From Bispira polyomma (lineage: Eukaryota), in contig OZ287751.1 of NCBI GenBank assembly GCA_965649765.1, positions 92,132,001 through 92,196,000 on the forward strand: a DNA stretch of 64,000 nucleotides. The letters run 5' to 3'. Positions 1-64,000 of this stretch are shown piece by piece. Numbering within the stretch: position 1 is the stretch's first letter; every line of letters starts with the position of its first letter. The notes beneath the pieces are model-generated. The model saw only the letters and a list, made by a program, of their open reading frames with translations, searched no databases and was not told the origin of the DNA. Position numbers and translations under genes: made by a program.

Positions 1-460
1 AGAAATTTTGCAAAATTGATGGCCAATTTTCCCACCCATCACTTTAGCTGATGGCCAATTTTCCTGATGGGATTTTTTGCTGATGGGATTCACTTGATGG
101 ACATTTTTCCTGATGGGCTTTTTTCAGGAATCTGTTACATGGTGTACACTACTAGGCAGTGCTTGTGTGAATGTGTTATGTACCATTTAGTTAGACAGCA
201 TTTTGTCCCCCTTGCAATTTTGACTACCGTTTTGTCCCTTCGGTATTTTGTACGACGACATTTTGTCCGTGCAGTTGAAATAATTTACATGTATACTAAT
301 AAATTTTGGAGCATCGTTGATATATTTTACAAACAAAACAGTCCTGTAAGACTACTGTGCAATTGTTCCAAAAGGGTCATGGGGTGGACATTACACATGC
401 TAATGTGTGTTCTTCTATGCTATCCTGTTTCTTTTCATATGTTGCAGCTACTCTTAACAG

Positions 461-1189
461 CAGGGTTGGAAGGTTTTTGACGACCATGGATAAAACCTAT
501 GGTTTTATCCGGTTTAAAAAATACTTTGGAAAAAGAGATATCAAGTGTAGCCAAGTTAAAAAAGGGCAAGAAATGTTTGTAAAAAATCCTAGTATATAAT
601 GTAAAAACATCTAAACTTAATCAGAAATATATTGAAAACACTGTAACACTAAACACTCTTTTGTATTACAAATAGGTCAAAATACAACAATTGTGAGACA
701 TTTTAACTCAGGCTACTTATGTTTAAGTTTTAGCCTGCAAAATGTATTCCTAATCCCCTCTGCCTTTAGACACAATCAGATGATTTATGGACATAAGCCC
801 CCCCCCCCCCCACCCCTTATTTCCAAGGGGTTGCAAAAGCTTCCTCTACATAGGACAAATCCCCCCTGCCTTATCACAAATATATGCAAGAAGTAAATCT
901 TGACTGATTTTATGATTTTTTAAGTATTAGTTTTTAGTATTATCATTATCAATTAGATTATAATAATCCTGATTACAATAATCATAAAACCTCATTGTGG
1001 AGTTATTAGTATTAAAGACAAAAAGAGTGACTTGTGATAAAAGCTTTAAAGTGGAGGGTGACAAGTTATGAGTAGAAAAGAGGGTTTTTGACAGTTTTTG
1101 ATGGTTTAAACCAGTTTTTGACGGTTTAAACCTAGTTTTTGACGCCGTCATGTCAAAAACAGGTTTTAGACGACAAAAACCCAACCCTG
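461..1189. mobile_element. Non-autonomous hAT-type DNA transposon
   Basis: Termini CAGGGTTGG...CCAACCCTG flanked by a perfect 8-bp direct repeat CTTAACAG (453-460, 1190-1197). Confidence 0.88.
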
Positions 1190-1312
1190 CTTAACAGGGC
1201 GTCCTATTTCTAGTTATCAATTGCTACCGTTACCCTGGATATTAGGGGCATATTATTATACACATGTAGTCAGTCCAAAATTATTCTTTTATTTTTTTGG
1301 TAAATTTTTCAG

Positions 1313-1460
1313 CCTATAGACTTCATTAGACCATTCACCAATGATGGCGAGAGTAATATGAAAATCCATTTCAACCATGGTACAACAACCCTGGGGTTCA
1401 AGTTCCAGCACGGAGTGATCATAGCTGTAGACTCCAGAGCAACTGCTGGCCAGTGGATTG
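1313..1460 (+). CDS. PSMB5: Proteasome subunit beta5 (PSMB5/8-type), internal coding exon: propeptide end and mature N-terminus with catalytic Thr1
   Basis: ttttcAG at 1311-1312, GT at 1461. 148 nt reading [23 protein letters not shown]|[26 protein letters not shown], the classic HGTTTL...DSRAT beta5 motif. Ends in phase 1. The start-codon exon is not in the window. Confidence 0.97.
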
Positions 1461-2219
1461 GTAAATTGTTTTGTCATCTTTGATCAGGATCATTTGGATA
1501 TAAGTACAGTTCAATACATAATTATCTTAAACCTATCGGTACTTTGATTCGAACTAAAACTGTGTTTAGAAACAAAATTAATTAATTATGAAAAATTAAG
1601 AGGGTTCTGTTTTGTCGTGTTTTAATTTGATGTTTTAAAATAGAACAGTAGGCGGAAGGGGGTGCTGTTGGCTGTTGTGTCTATTTATTTTGAGAATCAT
1701 GGTTACAAAAACAAAATACAGAATTTGTATGAGATTTACTGAGGATTAAATATTGTTTATCTGTTGGACTGCTTGTATTACAATTCACAAACAAGTCGGT
1801 GGCAAAGCAAAATTCAAAATAAGATCCATTGTGACAATACATATTGTACAGATTTTATTTAATTATTAAAAGCAGTAATTTTTTTATCAACCCACCTACC
1901 CAACTTATTTGGTAAAACAAAATCATAGAGATATCTTTCTTTGACATTTTACCTAGTCGTTGTGTTGATTCTGTATTTCTTCATTGACGATAGTTGATGT
2001 TTCCTAGTATGTGTGCAAAACTGAAAATATTCTTTGTACTAACCTTATTATTATTGCCGGCAGTTGTTAAAATTTGTTAAATACTCTTGTCTGCAGTTGT
2101 TATAATTCATTAAATACTACTCAAATCATAAATATTGGGGGAAAATAGTTGGCACAAGTGATGTTTTTTAAATGACAGTCGTTATCATTTATTGATGGTT
2201 ATTACCGTTGTCCTTTTAG

Positions 2220-2331
2220 CCTGGAATGATATCAATAAAGTTATACAGATGGGTCCCTATATGCTGGGTACTATGGCTGGGGGGGCAGCGGATTGTCAGT
2301 ATTGGCATACCTTTATCAAAAAAGAAGCCAG
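2220..2331 (+). CDS. PSMB5: Beta5 alternative exon A: divergent copy of the active-site/S1-pocket exon, putative mutually exclusive exon
   Basis: ccttttAG at 2218-2219, GT at 2332. 112 nt, phase 1 to phase 2, open: (A)[36 protein letters not shown](R). Same length and phases as 4563-4674; 19/38 aa identical. Expression is not shown by the sequence. Confidence 0.85.
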
Positions 2332-2529
2332 GTACCAATCTAGCATTGTGGCGGCAGTTTTGATTTCATAGAGCGAAACACATATATAGCATGAGTTATT
2401 TGATTCAAATTTATTTTCAGAGTATGTTGCGGTTACTTTTGTTTGGTACTGTGTTTAACCGTAATGCATTTATTGTTTTAATGGAGGACAGTAACAAACA
2501 GTGCATGCCATAAATTTTCAGTTCATTAA

Positions 2530-3180
2530 TTGTATCCACCGGAGGAGTAACTCCGGTGGATACTATGGATTAGTCATCGTTACGCCGCCGCCGCCGCCGC
2601 ATCAGTGTATGTAAAGATTTTACCGTTACCGCTCTCCTGGGAAAACTTGTACACCTAGGCTCCTAAAATTTACAGGAAATGTTGTTTATCGCAAAACCTT
2701 GCCAAACTTAAAAGTGCCTATATCTTGCTTATTATTGGTCCGACAGGTTTGGAGTACCAAATAAATCTACAGAAAATCATGGGCTGGGAATCTTTTCATG
2801 CACTCAGATTTGACCTTGAGCCTCTCGTTCAAGGTCAAATGCAGATGGCCAAACTTAAATGGTCAAGGTCAGTCTTGGTCAAACTTAAAAGTGCCTATAT
2901 CTCGCTTATTATTAGTCGTACAGGTTTGGGATGTGAAACCAACCTATAGGAAATCATTTGCTGCTAAGCTTTTGCTGTGGTCAGATTTGACATTAGATCC
3001 CCTGTGCAAGGTCAAATGGGTAGGCCAAACTTTAAAGTGCCTATTTCCCACATGTTTGCAATGTGAAACCCACTTCTGCGATTTAAGGCTTTAGCATAAA
3101 TGCCCTATAGAAAATCATAGGCTCCTAGCTTGGGTGCTAGCTAGGTTGCTTGCTACCTAAAGTGCTTGCTACCTGGGATG
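2530..3180 (+). mobile_element. HINE/Helentron-derived (DINE-1/pearl-like) non-autonomous element
   Basis: Subterminal palindrome GTATCCACCGGAG..CTCCGGTGGATAC, a (GCC)n microsatellite, then degenerate tandem units (ggtcaaacttaaaagtgcctatatct...). Right end approximate. Confidence 0.6.
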
Positions 3181-3409
3181 CTTTGTTGTTTGGTCTAGTT
3201 AATTTTCCTTTGCGGTATATTATATTTTCAAGGTGAGTTGCAGTTATGTGTCCCCAATTGTTTGTTCATCATACACCTGTGTATACAATATAAAAATGTA
3301 AAAAAAAAGTGCAGTACAATTATTTAGATTTATTTAAATTCAGTAGCAGGTTAATATAGTTACAAATAATATCTGAAATAAAACCGAATAATTTAACTAT
3401 ATTTTAGAT

Positions 3410-3727
3410 TAAGGCTGCGAGTCGGGGTGTGTGAAGTGCATCGATTATCGCCCACTCGGACTTGTTGCATCATTCAATGCATCAAAAACTCCATTTTAAC
3501 CAAATAAAGTGCTGATACATACCTAGTCTCTACTGTTTTTTATGTTTTCCCACAATATACCTTCAAATTTATGTGTAAAACGACAGTGTGCTTTTGGGTG
3601 TATACTAAAATTCAGCCAATAGGGAGTACTATATAAATGATCGAGTCGCAAAGCCTGGCTCGATGTATCCTTTTTCTTGTCTCACTCGATTAATGCATCG
3701 ATGCTAGGGCTAATCGTCGCAGCCTTA
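3410..3727. mobile_element. hAT-type MITE
   Basis: TIR TAAGGCTGCGA...TCGCAGCCTTA with 8-bp TSD TTTTAGAT (3402-3409, 3728-3735). Confidence 0.88.
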
Positions 3728-3943
3728 TTTTAGATGTTGGTGACTGTTTACTGACCCAGTGTAAAGTTATAAGATATTTAACAATTTACTAATTTATATA
3801 ATTATCAGTTAATATACTTACAGGTAAAATATGAATGAATGTTGTGGTAGTAGCAGTGTTTTCATTTCAAATTTTAGTTTGAAGTGAGATAAAGGCAGTT
3901 TAGGTGCAGATTTTGTTCCAACTACCGGTATAATGTTACAGAT

Positions 3944-4079
3944 AGAGTAAGGAATCTGAAATTTCCCTCTGTACCAAAATTAGGGCAAAATAAATGCAAA
4001 AATCTCAAATACAGCAAATATTACCCCCAATTCTACAAAAAAACACAGTTGCAGTGGCGAATTTTAGATTCCTTACTCT
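3944..4079. mobile_element. MITE with AGAGTAAGGAATC termini; longer copies at ~18990-19217 and ~30880-31107
   Basis: TIR AGAGTAAGGAATCT...AGATTCCTTACTCT with TA flanks; three related copies in the window. Confidence 0.8.
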
Positions 4080-4325
4080 AATTTTTACAGTATGTATTAT
4101 AAACCTGTCATTAATTCATGGTGTTTTAACATAATTTGTGTATTGGTTTGAAATTTTATCATTTGCCGAATCAGTGTCCACATTTGGTTTGCATAAGCTT
4201 CAATACTTCACTGGACTGTTTCATGTTCAATGACATTACGATGCATTAATGACAGGTTACATATGTTTTGGTATTGATAGAAAATTACTTTTTTTAACAA
4301 TCTGGGTATGCACAAGTTTTTGTTA

Positions 4326-4512
4326 TTCAGTTGTACCCCTCTAAGTAGAACTCTTGTTTAATGGAAGTCCCTTTTGTGTAGACAAAATTCTCCAGTGCGA
4401 TAAACATTCATTTTCCTTTAGAAATCTACCTCTGATAAAGTGGTCATCTTTCTTAAGTAAACAATGTTCTATACTTGTCCCTTGAGGTTCGACTTAAAGA
4501 GGTTCAACTGTA
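4326..4512. mobile_element. Tc1/pogo-like MITE family B (other copies ~16858, 20477, 25009, 38214, 45317, 49816, 53183)
   Basis: CAGT..ACCCCT.TAAGTAGAACTC ... GGTTCAACTG-TA termini shared with many copies. This copy ends ~50 nt before the exon B acceptor. Confidence 0.75.
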
Positions 4513-4562
4513 TTTTGTGCAGTGTTATAATTTTGTGTTGGTGTATGTATGTCATTCTTTAG

Positions 4563-4674
4563 CTTCACAGACAGTTAAAAAGGTGATAGAAATCAACCCC
4601 CACCTGCTGGGTACAATGGCAGGTGGAGCAGCGGACTGTTCTTTTTGGGAGAGGGTGCTAGCTAAACACTGCAG
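4563..4674 (+). CDS. PSMB5: Beta5 canonical exon B (mature residues 27-64)
   Basis: tctttAG at 4561-4562, GT at 4675. 112 nt: (A)[36 protein letters not shown](R), nearly identical to the constitutive beta5 sequence. Confidence 0.97.
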
Positions 4675-4696
4675 GTACACACTTGTGTGCTCCTTA

Positions 4697-5337
4697 TGCC
4701 CAGCCCTACCGGCCTTCACGCAAGTAGTCGTTACAAAAATCGTTTTGCGTAGGGTTTGCGTGGCATTTGCGGGAGTTGATGTAATATACATAAACATACA
4801 TAACCTGACGTGAGAGACGACATGCAAGTAATTCTTAATTTCAAACCGTTTGAAATTTGGACACGCAAGAGATGCAAAAATATGACTTACTGAAACCTTA
4901 ATTTTCACGTAAGCATTGCGACAGTTCGTGTGGGCCAACATGGTTTAACGTAATACAGGTAATAAAGCGAAAGATTACATAAAAATTGATGTAGCATTAC
5001 CTATATTACCGTAAAAAACGTAACCTTAGAACAGATTATGTAGAAAAACGTATATATAACATAAATGACATGGTTTAACGTAATATTACGGCCTTTAACT
5101 TCTCCATGTGCGTCGTCTTACAGGTATTTGCGTGTCCTTGCGTACACATTTTACGTGAATTGTTGCATCAGCTGCGTGTCTTTACAGGTATTGACATACA
5201 AATATGTTCTCTTTGTTACTTAATGCCTTTGACGTAAATAAATCGACTTCCCCTTGGGGTTTTCAACGTGTGCGTGGACTTTGGGAGAGCCCTGCGTGGG
5301 TAACATAGACTAACGTCAATCCGGTGGGACTGGGGCA
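4697..5337. mobile_element. PIF/Harbinger-like non-autonomous element; second copy ~62545-63016
   Basis: TIR-like ends CCCAG.CC.ACCG...CGGTGGGACTGGG. The first ~200 bp closely match 62545-62730. The second copy is flanked by TTA on both sides. Confidence 0.72.
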
Positions 5338-6203
5338 TTTAGGACACCTCTGACTTTCAATTTCGCCTTGCGATTTTCTCCGCTTACCAAGCATGTACTT
5401 TGCACATTTAAAACCGTTCATCGTCGAGTAATTCCTGTATTTAGTCGCAGTCAGGTTTGGTCATATCATGTATAGAGGAAAGTATAGCGATGCCCCCTGC
5501 TGTGCCACATTCATTGAGGAAATTTAGAAAAATCATAAATTTCCGCAATTGCCGTGGATATCTATGCTTATCCACAGTTTTCAGAAGGAAATCTCTGTGG
5601 GTTCAAAATATTATCCTGGTTACTTTGGGGATCTCTATGCGACCGGTTTATCGCCATAAACGTACAGGTATCTTTTTTTTCAACTCGCATAAGTGGGAGG
5701 CACCTTCAATGGATTTTAGTGTCAATTTGTATACAATAATAAAGATGTAGTGGATACTTTAGATTACAGCAGCAGTGTTCTGCGGAGGTTTGAATTTTCA
5801 AATACGCTTTAAAATAACCCGACAGTTTATTGTATAAATTTTTTTGCTTTAAGTTGACCGTCCCATGTTTAAATACAGTGAATATTGCGAATATATTTTC
5901 ATTAATGAATATTTCTTATATTTTTTACAATACCCAAAATAGCTCAAATGTATTGGCAGTAAAACGTTACAGTTATACAGTCTATGAGGCCATTATGAAA
6001 TGTCATTTGTATTCAGTGGTTTGTCTGTTACTGACCCAGTTATCTAGAATCTATCATTTGGAGGGAAATACTCCTCCCAGACTAGCAAGGGGGAAACTCC
6101 TAAAGATACTTACTCTCATAAGAATATACAGCTTTTTGTGAACTTTGACATTTTCCTGATATGATTTTTAAACAAAGAAATTACTGGTTAGAACACTACG
6201 TAA

Positions 6204-6383
<180 letters not shown>

Positions 6384-7443
6384 TGAGTTTAATATTCTAG
6401 TCTTAATGATGCAGTAGATCCTCTTCTGTTAAAATTTCTATTTTGAAAATATTTGATTTGATGAACCAATTTCAACTCTCCCAAATTTATGTTTTCCTGT
6501 ACTGTTTGATAAATAAATGCTTCTTTTATTTTTTTCTCGGCTTTCTATTTTCTGAACAAAACCTTGATCTCCCAACATGGTTAAAGTAGGTTATAGTAGC
6601 TTCTACTGTATTTATTTCCTTAAGAACTTAAGTGATATTTATATTTATGAGTTCAAACAATTAAGAAACAATCGAGGCAGAATTTGTATTTCTTTTCCCC
6701 TGTACCTGTCCTGTATGAGCTCATTATGAATCTATCAGGCAGTAGAAATGTGTTGCCTCCACTTTAATACAATATATTTTGTCATGCCAATGAGCTGTTT
6801 AGAAGATCTACGATGTCCTCGTATATTACATAAGACTTTAAGTTTACAATGGATGACAATTTCACTTAACTTTACAATCTGTTATATTTTCTTTTGTTTT
6901 ACACTAAAATCCCTCTTCTATTTGATAATCTTTTTATTATCCGATCAAAGTCTTGCTGTTCCCCCCAATATGTTTGGATAATAGAATTTCTACTGTATTT
7001 GTACAGTACAATGTCATCCTCTATCCAATGTAACTGTTCTACTCCATTTACAATAGCCTCTCTGTTGCTAGAACTAGTACATAGGCGGTCACAATACCGG
7101 TCATAGTACTGTTTGACGCATGTTTGAATGCTTGAAATGTAGATTTATTAAAAATAAAATCAAGTATTCTGTACTTTAATTCATAGACATGAAGTAGAAT
7201 GTCTTTTCAGTATTAAATTTTCGTCGATAAAGTATTTAAAAATGCAACAGACAGTATTGTGACCCGACGGGTATTATAAACGACTGTGTAATCAAATTAG
7301 GTATAAAGTAGAAGTTGGTTGCAGGTAGAAATAAACTGAGTAGATATTGGACATTTGACTTATGTAGAGCTACTGTAGTTTGTGTGTAGGTTTTGTACAG
7401 GGGGAAACAATGACTTTGATACATACTGTCCCACAATCTCATA

Positions 7444-7691
7444 GGGGGCCGCAGTGGCCTAGTGGTTAGCAAGCATTGCGCTTCACAATCACTGGTCTCT
7501 TATCTCTGGTATTGGCTGGCATGGGTTCAACTCCCGTTGATGCCTATGTGGGAAAGGTGGTAGTTCCTTACTGTGGGCCGCTGGTTTCAGTGCAGAACCT
7601 TGATCAACTGTATGCAGTGTTTCCTCCAGCGTTTCCAACTACCCGTCCCAATATAACCTAAACAAGTACTAGAGTGGATGTTAAATATCCC
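7444..7691 (+). mobile_element. tRNA-derived SINE, family 1
   Basis: A box TGGCCTAGTGG, B box GGTTCAACTCC. Body nearly identical to 38419-38580; related copies at ~9235, 11555, 47523-47740, 52395. Confidence 0.85.
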
Positions 7692-8114
7692 AATTTAAAA
7701 AAACCCACAATCTCACAAACGACCACTGAGCCTAAATTGTTACTGTCCCAGCACAAACATTCAGTGACACTGACAGATAAAAGAGAGAAGTTGAACCCTG
7801 TACCTTAAGGGACCAAGAGTACAACCGCTTATTTAAAACGATGATCTCCACTTTACAGGGTAGATTATAAAGAAAAACACCTTTATGGGAGTGACTACAA
7901 CATTTTTTGCTTGTAAAAAGAAAATTGACTTAACAAGAGTTCTACTTCTAGGGTTTCAACTGTTATCTTGATTCTGACAAGTTGCTGTCCTTTTAACCTT
8001 CCGACCAGGGACCAGGTGGCCAGATGTATCACACTATCCCATAGGTTTCTGGGTCATCAGGCCTGTGTTACTGTGATTCCCAGTAAAGTATGTGTGTTTT
8101 TTTTTTTTGTACAG

Positions 8115-8254
8115 GGCACCATGATCTGTGGATGGGATAAGAAGGGTCCTGGTCTGTATTATGTGGACAGTGATGGTACACGGCTCACCAACAACATCTT
8201 CAGTGTGGGCTCGGGCTCCCCATATGCCTATGGGGTGTTAGACAGTGGATACAA
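8115..8254 (+). CDS. PSMB5: Beta5 coding exon
   Basis: Poly-T tract then acAG, GT at 8255. 140 nt: [46 protein letters not shown], including the GSG motif. Confidence 0.97.
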
Positions 8255-8958
8255 GTATGTATGCTGCTTGTACTATCATTGTGCATAGTGATGCTGTATA
8301 GCTGATCTCATGTTTCATGGGAGAGTACCCCCATGTTGAGCATTACACACCAGATATGATATGTGTACTATGCAGATGTAATAGCAGTATGCATAGTAGA
8401 ACAGCAGTACGGTGAACGCTCCTGGAACACAGCAAATTTAGTCCCTATAAACAGGGTTGGGGCCGATGTAGTAAAAGTGATAGAAAAGTAATAGATTTGC
8501 TAAAATTTCCAAGTAATAGTAATAGATTTCAAAATTTAATATGTAATAGTAGTACTAGATTGCAAAGTAATAGATTTGATCTATTACTTTTCTATTACTT
8601 TCTATTACTTTCATTGTTTCATCATCAAACATATTCTTTTAGGCACTCCCATTGTTACACTGTGTGACAAATTAAATGTTATAAGATTTCACTCACAACA
8701 CAGATTTTAAAGCTATATATTTAAATGAATACTTTTCAACAACCTCATTGACAATGGACATTTGATATATTTTGATTGCCCTTTTTAAAATTATTTTATG
8801 TTAAAAACCCATGTACATATATTCAACTTTTTTGCATTTAGAAGAATTTTTATATTTTGTATTTTAAAAATTGAGTTTGAGATTATTGTAGAATATACAC
8901 CCCATGCATCTCTTGTTCATATTTTGTCCTGTCATACTTCCTATTCGTATATCACTAG

Positions 8959-9053
8959 GTGGGACTTAGAAGTGGATGACGCCTATCAATTGGGGCGAAA
9001 GGCCATTTACCACGCCACGTACAGAGATGCTTTCAGTGGTGGCACCATAAGCT
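8959..9053 (+). CDS. PSMB5: Beta5 coding exon
   Basis: ctAG 8957-8958, GTAAGT at 9054. 95 nt: [31 protein letters not shown], with the RDxxSGG motif. Confidence 0.96.
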
Positions 9054-9577
9054 GTAAGTTGTCGAATGAATGATAAACTGGACACCAGTAACCTTCTGGT
9101 GTCTTTGTATCTACAGTGCTACCTTATTTCCTGGTTGAAAGAACAAGATTTTGTTAGGATAATAGAAAGTTCATAAAATAGATTTTAGAAACAATAATAT
9201 GAGCAAGAAAATCTAAAAGTTTGTTGGGTACTTGCTGTAAGTGGGTGGTTTACAGTGTTTCGGCACTGTGTTTTTTTCCTCCACTGCTAAATCTGGCCAT
9301 CATGACATTACCTAAGCTGTTTAAAGCAGCATAAACCCCAACTAGATTCAAATTATAGGAAAGAAAAAATTGGGACAGCGAAAAAAATAAATAGTTTAAA
9401 TAATAAAATATATTTGAAGAATAAAGTCGAGATATTAGATTTTTTTTAACCATATTTAAAATTGAACGTAATGGTACACAGTATAAGCTTTTCTAGAGTG
9501 ATTATTTACACAGTGTCAACTATTCTAGAGTTATTATTCACAAGTTTTATGTCAGTGTTCTTGTGTTTTTTTTTCAG

Positions 9578-9666
9578 TGTACCACATGAAAGAAACCGGT
9601 TGGGTGAAGGTTTCCATGGATAATGTACTAGATCTCCATTACAAGTATGCTGAAGAGAAGAAATAG
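9578..9666 (+). CDS. PSMB5: Beta5 terminal coding exon
   Basis: Poly-T then cAG 9576-9577. (L)YHMKETGWVKVSMDNVLDLHYKYAEEKK then TAG at 9664-9666. Confidence 0.96.
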
Positions 9667-9725
9667 AACAACTGCAGTGTTAAATACTGGATTGAAAGAA
9701 ACACATTAGTGCTTATACAAGACTC

Positions 9726-9877
9726 ATTAAAAAGTGTATAGTTTATATATGGAAGAGAATTGGGAAGTTATGCACATTTCATTTGGAAATACAAGTGTAA
9801 TACAATTTGCAGACAATTATTTCCTTTAAGTTTGTAAAGTTCCAGATAATGTGCATATTTCTTTCTCATAAAATAAA
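9726..9877 (+). promoter_or_regulatory. Candidate polyadenylation signals of the beta5 gene
   Basis: ATTAAA at 9726-9731 and AATAAA at 9872-9877 downstream of the stop. Motif only, in an AT-rich context. Confidence 0.4.
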
Positions 9878-12800
9878 TATTAAACAAAATAGTGAAATCT
9901 TTTTTTCAGTTTGGCACTATGGAACCTTGGTAAAGGTATGCGCTCTAATCGGTGTACTTCTAGTGTATCATTATTTTCTTTCCCATAGCCATCAATGGCT
10001 GTTCGTTTTATTGCAGGAGAATGCCATCAGCTTTCAAATAAGAAGTGACGGTATTCTCATGCTATACCATCAGTAGGGCCTGACTTTCATCCCCAAATAT
10101 GCCAGCAGGCTAATCTTGGAACTCGTAGGGAGCTGTGGTCTCAAATTTGGCCCAAAGACTGAGTCCAAGCCCTAGATGTGGCAAATTCTTTCTGTGTCAA
10201 TAAAACTAAGGAGTTTGTCAATATTAAGCTTTCTTTGAAATGGTGATGCCATATTGCGGAAGCTGATAGTGATCAGAATTATGAGATTACGTCATCTTTG
10301 GGTATTCCATCTTTGTGTATATATATATATATATATGTGATGTGCGGATGAAGGTTGTTTTGAGAGGTGTAAACAAACGTTGGTACAGCATTGTCATCTT
10401 GCTTCTGACTGGATAGAACTCTTTTTGACCAATGAAATTGCTTCATACCTAATAGACCTCAAAATCGTTAACAAAAATCAAAACAGTGACAGAGTCATGT
10501 ATTTTCGCCCCAATAATATGCAGTAAAAAATGTCTGCAAATTAAGTTCAATATTATTATATGAGGTGATAATCACACCTAATATGTTGTTATGCTTCTGG
10601 TGGTCGTTGCCATGGTAACAATTTGAAGACAACGTAATCTCAGAACTTATAAGGATTTCAACTTTCATATTTGGCATACATATTTTGTCTGTTTTAGTGA
10701 CGATCCATTTGTAATTTGGTGTTAATACAGCTAAAAATAAAGGAGAAACGGCCATTTTTCTGTTTAGGATGGTCAGATTTAATGAAGGGTCCATTACCGA
10801 CCATTTCTTCGGTTTATCACCATTTTACGTCTTCATCGAAATAATTAAGTGATCTCAACAGCTGTTTCATTGATGGATAATTTTTGTCGTTTTTGTGAAT
10901 GAAATTAGTGTACGGAGTAAGGACACATGATCTTCCGAACATGCGCTGTGACGCGATCGATATCCTCTTGCTTATTTATTCTCACGAAGACGCTAGACAG
11001 CCATTTTATATCCAAAAATGCCACATAGCCGCCACATTCTTATCTTATTAGAATTATACGAAAATGGCATTTTTAAAAGTGCTATTTAAGGTAATATTTT
11101 ATGAAATAGGTTTCTTCGGTGAGCAAAAATAAAAGACACGTTGACCGTTAACCAGTGACTAGTTCACTATTTTTTCGGGACTCCCTTTTTTTTATATACG
11201 CAGTAATTTGTGGGACGCTCCTGGTGTGACTCTGTTCTCATTGTCTTACCTGGTGTTTGGCAGATATCCAGACTTTCCCCACATCTTGGCTTAGATCTTG
11301 AGAAGGACTTGTCAGAGTAATTTAATACAGTAGAACCCTTCTTGTCAAACTGAATATTCCATTTCATGAACAGACATTTGCTTTCCAAATTTTATATTTT
11401 CTTATCCTTTTCTATTATATAAACCTTCTATTATCCGAAAAAAATTTTACTCTTCAAACAGGTTAAGATAGTAAAGGTTTTACTGTAAATATTCTTTAGA
11501 AGTTATAGATGTGCAGTAATGTTATTGTGTGACTTCATGTTGTGTGTTTATTTACCGTTGGTTGGTGGTTTACAGTGTTTCAGCACTGGCTTCCTCCACC
11601 ACTGACAGTAGCAACATGACCAAAGCTGTTGAAAGCGATAAAAGAACCCAAATATATTCAATTCATGTTGGTCCTTAACCATGGTATTATGATTTTGATA
11701 TTTAAAATGTCTGGACTTCCTTTGTAAGTGTTTAGGTTAGACTTAACATAATGTACCATCCAAGTACTAATAAGGTGAATATGGAGTGAAGAGATAAACT
11801 AGTCTGATGCCTTCTATTTCCTCTTCACTTGCTTACCTTTCACTTAGTTGCACTGTGACTATGTCACTCAATGAATGAGATTTCTTGTGTTGTCAAATCA
11901 ATAGAATATTTCCGATAGAAGTTAACAGCTTTTTTCCTGCTGTAAATATCGGTGTTGTGAAACAAACAACCTAGCTTTGTAAGCAACAAATATAATTATT
12001 ATAGTATAAAGTATGCAAGCAAATTTGATTGGAGGATTTCAAAATTGACTTTAAGGTTGACTTTTTTGGGAATGTTGTGTGTAGAATTTAAATGTAACCC
12101 TACAATTTTTTTGGCCTTTACTAGTGGAGCAGAATGTTCATATTTGGCGCAGTAATATATGTAACCTTGACACTGGGTTTGAATTGCATGAAAACATGTC
12201 GACTTTAAGTTGACCTTTAGTGGGTTTTTGTTGCATTACCTGTTTAAGTAGGATGTTGGTTATTATTATAATAATAGTTACGACCTTGACAAACAAGCTA
12301 TAAACAAACAAGTTATTGTATATCGACACAGTTGGACCCATTTAAGTCGAATCTCAAGGGACCAGAAGTGCCTCTACTTTGAGATTCACATTGAACAGGG
12401 TAGATTTTTTAAAAAACCTAAAATTTTCTTCACATAAAAGACAAATCGACCAAACAGAGTTATGCTTAATATAAATACCTAATACTTGGTGTGACTTTAT
12501 ATCAAATGTCTTTTGTGCCTACAGAAAGATATGGATCATTCAGTATGAATTCAATTTTCCAATTTCTGTGTCGGGACTATCTGTAGTGTCGAGGGACACA
12601 TTTCTAGTTCGTTATGATGTAAGGTTCCATCTCCCAGTTAAGATGATTGAAGCTTCTTGTTTCCACCCTGTAACTTAGGTTAATTGTTCTCTAGTTCATT
12701 GTGTATTAGTTAACATTTTAAAACATATCCAAATTGTCATTCTTGCTCTTACGGCAGAAAAGTAGTCACAGCAAAATGATAAGAAGCTTTTATAAGACTA

Positions 12801-14573
12801 TACTTGAGTTAAACTGAGCAGTTTGTGGCTTCTTGTTTCCATTCTTGTAGGCCCCTACTATATTTATTGTGGTAATAGAATAAAATAATGAGAATTGAAC
12901 AATGGAATAAATTTTAAGCATAGAACAATCAATAATCCAAAAATGGCAAAACTGGGAACGGCCTCAAAGGCAAACATATATGGCTGCATAATTTGTTTTA
13001 AAGAAATAAGCAGGGTTTTTCCCCCCCAAAAAAACAGTTGTTAAACAAAATGGAAGTATACTGTAAGACTATATCATATTGTCTATAGAAGAATAAGAAA
13101 AATTTCAGTGATTTTTCAACAATAAAGGTGGCAAATGAAATCCAATTTTATGTTCAACCTTTCTTTTAAATGAAAAAAAAAAATGCATCGATTACAACTT
13201 AAAAAAATATCTGATCAACTTTTAAACTGTATTAGTTAATTATTTATTTACTAATGACGATTTTACAGAGAGTTCGTTATATTTGTTTCTATGATGATCC
13301 CAGTTCTAACATTACACGCTTAGACAAGGCACATGAAAATCTGCCAGTTTCACATTTTATACCGCTTGCAATTCTCAATCATGTCTTTCCTGCTCAAGGC
13401 ACCTATTTACATTTTTATATTACAAGTAAAAAAAGAGAGACCTGTGGGGTGTGAATTATTCTTACCACAGAGGAGGTATCACTTCATTGTGTGTGTTAGG
13501 CCCGAGTTAGGGAGAAGCATAAAACTGTGTATTGTGGGCTGAGGTCGGGGGGTGGGGGGGGGGGGGGGGGGAGTAGAGAGAAAAATTGCCCACATCTCAT
13601 GCAGTGAGGTTCAATAGGAAAAATCTATCAATAGGAGTTATTCTTCACAGTTTGTATCAATGGGTAACAAGCCTTCATACTGTGCAGTTTTGTGTGTGTT
13701 ATTATTGACTTCGCAGGGACAGAGAGAGGAAAAAAATATCACACCCCAAATTAAACACTTAACACCTGTATGTGCTGCATATATTAATGTGGTCTGACTT
13801 TGTGTTAAGGACAGCCTTCTCCAGAGAAGAGCTCTAGGGTTTTTATAGTTGGTGTTGCTTTTCTTCTAGAAGTGGTGAGAGTGGGTGTACAGCATCTATT
13901 GTTCAAGGACGAAAAGATGCCCATTAAGAGAGAAAACCCTTGCTGGAGTATACAGGTAGCAAAATGGACAATGGTCACTGGATAGGTGTAATAAGGTTTT
14001 TCGCCCTCATTATCAGCTGTGCTCATTGATTGAAAAGCTTGCTAATGAGGAATGGGCTTCAATAGGACTTGCTTGTCAAAGCAAGGGGGTTTTTAAGACC
14101 CTGGCAGTTCATAAATGGATAAAAGGTGACACCAACATTTGATAGCAACCGGTCTTGTGTCTGTTATATTAGCCTCCCCACTGGGGACTTATAGGGAGGA
14201 GTGGATAGATAAGGGTTGAGTTTACAAGAAAGTGAGACACAGTCTGTTTGTTAGTCTTTGGTTTTCAATAACTTATTGGATGGATCAACCAGGTATAGGC
14301 GACTGGGAAACTGTCACCTATTGTTTCTGATTGTAATATGTATGTATAACTCGAGAAACGTGAAGATGTTAATTAATCAAAACAGTAGCACATACGCATG
14401 ACAATGATGTGGTTTGTACATAACAGTCTAGAAAACATATTTAAAATATGAGAGCTAGAAACAGCAAAAAAATCAGTGAGGAAGTGTTGTAATATTTTCT
14501 TTAGCAAACAGATCCAGGTGTAACAATAAGTCTGTAAACAGTTATATATTGAGCTCAAATCGTAATACATACA

Positions 14574-15699
14574 ATGGATAAAGGTACAGTAAAAGAGTAT
14601 AGTAAGAAACGTGAAAAAGGCATCGCCAAAACAAATGGGTCACATCCGCAGAGAGATCAAGGTACTACTAAATATCAGCCAGAGGAAGATCTTGAGAAAA
14701 GAACTAGAAAAGTTTGCATTGAAGTTCATGCTTGTGAGGATGGTAGGAATCCTCGAAAGGATCAAGGTACACGGAAAGTTCATGCTGCAAAGTATGACCA
14801 AGATGAAGGGAATAACCACGCAGCTATGGACAATGTACATGGCACAGATAACAAGACTCCAAGAGAATATGATACTGAAAGTCATGAGAAGCACTCTCAA
14901 AAAGAGGTGGTTGCTTCCATGCCACCAGCATCATGTATTGACAGAGACAGTAGAACAAGAAGAAACTCCAGGTTACTAGAAATGTCATCCGCTACAGGTT
15001 CTTCCTCTTCTACGACTTCTTCTGCCAGTACGGAGGGATATTCCGGAGCCAGGCCTAGACTACCGTCCTGCCTTAGGGTGAGGAAGGAAGTGGCCTGTTC
15101 TGATTCCGAACAGATCCAGAAGCTGACTCATGCGAGAAGGTCAGGAGTGGTGTTAATGATGAAGACACAGAGTCACTCCATCGATGTGGCTCTGCTAGGA
15201 TCTGACAGGAGGTCATCTAGTGGAGACAAGAGAAGGAGTAGAGACCACTCCAGGGAGTTTAGGCAGGATCATGGGAACGATACCAGCCACCAGACCAGGA
15301 AACAGATCAGTAAAGAAATTCAGGATAGAACTCAATGTGAGGCAAATGACCACAGAATACAATCTAGTGGTAATGGTCAGAAACCGCAGACTCTTGAGCA
15401 ATCGAATCAAAACAGAGAAACAAGAAGAGTGAAGTTCAGCAGCTCGCAGCCAGCCTTGGCATCTGGTATGTCCCTGGATATGTCTGCCAACGAGGGTCTG
15501 ATGAGGCCTAGGTCTCAGAGCCTTGCAGAAGGTTTTGATGACAATGCCCCTCGACTGGTGTTTGTAGGAGATCAGTATGTAGGAAAGACTGCATTGATTA
15601 CCAGGTTTACCCAGGGTTTATTTAACAGGGGGCAGCAGTCACATCAAATGGCATCCAAAGTGATTAAGTATTCAAAAAGTGTCTTTCATAAGCGATTAG
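14574..15699 (+). CDS. Atypical Rab-like GTPase, large first coding exon: long low-complexity N-terminus plus P-loop
   Basis: Long open frame ending in RLVFVGDQYVGKTALITRF (G1 box), strong donor AG|GTAAGT at 15700, phase 1. The true start may be a downstream Met such as MSSATGSSS. Confidence 0.85.
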
Positions 15700-16329
15700 G
15701 TAAGTACATATATTCATAGTTTGTTTAATCTTTTAAATAATTCTCACTACCTACAGTAGAACCTCTGTTATCTGAACATGTTAAAAGAGCAAGGTTTTGT
15801 TTGTATGGATAATAAAAGATTTATAAAATAGATGAGGAATTTCTTGTATAAAACAACAGGAAAATACAAATTTGTGAGAAGTGGAATTATGTTCATTGAA
15901 TCGATTATTGAGATATTCCGATAACTAAGGTTGTGCTGTCGTACCAGTTTGTGGTTACCTTTAATAAAATAGTGAACAGTTGAATCATACCTTAAAACTA
16001 TACAGTATTTTTTCAAACAGTAATTGCCAATAACCTACTCAAGTAACAGTTAAAACGATAATAGGTATATTCACCTAATTTGTTTTAGCTGAATTGTTTC
16101 CTTTGTTTATCATTCTCTGTTTACTTGTGCACATCAAGTGGAACAGGTGGGGATTCTGGAGAATTCTGAAAAATAGATTGCATCAATGAATAATGGCGAA
16201 ATTATCCAGGTCTCGTGTAACAACTTATAACCTTAATAAAAAAACATTGATTTCAGAGCAGTACATTTTAGTGATTTTCAGCAGTCGGGGTTCTTACTGC
16301 GTAGCATTACCTGTATCAACAGGTAGTTG

Positions 16330-17370
16330 TACGGGGGGCCCTGGACTGACATAGCAAGGGGTGTGATTTTTTTAGAAATATTGTTATCTCAAGATAGCAA
16401 ATCGTTATGTCAAGACAGTAAGTTGTTATCTCAAAATAGTAAGTCGTTACCTGAAGACAGTCAAGTATTTTGTTACCTAAAGATTGTAAGTTGTTGCCTC
16501 AAGATAGTAAGTCATTACCTGAAGATAGATAGTTTTTACCTCAAGATAGGAGGTCGTTTCCTCAAGATAAAAAGTGGTTCTCAAAAAATAATTTGAGGAA
16601 ACAAGATACTATTTCGAGGTAGCAGTATACTAGTTTAAGGTAGCAATATACTATCTTAAGGTAATAATATACTATCTTAAGGTTACAAGATACTATCTTA
16701 AAGTAACAATACTATCTTGAGGTAATAAGTTCTTTTTAAATAGCTTGTATGCATGCTGTAACTTTAGTGAGTTCTATTACTGTGTGTCTGTAAGGTAAGA
16801 ATCTGTAAAAGAAAAAAAAAGACACCTGGAAAAAAGATATATCTTTTATAATTTTCACAGTTAGAAACCCAAGGCAAGTTCTGTAGTCCTACGAAGGCAT
16901 TTTCTTTTAAAATCTTCCCTGTTAAGTAGAAATCCTGCTTAAGTATTTTTCCTGGTCCATTAAGGTTAGATTTAAATGGGTTAAACTGTAATAATCAAAT
17001 ATGTACTTTACATGATTGTTTATACAAACAGATAAGGCCTTTCCATGCACTGTAAGGAATATGGGGATGTGTCACATGTCACGTACACACATCTTATGTG
17101 GTAATGATTTATTATTATCTTGAGATAACAACTTTCTATCTTGAGGAACAAGAGATTATCTTGAGATAACGACTTTCTATCTTGAGGTAACAAGAGACTA
17201 TCTTGAGGTAACGACTTTCTATGTTGAGGTAACAAGAGATTATCTTGAGATAACGACTTTCTATGTTGAGGTAACAAGAGATTATCTTGAGGTAACGACT
17301 TTCTATCTTGAGGTAACAAGATTAAAAAAAACATCTCATCCCCTTGCTATGTCACATTAGGGACTCTGTA
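16330..17370. mobile_element. Foldback-like non-autonomous DNA element with inverted arrays of ~21-bp tandem repeats
   Basis: Ends tgacatagcaagggg..tttttt / aaaaaa..ccccttgctatgtca with TA flanks. Left arm has (gttatctcaagatagtaagtc)n; right arm has the complementary (actatcttgaggtaac)n. Confidence 0.8.
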
Positions 17371-20300
17371 TAATTATGATGTGTACATACAGAGACAATA
17401 GACGAGGCTCCAACATGAATTTGGTAAAAGTGAAAATAAGTTTATAAAATTGGATAATTGAAAAACAGAAGTTTGAATAACAGAGGTTCTGCTCTGTATA
17501 TCATGTGCTGCTAGTATAAGAATGACAGTTGAAATATTTAATGCCTCACTAAGTACATCCTGTTATTATTTGGGTGTGTGAGGTAATTCTCTTTGAGTTG
17601 TGAACAAGTTTTTATCAGATCAATTAAAGTTTTTGTTCTTGTCCAGGGTGTTGCTCTAGTTTCTGGAGAATCTGTTCATACATCATAAACTTCTAGCCCT
17701 CCAAAACCCTCTTCTATTTGCCCCTGTAACAAAATGGATACCTATCAGCAACTCCCATCACGAACTGGTGTTATCAGCTGAATCTCTGACCCTTAGTTTC
17801 ACTGAAATATTAAACATGTCAAGGTAACTCAGGTGGTCATTAGGACCACAAGATTACCTTTGTTACAGCAACGCACTTTTCCAAACTTTGATCAAATTAA
17901 GAGACATATTTCACACCAGTTGGTAATAATTTGTATGGAAATGGGTAAATTCTGTGTTAGTTATTTATAACGTATTATTACTATTTCTCTAGGATTTAGC
18001 ACATGCCATTTAATGATTTCTCCCCCAAAAAAACTCTAGCAAAAACAAACAAACAGACAAATAGACACGGGGGTGAATACATAACTACCTTGGCCTAGTA
18101 GGTAACAAGGGGTGGATATGAGGGTTAATGAACTCCATGTCTGTACATAGACTGTTTACTGTGCTGAGATGACTTCGGAAGCCATCTGCAAATCCTATTT
18201 AATTAAAGGTAGCTGTATCCAGAGTTATAGAGAATCCAGATTTGAGTTAAGTATGAGTTTGAGCTGAGTATACATTCGAGGATACCGGCTCTGGGGCCTT
18301 ATTTACAAAACCTCTTCTTTGTCTTAACTTAGTCTTATTCTTAAGATTTTGGTGTTTGATTTTTGGTCGAAAATGTTTAAGATTTTTGTCTTTAAAAGTC
18401 CCAGTGACGATAATAAAAAAATTCTTTGTTTAGTGTTAACTTTGCTCTTTACACAAAAGACTAACAACAGGCAGTCTTTAAATATTTTATAGACATACAT
18501 GGACATGTTAAGTATAAGACTAATTAAGTTACGATAAAGCCCTTTTGTGCATACGGCACCTGTGTATGGAAAGCGTCTGTAAGTGTGACCATTCATTTTA
18601 ATAGAGCTTTCAGTGCTGAATTCATATATGAAGTCAGATTTTACTTTACGTCACTCCAGGCAGACATGAAGTGACCACCTTACATTTGACCTTCAGTGTG
18701 GGGTTTAAAGCTTGAGCTATTACATATGGCAAATATTAGGCCACAGGTCCCCGGAGGTTGTTCAGCTTATAGAGGTTGCTGCTAATGATATCTTTGAAGT
18801 CTGATGAGGTAGACAAAAAGACAATAACTGTGTAATTCAAAGGCTCGGTTTAAATAAAGTACATGTATTTCTTTTAATAAAGGACATGCTATCATTATCT
18901 GCACACAATTAAGAAGCTGCTACTTCTCTTTTGTAAAATAATGTTCGTGTCATAAGTGACTGGCAATTAAATGAATACACATGTAGTATAAAGTCAGGAA
19001 TCGAAACTTCGCCACTCTATCTGAAATTCGCCACCTTGAAATATTGTGTTTTTAGTGGAATTGTGGGTAATATTTGCTGAGATTGAGATTTTTGTGACTA
19101 TTTTGCGATTACTTACCTAAATTCCAGTTATTTTTTGCCAATTTCTATCGATATGGCTTCAATTTAAGGGGATATCGAATTTCAGATACAGTGGCAAATT
19201 TTCGATTCCTTACTCTAATATCAAACAAAAAAACAACAACTCTGACATGGCAACTATACTGTCTACAGTTCGCTAAAGTCAGCTTTCAGGACTAATTAGC
19301 AAAGCAAATTATGGTAGCTTTTGTAACTATGAAGCTGTACAGTGTAGACACTTATTGAGGTTTCTTAAAGATAGCAAATGACTGCCAGCTAACAGTTGAA
19401 CGTTATTTAATTAATGCTTGGTGATCATCTATACTGCCCGCTGACAGTGTGGTCATTCTGAAATCATCATATGAACCGCTTGTGTATAGAATAGTAAGAG
19501 ACGGAGCACAGACAGGGGTCAAATAATAAAAGAAATAAAGTCTTTAGTTGACAAATCTCTTGTTGATAATATATTGAGTTAAGTTAAAGGTTACTTATGT
19601 TACCGCTTACATGATGAGAACTGTCCGAACGATAAAAATAATATTTAGGACAATCCTGTTAACAAAAGAGTATTGAGATTGAAATTATTAAAATATTCTG
19701 TCAATCTTTATTCATTCTGTATAATAAGTTGGAATTTATTACAAGTAGTAAAAAAATATTACATGTACTAGTAAAAATTATATCATTTAGCTTTTATGTA
19801 GTTTTATGGCCAATAGTAAAACATAATTCCAGTGAATTCCGAAGAAATTAAAAATTAGAGTTATTTTTATACTATAAATTAATTAAGCAAAACTAAGCTG
19901 ACCTTTCAACAAAATATTATTGTGAAAGATGTATCTTTGTGGTCATGTAAATGTGATGGAATATGTAAATGTAATGAAGTATATGAACGCAAACAATGAA
20001 CTCTGTTGTGTTGCTGATGTCACTGTACACCTGAGGAATGACTAGTAAACATTTAAAAAAAAAATAAATAAAAACATAAAAATAACCTAACATGAATGGT
20101 AACCTGCAGAATGATCTCAGTTTCACTAAAATGAATAGCATTAAATGATCAATTAAAAAATATGATAAGCATTCGGAAACGTAGAAAAAATGCTTAGATA
20201 AACAATGTAAAAAAGGGAAGCCTGTAATTGCTGCTGGTAAAAAATGAGCTACTGGCTTTTTATAGCGGTTATAGAGTATCCTGCAATATGGTCAAAATCA

Positions 20301-23300
20301 GTTAAGTGAATTAGCCTAGAAGTACACTTTGATAATATCTCATGGAAAAGTTTGAAAGACAATTTTTTGGGGGGGTTTGTTTATGTCAATTGAAGTATGT
20401 CATCCAGTAGTACAGATAAAACAATTGATGTCTATACAGAATAAAAATGGAAACAACAAGTTATAATATTAGACAGAGGTTGAACTCTGTTAAGTCAATA
20501 TCTCTTTTATGTGGAGAAAATTCTGTAGTCCCACAAGTTAAAGCCTTTTCTTTTAAAATCTTCACTGTTAAGTAGAATAAATCCTGCTTAAGTAGAGGTA
20601 TTGTTCCAAGTCCCTTAGGGTTTGACTCAAACTAGGGTTAAACTGTATTAAGCAAATGTGCAGTTTACACGATTGTTTATATAAACTGCTAGGCCCTTTC
20701 CATGCACTGCAAGGAATATAGGAAGATGTCACATGACTTTTGTCACGTACACACAGCTCATGTGATAAGTCTTTAGCCAATTAGCACTGAGCCCCTGAAA
20801 CACCTCTGCACTCTCCTCCCCCCACAAAGGGATTAATAGCAAGGCACAAATATGTGATACAATATCTGCACACAAATAAATCTTTCTCCCTTTGTCAAGA
20901 TGACTAAAGTAAATGATCCCAAACCAATTTGTGCTGTTCTATTTTAAAGACACTAAGGGAGAGAGTCTACTTATTATTTTTAGCGTTAGTGTTAGTAATG
21001 AACAGTTGGTTTGCAATTTACTTACAAAATTTGTTAGCCAAAATGATATTTTAATTGAACAATTTAACGATTGAGTAAAAAAGTCATGTTGTGAAGGTGA
21101 TTTAAGCCTTTGGCTTAAATTAAACATGAAATTTTTATAAAATTATTATCTTCTCATTTATTTTTATTTCTTCTATGGCAACCTAAAGGTCACGTTCCTC
21201 TTTATACTTACACCCCAATCAATTACTTCTGCACTTGTGCAATAGGGTTGGCAACTGGCACTCTTCTGCTACCACTTCTTCAAATGTTGGCTTTAGAAGG
21301 TATCTGTTGACTTTGTGTAAAACTGGTGGCTTGTCTGCTACCAACTCTTACAAAGACTGAAATCATTATCTTAGGGTTTTGAAATCATTTTAATTTGCTT
21401 TGAAATGGCATTCTGTATAGGTTGGGGTCCTCCATGTTGAATGACTGAGAAACTGCACTCTAATTTCAAAGAGTGAACAATGACATGGTTTTTAATTAAG
21501 CTACTGAAATTACATGTCAACCAGGTTTTTAATGTTAATATAATCTACATATTCCTAATTATACTAAGTATACCCTATTTAAAAATACATTTTTTTTTTC
21601 AATAGTAAAATTCTAAGGTGAACTTTAATTCTGATACCTGGCCGATTTTGCTTTCGAATCCGTCATCCGATGTCCGACATTCAACATCTCAATTTGCAAG
21701 TACATCCGAAAAACTGGCAGATTTTTCTAGTTTTATATTTAAAAAAAAACACAAATTAAAATTTAAAAAACAAAGCAAAAAAAAAAAAACCCAATGAAAT
21801 TCACTTCATATTCTCGTCCATCATCCGTTGGCCAGGTGTATTTTACTTATTGACTTTGGGTGACGGATTCGGAAGCAAAATTGGCCAGGTATATTCCATC
21901 ACCCAAAATGGATGCTTGTGAAATAATCTTTGGTCCAATTGTTTTTTGAGGAAAATATAAAAAATACCACATTTTCAGAATCAAGGTTTTGTGAGAAGAG
22001 GTCTTTGTTGTTTTAATTTTCTGTCTCTTTCTGATTAATGGACCACTGCCTGATCTAATCAGATATCAATTAGGCACAACAGGTAAAGAAATGAATCTTT
22101 TACAAACCAATAGGTGATTAATTGCCAAATGACTTTGAGACCATGGTCTCATATTGTCATAATACATTATAGCTCAGACTTACCTCTAATAATGAAGGCC
22201 TCTTTATAAAAGTCCTTGTATTAGGAAAATTGAAACTCTATACACACACCAAGCTTCACTTCGACAAGAGTTGTCTTTTAAAAAAGACAGGCGCACGATG
22301 TGAAATACACTAACGTTGATATGGCCACTATATACTCAGGCAAATCTGACATCCCCTCAGCTGTGCCTGATAATAATAATCTGACCCCCCCCCCCCCCTC
22401 CTCAGTTTGGACTAGACTGGACTGCTTCCAACCAATCCATGAAGACCTTACATATTAATAAGATGGCGTTGCCCTTTTCAGAATGAGCATTTGGCACCAA
22501 ATTAAATTATGCAGTCAGACAGGTGTCTGGGTATGACCAGTTATCAATGTATCCAAGGCTCTTTGGGCTGACAGATGGGGATATGACCAAAATAATAAAA
22601 GATCGCCATTTTAAGTGGCACTATATATTTTTACTCGTATATCTGTCTGTACTTAAGACCCACATGCTGTGATTTGAACCCAGGTATTGACAATACATTG
22701 TAAGTGTTATAGTGTCAGATTTATAAACCCTTTATTCAAAGAGTCATCAACGTTTTTAAACTTTTCACACATATCTAATAAAAGTCTGTTTTTGGTGTTA
22801 TGCTTTCGATGTTGGTATTTCTCAAGTATTAATACAATTATATATTTCACTGATTTCAAAGATTACAAGATTAATAAACAATATGTCTAATATACACTGT
22901 TTTATATGAAGCAGTTAAATAGTTCATTTGCAATACATGAAAAATTAAGTTTCATTAAAATTCACAAAGCATATGCTCAGTTTCAAGGGCAGTGTAGTTT
23001 TACAGTAGTTAGTAAGGTCATTCTCATTATAATTAAGGCAATTTGTCAGATTTTCCAAGGGTATTAATATATATTAGAGTGATTTATGTATTTGACAGTC
23101 AGCATTGTACAAAGGTCTAGCCACAAGGTACTCTTTTTACATCTGTATCTACTGCTGGTAATTTGATTTTCAGTTGACAATGAAACAATAGAGTTTCTGA
23201 AAAAAACAACTAAAAAAGGCGAGATTAAATCCAAAAAGTCCGCTTAACTCCAATATTAGAGATTATTCTAAGTAAAATTTATATATTTAAAATCCTCGCT

Positions 23301-25299
23301 GCAATAGCCCTTAAAATATACGGTAACATGTTTACATTATAGTTTAAAATTACAAGGAACAGTTTGATGTTACTTAAAACCAGAAAAAAAAACCACATTT
23401 TTCTGCTGACATGAGAATAAGAGAAAAAAACAACAGTACATGTAGCGCGTTTAAATTTATGACGGTTGAAATCGGAGAGAACAACATTAATCAAGTACAA
23501 TTGTTCTGTCAATGGGTTGGATGTTTAAAAAAAAAAAAATCCCTTTGACCAAGGGGGTAATTTTAAATTGATGATTCAGATAGACAGGATTATTTGTTCC
23601 ACTATGGCCTAGTGGGTAACTCACTCACTTTGGAAAGCCAGAGGTACTGGGTTCTACCCCAATCTTGGGCGACCAAGTTCAGGCAGATACATAGTGGCTC
23701 GGTTAAGACACTTATAATGGGGGTCTTTATCCCCAGTGGCAGGCTAAAGAACCTTTGAGGACATGGACACCTGGTTGTCCTCTGGCCTCTCTCTCTTCAG
23801 TTTGAGGAATAATACTTTCTGGTGTGGGTTAGCTGTACATGGGCAATCAATATAAAAGTTCAATTAGCACTTTGAATACCAGATGCAGGGTAGAGTAAAT
23901 GTGCAGAGTATAAGTCTCAATACAATACAACAGGTATAAAACACACTTTTTGAGACCCCGTCTCAATTGATTGTATTGTGTGTGGTTGTATATTTGAAAA
24001 CAAAATTGACATATTACCCAGTGGCCTAATACATTCATTCCATGATGTATATGTGTATTTACCATTCCTTTAAAGGGATTCTCCTATTGATTTTAAGATC
24101 AATTCATCAAGATAAGGTACACTCTAGGATATAAAATCTTTCATATGGTTTAAATACCGGTACTTCCTGTGTGAAGAAACTTTCATCAAATTAAGTTTTC
24201 TGCAATTGATTTTTGTACTATTTACTGGTTTCTTTTTAGTTAAATTTTTAAAAGAATGTTAAAATTTTGACTAGGAAGTATTTTTCAATACCCAACTCTT
24301 TGGCCAAAATAGCTAATACATTTCCAGTAAAAAATTGCCACTTCTACAGTTTTTGAGACCCTTCTTAATAGATCTCAGAATCTCTGATACAAAAGCGTTT
24401 CTTACACTTTTTTGTTTTCCGAAAATCAATAGGTCGTTTTTTCCATCTACTTTTCAAAAAAATAACCAGAGGTAAATGTAAACAATCTTCTATTGTTGGG
24501 TTAAACTTCAACGACTAAGAAATGATGACATATATTGATCTGCTGTACAGTATAGTTCCATCCAGGTTACTTGCCATATAAGTTTCAGCCCCCTTTTAGT
24601 CTGAAGGGGTGAAAAGGTTTACCTTATTTGTCTTATAAATAGTAAAATCCAGCTTGCTCATTTTTGTAGGGTTTCAAAACCTGTGAGCCTAATTCTTTGT
24701 GCAAAAGGTTGTACGGTACAAATTTTTTATCTGATAGTTAAAAACCACGGAATAAGTGTGATTTTACACTTAGTATGTTGTCTCATTTTGTTGGTCTTTT
24801 TTTTATTACAAAAAAAAAAAAAGCACAGCCACCTAGACTTCATTAACTGGACTTCTAAAGACAGGTGCTTGAGAATGACCATCTTGTAAGTGTCCCCACC
24901 CCAAATTTGATTCTTTTAAAAGTGGAGCTGAGACTGCCATTTTGTTCAGTGACATCCGAGTCACTATTTATTTACCTTTTAGTGGGGGGGGACTAAACCT
25001 AGATCATCTACAGTCAAACCCCTTTAAGTAGAACTCTGATAAGTCGATTTCTTTTTTTATATTGAGGTCAATCTATGGTCCAAGTGTGGCATTTTCTTTT
25101 AAATGTACCCTGTGAAGTGGAAATCCTGCCTAAGTAGAGGTATTTCTTCTGTTGCCCCTTGAGGTCCTACATAAATAGGGTTAACTATGAAGTTCCAAAG
25201 CAACTGTCTTGCCCACTTAAGCCCTTTTATGACATTTTGAGTTAAATTTGTGTGTATACCTATCTAATTTCCGAGGCGGACGGGTGAGCATATTTGTTT

Positions 25300-26015
25300 G
25301 TGTAGGTGTCAGGATGGTTGATTTTGACAGAATGTACCATCTTTTGTAGTTTTATAGGCAGGATGTTCAGAAATATGATGTTCTCCTAAATGTTTATATA
25401 GACAAACAGGTTAGGATGTTTGATTCTGAAATAATGTGCACTCTTTGTTTTGTAATAGGCAGCACCTGATTCAGAATGTTTAATTTAGAAACTAGAAGGG
25501 GACTTAGCAACAAAATAAATCACAGAGAAGAAAATTCTGAAGTTGCATTTGTCCTTTGACTGGAATAAGTTTTTAAGATTTGAAAGATTCTTGCATGGCC
25601 TTAATTCTCCATTCCTCCACCACATTTCATGTACAAATTAAAATTGGTTTAGTAATTTTTGTGTAAGGCTGGTGCGCAAGAAAGTAACCAAGAGACATGG
25701 TAAAAGATACCATTCTTGGGCAAAGTAGTTATATATCCATACCCCATATGTTTTTAGAGGCAAACAGGTTAGGATGTTTCATTGTAAAATAATGTACCCT
25801 GCTTTGTGCTTTGCAGGCAGGCAAGTTCAGATGCTAGATTATGAAACAATGGATACTCCCTCTGTTGTATGGGGAAGACCCTTGTCAGGATATTTAATAT
25901 TGTGAAATAATGCATACTCCCACATCTGTTTTAACAGGCAGGAAAGGTTACTATGGATTTGCTATGAAATAATATATACTCTCCTTTAATGTGCTTTACA
26001 GGCAGACAAGTCAGG
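25300..26015 (+). repeat. Degenerate ~60-bp tandem array whose last unit contains the real splice acceptor of the Rab-like gene
   Basis: Recurring unit ...tgaaataatgta.actc..tt.tg..tt.cAG|GCAG...caggatgtt, with AG|GC at 25357, 25458, 25816, 25937 and 26001. Confidence 0.75.
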
Positions 26016-26486
26016 GTACAGTTCTGGGATATAGATGGCGGGGAAACCAAGACAGCCATCAGAAGCTCTCAGAAAGCTCATGCAGTAGTGGTATTGTACG
26101 ACCTCACAAACAGGAGCTCATTTGATAGAGCCAAGTTGTTCTTGGAGAGCATAAACCCACGTGTGACCTCCATGCTGGTGGGCAATAAGGTGGACATCCG
26201 CGACCTTCGGAGGGTCTCCTACGAAGAAGGCAGGATCCTGGCTAAGATTCATAGGGTGCAATACGTAGAGACTTCAGTGAAGTATAATCACAACATTGAA
26301 GAGACTCTTCAGCTACTGCTAGCATGTATACCTAGGGAGTATTTGGTCATTGGAAAGACGCCCTATGTAAAGCAGAGGTCAAGGTCAGACTCCACTTATC
26401 CCACGCCTACTGACATGGCACACTTTTGTGATAATTGTCAGAACAAACTTTTCCACCATCATCCAAAGGATGAAATAGGCATCTAA
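26002..26486 (+). CDS. Atypical Rab-like GTPase, second/terminal coding exon (G3-G5 boxes)
   Basis: ctttacAG 26000-26001. Phase 1 joins in frame: (G)RQVRVQFWDIDGGE...VVVLYDLTNRSSF...LVGNKVD...YVETSVK...DEIGI-stop. Confidence 0.9.
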
Positions 26487-26690
26487 GTGTAGTTTTCTGT
26501 TAATAAGTCAGAGGGAGAAAAAATGTCATTCATGTTGCAATTGTGAAGATCATGAATGTGCTGTTTGGTATTTCATATTGAAATTGATGTAGACTCAAGA
26601 AAGTACTATTACCAGAAGTTGTTACGTCTTAATGGTAGTTCTGTGTTAAAAGCAACTGTTATAATGTAATTTATGGAGATGTAATGGAGA

Positions 26691-26912
26691 TACTGTGTAA
26701 ACCTCTATTATCCAAACATGTGGGGAGAATAGGATTTTGTTCAGATAATAGAAAGTTCATAAAACAGAAGTAACATTTCAGTATCAAACATTAGAAAAAC
26801 ATAAATATGGGAGTCATCTCAAGAGGAAAGTGTAAAGTTGGGAGAGTGAAAGTGAGGTCATAAAATCAAATATTTGGTTAATAGAAGTTCAGATAATGGA
26901 AGTTCTACTGTA
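26691..26912. mobile_element. Tc1/pogo-like MITE family A (other copies ~11327, 15752, 40450, 48416, 53879, 54870)
   Basis: TA-CAGTAGAACCTCTATTATCC...GATAATAGAGGTTCTACTG-TA consensus termini in many copies. Confidence 0.8.
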
Positions 26913-29129
26913 TTGTATATTATGAAACCCTTGCAACATGATACAAATGATACCATTTTTTGTACTATTTTTTTTGTAAGCAAATGGTACCATTTTTTTT
27001 TCTTCCAAACTCCCAATACAAGAATGTATTTATTCCTGAGAAATTTTAACTCTCCTTCAGTGTATGTTTTTCTTTTTCTTCAGTGTTTGATGAAGACTTA
27101 AACTGTAATTATTAAGATACACTTGTTATTTTCACATGTACAGTAGTAGACTCTGTATAGGTAGAACCATTTTAAATCAAATTTTGGTATTTAGTAGACC
27201 CACTTTTGAGGTGGAGTGATTTTAGTATTTCCGGCTTCCTGGTTACAGAGTATTTAAGGTAGAAACGAAAATAATGGATAGGGTTGCAACTAAAATTCAT
27301 AAAAGTAGTAAACATTTATAACTTTGGTGAATATTCACAGATATTAAAGGGGAATGACTGCCTAACAATTTCAAATGCATTCCGAAAGCTAATTGTTTAA
27401 GGGCCTTTCTGAAATGTTCGGCCATCTTGGATTTAACAGGAAATCACTAGTCCTATATTTTTCAAGATATCTCAAAAAATCAACAGTTGAGACCTGTTTT
27501 CATTCATACTGAAATGTCAGGCTAAGATTGATGTTTATTTTGATATATGATTTGTAGGGCCAGCCCTTCGCCAGACTTTAGTATAGCTCAAAAGGCTATA
27601 AGATAATGTATAGCAAAATTAATAGTGGTCTCACTTCAGGTCCCAACATCAGAAAATGGTGTATGTTTCTAGGTATAACTTTAAATTAACTATAACTAGA
27701 ACCGAATCCTGTGGATGCTGGATGATCCAGTTTATTATACAGAGTCTACTCTAAAAGTATTTCAGGATCACAGTATATACCAGGGTATCAATATAAATAG
27801 TATGAGTTTTTTCTTATAAACATATTTTTGCTTTTGCCAAGTTTGTGTTATCACCAGAAATCTAGCAAATGATAAAAAGGCATGTGGTTAAGTAGCATTC
27901 ATACTCCTGGTTGGTAAAACATACAGCTTTCTAAATAGAAAGTAACATTAGTCATATGTATGTTTGGCTGGTACCTGCTGTTTGTACATTTCCTGTGAAA
28001 ACCACGAACATTTTTGCACTTTTGCTAGTGGCTAAAATACAACCATGTCATCTGGAATTCTGGAAATCGAAGCCAAATTGCCCCAAGATTCAGATGACAG
28101 TGCAAAACAAAACCCTCAAAATTGTAGGGCATCCGAAAAAGAAATAACATACACTACAAAGATATTACCTGCTATCCATCTAGACATTGCAGTTTCATTA
28201 GAATCAGGCTGTTCACACACTGTTATAGTTTTTAAAGAAATTTATGATTACCTTCATAGTGTGTGTCTTATAATTACATGAACTAGGACATAAAAAATAT
28301 GGAGTGTAATAATGTTTGCAACAGCAATTTAACTGATCTTTGGAAGGACATGAGAAAAGCAGAAACTATTAATGATCTTATGTTTAAAGGTAGTTCAATG
28401 TCACGTGCATAGTATCTTTGAACAAAAGAGAGCTAAATTTGATTTAAAAAAAATACATTTTTCTGAAAGAAGATACAAATAAGAACAAGTCAAGATAAGG
28501 ACCACGGAAGAGCAATCGTAGCTATTCCAATGAGAGTTACAGTAAAGAATGATTCAGAGTCAATTTTTTCAGAAGTGCTACACCGACATGGCACAATGAT
28601 TTTAACAAAACTCTTCTTAAATATTTTTCAATCATCTGATTTTTATGATATAATTTCTATGCTAGTTGTATGCAGTACAAAACGATTCCAAAATTGAACA
28701 TGCGCGATGAGAGCATTATTTAAGTGATAACTGCATAAACTCTGTGATTACAATAAATGAAGTTTATCCAGTTGTTAAGATTCTGAAAAAAGAAAAAGTC
28801 GGTAGGTTAAGCCTGTATTTCAAGCAAGATTTTAAAGGATGATACAGTAATTGTACTATCAATAGAGTTATTTAATTAACATTTTGACATGGTCTCAATA
28901 CTTCAATATGGAAAAAGTCATTGATTACACATATACCCAAGGGGAGTGGGAAAGACCCATATCTCCCTTTGAATTATAGGTGTGTTAATGTGAATTCTTG
29001 TGTTAGTAAGGCTAATCATGCATTATTAAATAAGTGAATTAACGCATAGTACCTAATTAACTGTGTATGTTAGATCTACTGGTTGAAGAACAAAATGGGT
29101 TTAGACAATATGGTACTTCCTGTGAGGAT

Positions 29130-29690
29130 CACCTTTCCGTATAAAATTTTATATAGGTAAGAAATAGAGTCTTCAGCAACAAGTTAGCATTGTCTGCATT
29201 TATAGACATGGAAAATGCCTTTAATTGTATAGATACAGATATTTTATTATACCACCTTTTGGAATATAAGATTGAGGAACTGTATATTATGCTATAAAAA
29301 AATATACGTTTGACCACATTTTCCTGTAGAAACAAAGAATCAACTGACTGGTTCCAAGTGGAAAGGGTGTTCTACAGGGGGATACCTTTTCACCAACTTT
29401 TTCAAAGCTTTATTGCAGTTTAAATAAATGAACTAGCCAAGATAATTAAAAAAATTAATTTTGGCATTATTGTTAATGGTATTAATGTCCAATTCTTCTT
29501 TTTGCAGACGGCATTTATTTTAGAGATTATAATAACATTACAAACAGTGATTAATAGAAAACCTAAATGATGTCAAAAATGGCGATTAAATCATGTACTG
29601 CAAACAAAGAAAAATCAACCTTTATGCATTTCCAAGAAACGACAAAGGCTCAAACCGAACATGATTTTAAATACCGCATTTAATACTTAG
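29130..29690 (+). mobile_element. Decayed LINE reverse-transcriptase fragment
   Basis: Frameshifted remnants TDWF..., QGDTFSP, INELA and LLFAD. Confidence 0.6.
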
Positions 29691-31569
29691 CACCACAAAA
29701 ATTGTGATAAAACAGGTGAAACCTTTTAGATATGTTTTTTTCAAGTGATTAGCTTCACTAGTGTCATTTTTTGGTTACTAAGATTTCACAAAAACATACT
29801 GAACTGATCGCAAGCTATATGATCGAGGGATTGGGTATCCGTCAACTAAAATCCCTTAAATTTTGGATCAGATTCGGGTACAAGGTCTTTATTTTCTTTA
29901 CTTATTGGCAGTGTTGCATCTTGGCCAAGGTATGCACTCCACTGGGTGCCCTTCTAGTTATCATTTAAAATTACTGTCTGGCTTAACTTTTCAATAATAT
30001 AAGAAGAAAGTTGTGGTAGTTGTAAATATCAGGTAGATTTAACCTAAATTATGATACAAACATTGAAATATTCAAAGCAGTACACACTTTTTTAGACAAA
30101 TGAAACCACTTTAAATAGACGGTTTTTGATCACACACCAGCTTTCAACCATTACCATCCTTGTCCTTGCTCTTCTTCATACATCATCTTTATTTTGTAAA
30201 TATCTCATTGCAAGTAGGCTTTGTATAAATGTATTTGACGATTGTTGCCTTATTGTTAGTCAAATATATTTGAAACAAAAGAAATTTTTGTTTTGTGTAA
30301 TATGTCTCATGATAATGTATTGATTTCACACAACTCTTGAATAATTTTACAAATGAAAACAACTTTGCAGCATGGGTTTTGTTATTTAGATCAGATTACT
30401 ATTATGCTTGCATTGGCATCATATTTATGTCATGATAGCCAAATCAACATTTGAGATTTTATGTTTAAGGAATTCAACAAATGGATTTTTTTACTCTTTT
30501 TTTTTTTTTAGCCAACTATTGTGTTCAGTAATAAATGCAAAATGTGCACAGTTAAACATAATAGTCATGTTATTGTTTGGTAAAAATTGGTTAGTCCAAA
30601 TAAATAAAAACGTACTATGGTAACACATGTTGTGTTGTAGATGTATTTTATATCAATGGTTACAATCTGTATTTCAGCAATAATAAACTGTGAGGAAAAC
30701 AAAAAGGGGCCATTAACGTGTTATAAATTGTCAGTATGTCAAGTATAATAAAACAGATGTGATTCACAATATGAATTAATTAATGCTCTGTTGTCTATTT
30801 TGAATCCACTTTGTAAAAGCACAGTAATAATATAATAGCTGCATTAAAGGTTTGTATTTTTTGGAGTTTTAAAATATATAGAGTAAGAAATCTAAAATTC
30901 GCCACTGTATCTGAAATTCGCCACCCCTACATTTGAAGCCAAATCAATAAAAAAATGGGCGGAAAAAAACTAGAATTTAGGTAAGTAAGGTAAAGTAGTC
31001 ACAAAAATCTTAATTTTAGCAAATATTACCCACAATTCTACCAAAAACACAACCTTTTCTAGGTGGAGAATTTCCGATACAGTGGTAAATTTTAGATTCC
31101 TTACTCTAAATCACTTTGAGATGGAGTTGTGTTGGTTAAATAATGTTTATATTAACAATATAAAGATGTAGATACATGTACGTACCTATACTACAAATAG
31201 GGTATTTTGGACATTTTCAATTTTTGAAATCTGTAAAATAGTTCTGTTTTGTATGGTTTTTATCAAAGCATATCACATATAAATGTGGAGAAAGTAGAAA
31301 AATCAAATATACTATTCACCCTGCAGAGACGAAGTCTTAGTTGTTTATTACTAAAATCATTGTGAATGATATATGTATTGTAAATCAATAAATATATACC
31401 ATAGAACATGTTTTTGTACATATGTTAAAAAAACATATTAAATAGCCTTAAAAAGCTCCGGTCCGTTGAAAACTACCTACGCAGGGTGATTTTTCACCTG
31501 GGTGGTCGCTCAAACGTCACTCCTCAGCTTAAAAAATTACACTGGCTTCCCAATTACTCTAGAGTTGTG

Positions 31570-31930
31570 TTCAAATTCACGTTACCACATTTAAGGCTGC
31601 AGTCACTTAACAGCCCTCCTATCTTGCTTCCCTGCTCTCTTTCAGAAGCCTGAAGAGAGGCAATAGACACTCTATTTCTTCTGTTAGACCCACCAGGAAG
31701 GTGGGATCCAGAGCTTTCTCCATTGCAGCTCCCTTGTTATGGAACAGTCTCCCAGTTGAGTTTAGATCAGTATAGATACACTTATTGGTTTTACTCAAAA
31801 GCTCAAAACCTATCTTTTTAACCCACCGTAGTTCCTTCCTGTACACCCCCACATCTATCCTTATGACCTTGCTATGCCCATGGACTTAAGATTGGATCTG
31901 ATTCTGCTGTTGCGCTTTGGGACGGGACAG
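31570..31930 (+). mobile_element. CR1/L2-type LINE 3-prime end fragment
   Basis: RAFSIAAPLLWNSLP...KLKTYL remnant. The tail ccttatgacct.gctatgcccatggac is also at ~48612 and partly at ~38030 and ~45810. Confidence 0.72.
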
Positions 31931-34133
31931 GCTTACTTTAAAAGTACTTGTGTTTAAATGGAAAAATAATAATTGTGATAACAATAATACACACATTACA
32001 GCATTTATAGCAACAAAGTATCCAATCCATATCATGCTTTCTTCATGTCTGGAAGAATATAAAAAAGTGTTTACTTCAGTAAAAGGGTAAATAGATATTT
32101 TACAGTGAAAAAATTAGCACACCCAGTTTCAGCAATAAATTCATTCAATGAGGGGAAATGGGCAGAATTAAAAAACCTTTCATTGATGTCGCCCCATAAA
32201 TTTGTCATCTTAAAGGTCTCCGATCCAAAAAGGATTACTTTTCCTATTGTTACAGATCTAGAAATACCTAGGTATAAAAGACCACAACAGTTATCTTGAG
32301 ACATAACATTCCTCCCAAAAACCCTGGAGAAAAACCTCAAGTTGTTATTGTAGAATTTATTACGGTATTTTAAAAACCTCAAATTATTTTGTTGTAGAAC
32401 TACTGTTTCATGAAAAACTTGAAACTTTTAATCACCTGATGCCTAGCTTGCATCATTTTTGTCTCAGGAATCCATAAAAAAATTTTCAGACATGTGACAA
32501 GAATATTTTCCTTAAGGCCCACATCAAACCAGCTCTTTAAGGAATAGGCCAACAGAATTAGCCAGTGTGACATACAGACATCAGAAGCATGTTAAATAAT
32601 CTAGTGTGAGAACACCGTCTTAAACCATCAGAACTAAAATCTATTCTCAAATGGTCGGTGGTTTACAATGCAGAATTTGTGAACAATCAATCTGTACTGG
32701 TGTCCTCCTCCATTAAACTGGCTGTCCTGTCAAATCTGTGTCTTTGTTTATATCTAAGAAACTTTTGTACATTTTGTACATGTTTATTCATTATTTGATG
32801 GAACAGGTTCACAATTTATGCCAAACTCACTCATGGCTTGCAGTTGGCCATTCTTATCACATTCACCACCGTTGACCTTTTTTCATTGTCTACTGTCAGG
32901 TAGGTCGGTTGCGAATATAATCAAGGGCCTTTTTTCCATAATTTAAAAAACGTGGTATAATTTCTCTTTATGTGTTCTTTTTACCAGGACATCTTTTTGC
33001 ACTGGAGTATTTCTCAATGACTATTTATTTGTTAAAGAGGGCTACATGTTATACATGTCAGGGTCTAACCTTAGTTTTACCCTTGAATATATGACCTTGA
33101 CCTGTAATATTTTCCTGTGTAGATGGCAGGAAAATGCATGCAATTGGCTGAAACAGTTTATATTTGGTACTAAACTAAAAAATATTTATCTGGAGGGTAT
33201 ATCACTGTACTGTCCAATGGCATAACCTTAGCTCAGTCTGACCTGGGATGTTGGCAAATTTTTCAGTACCAGGTGCGACAAAATTGCCTGGCATTGCCCG
33301 TCGCCTGTCGGCGTTGCTTACATTAAAACACTTGGTTATAAATCAATGAAACTGATAAAATTGCAGTTGGCTGATCACCTCAGAAAATTGCCTGCATGGA
33401 CATGCTCACTCAGGATCTTTGTGAATTCCAGCCCAGACTAGTTTGAATAGTCATTGCTGCACATGACTGCATGTGCACCACTGTGTTGATTCATATCTCT
33501 TTGATCATTATATCTTAGAATCAAGTCCAGTATTTGAGCCATTGGCTGGCGCAGGGGTTTTAGCATCTAAGATGCTATCTTTAGATTAATTTTCACAAAC
33601 AACTACTCATAATGACCTATATGCATTAAAAAAAAAAGCTTTTAGCTACAAGAGCTTTACACTACTCAAAACAACTGCTTTGGTACTTCAGCTCATAAAC
33701 TCATAAAGGGACAATGACAGCGGCTGTGTTGACAATAAAACCTACACCCCCACAAATAAACTATGCATGCAGCTGGAGGGTATTTTATTTCCGGATATGT
33801 TCTGTTTCAATGAAATTGTTGTTGGGCTTTTGTAAAAGGCCTCACATTATCATCAAACAACAATCTTTATGGTTGAACAAAAAAAAGTTCATTTAGTACT
33901 GGCAGTAACAGAATCCTACAATGTTTAGTAACATGCCAGTTTATATTTAGGAAATTGCTGTAAAGTGACCTCATTTTCAGATACGTAGATTAATCATAGA
34001 AATATGACTCATTTCAGCGTGCAGTCCTCTAACTCAGCAGGTGTAATGTTAACAATAACATAATCAATACAAACTTGATTTAGCTGTACATGTCCATACT
34101 AAGTCTGCTGTTGGGTCCAACTCCCCTCACTTA

Positions 34134-34776
34134 TGTCCTGGTCACACCTACACGTTCTAGAGCTACGTTTGTGTCACGTTGTTTGAATTTACAAAACGTT
34201 TTGAAATGTAGTAGGAAGTGAGGATCCCTTCTGTGCTCGTTTTTTTACGTTTTGAGACGTTTTATGACGGATGATGTCATTCCGGAAACGTCTCCGTTTT
34301 GTCTTTTTTGTGTAGTGTTTCAAACTGTTTGAAACACTACAGAAACAGCTCCCGTTTCTCCCCGTTTGTCAGTTCGTCCCCGAACGTTTCTGAAAGTAGC
34401 ATAGACGTACCAGTAAGTAGCTATATGTAGTAGTAGGTAGCGAGGAAGTCCCAGTAAGTAGTGAGATCGTCTCCACTCGTTGTATTTGTTTTACTAAGCA
34501 TCAAAACGAATCAGAACGCACCACTAAGTAGCTGTACAGTAGCTACACCTAGTAGTAAGTAGTGATATCCTACCAGTAAAGGGCCCGTTTTTTTCCCCTG
34601 CTCCGTGTGTATAAGTACCAACATCATCACGAAACGTCATGAAACGTCACAAAAACGTCACAATCAACTACCCCTTTATGTAAATGATGTCACTTTGACA
34701 GGGAACTACCACGTTTTTAGTGTATATTGATTGGGTACGTTGAGGGACGTTAACACGTGTAGGTGTGACCAGACCA
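34134..34776. mobile_element. PIF/Harbinger-like MITE
   Basis: TIR CTGGTCACACCTACACGT...ACGTGTAGGTGTGACCAG with TTA on both flanks. Confidence 0.78.
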
Positions 34777-34814
34777 TTATTGAGGCATAATGCCCCGTTC
34801 ACATATCGGTAGTA

Positions 34815-35379
34815 CACCCGTGGACATTGATTGGAACGATTTTTTTTAGTTTTTCTTAATATTATATTATTTAAAACTACCATTTATTTTGTATTTGTAC
34901 TTCAAAAAAGGTTATATGACACCACATTTAATAAATAATAAAAAAGGTCCAAAATATTTTATGATTATTCTAGAAATGAAATAGTTTCTTCAAATTTTCA
35001 AAATCGAAGTGGACATTAATTGAAACACTTTTCTCATTTTTTTACTATGCTTCTTAATATTAACCAATAAATACCAATGAAATTATTCTAAATTACATCA
35101 TTATATCGCCCAAAAATTGTGACAGTAAATCTAAAATAAACCGCTCAAAAAAAAAATAGGCATCCATATTGTCATATTTCGGGTTAACAAAAAATATAAT
35201 TGCTTTAAAATATTTGTTATTGTTTAACAGTGACATTTATTGGACATAATTATTACGGCTTGTTATAAAATATATGCCATTGCGATTTTATTTTACATTT
35301 GTTTTATTCAAGCTATAATCTTGCAATTTACTGTATAATTGTTCCAATTAATGTCCGTTTCAATCAATGTCCACCGGTG
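34815..35379. mobile_element. TA-flanked MITE
   Basis: TIR CACCCGTGGACATTGATTG...CAATCAATGTCCACCGGTG with TA on both sides. Confidence 0.82.
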
Positions 35380-36058
35380 TAGGATAATGAAACAGTACAT
35401 TTGGTATAGCGCACTTACAGAACACAGCGTCCTTTCAGATGCGCCTTCTCATAGGCAACCACTATGGGCGCCAAGGTGCTTGAGGATGACCATTTATTAA
35501 CGTCCCCAAGGATCTTTAATCTGCCACTGGAGATATTACTCAGTGACAGAGGATCGCCATTTTAAGTGGTCGTCCGAGCCACCAGGCAGACTTGTGTTCA
35601 CATCTTGCCTAAGGATGTTATCCCACCAAATGAAACTAGCTGCCGGTACCGGGGACCTTCTGATCATCAGACCAACACCCTAACCACTAGACCACGGGGG
35701 ATCACTGGATAAGCGTTATCAAAAGGTACTTTACCTTGTCTCTCTGCCTTTTAAATTGGCTGTTCCATCTGGAGAAAATATACCACCCTTAAACTTGTCC
35801 AGATAAGTTTTACAAGTGGAAAAGACGGAAAAAAATGATTACTACCAGGATACATAAATACCCGAAAGTACTCAAAATTACTTGGAAAACAGGCAAAAAC
35901 ACACAATTACTGGGCCGGAAGGGTTGAAGTAGTGATTCAGTAATACTCAGAAACAGATGGAAAGATTTTTCAGGTATTTTGACCCTACCCAAAACTTCCA
36001 TTTCGCATGACCGACTGTAGAAAGTTTGGGAAGAAAGCTGAACTTAAAAGCAAGTTTT

Positions 36059-36246
36059 ACAGTTCCTCGCACTATGAGACAAATTTTCATACAGTTCGTC
36101 GCACTATGAGACAAATTTTCATACAGTTCCTTGCACTATGAGACAAATTTTCATACATTTCCTCGCACTATGAGACAAATTTTCATACAGTTCCTCGCAC
36201 TATGAGACAAATTTTCATACAGTTCCTCGCACTATGAGACAAATTT
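36059..36246. repeat. 32-bp minisatellite, about 6 copies
   Basis: Head-to-tail ACAGTTCCTCGCACTATGAGACAAATTTTCAT units with no spacers. Confidence 0.95.
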
Positions 36247-39200
36247 ATTATACTTAATTAGACCTTGGTTATGATAATCTGGAAATCAGTACAAATTTCT
36301 CAAAAAAAAGCAATTGTAACACAAAATAAATATATTATAAATCTTGTGACCAGTTTTATTTCATGCTCCACGATACAGTTTATTGGTTAACTGAATAGAA
36401 TTCTTTGAAATATAACTTACATGTTTAAAGATCATGAGTAAATTTTGAGGGTTTGTTTGAACAGTTGTACTTAAAAATCTTACCAACACTTTGTGTGAGT
36501 AATTGTAGGTCAAATGATGGAGAACACAACAGCTGTTGAAAAAGGAAAAATCAATATTTACAAAGTTTCAAATTTGTTTAAATTAAGATACTAAAAATGC
36601 TTAAGACAACGCATTATGAAGCCTAATTTTTAAGTCATTTACAGATGTCTGATAAGAAGCTTAATATGTACTCATGATTTTAAGTTTCTAATTTTACAAC
36701 GACAGAAAATAATGTTTTCTAGTATAACAAAATTCTTGCTGAATCAACTCTCTTCATAATCAAGTCTAGCCGGTTCTATTTCACTCTCTTAAATTCAGCC
36801 TTTTAACTTATCTAAGAACTACAAAAGAGGGAAAATTACATTGTCATGAACTCGTGCTCATCTTGAAATGAGTTAAAAGTTTGGTTCAATACTTATTGAA
36901 TTGATTGCCAGTGTATCTTTATATAGTTTCGTGGTTCCTACTGACACTCAAATATAGCTGAAATACTCAAGTGCATTGCTCCTCTTGGGATATATTTAAC
37001 AATCTGTACTCTGACAATAACTCTGAAGTGAAAACGATTGGTGATTGACGTTTTAAAGATCATAAGGGTTAAAACACCCTTGATTGAGTCACAATTCTTT
37101 AGCTTTTTTAATGGTACAATAGCTATTAGGGTCGAGGTAATTTAAGACTCAGGGTTGTTTATTTGTTCAACACAATTTTTTTTGGGGACTGATGGATTAA
37201 CATAAAATTCCTATATGCACATACAAACATGCATATTTATGTGACAGTCCATACATTAGAACAACAATCAATCTCCTGTATTTATAGAATTTATTATATT
37301 TAGGACAATTTTGTTCATTATGTATAGAACATTTTTTTTTCATGGCAGATGATGTAATTAATTTGCCTCATATAGATTACAGGAATAATTTAAATAATTT
37401 TTTGAGCCATATATAATGAGTAGGTTCTTAAGTCATGCTTTGACTACTAATCAACCGTTTATGGTAACAAGATATTAGCCATAAGGACAGGTTATCATTT
37501 TCATTCCATAAAGTTTTAGCATCTACAGGTGTCCAATATCTACTACATAATCACAAGCTTTGATAAAGGCCAAAAATCACTTATTTTAAATTTATATTCT
37601 CTTGGGCTAACTATATACCACCCTAATGTACTCCTAGTTAGTTTGTATTTATTAAACGTATTATACTTAAACTTGTGTTTAAAGTCAAATCAGGTCACAT
37701 ATAAAAATTTTTTTATTAATGGGAGTAACCCGCATGTTGCCATTCATTTTAATAGAGCTTGACAGAGGAATTTGATTATGAAGTCATATTGTAGATATCT
37801 TTACTATACAGATATATATATATATTTAGCAAGACATATTTTGAGATTTTGGTGAGTTTAACACTTTTAGTCAATCCAGGCCCTTGTTAGCAGTTTGTTC
37901 ATTGAATTGCATTAATTGTTTGCACACTGGGAATGAATGGAAAACTTTTCAAAGAATATACAGTTGAAGACTTTGAAGTTTAACCCTAATTGTATTGAGG
38001 TTATATCACCAGAAATACTTTCTGGGTTTAGGAGTAAACTTAAAACCTATCTCTTCAACCGACGCTTAGCCCCCCTTAGTTCCCTATGTATTTTGGACTT
38101 CTGAATTGGTTAATTGATTTTGTTGTTGCACTTTAGAAGATGCCCCACTTCAATAAGGCACATTAAAAATGGAAAAAAAATACAATACAATTAAGGGAGG
38201 AGGTCAATGGCTCTACTGTAAAGTAGGATTTCCATTAAACGAAGAGGATTTTCACAAAATAGGCCTCTGTGGGACTACACATTTTTCTCCATTTAAAAGA
38301 GAAATTGATTTAACAGAGTTCTACTTAAAGGGGTAAGACTGCGTTCACTTATTCCATTAAGACAAGGGTAGTTGCTCAAGGTTTGCTGCTCTGCAAATCT
38401 TCAAACCACCAGCCTTCCACTCCCGTCAATGCCTATGTGGGAAAGGTGTTAGTTCCTTACTGTGGGCCGCTGGTTTCAGTGCAGAACCTTAATCAACTGT
38501 ATGCAGTGTTTCCTCCAGTGTTTCCAACTACCCGTCCCAATATAACCTGAACAGGTACTAGAGTGGACGTTAAATATCCAAATTATTATTATATACCAGC
38601 CTTCCCCAAGTCTATTACCAACTTTCCCACACACTCCAGGTCCGAGATTCAAACTCATTACTGCAGAATGTGTTACCACTAAACCACGATTTAGTGGCAA
38701 CAGTCAAATTAGTCTTGGTAATAATTTGGAAACTAGAAAATTATATAATTCTCTATTTTTTTTCTCTATACCGATGTTTAAGTTAGTATGAATATTGTGA
38801 TGTACCTTAAAATCTTCTAATATGGGGATTAAGAGCTTGATTTCCTGATTTGTCAATTAATTTCGATCGTTTAAAGTAGTCTTCTACTTAATTACTGACT
38901 GTTGCCCTTCTCAACTAGTAATTAGACTATAGCAATTTCCCTGTGGTGTTTTACACACTGGTTTAACTCCACTCAGGAAACAGAAATTTGTTCAAGGCTG
39001 CAACTTTCATGTACAAGACCATCAAAGATGGGAAAAGGTAGTTTGTATAACTTCAATTTGTAGCAATTTTAATAATTTTAAATCACTTCATTTAGTTCAG
39101 ATGAATAGTCAACCTTTGTCATTGGTTAATTATGAACATGCAACAACTAAAAAAACAACAGCCTTTATGGAAGAGGTTTTAACATCAAGATGACACATAA

Positions 39201-41046
39201 TGTGTAATTACTTTAAACCAATACAATGTAGTAGACAAACAAAAACTCCTAAATACATTGATAGTCTAACTCCCTTTCCTTTGAAAATCTACTCTGTTTA
39301 GTGGAAGTCCTGCCTCAGTAGAGGTATTTCTCCTGCTGGTCCCTTGAGATTCAACTAAAAAGGGCTTGGCTGATATATATAATATGGGAAATCTGGGCAA
39401 GATCAGCCATTAGGTATTTAACTGTATAAATAATCCATGGTTTTTGGTTTTCCCATTTAGAAGTATGTACTCGTGGGGATACAGAAGAGAGCTTAGAATG
39501 TTGTCTCTTGCTATTGGTCAATATTTGATCTCAACTGGTGAAGCACACTCAGGAGCACCTTATGATAATCAGATGTCAACAATGATAGAGACATTTTTTT
39601 ATAAACAGAGTATCTTTACATTGAATGCTTGCATCCCTTAAAATTTTTTTCTGACAACTAGGTTATGTTATACTTTTTCTTCAGTGGATCTACAAAACAT
39701 TTTAAATTAAAAAAAGTTCAAACCTTGTACTTTTTCTTCAGTCGATCTATATATTATTTAAACCTTAAAAGTTCAAACCTTGTAAGTGTTAAGAAAGCAA
39801 ACCATAGTTTTAATTTGAAAAGTGAATCCTTGTACAGTAGTCATACCACCATTTTGTGGACTTCAGGGAGATGTATATCAAAGTGATCTTCATTGCCTTA
39901 GTTGTTTTGTGAAATATAGTGTCACTTCTTTTATACAATAAATTTGATGTACTCGCTATGGCCTAGTGATTAGGGAGTTAGTCTAGGGATCAGAAGGTTG
40001 TGCGGTCCTTGGGTAAGATGTGTACACGCGTCTGCCTAGTGGCTCAGATGACCACTTGAAATGATGGTCCTCTGTCATTGTGTCCTATCTCCAGTGGCAG
40101 GGTAAAGATTATTGGGAACGTTGATAAATGGTGTCATCCTCAAACTTTGCTCTTCAGTTAGGGGAACAACAGTAAGGCATTTGATTGTTACAGTCAGGAA
40201 AGGGTTAATTTGTACTCCAGATGAATACCAGATAAAGGTAGATATATTGCGCCGAGTATAAATTTGAATACAATACAACGATGCTAGTTGCTCCTGTCAG
40301 TTAATTCAAAAATATAAAGAAAAATGAAAATAATAATTTCTTAAAATAGTGTTTATTAATTAACAAATTAGTGATATGTCACATGTAATATATGTAATAT
40401 ATAACAACCTGATTAATATATTGATATCATGTGACTATAATAATAAAAATACAGAGGAGCCTCTATTATCCAAATGTGTTGGGAAAAACATTTATTTTGG
40501 ATAATAGGTTCATACAAGCATACAAGAGAAGAGGCATTTTTATATCAAATTATGGAAAAATGTAAATACGGGAGAAGTGGAAATAAGTTCATAAAGTTAA
40601 ATATTTAGATGATAGAAGTTTGGATAATAGAGGTTCTACTGTATTTATGATAGAGTTTCAGTAAATACATATCACAGTGCACAAAATATATGACAATACT
40701 GAATTAGTAGCCTTTCGCCATTAATACTGTAAATGATATTGTACAATTTATGGAGTATAGACAAATAATGAGACACTAATTAAATACGGATTTTACATTT
40801 ACAAAAAGCATACCAACATTTACATATTTTATTGCTAAGTACTGTATCTAAACACACGACCACATGATCTGTACACGTCAAAGAACAAGTAAATTTATTT
40901 TATAACAAAAAGTTCATTCATATTTTAATATCCTATTTAAATACATATTTTAGTATATATTCATTCATCCGTACCCTATTAGAAATCACTGACAGGTGAA
41001 TATTTTTTATGGATACACGTGATGTACATGAAAACAATGTGATCAA

Positions 41047-41398
41047 CTATGACCTAGTGGTTGGGGAGTTGGTCTGGTGATCAGAAGGTCCTGGGTTCTA
41101 CTCTGAGTACCGGCCCCTAGTTTCCTCTAGTTTCATCTGTGGGATAACATCTTTGGGAAAGATGTGCAGTGGCTAAGATGACCACTTAAAATGGCGGTCC
41201 TCTGTCAGTGGATCCTATGCCCAGTGGCAGGCTAGAGATCCTTTGGGGATGTTGATAAATGGTCATCCTCTGAAGTCTCTCTCTTCAATTAGGGGAAGGA
41301 CAGTAACTGAGGCAGTTGAGTGTTAATCAGGAAAGGGTTAATTATTGCCCTGAATACCAGAAAAGGTAGATATATATGCGCTGAGTATAAATATGAAT
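41047..41398 (+). mobile_element. tRNA-derived SINE, family 2 (CORE-like CCTTGGGCAAG domain)
   Basis: A-box-like TGACCTAGTGG and a B-box-like head. Body shared with ~23622-23810 and ~39956-40275 (+), and ~35480-35695, ~54600-54865, ~58480-58735 (-). Confidence 0.85.
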
Positions 41399-41864
41399 AG
41401 GAACACCATAAAGAAATATATAATCAGTGTATAATTACATGCACGGATGACATGTATGGATGGCTATTTATGCATGTATGGAAAGATTTTAACAAACATA
41501 AGGTATTTAGAAGTTTACAGCCTCAGTAAGGTTTACTTCTGCCAAATTCCCATTATATATTTACACATTCTACCACTCAAACCCCTTAAGGTAGACCTAT
41601 CAACTAATAAATATACTGTATCACATGACATTGTTGCTCATCAGAGCTAAAATAAACCAAGATGCTAATAAAGTTTTTGGCAAATACCTAGCCTTGACCA
41701 AATGTTAAAAACTTCTAAATTTGAAGAAAACAACTAAACTCTCATTATTATTGAAGTTGTTGGCAAAACGCCTAATCTTGACAAGATGTTAAATATTTCT
41801 TTATTAAAGAAAACAATCAAGCTATAATTCAGACTTACTTTGTTAAACAATATATACTGTATTA

Positions 41865-42157
41865 AGGGCTTTACAAACCGCCGACTACACAACACTACAC
41901 GGGACAACATGTCACTATAATATTACTATTCACACCAAACTACACTACATAATCCATAGAAATGTGTAAATGTACCCGCCCACACATAATACTTTTTAGA
42001 GCAACCTAATGACACAACGCTTTTTTAGAGATTTCTCCAAGTTAAATTGCAGTGTGGAGTGGTGTAGTGTCGTACAGGGAGCAGTCTGAATAATTAATAT
42101 ATATTGTTTTATTTCTATTTTTTGCCGTGTCATTTAGTCGGCGGTCTGTAAAGCCTT
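41865..42157. mobile_element. Harbinger-like MITE
   Basis: TIR GGCTTTACA.ACCGCCGACTA...TAGTCGGCGGT.TGTAAAGCC with TTA/TAA flanks. Confidence 0.72.
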
Positions 42158-42321
42158 TTATTCCTATTTTTATTGCCTGGCCAACCAAATAAAGAGTAAC
42201 TTTTCTTTAGTGAGCCTGTATTTGAAATTTTTTTAGCTGGAAAGAACTTGCCTGAGCCTCAGGCCACTAGCATATATTGCTGTACAATTTACATACAATA
42301 TACACAAATATAATACACAGA

Positions 42322-42429
42322 TTACAAATCCAGGGAGAAATTCCTCCCCGTATGCACGACATCCTGTCCATTTTCTTGGTCTTGTTCAAACTTCCGTAAC
42401 AACACATCTATGTCTTCATACTTAGAACT
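42322..42429 (-). CDS. Coiled-coil/CAP-Gly protein, terminal exon
   Basis: Minus strand tttccAG acceptor. 108 nt SSKYEDIDVLLRKFEQDQENGQDVVHTGRNFSLDL-TAA. Phase 0 matches the previous exon. Confidence 0.8.
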   Translation of the reverse strand, partial: SSKYEDIDVLLRKFEQDQENGQDVVHTGRNFSLDL

Positions 42430-44495
42430 CTGGAAATACAAGAATTTAGTAAAACTTTGAATATCCAAACTTCTGTGATCCTAATTTTCAATTTCATGAA
42501 CTCATATATCCAATCCATTTGATGAACTCATATCCCAAATGCATGTTTTTAAAATTGTTTTATGCAACAATCCCTCTTCTATTGTATAAACCTTATGTTA
42601 TCTAAAAAAAACCTCACTTTTCCAACATGTTTAGATAATAGAGGTTCTTCTGTACATGTTCTGAAAAAAATCAATGGTCGTATTTTCCAAAAATTTCAAG
42701 CGCAACACTAATAAGGTTTCCCTATCATATGTGCGACAAAAGGAGGAGATACAAGACACCTGATTACTGGATATTTGAATTTAGAGCTCAAAATTTAGAG
42801 ATAACACATGACAAAACATGCTGTATGGTCATTTTTACCACGATTGGAGGCGTAGTAACATGAAAGTGAACCCTATTCTAAAATGGCAAATTAATATTTT
42901 ACCTGATTCCAGCTGTTTTTACTGCAAAATTACGTTATTGAAGGAACTATATCCACTGGACATCAAGTACAGTACAGACAAAAATTAGTCTTGGCTGTTC
43001 CATCAAATTTACATAGTTAACTTGTGGAGTCAAGACAATGTCAATAGAATCATTTTATTCGAGAAATTTATTTTGTAAATAAATGAACAATAACATATGA
43101 AAACTAATAAATAGTAACCAACATAATATTGCCAAAGTGAACAATAACCGGAAGCATGTCAATATAATTATGTGTAGGGTGACTAAAGGAACAGCCATGT
43201 ATATATGGTCATTTTTACCGTAGCATTGAGCCAATCAAAATCACAGACACTGTGGTGTCATGTTAGAATCTGTTATTAAAATGAATGGTTACAAGTATAG
43301 GTGATTTCTATATACAGGACTTCCACAGATTCTCAGCGCATTAGGAGATTCTTATCAATTTTGGGCTATATAAATGTCTCTATCATTATATGGTCTTCAA
43401 AACAGCCTTGAGTTTCATTAGATAATATGGGCCCTGGGCTAGTGTATTCTTATTCTGAAATTTCTCTCTCAAACAATTTGATTGGCTGAAAATTTTGTTT
43501 TAAAGAATCTGACTGTCTGAGACAAAGAAAATTCTAAGAACTGTATTCTAAGAATGTTTGAGACCTGGGCTTAGGTATTCACAAAGATTGGTACTCTTAA
43601 ATAATACAGAACCCCTCTTATCTAAATATGCTGGGGGGAGCTAGAATCTGTTCTGATTACAGAAGGTCAATAAAATTACATATGTTTTAGAGGTATTTTT
43701 GTTTTTAAAACCACAGGACAAACTTAACGTTAGAGAACATCAATGATTTTATCAAATTAGACTATTCAGATAAAACAAGTTTAGATCACAAATATGCTCT
43801 ACTGGTGTATTTATTTGAAAATGGAAATGATATTTTGTAGTTTAATATAGGTTTAGTTAATTATGGCCAACTTGAGAAATAAATTTTGGCAAGTACTGAA
43901 AGTGAAAAATCAAACTAAGACATCATCCGTCCAGGGAAATCCATTTCTAACATGTCACGGCTGTGTACGAGCTTCTGATTTGCCTAAAACTTAGGTAAAA
44001 TTCAGTATATACACACATTAGCCATTTTTGTCCGTAGTATTCTTCAGTGCAGTAAATACAGTATAATTCAGGTAATGATTTTAATTTTGTCATGTTAGAA
44101 TAGGAATAACCCATTCCAAACCAGGTATTCACCTTTATGTTACTATGTCTCTAGTTGTGGTAAAATTCTGTATATGTACCTGGTTTGTAAAATTGTCATG
44201 TTTTATTCCTTAAACAAATTGACAGTGTTTGAAATTTGACTTTATATTCTCCTTTATCTTTTTGTAGTTACAATATACATTTTAGACAGGTAATATTATG
44301 TGTAATAAGCTACTACATATAGTTTCTTTAATCTGTTACCCAGACACAATCTGAAAGAAATCTGTTATCGGTTAGCCAGACACAATTTTAAATAAAAAAC
44401 CTTTTATTGGCTGTGCCAGATTCTCTGTTATACATTCTGAGAACGGTTATATAATGTGGGATAGTTAACACAGAAATACGCCATTGATCATTTAC

Positions 44496-44602
44496 CTCTT
44501 TATCATACACAGATTTGATCCTTGTTATCCTCACAAACTTGCCGTGGTTTGCAGTGACCTTGAAATATCGCTTGCCCTTGTAAATACCGTCTGTGTCGCC
44601 AA
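44496..44602 (-). CDS. Coiled-coil/CAP-Gly protein exon (second half of the CAP-Gly domain)
   Basis: AG..GT bounded, 107 nt: (L)GDTDGIYKGKRYFKVTANHGKFVRITRIKSVYDKE, matching the CAP-Gly GxxDG...G.RYF...G.FV pattern. Confidence 0.9.
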
Positions 44603-46055
44603 CTACAAAAAATAGAATGCAGAAGAGTCCTACATGTCAATAAGTACTAATAATTTGCTTTTAGTGTGATTTAAATTGAGGACTTGAGCATCAAGAACTG
44701 TGCAAAACATGCAAATTGTCAACTTTTTATAAACAAGCAAGTTTCAGTCAAATGTTATTTCTAAAATTGTAAATTGATTAACCCCTTTAGACCCCTGAGT
44801 TGTTGGTAAGCAGTCGATGGCATTTGTTGCTTCCAGAACCTATATGTCTGTTGGCAAGCAGTTGACACCTCCAAAATGTTAATTTCTTTTATTTAGTTTC
44901 TCGCAATTAGAAATTGTTGGTCCACCAGCCTCTTTTGTTTGAACTCATACATGAGGCCATTATTGAATGCGGGAAAATAATATGTGGTGTGTGTTTTAGT
45001 GATTCTACCCATCTGTAACCTGTGCCCCCAAAATTTCCTTCAGTTCCCAGTGATAGTTTTCTCTTGGGGTCAAAAGTGTTAAATACATTTAGTAAGAAGT
45101 GATAAGAGACCCTCATTTCATTTGCCTATATGTATATAGGATTCTGCGGAGATTTCTGAGCATTTATACTACAAAGTCCATTGAAAGATGTCAGTTTATT
45201 TTGTCTTGACAAAAACAACAAGCCAGACAATGATGTTGGGACTATTTTTCTTGACTATGACTCTGGGTGTGTTCCTTGGAGACTGTTTACAGAGTATTAG
45301 GCATTGTAGAAGCCAATACAGTCAAACCCCTTAAGGTAGAACTCTATTAAGTAATTTTCCCTGTTATGTGAAGAAAAATTTTAAGTCCCATAAAGGCTTT
45401 TCCCCTTCAAATCTACCCTGTTACGTGGAAATCCTGCTTAAGTAGAGGTATTATTCCTGGTCCCCTGAGGTTCAACTTTAAGGGGTTCAACTGTATATTT
45501 CATTACATATGAAGTAACCACAAGTGAATACCGGAAAAGTGTCTCATTACTGACTATTAATGTGTCTACATTAATTAATTTGTGGTTTCCCATGGTCTAG
45601 AGGTTATAGGGAGTTGGTCTGGTGATCAGAAGGTCCCCGATTCAACTCCCAGTGGGGGAAGTTGGTCAGGTGATTAGAAAGTTTTCGGTTTGACTCCTGC
45701 TACTGCCGCTATGTTTTTTGGTAATCCTTAGGCAAGATTTGAACACACCATTGCCTACTAATGATGACACAGGCTATATTGTAGGTCACATGATTAGTTG
45801 ATTGATTCGGCTGTTGCTCTTTAGAAGATGCTTTGCATCAATAAAGCATGTCAAAAATACATAATACTTATGTAAACTTATAAAGTAACTTGCTTCTACT
45901 GGGATTTGATCCCTGGATGTTGTGGATCTTAGGATTAATGATCGAACACACTAACAGTTAAGCTAAAGGGGAAACCCCAGAAGCCAGAGTGTTTAATGCA
46001 CTGACATTGCAGTACAATACATCATAGTATTACAAAAATCTGTGCAGCAACTCAC

Positions 46056-46163
46056 GTGGCTCGTCTAAGCGTATCCCAGTGTATATACGATAGCAGTCAT
46101 GTTCTTTGTCCAGATTACCAATGAATTTAATCACCCCTGAGTGGAAGTCTAGCTTTCGTTTTT
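46056..46163 (-). CDS. Coiled-coil/CAP-Gly protein exon (first half of the CAP-Gly domain)
   Basis: AG..GTGAG bounded, 108 nt: KRKLDFHSGVIKFIGNLDKEHDCYRIYTGIRLDEP, matching G.V.F.G...G..LDEP. Confidence 0.9.
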
Positions 46164-47779
46164 CTATAAAAAGAGATAAATAACACATCACTGACAGAAT
46201 CTTGGTTAAAACTTTGTTTTCTTAGTGCAAATATGTAAATTCTGTGTGTGAAATAAAAAAGACAATTTAATTAAAATGAAAAAAAGATGACTCTTTTATA
46301 TATTTATTGCTATATAGGTAATTCTCTGGAACCTGAATTTTCTTAAATTATGATTTCTATTGATGAACACTTCTCTTTACATAAATTCCTTATTGCGATT
46401 ATCTTCTAGTTACAGTAGGAAGTTAGTATGAAAAATTACAGTAAAAAGGTTGACATTTTGTACAACTGTCAGAAAGATCTCAAGCAACACTTTTCACAAT
46501 GTTTATTGTGAAACTTGTCAATTTTATTATCATTTATTAGATAATCAATTGATAAAAGACACACTTATATGTTTGAGCTCTTTCAAGCTTCTTTCCAACT
46601 TAAGAACTGATTTTTATTGTCAGGTATAGCTATTTAAAAACTGACAGGCATATTTTAAACCTGATTTCATCAGTTATTTCTTATTTAATTGTCGATTCAC
46701 ATAGTACCTGGCAGCTGATTTCAATAACTGATTTCTCCAGAGGTTTTCTAATTGAAAGCCTGATTTACATACTTTACATGTGATTTCTGTACCTATTACT
46801 AGGTCAAACCATACGTCCTCTACCTTAAAGTTTCAGCCACAACATGTATGTGGGAAAGTTGGCAGTAGAGTTGCTGAAGGTTATGGTTTGCAGTTAAAAT
46901 GATTTACAAACTACCCTGTTCTGCTTCTGTCTGCCAATAAACATCCTATTGTGATATTATTATATTCACTTGTTGAAATTTTACCCCAAATCACTGCTAA
47001 AATTATAGATGAAAAAAAAATCATAAATTTTAAATATTTCCCTGAAATTAATTTTCATCTAAGGCTATGTTAAGTTAAAAGCTTAATTCAAGTTTAAATT
47101 AATGTTATCTGTCTCAATCCATTAGCTAAACTTTCCACTAGTCTTATACATTAAATCTCAAACCAATTTCACTACATGTTGTCTTCAGTGGTCTTGTGGT
47201 TTAGTGAGTTAGTCTGGTAATCAGAAGGACTTTGGTTTGACTCCTGGTATAGGGATTTAATCCGGTGATCAGAAGGTCCCTAGTTCGGCATCCGGTTGGG
47301 GGATTTGGTCTATTGATTGGAAAGTCCTTGGTTTGACTCCTATCCTACTAATGCCGCTAGAGTCATTGGTGGCCTAACATCCTTGGACAAGATGAGAATA
47401 TGTCATTGCCCACTGATGACAACCAAGGCCATGTTATATGACTACGCCTTTCAGAGAATGAGCCCATTACAAGATGATATATCAATTAAGCCCACTGTAT
47501 ATGTGCTTCAATATCAAACTCAGAGGGCCGCAGTGGCCTAGTGGTTATAAGTGTCTGCATTAAAATCACTGGCCTCTCATCTCTTGAGATCCAATCCCAC
47601 AGATTCCTTCTTTATGTGAGAAAGCTTGTCAAGTACTTGCCATAGGTCGGTGGTTTACAGTGGCTTCAGCACTGGTTTCCTAAACCACTTAAATTCTGTC
47701 ACGATATGACCAATACTGTTAAAAGTGACGTAAAACCCAAATATATTCAAAAACAAACATGACTACAGATCACACCTAC

Positions 47780-48396
47780 CTTTGCATTTGCCCATATCCA
47801 CCACAACCCTGTCTCCAGTTCTCACTATTCTTGAGTACTTCCTATCTTTACTTGGTGCTGCCTTCAGTAAGGCAGCAGATACACTGCCTGAGCCTGAAGA
47901 GCCCACAGTGGATACAGACATAGTCTTCTGACTCCAGGTACTCGCAGAAGATGGCCGGGGAGAGTCGGTGGTCTTACTCCTCGAACTCTCGTCTAAATGG
48001 ATTCGATTCTCCGCAGATTTTGACCTCCGTAACCTTGCACTGTCTAAACGATCCGTCTGAGATTTAGAGCTATTAGTTTTGCTACTGTCAGATCTGTCAG
48101 TTCTGAGTTCCTTTGACGTATTCCATCTTTTGAAGCCTTGATTTGTATCATCAATAGAGTTTGTAGAGGATCTAAAGTTTGTGAAGCTGGAGGCGGAGTA
48201 AGTGGTGGGTTTGACCACGGCAGTCTTTGGTCGCCGTAGCGATGCTGCCCTGGTTTCCGAGGAATGTGACACGTGGCCATTAGTAAGGGCACTGGTAAGC
48301 CATTCATCACCAAGCAGATTGTGGAGTAACTTGCCCCTTTTACTATGATGTTTTCTGTCAGAAGTCAGTCCATCTACACCATCGTCTCCATCAAAC
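47780..48396 (-). CDS. Coiled-coil/CAP-Gly protein, large Ser/Thr/Arg-rich exon ending at the start of the CAP-Gly domain (VRTGDRVVV)
   Basis: Lies within the 250-aa ORF 47763-48515. Acceptor catAG, donor G|GTAGG; phases 2 and 1 fit the neighbouring exons. Confidence 0.88.
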
Positions 48397-49053
48397 CTAT
48401 GAATATTAGCATAATCAGTAGAAACCTGTATTATCTGAACATGTTGGGAGAGCAAGATTTTGTTCAGAACAATAGCAGATTCATAAAATAGAAGAAACAT
48501 TTCAGTATCAAACAATAGGAAAATATAAATATGGGAGAATGGAAATTAGGTCATAAAATTTCAGACAATATTTCACATATAATTCTATTAGTGATATAAT
48601 AATACATCCTTCCTTATGACCTGGCTATGCCCATGGACTCTACGATTGGATCAATGCGCTTTAGAAGATGCCTAGCATCAATAAAGCGTGTTAAAAATTC
48701 ATAATAATAAAATAATAATTGCGAATTTGACTTGTATGAGTTGCTTATTTAAAGAAAATATAGTATGTACTTGTAAGATACTTCTCATACATATTTTGAA
48801 ACAAATTAAGTCAGGATCATGACATCATCACATGATCATCAAATAATTTAATTAAGTGGTGAGCACCAAATGATCTTGTGATCAAATAAGATGTACATAT
48901 GAAACAATTTTATGACAACAACTTACTAATATCTGAAAAAAACATATTGTTGTTCACATTACAATACATATTTAATGACATTAATTTATTAAATAAAATG
49001 TAATTTTATTTCGTTTTCAGAGCAAGAGGAATAAAATAATGTATACACAATAC

Positions 49054-49181
49054 CCATTTGAAAGTTCTTGCTTGGCTTTGTTTCCTTTTGGGAATGTGGG
49101 TTTTATAACTGGTTTACATTGCAACACGTGGCGCACAGTAGAAATAGCTATGAAGTCATTGTCTTGTTGGTTGAGCAAATT
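49054..49181 (-). CDS. Coiled-coil/CAP-Gly protein exon
   Basis: ttttTAG acceptor, GT donor. 128 nt NLLNQQDNDFIAISTVRHVLQCKPVIKPTFPKGNKAKQELSN(G); phases 0 and 2 fit. Confidence 0.8.
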
Positions 49182-50117
49182 CTAAAAATAGACAGAATTT
49201 ATATCAACAACACATGCAGAAATAAAACATTATTCATGTAAAACAATTAATATTCACTCTTTTCCTGTCATTATCTTTGTATATACAGTAAAACTTGTCT
49301 TTAAAGACCACCCAAGGGGAACCCTAAAAAGTGGTCTTTATTGACAGGTGGTCTTCATATAGAGGTTTATCATTGTTAAACATTAGTCTTGGGAAATTAA
49401 GCTGTGGTCTTTTCAACAGAGATGGTCTCTCTATAGAAGTGGCCATGTTTGATTGTATATTAATTATATGAATGTGATAGGCAGATCTACCATTTTGTAA
49501 AGGAGGGTGTTTACCCGCAGATTATAGTGTGAACATAAATGTTCAAGTTTAGTCCCCTCCCCTGGCTCTGGCTCTATAAAATAGAAGGTGAACTTTAATA
49601 ACGTAAAGTGTTAGTACATAATATTATGCTGAAGTGTTGAAATGAAATCATGAAGTAACTTTTGGGACAATTAGATTCCGATCACATTTAAAAATTGAGG
49701 TCAATCTGAGGTTCTTCTTTTGGGAATACGCTGAAAGTTGACTTTTGTCGCACTTCTTTTCAACATGGACATTCGCTCCGTTAATATTTTATTATTAAAA
49801 CGTACCAATATTACATACAGTTAAACCCCTTTAAGTTGAACATCAAGGGAGAATGGAGAAACACTTCTACTTAAGCAGGATTTCCACTTAACAGAGTAGA
49901 TTTAAAAAAAAGGAAATTGTTTTGTGGGACTACAAATTTCTCTCTAAAAGGAGAATTAAATTGAGTCAACAGAGTTCTACTTAAAAGGGTTCAACTGTAT
50001 AGTATTAGTCTTTATGGAAAATAAGTACTGTTAATGAATGCATTATGCATCATTTTATAGGTCATATGCCATCATTTATATTGTTGAACTTGATTACAAC
50101 GTAAAATGTCTACTTAC

Positions 50118-50261
50118 CTTGATATTTTCCAGTGTCTGTGACTTCTGTATCAGTAAAGTGTCCTTGGCTAAAAGGAGGCGCCTTAAGGTGACATTCTCTG
50201 ACTGGGTAAACTCCATCTCGTCCTCCTTTAACCTCTCTTGTTTATCACAGTCTTCATATTC
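50118..50261 (-). CDS. Coiled-coil/CAP-Gly protein exon (coiled coil)
   Basis: 144 nt EYEDCDKQERLKEDEMEFTQSENVTLRRLLLAKDTLLIQKSQTLENIK; ttttcAG and GTAAGT boundaries. Confidence 0.88.
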
Positions 50262-50444
50262 CTGAAAAAACCCCACCAACAGGGATTTTCATAACTTCAC
50301 CACTACAAACTACACATGTAAAATATACTTTATAGACCCGAAACAATGGCCTTTCTAAAGAAAAAAACCCAACCTTTACTTGTGTTTGCATTTTAGCATC
50401 TGCCGCCGAGAGTTGCAGAAAACAAACTACAGAATCATTTCCCT

Positions 50445-50822
50445 CTAATGTTTGGAACCAATAAGTAGAAATTCTGTTTTCTCTGGATTCAATTTCAATT
50501 TAGAATGATTCATCCAAAGTTCCATTGATGTGAGGCAGCTAGAGAACTGACCAAGGACTTGGGAACATTGTTTTGGCCTTAGGGAACAAAAGATTTGTGT
50601 ATCATCTAAAAGAAGGCAGATCAAAAGGAGATTGGCTCCACTGGCTCTGATGACTTGACCAAAATGGTCTAGATAAGATTCAATCCATTGAATAACAGTG
50701 TCTGACAAACCAAGAATTAAAAAATTCATAGAGTATCTGGTGATTGACAAGTCAAGAAGGGTTAGAGCAACTACACCATTTTTGACCTTAGCAGCTGGGA
50801 TTTTACCTTGCAACTGGAACAC
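50445..50822 (-). mobile_element. CR1/L2-type LINE reverse-transcriptase fragment (intronic)
   Basis: Translation contains LTLLDLS, WIESYL, DDTQI and LKLNPEKTEFLLIGS, typical of L2/CR1 RT, with internal deletions. Confidence 0.85.
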
Positions 50823-51332
50823 ATAGAGAAACAGCAGTTTGGAATTATTAGTTTATTTCTAGGATACCTAAATTTTAGATAGAAACTACAACAATGATGT
50901 AAATTTAAGGCCATCTTAACCTCAACGTACAATAACCTCAAAGGTTATTTTACAGTGAGTATTCATTGATTTTACCAATTGTTTTAGTATTACCTTGATT
51001 TGGTTATACATGTTGTTATGTTTTAGCCTTACATTGCTACACCAGTTTGGTGACAAGGTAGTATTTGTTTTGTAACACCAGTTGCATACAGTGGAATCCT
51101 GTTATCATTCTAATCTGAAGGGACCATGGAAATTTGTTCTACTTAACAAGAAAAACTCGCATGGTAAATTTAATTAGAATTACAGCAATGGGACCTTAAA
51201 ATAACTTCATAAGTAATTTTACTAATCTGAATCTACTTGAAGGGGTTTCACTGTATATTTATTACCTTTATCCTGTCCCTCTCTTCCTTCCAGCTCCTCT
51301 TGCTGTGTTGTATTATTAGTTTGATGTCTTAC

Positions 51333-51476
51333 CTTGATTCTGTCCCTCTCTTCCTTCCAGCTCCTCTTGGCATGTTGTAGCAGGAGTTTGGTGTCTTCTA
51401 GTTCTTTCTCCATTGTCTCTACTTCCTCTTCCTTTTCTGTCAACAACCTCTGAGCTGTGGTCAGTTGTTCTACTTG
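51333..51476 (-). CDS. Coiled-coil/CAP-Gly protein exon (coiled coil)
   Basis: 144 nt QVEQLTTAQRLLTEKEEEVETMEKELEDTKLLLQHAKRSWKEERDRIK; tttTAG and GTAAG boundaries. Confidence 0.88.
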
Positions 51477-52663
51477 CTAAAAGTACACCACACACAACAT
51501 TGAGTTACATCTTAAAATGTGGTCTCTTGAGATAGACTTTTATATCCATGGTTTGATCACAAATCTAATATCTCTACCATTATATAGCCATCTGTTCAAA
51601 CTGTTTTCATTTATGCTACAACATATTTGTCAGACAGATAAAATGGTTTAATATTAAATATGTGAGAAGAAATGTGGAAACCTAATAGCCTGATCTATTC
51701 AATTCCATAATAGCGCTTACTCTCCGTACTAGTGGTTTCTAAGGTGCAACTATTAAAATCATTGTTCAGTAGTCATGTTGTGGTGTAGAGAAAAAAAGGG
51801 ATGATACCAGAGAGGAAGTCAGTGATGGTAAGACCGTGTCAGGTTGATTAAGGTTGATAGAGAAGGTAAGCATCTAATATCTTGTGGTAGGTTGTTTCAT
51901 AACTATGATTGAAATGGACTTTTGATCTGTAAATGGGCCGATCAAAGGTAGGAACATTGAGAAATAATTTGGTAGGATTACGAGAACGGGTATTGACTGG
52001 CTGAGACTAAGGGGTGAGATATGGGCTGAGGTATATCTTGAGGCCTGTATTGAGATAATATCCCCAACATGTTAAGTATAATGTAAAACACACACATCCT
52101 GTTCAAAGGGTAGTGAACAACCATCTCTGTGAAAGCACATGGTCACATTTTAGGATCCGTATTTAGTCAAAACTCTCAAACATGAACTCGCAATAATCTC
52201 TTGCTGTATCTTAGTGTACAATAACGATATCTGTATTATGACTATATATTCACGTTTCTCGTTAAATGATTTTGTTAAAAGGAATGGTAAAATGTTTAGG
52301 ATATTCCTAATAACAAGAAAATCTCTATGTATATGTGTGTGGTATCTGAATTTAATAATTAGGTTAAGTTTAGGATTGTTGATAAATACAGCCTCAGTGG
52401 GTTCGAATCCTGCCAGTTTCTTCATGTCAGAAAACTTTCTTAGGTACTTACCGTAGGTTTACAGTACGGCTTCAGCACTGGTTTCCTCCACCGTTAAATC
52501 TGGCCATTGCGATATGACCATAACTCTTGAAAGCGATGTAAAACCCAACTAAATTCGACTAAATTAAATCAGTAACAATAACTGTGAACAAAAACCCCCT
52601 TCATTACATTGAAGGTCAAGGTGTTTAACCTGTGACCAGTGAATAAGACAAGTCACATCTCAC

Positions 52664-52759
52664 CTCATCCAGTCTAGTATTTCTGATGGCTTCCTCTCTC
52701 ACTTGGAGCCTTAAGTCAAGCATCTTCTCATTGAGTTCTTCAACCTTGGCTTCAGTGAT
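52664..52759 (-). CDS. Coiled-coil/CAP-Gly protein exon (coiled coil)
   Basis: 96 nt ITEAKVEELNEKMLDLRLQVREEAIRNTRLDE; ttcAG and GTGAG boundaries, phase 0-0. Confidence 0.87.
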
Positions 52760-53603
52760 CTGAAGTACAATCCACACTTGAACATGAGAGATTCTCCATG
52801 TTATTGTATACTAATCACATTGAACTTGTAGGAGTGCAGCATTGTTTAGATTTTTGTTTACACACTTTGTTCACATAGTTCTGTAAGTTTACATTGCTCT
52901 TATATGTCTTGTGTGTACATTCCATGTCTTGCATAATAGATATCTGTCATCACTTCACAGTGACAAATTGAAGAATGACACAGTATTTACAACATTTTAA
53001 TTCTGTCGTCCTTAAACATGCCAAGTTTAGTAATTTAGTTAGTGTACATAATATTGTGCATGTGTACTGTTGTACTTTTAACACTATTAAATCTAAGTAT
53101 TATTGCTTTATGTATCCAAAACATATTTAAGGCCACATTTTCTCTTTTTCTATCCAATTCTTATTATATATACCGGTATATGTACAGTTAACCCCCTTTG
53201 AGTAAAACTCTGTTTAGTCGATTTATATCTTTTATGTGGAGAAGACGTTGTAGTCGCACAAAAGCCTTCTCTTTTAACATCGACCCTCTTAAGTGGAAAT
53301 CATGCTAAAGTAGAGATATTTTTGCCTTATGATCTCTCTAGGTTTGAATCAAATGAGTTGAACTGTATAAATAAATGATAAAATACTATATATTTATGAT
53401 TTTTTTATAAATGGCTAATCTTTATCAATATATTTTGAATGTTAAAAATGGTGACGTTCTATTTTGAATTATTATACCTTGGCGATGAATCCAAAGATCC
53501 TATTAGTTAAAATGCGATCACATGACATAACATGAAACCTGAGATGGCCCTCTGAAAATTTGAAATGGCCCTCAGAAAATTCAATATGGCCCTATGCTTT
53601 GGT

Positions 53604-53737
53604 ATAATAAACAGAATATAAGCTGTTTGTGAGTGCCATACTGGGATATAGGACGGCCCTCAAGCCATATTGGATTGATCTTGTGTTGCATCTATCCCAG
53701 TATGGCCCTCACAAACAGCTTATACTCTGATAATATA
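53604..53737. mobile_element. Short palindromic MITE
   Basis: ATAAGCTGTTTGTGAG.GCCATACTGGGATA ... TATCCCAGTATGGC.CTCACAAACAGCTTAT. Confidence 0.75.
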
Positions 53738-53787
53738 ACATCTCCTAATATGGCCATTATATATTACAGTAATTCTAGTTCCTTTAC

Positions 53788-53863
53788 CTCTATTCTCCTG
53801 TCTTTCTCCTCTATTTCCTTCTCTCGGTCCCTCAACCTCCTCTCCAGCTCCCTATTTTCAGAG
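53788..53863 (-). CDS. Coiled-coil/CAP-Gly protein exon (coiled coil)
   Basis: 76 nt SENRELERRLRDREKEIEEKDRRIE; tttTAG and GTAAA boundaries, phase 2-0. Confidence 0.85.
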
Positions 53864-55166
53864 CTAAAACATATAAAGTACAGTAGAGCCTCTATTATCC
53901 AAACATGCTGGGAGAGAGAGCAAGATGCAGTTTGGATAATGGAAGGTTTATAACATAGAAGACACATTTGTGAGCAAGAATCATATGAGGAATCTATAAC
54001 TTTAGAAGAGTGAAAATGAGTTCATAACATTGAATATTCGGATAATAGAGGTTCCACTGTATGACTGTGTACAATTAATGCCACTGTCACACCTTAAGCT
54101 GAGTGCTACTACAATTTATGCCCAATTAGCCTGTGAGTAGCCCCGAGTTCTAACTCTTGTTTAGAACAAATGAACTCAGCAAGTAATGCATGAGCTAAAC
54201 AGGGACACCTTTTTGCAGGAGAGCTCATCAGATAAACTATGCATAGGTCATGCTTAGCTGGGATTAATGATGGGCAGCTCAGTACTACTCCTGTTGAACT
54301 CATGTTGACTCTTGATAGCTAAGGTCGGACTCTACCTGTTATTTTGAAAGCGTGTAGTAAACTTTGCTGGGCTTGGCTCTTGGCCTTAAATACATGCATA
54401 TGTTATCACGATTTTCCCAAAAATTTGGAACATTGCTGACACGATTTAGTGTCAGGTTGTCATGAGTTGTTGCCGAGTTAGCTATGAGTCATCCTGAGTT
54501 TCGCTGAGTTAAAGCCAGCATTAAAAGTTGGTGTCTGACATGAGGAGGTGTAGGACCTGTTTAAAGCAAACTAACCACTTTGTAACTCAACAGTCAACTG
54601 CCTCTGAGTTACTGTCATCCCCCTAACTAAAGAGAAAGGTTTGAGAATGACCATTTATCAACGTCCCTAAGGATCTTTAGCATGCCACTAGGGATAGGAC
54701 CAGGTGACAGAGGACTGCCATTTTAAGTAGTCATCCAAGCCACTAGGCAAACTTGTGTTCACATCTTGCCCAAGGATGTTATCCCACCAAATAAAACTAG
54801 CGGCCGGGACCGGGAATAGAACCGGGGACCTTCTGATGATCAGACCAACTCCTTAACAACTAAGCAACAGAGAACCTCTATTATCCAAACATGATGGGAG
54901 AGGAGAGCAAGACTTTTGTTTGTATAACAGAAAAATCATGAAAATAGAAGAGGCAACAACCATAGGGAAATATATATTTGGGAGAGTGAAATTTAGTTAT
55001 TAAAATTTAATATTAGGACGATAGTTCAGATAATAGAGTTTCCACTGTATTTCTGGTGGTTCCTTGATGCTCGACTTAAATGGGATTCAAATGTATTTGT
55101 ATGGATAATATATTGTAATACCATTTCAGGCACAATAATGCTCACCACTAGGAATAATGTACTTAC

Positions 55167-55230
55167 ATTTGGTTATCAAGTTTCTGTTTGAGGTTTTCAT
55201 TCATGATGGTAACTTTCTCGTATTCCATGG
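55167..55230 (-). CDS. Coiled-coil/CAP-Gly protein, most 5-prime exon placed with confidence (may contain the start ATG)
   Basis: ttccAG|CC ATG GAA...: MEYEKVTIMNENLKQKLDNQ(I), then GTAAGT. Phase 2 end fits the next exon. Confidence 0.78.
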
Positions 55231-58200
55231 CTGGAACAGAAGACAACACCAAGAATGTATTTTATGTATTTGTTGACAATAAACTATTCATGGTTTGTTT
55301 TGATACATGGCTTGTTCTTCTCACCTCCTAGACAATTTGCTTAAGGAGACCATTAATGTGTCATTTCAAACTGTCAGTTTTTTAAAATTTGTTCTTAACT
55401 TCACAATCTGTGAATTTGTTCCACTTATAGATAATAGGTTAATTATAGAAATAAGCATAAATTTAGCAAATATTTGGTCAATTTTTAAAACCATGTTAAT
55501 TGAAGAAACAATTTCTACAATGTTAGAAATATTCTGCAAAAGAATAAGGGAATGCCTTGAATGCTGATTTAGCTCTATTTTAATGTTATACAGGTTCCTT
55601 GAAAAGTAGCCAACAAAAATGTTTAGTATTAAAGAAACATCAGAACTTACTGATGTTAAACTCTGTTGACACATTTTGCACTGACAAGTAACTCAATTAC
55701 TTAGAAACAAGAAAATTACACAGAAAACCCCCCAGAATGTAATGTGTATCCATCTTGCAATAACATACTAAAACCTCCTTCAAAATGCACTTAAACCAAG
55801 ATACCCCTAGTTGTAAAAAGATGTATCCAGCAAAAACTATGCACAGAAAAAATTAATTATTATATGTATATTATAAAAATACATTTGCTTGATGTAAAGA
55901 AATATAGATATACTTACACCTAATTTATCCGTACTTGTCAATTAGTTCTTAAAGCCATAAAACATAGGTCTTTTAGGCTGTTTAAATTGAATCTCACATG
56001 TATATTATACACACACTGGTATATATGTATGGCTATATTGTTCTCACTATATATTGGAAAGAGTTTAGTTCAATATATAGAAAATATCTACATAGCGGCT
56101 GCACAATAAATGCATAGATTTATACACAGTCAAATACACAGTTTGGATTATACCCCCAAAATCACATTCCCATAAGAGTCCCTACACTATTTTTGCTACA
56201 ATTTCAGTTAATAGAGCCCTTGGGCTTTGCAGAGAGAATTTAGATATACATGTACATGTATATTTTAGTTGCTGCTATTTTGGTTTTAAATTAACTACTA
56301 CTTGACATCATATAATGACCACCTGTGATGGCCTTGTAAGAATATTGCCAAATTGACTTAACAAAGACAAATGACTTATTGAAGAGGTCAGAATTCTTGC
56401 CACCAAGCTACTGGTAGCAACATCACATTTAGATAAGATACTTTTTTACGAGCACATAAGCAGACAAAAAAATCTAACTTAATAATAATGGTAATAGGTA
56501 AGTGAATGCCGCAGCTGTGTGATTTTATTGCATAAATTTATTTTGATGTATGTGTAAATATGTGAAAAACAGTCAAATTATTTAATAACAAAAGATGTAT
56601 AATTAGAGGAACTGGGTGTTTTGCTTGATATAAAATTACTTACTTGTTTGCTTTGACAAGAAGTCATGCCTGTAATGAGTGTGTTATATTGCTGGGGCAT
56701 TTCGATACTAGGTGTGATGATTTTTTTTTTTTCAAATATTTACAATTACATGGTTAAGACTCCCTTGAGTTTTGCATAGAAGATTTTCCAATTATGGTAT
56801 CTTTTTTATGATCTTGACACTTCCAACAAGTACTTTTGATTGCCTCAAGTGTTTCTGTTCAAATTTCAAGTGTCATAAACAAATTAAATCTCAGAGACGA
56901 GACCAGGATCTGTATTAATCAAAATACTTAAAACCTTGAAATCACATTATTCTCCAAATATGTCATCTTTGTGTACAAGAAAGATATTTGGAATCTGCTT
57001 ACATATATTCAAGTTCCTCTCTGAAAGCTCTCTTAAAATGTATGGTAATATATCTAGGTTATTCCAATTAATAAATATATATACATAGTAGTGTATAATA
57101 GTATTTGAATTGAAGCCCGAGTTTAAGTTTAAGACCTCTGAAAAATACTGGATGATATACATTGAGACCATGTAGGAGGTGTTTAGATTTCTAATGTACA
57201 TTTTCTATTGGATATACTGTATATAGGTGTCTCTTTGAATAATAAGTCATCTCAATAAGTCAGTAGTCAGCAAGCACATGGGGATTTAACTCATCCTAAG
57301 ATAACTTTAGGCAAAAGGTACCAAATTTATTTTTAAACAAAATAGAGCCTGAATTTTGTGATTCTCTGTTTCCTGAATATTCAATTTTATGACCTAGTTT
57401 TGACTCTCTCAAATCTATGTTTTTCTATTGTTTTATACTACAATCACTTTTTATTTATGAACCTTCTATTATCCAAACCATATCTTGCTCTCCCAGGCTC
57501 CCAACATGTTCAGATAATAGAAGTTGTACTATATTTGTGTCTAGTAAAACAAGTAATACAGTTTTATAGTTACGTTTAATATATATATATATGTTGCACC
57601 TCAGGGAAAATCATGAGAAATAATTCTACTTAAGAAGAATTTCCACTTGACGTACGGTCCACTTAGACAGAAAAAGGCCTAGATGGGAAGAATGATTTCT
57701 TTCTCCACTTGAAAGGGAAATTATAACATGACATGGCTGTGTCCATGATTCTGATTGGCCGAACGCTTTGATAAAAATAACCATATACCCACAGACAGAA
57801 ATAGACTAATTTCATCTGTAGTGTACTAGAATCAAGTAATAATTTTAATTTGTCATGTTAGAATAGGAATAACCCACTCCAAAGCATGGTATTAGGTAAA
57901 AATTACTGTATACCATGCTTTGTCATGGGTTATTCCTAAATGAACTTGACAGAGCTTCCAACTAAAAGAGATTTGACTGTACATTATTTATATTTACTCA
58001 AATTTGACTGTTATAGGCCAACCCAACATTGTGTAAATTTGTGGAATCCTCAGAGGGATCATCAGTGTCAATAATGTCATAGCATGCAAGTATTTACAAA
58101 CGAATAATCTGAATACTAAGATCTAGTTTATAGAATTTCAGAAATATAATGTAATTCTTTAGTCTATTTTTCTCAAGTGAACTCCGGATTAACACCAGCA

Positions 58201-58958
58201 TACCAAATTAATATCAACTACTGTACAAGTGGAAATTGTCACGAGGAATAAATTTGGTCTATCTGACCCAATAAAACTGAATATTGACAATTATTTTCCA
58301 CAGTAAAAATTTGAACTTGTTTTGATGTTTCAACTAAAAAATAGCCAAATAATCAAGTTAAGATTTTTTTATTACAAATTATGTATTGGTGAATTTTCTT
58401 TCAGCTAACTGTCTACTTAATAGTAATCCAATGCCTTAATACATATTTTAACACATTGGGGTAATTATTCCTAATTCTAATCAAATTTATACTCGGTGCA
58501 TTTATTTACCTTTGTCTGATATTCAAGGGGTTAATTTCCCAAAGTGAAGAGAGACGCTTCAGGATGAGACCATTTATCATTATCCCCAAGGATCTTTAGC
58601 CTGTCTCTAGGGACAAGACTCAATGACAGAGGACCACTATTTTAAATGGTCAGCTGAGACACTATGTATCTCTCCAGGCTGGAATCGAACCAAGGTATCA
58701 GCGTTTCAACGAGAGTATGTTAACCACTAGGCTATAGTGAAAATGGACTTAATAGGGTCAATGATTTGGAAATCCGGTCAAACTTGACCACTAGAATGGT
58801 CAGTACATTAGGGATTTTTTTGTCTGTGGCGAATGTCAGTTTTGAAAGTGCAAGTACATTACTAAATTGTAAATACAGAGCTGTTAAATAAAACAAAATT
58901 TTAAAAAGGATTGCAGTTTCATCCTAAAATTGTTATTTAAAAAACAACTGACTCTTAA

Positions 58959-59220
58959 GGGGTGAATATACCTGGCCGATTTTGTGTCCAAATCCAACAT
59001 CGGACATCCGTTTCCGTCATCCGGTGTCCGAATTTGCAAATACACTACATCCGAAAAACTGGCCGTTCATCCAAAAAAATGTCACCTCCCAATTCGGAGG
59101 TGACGTCGGCCAGGTATATATCCCAGGTATACATCTCTATTTTATTATATTTGAATTTTTTCGGATGACGGAAATGGATGATGGATTCGGACACACAATC
59201 GGCCAGGTATATTCGCCCCT
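58959..59220. mobile_element. MITE; related copy ~21634-21905
   Basis: TIR GGGGTGAATATACCTGGCCGATT...AATCGGCCAGGTATATTCGCCCC. Confidence 0.8.
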
Positions 59221-60599
59221 ATACTGATAATAATGATGTCTTAAAGAAAGCGGTTTAACTGGAATACTCACATAGGTTGATCTTTTTATTTGTCCACATA
59301 TTTGACACAAAATCTCTAAAAAAAACTCCTTAAATGTCCGCAAAATTGTATTATTGTTGCCTAATTATGCACAAAAACTAGCACCTACAACTGCTACTGT
59401 TCGGCTTAAATCAGGCCACATAATCCACTCAAAAACCCAGTCACTATATTTCACATTTGATTTAATGCTTTCTGGTCTTTTGACATTTAAAGGTGTAACT
59501 AAGATCCTCACATTACCAGTATATATCCAGATCAAGAGATAGCCTAAAATGCTTTTTTTCCCCCACAAACTTATTCATAAGTATATTAATAATTCTATTT
59601 TCAGATTTACAGAAACATACCCTATGATCCAATAATTGATTTTTTTCTCTTATAATTATATACATGAAATAAATATAGAATTTTTCTGTATATATATATA
59701 TAAAGTAGAAAAAACCCTGTGTTATGAGTGCATCATTTTATATGCTTTAAAACCCCACCAAAACCTGCCCTTAACAATTCAACAAAGACAATTTTGCAAA
59801 TTTTGTCGTGTTGCATTTAGAACTATTGTTAATATTTATAAGAGAATCAACGGAGCTGTACAAAAGAATATATGTATTTCTAATTTAAGTAAGAGTTAAT
59901 GTTTATATATATTTTTTTCTTAAGGCAAAGTTAAGATGGATTGGATAAGTTAACTTAAATGTGGAACATATCTAAAATCTTATTCTATTCAAATGTAACT
60001 GAGCCTCAGGGGAAAAGACAAAATTTTAACGGAATTATTATAAAACATGACAGGGTATATTGATGACTAAACACAAGGAATGAATTAAAACTAAACAATT
60101 TGAGCTGTTTGGACGCACAAGTTCATATAGAGAGAGTAATTCAATGTCAGCCTCAAAGGATTTTATTTGATGGATTATATGAATAAAATTATAAGAAACT
60201 ATAGTGTATAATCTCATTCTTCCTATATTTTGTTGAAAAGGTTTGAACAAATTATTGAGCAAACAGAAATGTATAGAATTGTTGGCATTAAGTAGTACAT
60301 GTCCAATTTGTCCATTAATATAACACTACCACGGTTATAATACAGATCTTCTGTATATTGTACTTTGTGTGGCATATTGGAAAGTTAGATTATTAATATT
60401 GGCATTAATTTATGTAAAGCTTTTGATAAAGTTTACATAAATTCTATTACTAGTACATTATAGATGGTCATTTTACTTCAATTTTCTCTATCAATGCACA
60501 GTCCACACATTACACCTTGCCGATTCACTAAAATATCAGCACAATATTTCAAGGTAAACATCAAGTACAGAAGTTCTTAAAAAATTTTAAACCAACTCA

Positions 60600-61260
60600 A
60601 AACAACCCATACTGGTTACCTGTGTTACCATTCTATATTAGAAGTCTTTTTAAAAATTCAAAAGGCAGTCACGCAATGTATAAAATTTTAAATAAAACTG
60701 AAAAAATCTTTTGCAATGAAAAGTGGAATAAAGATTTGAATATATACATTGATCCCCTCAGTTATTGTTTCAAAATTATGCTAGATAGCAATCTAATATG
60801 GTTTCAGTAACAAATATTAACACAAATTTTTAAAGTAAACTGCTTTCTGCATTTAATCAAACTGAGTGATTCGCCTAATTGTAGGTTATGTAATCAGTAT
60901 GAAGAATCAATATACCATTTGTTTGTTAAATGCGAAGTTACAGTTAACTTGTGGAAAGATATATCAAAATGGATTCTTCATGTACTGAACAAAAATATAA
61001 TATTTACTGATTATACCATTGTTATGGGATATTCATTTATAGATTAAAAATTTTTCCTGTAAACACTGCCATTTTAGTAACGAAAAAGATCTCTTTAATT
61101 GTGCTAAATTGAGAAGGAAAGTTTGTCTTTGGAGCTTAAAAAATGCCATGGGAACTGTCTTTCTGGAGCAAGAACTTTTGTATTAAGTTGAATCAAAGTA
61201 TGACTTTTGTTTTGTAAAAATTGGGGTTTATGGAACAATTATTATACGAGTCATAGAAAT
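60600..61260 (+). mobile_element. Decayed L1/Tx1-like LINE ORF2 C-terminal (zinc-knuckle) fragment
   Basis: Remnant CRLCNQYEESIYHLFVKC...LW with stops. A second similar AT-rich remnant (CYFCN) lies near 62085-62330. Confidence 0.65.
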
Positions 61261-63743
61261 TTTTGGTTAATATGTCACATTGAACATTCTACAAATAGTT
61301 AATAATGATTGTGATTCTGTTATTGAATAATAGTGCATGTGTTAAACGCACACTAGGATGCATGAAATATTGTAAATGACCAGTAGAAGGTTTGCAACCT
61401 CTTCCTCTTTCACTGAATTCTTGGAACTCGTTAATATAAAGGGGCATAAAAAATATTCATCCTCCGGCAACCATAATTCCTACTCCCAAAAGGAGTATAT
61501 TACCATCACTTCTTTAGTCAACCTTTGATTCCAGCTTGTCTTCACTGTACATCTGTTTTAGTAGATGACAGATGAAGATTAAACAATTTTTAAGCGAGGT
61601 AGATACTCGTATGTGTAATTAACTACATAGGCGATTAATATGAATAAAAGTAGGAATTTAAAATGAAGATGTGTGGTTATGTTTTAAATTTAAGTTCTGC
61701 TTGTTTGAGAAAGTTCATTACTGTTCTGTTTTATTTTTTGTGGTCTGGTAAGACGGAATGTGTGAGTTGAAGTACTTTATATAATTGTGATTTGGAAGGT
61801 AGTTTAGGTATTATTCATATTAAAACAAAATTAAAAGCTTTTTCACTAGTTCATTTAGCAGATTTTCTTTATGGTCATTATAAAAAATGGAATGATTTTA
61901 CTTTATATTGGCTGAAACTTGATTTATGCGCTTATATGCACTCATTATCTCTTGTTTAAATAGTACTCCATGTAGTTTTGAAAACCATGATTTTTATAAG
62001 TTTGCTTTGGAAAATTTTAAAGAATTGTTAAATGTACAGCTAACTGTTGATTCAAAGAGTGTTACTGTTTAAAGTGTTTATCAGATGTTATTACCTAAAG
62101 TTGTCAATATTCCTAGAATTTATAAATGTAATTTTCATAGTAATTATAAAGAAACTTTTAGTAATTTAGTTTTGTCTAGTATTTTACCCAAAAGTAGGGC
62201 TTTGCCAGTTGATAATTATTTATATAAATTTAGTATTGTTAAAAATAAAAATTGCTATTTTTGTAATATTTTTTGTGGAAACTTAAGAACATTTAAATTT
62301 TGACTATGTTTTAGTGAATCCTTTTAGGAATTTTATTGAGAAACACATATAAACAAATGATTAAATTTCGGTATTATCAAAAAAACATTTTTTTTAGCAC
62401 AAGTGATAACTAACAAAACTGGTTTTGGAGGACAGATAACTTTTAACAACCCTGACATTTGATGCGTAGAAATAAATAGAAATCTAAGATCGATCAAATG
62501 AATGCTGGTTAATACCACATGACCAAAATGAAAACAACACTTATACCCTGGTCCCACCAGCCGTCACGTTAGGAGTCGTTTGACAATTAATTTGCGTAGG
62601 TTTTGCGTGGTATTTGTGGGAGCTGAGGTAATATACATAAGCATACATAACCTGGCGTGAGAGTTGAGATGCAAGAAATTTTTAATTTTGAACCGTTTGA
62701 AATTTGGACACGCAAGAGATGCAAAAGTATGACGTCCTAAAATGTGGATATGCGTCACAGTGTGTAAATGTGCGTCATTATGACGTCCTTTTACATGTAT
62801 TGGCGTACTCATACATTTGCTTGGACGTGAACTTATGCATCCCCTGCGAGACTTTACAGCTTTTGACATATTAATACATGAATTTTAACCTCTGTTGACA
62901 CCTTCAACGTGGAGAAAATCTCTAATTTCTAGTTTTGCATGACGTTTTGCATTAAATATTTTACAAGGCCATGCGTAGCTTACATGTCCTAACGTAAATT
63001 CGGTGGGACTGGCCCATTAGACTACATCATCATGTACGCAATCTGTGATTCTACATAGGCAATCGTTTGCCGTTTGGTGCAAACCGTGTACCATCAGAAT
63101 GTAGGCTTTGCCAATAAAGTTTACCAGTTACTAACAATAACTTGTTATGTAGGTACTAGTAGAGATATGCCCAAAGGGTTTTAATAAATAATAAAAATTT
63201 ATTATGTCTTACCAATCTTGAAATTGGTAACTTACCTCATCTGACTTCTTCTGTGACCTTGTGTTGCCCTCCATTCCTTTAATATTCATTAAGTCACAAT
63301 AATGTCCTGACACTCACCGTTCATTAAGTGGTCTGCCTTGTCGCTCTAATTGACTGATTTTCCAAATACAAAGACTTACTCCAAAATACTTTCCGAATAA
63401 CATTGTTGTATTCTGTTAAGTATTTGTAACATCTATTCTAACTGGTTAAAACTATGATCTCCACAGACAAGTAATTAACCATTTTTGTCATTTATCGCCC
63501 ATGTTCACAAAAAGCATTATTGTAGTCCTAAACTTTAACTCTTGATGGCCTGATAGCCTTCTATGAAGACTCCAGAGTATCAGTGGTCTGCAATAGTATC
63601 TTTAGGCACAGTGTTCTGAAGTTATACCTAAGGCTTACAAAGGAGTACATTATTAAGTTACCAGACATGTATAGCTCAAGCAACTTCTGGTGTCCATATT
63701 GAATATAACCTTTATTATGATTCGATTTTTAAATTTAAAAAAC

Positions 63744-63991
63744 TACTGGTGCTGGGCCCGCGATCAGTTAAGGCCCGCGATCAGTTATGGCCCACCCATT
63801 GTTTTGGTGGAGATAAATCTTTAAATATTGCTTTTCAATATATTTTTCATACATCTGACCATTTAGCTTGGTGTTCTGTTTGTTATACCACATTATTTGT
63901 GTTAAAATATTAATGCTTCTCGGCGATATTAACCATCAAGTTTAGTGTTTGCCTTAACTGATCCTGGGCCTGAACTGTTACAGCACCAGTA
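63744..63991. mobile_element. TA-flanked MITE
   Basis: TACTGGTGCTG...CAGCACCAGTA, with internal GGCCC..GATCAGTTAAGGC / GCCTTAACTGATC..GGGCC inverted repeats. Confidence 0.75.
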
Positions 63992-64000
63992 GAAATATTT

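What the first reader, a model, noticed from the sequence alone, without database searches (positions are those of the whole stretch)
2220..4674. Proteasome beta5 gene with two tandem, mutually exclusive active-site exons: an alternative proteasome made by splicing
Seen: two 112-nt exons (2220-2331, 4563-4674) lie between the same flanking exons. Both are bounded by tttAG|C and AG|GTAC, run phase 1 to phase 2 and are stop-free. They encode mature residues 27-64: [38 protein letters not shown] versus [38 protein letters not shown] (19/38 identical). In the shared [11 protein letters not shown] core, 5 of 11 codons differ at silent positions and none change the amino acid. That is the signature of an old duplicate under purifying selection, not a dead copy. 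Known: this segment holds catalytic Lys33, Gly47 and S1-pocket residues 31, 35, 45, 49 and 53. Jawed vertebrates diversify beta5 by gene duplication (PSMB8 immuno-, PSMB11 thymoproteasome); invertebrates are generally held to lack these subunits. Inference: this animal swaps the beta5 specificity module by mutually exclusive splicing, giving two 20S proteasome types from one gene. I know of no description of this but cannot search.
Basis: partly seen in the sequence, partly recalled or inferred. Interest (0 to 1): 0.96.

Follow-up and report, generated by a model that had tools for sequence, protein, structure and literature searches.

The report
Two-way active-site exon in worm proteasome
A fan worm's single gene for a main cutting subunit of the proteasome has two interchangeable versions of the exon that shapes its substrate pocket; the unusual version is conserved in other species and in one lineage has become its own gene, so these animals probably make a second proteasome type by splicing, though no RNA has yet shown it.

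Summary
Observation confirmed. The only beta5 (PSMB5) gene of this genome, a sabellid fan worm (mitogenome matches Bispira sp. 2), has two 112-nt versions of exon 3: divergent A (2220-2331) and canonical B (4563-4674). Either alone gives an open frame; both or neither give an early stop. A is not a dead copy. A second species has the same exon 2-A-B-exon 4 order with intact splice sites (A vs A dN/dS about 0.12). Two further species carry an A-type exon in a separate beta5 paralogue; in the one contig long enough to tell, it is the sole exon 3, at the syntenic locus, beside a B-only gene. The four A copies form one clade (97/99) with fixed Trp28, Asp30, Ile31, Gly38, and keep Lys33, Met45, Gly47. 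Capitella, two molluscs and a bryozoan have one exon. The immunoproteasome likeness is not conserved. The S1 pocket stays hydrophobic; the large change is at S3 and helix 1. Splicing of A is unshown: only DNA runs were found. No paper describing this was found. The scan had noted it only on this window.

The parts
1313..1460 (+). PSMB5 exon 2 (148 nt, phase 0 to 1): end of propeptide, Thr1, Asp17. Exon 1 (141 nt, 47 codons) lies about 6.1 kb upstream of the window, L027:3921-4061
2220..2331 (+). Exon 3A (112 nt, phase 1 to 2): divergent alternative for mature residues 27-64; Trp28, Asp30, Ile31, Gly38, Met41, Gln53, Glu62, Ala63; keeps Lys33, Met45, Gly47, Ala49
   Evidence: orthologous copies in L030, L029, L031, L047
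2332..4562 (+). Intron between A and B (2231 nt), largely high-copy repeats; no conserved element or pairing shared with the L030 intron
4563..4674 (+). Exon 3B (112 nt, phase 1 to 2): canonical beta5 residues 27-64, 30-34 of 36 identical to other animals' exon 3
6260..6359 (+). PSMB5 exon 4 (100 nt, phase 2 to 0), shared by both forms
8115..8254 (+). PSMB5 exon 5 (140 nt), holds Ser129
8959..9053 (+). PSMB5 exon 6 (95 nt), holds Asp166 and Ser169
9578..9877 (+). PSMB5 last exon: stop at 9664-9666, AATAAA at 9872-9877
44493..44612 (-). CAP-Gly exon of a neighbouring gene; synteny marker that ties the L029 A-only paralogue to this locus

Best explanation
Exon 3 of PSMB5 was duplicated in tandem in an ancestor of these worms. 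Copy B stayed canonical; copy A specialised. The pre-mRNA is spliced to hold A or B. Because each is 112 nt, both or neither shift the frame to an early stop (probably removed by nonsense-mediated decay), so only two 274-residue precursors are made. They share the propeptide, Thr1, Asp17 and the C-terminal catalytic residues and differ in residues 28-63. The A form should stay an active, chymotrypsin-like subunit (Lys33, Met45, Gly47, Ala49 kept) with an S3 pocket narrowed by Trp28, a slightly changed S1 (Ile31, Gln53) and a changed helix-1 surface. It is probably a minor, tissue- or stage-restricted form; the male germ line is my first guess (about 40%), by analogy with Drosophila. Shown: anatomy, frame, conservation, selection, the split into two genes in another lineage. 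Inferred: splicing, decay of the out-of-frame forms, incorporation into 20S, pocket effects, tissue.
For: Frame: A only and B only both reach the stop at 9664; A+B stops at 4576, neither at 6271. Same exon order, 112-nt length and AG/GT sites in L030. A vs A: pN 0.20, pS 0.69, dN/dS about 0.12, Fisher p 2e-5; synonymous sites saturated against L029 and L031; most differences at third positions. Four A copies are one clade, 97/99 (36 columns only), with six positions where no A residue occurs in 18 other beta5, beta5i or beta5t exons. In L029 an A-type exon is the only exon 3 of an intact-looking paralogue that keeps Thr1, Asp17, Lys33, Ser129 and Asp166, head to head with a B-only gene. Its CAP-Gly neighbour's best match in this genome lies 35 kb from PSMB5 in the same orientation. 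Residues 27/28 line S3 and 32/45/53 shape S1 (PMC11819894).
Against: No RNA run was offered and no junction was seen. No protein with an A-type exon joined to its flanking exons was found; those searches are weak for this (clustering, length limits, crowded candidates). Only one other species shows A and B in one gene. The taxa of L029, L030 and L031 are unknown. No usable structure of the A form; pocket effects rest on vertebrate and yeast structures.
Confidence: 0.82

Rival explanations
1. Exon A is a silent, decaying duplicate in this species, although it was functional in ancestors or relatives.
For: No expression data. This copy is on a fairly long branch (0.28) and has some private residues (His56, Thr57, Phe58).
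Against: Frame, length and both splice sites are intact, and its acceptor is as pyrimidine-rich as those of the constitutive exons. All family-fixed and catalytic residues are kept while synonymous sites are near saturation and flanking introns share nothing with L030.
Confidence: 0.07
2. Exon A is a poison exon: included together with B it sends the mRNA to decay and tunes beta5 levels.
For: A+B gives a stop at 4576, far upstream of later junctions.
Against: Conservation is at the amino-acid level with near-saturated silent sites, which a poison exon does not need; in L029 the A type is the sole exon 3 of a full gene.
Confidence: 0.05
3. The A form is an invertebrate immunoproteasome subunit, related to or convergent on beta5i and induced by infection.
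For: This copy has Asn32, Gln53, Tyr54 and Glu62 as in beta5i, and its best solved-structure match is a beta5i chimera. Asn32 and Gln53 widen S1 in beta5i (PMC11819894, PMC8379283).
Against: Asn32 is in only one of four A copies. Gln53 is also in canonical exons of L030, Capitella, fungi and plants. The beta5i residues Ser46 and Cys/Ser48 are missing. A and beta5i are separate clades. beta1 and beta2 show no clean duplicated exon, and no extra catalytic gene was seen. This rival is a sub-case of the best explanation as to tissue and trigger.
Confidence: 0.12
4. Assembly artefact joining two haplotypes or two genes.
For: The A-B intron is rich in repeats and no contig spans it.
Against: Exon 2 and exon A lie on one contig in three runs; the genome has no other beta5 exons; L030, an independent 2.6-kb contig of another species, has the same order.
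Confidence: 0.02

Closest known systems
Constitutive beta5 (PSMB5 / Pre2)
   Same: The gene is the genome's only beta5; exon B and the shared exons are canonical, with all catalytic residues.
   Different: It has a second exon 3. Capitella, Mytilus edulis, Gigantopelta and Watersipora loci have one.
Vertebrate beta5i (PSMB8) and beta5t (PSMB11)
   Same: A second beta5 with changes around S1 and S3 that could change products.
   Different: Those are separate genes with their own propeptides, tied to MHC class I. Here only residues 28-63 are swapped, the propeptide is shared, the signature (Trp28, Asp30, Ile31, Gly38) differs, and the tree separates A from beta5i. S1 stays hydrophobic, unlike beta5t.
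PSMB8 Ala31/Phe31 allelic dimorphism of fishes and frogs (PMC12650242)
   Same: Two kept versions of the same pocket region at one locus.
   Different: Those are alleles; here both versions sit in one gene copy.
Drosophila testis-specific beta5 paralogues (Belote and Zhong 2009, via PMC12650242)
   Same: An invertebrate, faster-evolving second beta5; A changes about four times faster than B between this species and L030 (dN 0.24 vs 0.06). The L029/L031 paralogue is of this gene-duplicate kind.
   Different: Whole-gene duplicates, not alternative exons; testis expression is not tested here.
Mutually exclusive exons from tandem duplication (arthropod Mhc, PMC2257972; PKM1/2, FGFR IIIb/c and Dscam from my own knowledge)
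   Same: Neighbouring homologous exons of equal length and phase; exclusivity can be enforced by frame.
   Different: I found no such case described for a catalytic proteasome subunit, and no docking-selector pairing is conserved here.

Membership tests
PSMB5 (beta5) | Thr1 after a propeptide, Asp17, Lys33, Ser129, Asp166, Ser169 | tested here: met
   Read exon by exon; Lys33 in both A and B
PSMB5 (beta5) | Hydrophobic S1 with Met45 and Ala49 | tested here: met
   Both exons and all four A copies
Mutually exclusive exon pair | Tandem homologous exons of equal length and phase with own splice sites | tested here: met
Mutually exclusive exon pair | One exon gives an open frame; both or neither do not | tested here: met
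Mutually exclusive exon pair | Conserved under purifying selection in other species | tested here: met
   L030, dN/dS about 0.12; one other species with both exons
Mutually exclusive exon pair | Transcripts with each exon alone | tested here: inconclusive
   Only DNA runs were offered
Mutually exclusive exon pair | Conserved docking/selector RNA pairing (not required in all cases) | tested here: not met
   No shared intron element or pairing between the window and L030
Immunoproteasome beta5i (PSMB8) | Descent from the PSMB8 lineage | tested here: not met
   Separate clades on the exon-3 tree (few columns)
Immunoproteasome beta5i (PSMB8) | Ser27, Asn32, Ser46, Cys/Ser48, Gln53 as a set | tested here: not met
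   Only Asn32 (one copy) and Gln53; Gln53 also in canonical exons
Immunoproteasome beta5i (PSMB8) | Induced by immune signals and assembled with beta1i and beta2i | not testable with these tools
   No RNA; no second beta1 or beta2 seen
Thymoproteasome beta5t (PSMB11) | Hydrophilic S1 pocket | tested here: not met
   Ile31, Met45, Ala49 in A; lowest similarity of the panel to fish beta5t
Testis-specific beta5 (Drosophila type) | Testis-restricted expression | not testable with these tools
   No RNA run

The most novel reading that the evidence does not exclude
Fan worms build a second, regulated type of 20S proteasome with altered cleavage preference by switching one exon of PSMB5, a splicing route to what vertebrates and flies do by gene duplication. 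A related lineage later split the two splice forms into two genes, so both solutions can be compared for the same module. The narrower version, that it is immune-induced, has about 0.12.
Probability: 0.6. Interest if true: 0.88.

Novelty: new variant of a known kind. Interest (0 to 1): 0.76.

Why it matters
The alternative proteasomes described in two recent reviews (PMC12650242, PMC13022661) come from duplicated genes or alleles; a text search for splicing terms found none in either. A switch of residues 28-63 alone, with the same propeptide, would be a natural experiment on how S1, S3 and helix 1 set product spectrum and assembly. It would add annelids, which lack MHC class I, to the animals with a specialised beta5, which bears on why such subunits evolve. 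The A-only and B-only gene pair in L029 is a candidate case of splice forms being divided between duplicates. Trp28 may also change sensitivity to peptide inhibitors, which is easy to assay.

Tried and rejected
RNA evidence: the run search gave three runs of one study, which behaved as DNA when laid. Two pattern scans of metagenome contigs for the A signature found nothing. To reach full-length A-type proteins I padded exon alignments with a longer database protein: with a B-type pad the profile favoured B; with an unrelated pad only the three known fragments came back from a capped candidate list; both are weak negatives. The Atlas gave only generic proteasome clusters. A single-sequence fold of Mytilus beta5 was unusable (pLDDT 36). 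No remnant of exon B in the paralogue's intron. A link of the L029 paralogue to beta5t, suggested by a motif I recalled, was rejected: beta5t scored lowest or near lowest for its exons. Searches for other duplicated exons in beta1 and beta2 found none clean, while the beta5 control was found. Paper searches for this arrangement found nothing, and the SRA accessions are in no held paper. Exons were joined only inside one script to locate stop codons, with no sequence printed or saved.

Full report
Observation. The window begins inside a proteasome beta5 gene on the + strand. Exon 1 lies about 6.1 kb upstream (L027:3921-4061); exons follow at 1313-1460, 2220-2331 (A), 4563-4674 (B), 6260-6359, 8115-8254, 8959-9053 and 9578 to the stop at 9666. 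A and B are both 112 nt, phase 1 to 2, with AG acceptors and GTAC donors. Against solved structures B is canonical beta5 residues 28-63 and A aligns to the same stretch. A genome-wide search with A finds only A and B, and a mollusc beta5 finds only this locus, so this is the animal's single beta5 gene.

Host. The genome is 1.035 Gb in 75 contigs. It has erythrocruorin linker genes and a 15,503-bp mitogenome with cox1-3 and nad3 on one strand and most other protein genes on the other, 38.7% GC, AT skew 0.17, GC skew -0.22. That strand pattern is described for Sabellinae (PMC7889199), and length and skews match Bispira sp. 2 in PMC13602327. The host is therefore a sabellid fan worm, very probably a Bispira.

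Frame. With A alone or B alone the frame runs to the same stop at 9664, giving 274 residues with exon 1. With both it stops at 4576, with neither at 6271. Both early stops lie far before later junctions, so decay is the simplest way exclusivity is enforced (inference). The exons are 2.2 kb apart, so steric exclusion does not apply, and no intron element or pairing is shared with the second species.

Other species. A search of 1.84 billion representatives with A returned two A-like fragments and a profile search a third. L030 (SRR20820736, 29% GC) has exon 2, an A-type exon, a B-type exon and exon 4 in the same order, with 112-nt exons and AG/GT sites. Between the window and L030, A has pN 0.20 and pS 0.69 (dN/dS about 0.12, Fisher p 2e-5), and B has dN 0.06 with saturated silent sites. 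So A is old, constrained as protein, and about four times faster than B. L029 (SRR23287134) holds two genes head to head: a canonical beta5 with only B after a short intron, and a divergent paralogue (about 50% identical to canonical beta5, exon by exon) whose only exon 3 is A-type and which keeps Thr1, Asp17, Lys33, Ser129 and Asp166. L031 and L047 carry the same paralogue type in another species, on contigs that end shortly after the exon. The CAP-Gly gene that faces the paralogue in L029 has its best match in this genome at window 44493-44612, 35 kb from PSMB5 and in the same orientation, and both the paralogue and the window's gene lack an intron that Capitella and the molluscs have. The simplest history is one gene with A and B, then an inverted duplication with reciprocal exon loss in the L029 lineage (inference; the taxa are not known). 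Capitella, Mytilus edulis, Gigantopelta and Watersipora have a single exon 3, so the feature looks restricted, perhaps to Sabellida.

What A changes. The four A copies form one clade (97/99 on only 36 columns). Trp28, Asp30, Ile31 and Gly38 are fixed in them, and at these and at 60 and 63 no A residue occurs in 18 other beta5, beta5i or beta5t exons. Lys33, Met45 and Gly47 are kept in all four, as is Ala49. Residues 27/28 line S3, and 32, 45 and 53 shape S1 (PMC11819894, PMC8379283). I therefore expect an active chymotrypsin-like site with a narrowed S3 and a changed helix-1 surface; from my own knowledge that helix faces the alpha ring, so assembly could be affected too. None of this was modelled: the joined protein was not folded or searched.

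Immunoproteasome likeness. This copy has Asn32, Gln53, Tyr54 and Glu62 like beta5i, as note s1-611865 also said. The test weakens it: Asn32 is in one of four A copies, Gln53 is common in canonical exons, Ser46 and Cys/Ser48 are absent, and the tree keeps A apart from beta5i. About 13 proteasome-family loci were seen, with no second beta1 or beta2 gene and no clean duplicated exon in either, so only beta5 seems to be switched.

What is missing. The run search offered no RNA run; the three runs laid behaved as DNA and confirm exon 2 and A on one contig without differences, but may be the assembly's own sample. No spliced A-type protein was found in the protein collections, but those searches could easily miss one. 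Splicing, tissue and function are thus inferred.

Novelty. Alternative beta5 subunits are known as vertebrate PSMB8 and PSMB11, as PSMB8 alleles at residue 31, and as Drosophila testis paralogues (PMC12650242). Mutually exclusive exons are a common device (PMC2257972). I found no paper that joins the two, and two recent reviews have no hit for the splicing terms searched; the library lacks most subscription papers. Verdict: a real, conserved feature and a new variant of a known kind; interest 0.76, held back only by the lack of RNA and protein evidence.

Noticed in passing
L029:1-2190 (SRR23287134); L031, L047: Head-to-head pair of a canonical beta5 and a divergent A-type beta5 paralogue in a compact genome with introns mostly of 60-90 nt; the paralogue has Asn52 in place of Cys52 and Thr169 in place of Ser169.
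   Followed up: partly
G000:C9 about 15,318,945-15,319,700 (L052): In the beta2 (PSMB7) gene, a degenerate copy of the start of one exon leads into an intronic minisatellite just upstream of the real exon.
   Followed up: no
window 14553-15716 and 25968-26483 (+): A long low-complexity frame ending in a Ras/Roc P-loop start, and a further Ras exon: possibly a Rab-like GTPase with a long N-terminal extension.
   Followed up: no
window 44493-44612 (-), further exon near 46080-46220: CAP-Gly domain gene, syntenic with L029; not identified further.
   Followed up: partly
window 8115-8959: This beta5 gene lacks the intron after mature residue 107 that Capitella, Mytilus and Gigantopelta have, and has one near residue 144 that the molluscs lack; L037/L046, another lineage, lacks intron 2.
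   Followed up: no
G000:C75 (L041, L042): Mitogenome of 15,503 bp with genes on both strands, matching the published type III pattern of Bispira sp. 2.
   Followed up: yes

Follow-up and report, generated by a model that had tools for sequence, protein, structure and literature searches.

Two homologous copies of exon 3 in an annelid-like proteasome beta5 gene, probably spliced in mutual exclusion

Within its first 10 kb, the window (the whole stretch of 64,000 nucleotides of DNA that was analysed) holds most of one proteasome beta5 gene, PSMB5, on the + strand, and two homologous copies of exon 3, here termed A and B, lie in tandem within this gene. The reading that we prefer, with a probability of roughly 0.68, is that these copies are spliced exclusively of one another, with exon B supplying the housekeeping beta5 and exon A a selectively maintained version of the subunit in which the pocket region has been rebuilt. 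An ancient tandem duplication would have yielded two interchangeable copies of the exon in a single gene. The module swapped between them would be residues 27-64, which comprise the strand carrying the S3/S1 residues 27, 31 and 35 together with Lys33, followed by Met45, Gly47 and the helix from Ala49 to Cys63. Isoform A, whose module is rebuilt at W28, D30, I31, G38, M41, I/V59, K/Q60, E62 and A63, would be a lineage-specific and faster-evolving beta5 that keeps its catalytic residues and probably differs in S1/S3 geometry and helix packing, and through these in its cleavage or inhibitor profile.

The beta5 gene and its two third exons

The gene matches the Ntn hydrolase family PF00227 (Table 1). 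Its constant exons are 76-83% identical to beta5 of annelids and other invertebrates and come nearest to annelid-like sequences, with 82-83% identity to marine transcripts and 81% to the cluster that includes Arenicola marina beta5. Proteasomes are expected to draw on 14 subunit genes, and PF00227 recovers 13 proteasome loci in the 1.04-Gb genome, with no sign there of an extra beta5 gene. The window PSMB5 is most likely the single beta5 gene of a spiralian, and probably of an annelid.

Residues are numbered here with Thr1 of the motif HG/TTTLGF in exon 2 as residue 1, which places both copies of exon 3 at residues 27-64; this agrees with the numbering of mature beta5 and beta5i chains in the PDB, where residue 4 of the query is aligned to chain residue 31. 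Exon 2 reads ..IHFNHG/TTTLGFKF and thus contains the autoprocessing site Gly-1/Thr1 and the N-terminal Thr1; it ends with a single base (G) of codon 27 at the donor TTG/gtaaat. Exons A and B share the same phase, are flanked by AG on the 5' side and GT on the 3' side, and both start after that one base of the split codon 27, with ccttttag/ as the acceptor and CAG/gtacca as the donor of exon A. At the other end, the first base of exon 4 completes codon 64 (AG/A, Arg) after exon A and exon B alike.

Table 1. Features of the PSMB5 gene in and beside the window (positions are those of the window unless another contig is named; a slash marks a splice junction)
Feature	Position	Strand	Content
Exon 1	outside the window, ~6.08 kb upstream of base 1 (L027:3922-4060)		MALADVCGFKPF...; MALADVCG...
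Exon 2	1313..1460	+	end of the propeptide, Gly-1/Thr1 processing site, residues 1-26
Intronic block	2120..2155	+	65-100 nt 5' of exon A; partial conservation with L029
Exon 3A	2220..2331	+	112 nt; A-type residues 27-64, last residue R
Exon 3B	4563..4674	+	112 nt; canonical residues 27-64, last residue R
Exon 4	6260..6359	+	30/33 residues identical to L029
Exon 5	8115..8254	+	GSGS (Ser129) motif; PF00227 match, E 5.4e-8; donor ACAA/gtatgt
Exon 6	8959..9053	+	Asp166 and Ser169 (RDAFSGG)
Last exon, coding part	9578..9666	+	-LYHMKETGWVKVSMDNVLDLHYKYAEEKK, then stop

Thr1, Asp17, Lys33, Gly47, Ser129, Asp166 and Ser169 have established roles in the proteasome beta family, and the gene encodes this catalytic set in full. 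The constant exons retain Thr1, Asp17 (in the AVDSRAT motif of exon 2), Ser129, Asp166 and Ser169, and Lys33 and Gly47 are present in both copies of exon 3. Exon A therefore keeps the catalytic and oxyanion residues that fall within it, K33 and G47, in addition to M45, A49 and A50. The first coding exon (MALADVCGFKPFSGSSF...) lies upstream of the window, beyond an intron 1 of ~7.3 kb. The introns near exons A and B (2400-3200, 3400-3800, 4000-4200 and 4400-5600) are packed with high-copy repeats, whose word depth in three DNA runs reaches thousands of times the single-copy level, and a (GCC)6 run is found at ~2581-2598.

Exon B is a typical metazoan beta5 segment that has 32-36 of 38 residues in common with its counterparts from sponge to amphioxus. 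Exon A differs from it at 19 of 37 residues and is identical at the remaining 18 of 37, with a nucleotide identity of 59%, a dN of 0.46 and a dS of 1.69; at 8 of the 18 identical residues the two exons use different codons. Searched against the whole 1.04-Gb genome, exon A matches itself and exon B alone (E 8.9e-7), a likeness that we judge to be far beyond chance, and its best PDB matches are all beta5 or beta5i chains, with no other beta subunit among them. A preliminary description of this DNA, made from the letters alone, had listed nine substitutions from B to A (S28W, Q29N, T30D, V31I, K32N, S53Q, F54Y, H62E and C63A) and seven retained residues (K33, I35, M45, G47, A49, D51 and C52). 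Both lists are correct, and ten further differences can be added: E36Q, I37M, N38G, H40Y, L41M, E56H, R57T, V58F, L59I and A60K. Exon A is covered without any difference by three DNA runs from two samples. In contigs of these runs compared over positions 1001-7000, exon 2, the intron and exon A follow each other unbroken; since the contigs cross introns without splice joints, the runs represent DNA, and the 'joints' listed for them all lie in intronic repeats.

The reading frames constrain how the two copies can be used. Computed translation of an mRNA with both A and B terminates 13 nt into exon B; with both skipped, it terminates four codons into exon 4. Because 112 nt is not a multiple of 3 and both or neither of the exons leads to an early stop, only mRNAs with exactly one of them would be productive. 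From these frames we infer that the splicing of A and B is most likely mutually exclusive.

A-type exons in other lineages and the selection acting on them

A search with the 36-residue exon A peptide against 1.84 billion representative proteins yielded, among its best 150 matches, only two further A-type segments, both as short open frames on Logan contigs. On the first contig, L029 (SRR20820736, genomic), which comes from a second and deeply diverged species, the order is exon 2, A-type exon, B-type exon and exon 4, and the A-type and B-type exons are each 112 nt long with canonical AG/GT sites. The second, L028 (SRR23287134), is organized differently: it carries a canonical beta5 gene with a B-type exon alone, after an intron of ~60 nt, and also a divergent beta5 paralog whose exon 3 is A-type and again 112 nt long; the introns of this paralog have the same phases, and Gly-1/Thr1 and Asp17 are kept. 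In this otherwise intact paralog the A-type is the only version of exon 3. The two genes of L028 lie head-to-head, ~0.5 kb apart (L028:1-620 on the - strand and 1000-2190 on the + strand), and may share a bidirectional promoter; the strongly diverged member has Pro27, Asn52 and Thr169.

The three A-type exons (window, L029 and L028) form one clade with 100/99 support and a long stem in a phylogeny of the 38 columns of the exon segment. Exon A of the window is identical to the other two at 26-27 of 38 residues, and the members of the clade also have a 19-residue stretch of exon 2 in common. A sister relationship between the A and B exons of the window is rejected (p-AU 0.013). Therefore, the duplication is older than the split of the three lineages. 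Alternative exons and paralogs are known to replace one another in other tandem-exon systems, a pattern that the gene duplicate of L028 fits, and by this analogy the alternative-exon layout and the two-gene layout appear to be interchangeable states of one system.

Synonymous sites between the window and L029 are saturated, with dS values of 1.6-1.8 or undefined (the latter for exon B and exon 4). Against this background, exon 2 is identical at 35 of 35 residues (dN 0, dS 1.6), and exon A keeps 25 of 36 residues with a dN of 0.244, a dS of ~1.8 and an omega of ~0.14. The dN of exon B is 0.056, and exon A has evolved 4-5 times faster. Neutral drift across a distance at which dS is saturated would not have spared the frame, the length, the splice sites and two thirds of the residues. 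Exon A is thus under purifying selection and is no relic.

The faster evolution of exon A is nonetheless what would be expected of a duplicate that is silent or in decay, a pseudo-exon that functional mRNA does not include. The A-type of L029 lacks Trp55 and Ala49, which are invariant elsewhere, and has S49; that of L028 has lost Cys52; and these losses could mean relaxed constraint. The same interpretation could also draw on the lack of any A-type segment among the annotated proteins of the ~160 clusters listed in the profile searches described below. Set against it is the fact that three lineages, at saturated dS, have all preserved an open frame, the length of 112 nt, the phase and the acceptor and donor sites. 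The omega of ~0.14, the different codons at 8 of the 18 residues on which A and B agree, and the use of the A-type as the sole exon 3 of the L028 paralog also speak against it. On this evidence we regard a pseudo-exon as unlikely.

The frameshift that separates A from B could alternatively serve a regulatory 'poison' exon, whereby mRNAs including both copies are sent to nonsense-mediated decay and the dosage of beta5 is tuned with no need for an A-type protein. The stop 13 nt into exon B on double inclusion would fit such a device. So would an intronic block upstream of exon A (TCAAATCA ... GAAAAT.GTTG) that is partly conserved between the window and L029. A poison exon has no need for conservation at the protein level, yet Lys33, Gly47 and a core of 10 residues are kept under the low omega given above, and a homologue of the exon is the lone coding version in the L028 paralog. 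These features make a purely regulatory exon quite improbable. The intronic block is itself a possible, if weak, candidate for a splicing-regulatory element. A docking/selector type of RNA pairing was considered for it and set aside, as shuffled blocks do as well (29/40 and 32/40 shuffles), and the duplex search against shuffled blocks found no conserved RNA structure that would enforce an exclusive choice. Thus, mutually exclusive use of two coding exons continues to be the reading that we favor.

The rebuilt segment and its likeness to beta5i

To place the A-type residues in a wider context, we compared them with 133 distinct canonical segments of residues 27-64 from plants, fungi, sponges, cnidarians, spiralians and deuterostomes, with beta5i included (Table 2). 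The A-type hallmarks occur in 0-4% of these segments, with the exception of M41 and E62, and V31, which is replaced in all A-types, is found in 131 of the 133. From sponge to amphioxus the canonical segment hardly varies, so that the A-type is a deep rebuild of it. W28, D30, I31, G38 and A63 are unlike any beta5, beta5i or fungal or plant beta5 that was compared.

Table 2. A-type residues among 133 canonical 27-64 segments (a set that is partly biased, one third having been chosen for likeness to exon A)
Residue	Class	Frequency	Remark
W28	A-type hallmark	0%
D30	A-type hallmark	1%
I31	A-type hallmark	0%	in all three A-types
N32	shared with beta5i	8%	mostly beta5i
G38	A-type hallmark	0%
M41	A-type hallmark	23%	mostly plants
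Q53	shared with beta5i	56%
Y54	shared with beta5i	42%
Not Glu at 56	A-type hallmark		E56 in 88/133
I/V59	A-type hallmark	I59 0%	V59 missing from the list of canonical residues
K/Q60	A-type hallmark	K60 0%	Q60 missing from the list of canonical residues
E62	A-type hallmark, shared with beta5i	24%
A63	A-type hallmark	4%

The substitutions fall in a part of the subunit that shapes the substrate pockets. Residue 27, which lines S3, is A, E or P in the three A-types, and residue 31, which lines S1, changes from V to I in all three; changes along the Ala49-Cys63 helix are likewise common to them. Going by the alternation of side chains along a strand, residues 27, 31, 33 and 35 would face the substrate channel and residues 28, 30 and 32 would point the opposite way; we suspect a repacking of W28 and D30 against the altered helix, with no direct contact to the substrate. 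The substitutions known from bortezomib resistance (M45V/I, A49T/V, C52F and C63F) are all absent from exon A of the window. Cys63 itself lies in the helix that carries Ala49 and Ala50, and its replacement by Phe has been reported to tilt this helix relative to the active site (PMC4177604).

Changes of this depth could also have produced an isoform that is made but is catalytically impaired or fails to assemble, and that acts as a pseudo-enzyme or as a regulator of assembly. The replacement of the nearly invariant non-catalytic residues E36, I37, N38, L59, A60 and C63 and the variability of residue 27 among the A-types lend something to this idea. However, the catalytic residues of the exon are all kept, and the constant exons supply Thr1, Asp17, Ser129, Asp166 and Ser169 to either isoform, so that we consider an impaired isoform A very unlikely. 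The preliminary description had proposed that isoform A is catalytically competent with an altered cleavage preference. This proposal stands in so far as it rests on the kept catalytic residues, the purifying selection and the changes in the pocket region, and assembly of such an isoform into the 20S particle with altered specificity is what we would predict. The part of the proposal that drew on a beta5i-type likeness does not hold.

That likeness had been argued from sequences of human beta5i (..VNKVIE..ADCQYWERLLAKECR) and constitutive beta5 (beta5c). Both strings agree with database fragments, and N32, Q53, Y54 and E62 of exon A do coincide with beta5i residues. They could be taken to indicate a beta5i-type subunit convergent on LMP7, with an S1 pocket enlarged by Gln53 and with immune- or stress-induced expression. 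Two further observations lean the same way: exon A scores ~2.4 bits higher with human beta5i than with human beta5c, and a joint clade of A-types and beta5i, although not recovered, is also not rejected on the 38 columns (p-AU 0.48). This phylogeny of exons A and B with beta5 and beta5i had been suggested as a check, and in it the A-types form a clade of their own.

The four shared residues nevertheless carry little information on closer comparison. In plants, fungi and invertebrates, canonical beta5 often carries Q53, Y54 and E62 as well (Table 2); the preliminary description had itself cautioned that yeast beta5 has Q53 and that part of the match may be ancestral. N32 is restricted to the window species among the A-types, being L in L029 and K in L028. 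The residues that discriminate beta5i from beta5c (N32, S46, C48, Q53/Y54 and K61/E62) are not found as a set in exon A: S46 and C/S48 (S48 in fish) are absent from all A-types, and exon A carries A46 and G48, like beta5c. The overall similarity is no more specific. Exon A is identical to beta5i at 20-23 of 38 residues, to fungal beta5 at 22 of 38 and to invertebrate beta5 at 19-21 of 38; beta5i is closer to exon B (25-28/38) than to exon A; and the other two A-types, at 16-17/38 and 18-21/38, show no extra identity to beta5i. In the PDB comparison yeast beta5 scores level with human beta5i (41.5 and 41.4 bits), with human beta5c at 39.0 bits. The residues that define the A-type, W28, D30, I31, G38 and A63, are not those of beta5i.

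The contrast between Ser53 and Gln53, which the preliminary description had stressed, has to be read in the same light. This residue has been reported to govern the conformation of Met45 and to have a role in S1 (PMC8379283). As a distinction between the two exons it fails, since exon B of L029 also has Q53; the contrast is peculiar to exon B of the window species and does not separate A from B forms. Exon B of the window has Ser53-Phe54, like vertebrate beta5c, and exon B of L029 (1717-1828) has Gln53-Phe54. Residue 53 switches repeatedly between Ser, Gln and Ala among invertebrate beta5 and is labile outside vertebrates.

Taken together, the four residues shared with beta5i appear to be ancestral, common or coincidental states and not an immunoproteasome signature, and a beta5i-type subunit is a highly improbable explanation of exon A. 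Since exon A sits inside an invertebrate PSMB5 and its close relatives are the two invertebrate A-types only, we lean toward an origin independent of the jawed-vertebrate PSMB5/PSMB8 duplication. The likeness to beta5i would then be no signal of an immune function, which corrects a misleading reading of the segment.

Distribution of the A-type and relation to known systems

The specialized proteasomes known to date, namely the immunoproteasome, the thymoproteasome and the testis forms, arose by gene duplication. Beta5i (PSMB8/LMP7) and beta5t (PSMB11) resemble isoform A in being alternative versions of beta5 in which the pockets are changed and the catalytic machinery is kept. In contrast to the present case, jawed vertebrates encode beta5i in a gene of its own, whereas here just residues 27-64 would be swapped within one gene of an annelid-like animal; Q53, Y54 and E62 (and N32 in the window species only) are the residues in which exon A and beta5i coincide. 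The testis-specific Prosbeta5R genes of Drosophila are likewise beta5 paralogs formed by gene duplication. They offer a parallel in that a second beta5 exists beside the housekeeping one, and L028 has exactly this layout, but in the window species and L029 the second version is an alternative exon with no second gene. Fish PSMB8 shows a trans-species dimorphism of Ala31 and Phe31, an allelic or paralogous variation within beta5i, and the database yielded fish fragments carrying V31, A31 and F31. The common element is natural variation at the S1-lining residue 31 (I31 in the A-type, V31 in canonical beta5). The difference is that the change in the A-type is conservative, Val to Ile, and is part of the swap of a whole exon.

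As a genetic device, the arrangement recalls the mutually exclusive tandem exons of muscle myosin heavy chain, Dscam, Na/Ca channels and ATE1 (PMC9013439, PMC9741552, PMC5740500). As in those systems, homologous exons that lie side by side and agree in length and phase derive from an old duplication and exchange a structural module, and frame incompatibility would leave mRNAs with a single copy as the only productive ones. Unlike in those systems, it is the reading frames from which exclusive use is deduced here, and the search for a competing RNA structure gave none. The literature searches returned no paper that describes alternative or mutually exclusive exons for a subunit of the proteasome, and none citing the runs SRR20820736 or SRR23287134.

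On balance, and by a narrow lead, we think that some annelids have a second type of 20S proteasome obtained by exclusive splicing of an exon that encodes the S1/S3 wall and the Ala49-Cys63 helix of beta5. If so, it would be a splicing-based counterpart of the immuno- and thymoproteasomes of vertebrates, and one old enough for a lineage to have made a separate paralogous gene of it. A conserved exon that swaps residues 27-64 would represent a different route to specialized proteasomes and would reveal a diversification of proteasome specificity in invertebrates; the literature searched contains no earlier report of alternative exons being used to diversify the active sites of the proteasome core. 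The A-type would also constitute a natural experiment on the extent to which the S1/S3 wall and the Ala49-Cys63 helix tolerate rebuilding with the exon's catalytic residues intact.

Several searches bear on how widely the A-type is distributed. Two profile searches, with a full-length rotifer or annelid-like beta5 and three A-type peptides, recovered no A-type among ~160 different clusters, each search covering the best 120 of >7,000 matches; isoforms may hide inside the 90% clusters, which makes this absence a weak argument. The members of 10 annelid-like beta5 clusters, many of them transcript-derived, likewise include no A-type, and in the genomic loci of Owenia, Lamellibrachia, Ridgeia, a Mytilus and an octocoral-like contig the exon occurs once, in its B-type form, with no A-type beside it. 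A word search with the 69-residue open frame around exon A, a short query limited in length, gave no candidate. Two degenerate A-type DNA patterns were run against metagenome and metatranscriptome contigs and gave zero matches and one match, respectively; the latter (L035:732-773, WEDIGKVISGGPMM) is due to chance and falls in a bacterial RnfC-like gene unrelated to proteasomes. Because no further A-type was found in the listed clusters, the examined loci or the metagenome contigs, its range seems to be limited to a narrow and poorly sampled clade.

One of the loci examined shows a different kind of repetition in the same exon. In the PSMB5 of Owenia fusiformis (GCA_903813345.2), about seven tandem partial copies of the 5' half of exon 3 occupy L032:5338-5974 with a period of ~94 nt, 5' of the one genuine exon 3 (6009-6122). 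The array is either a minisatellite formed from half of the exon plus intron or an artefact of the assembly, and in the former case it would suggest that exon 3 is prone to tandem duplication.
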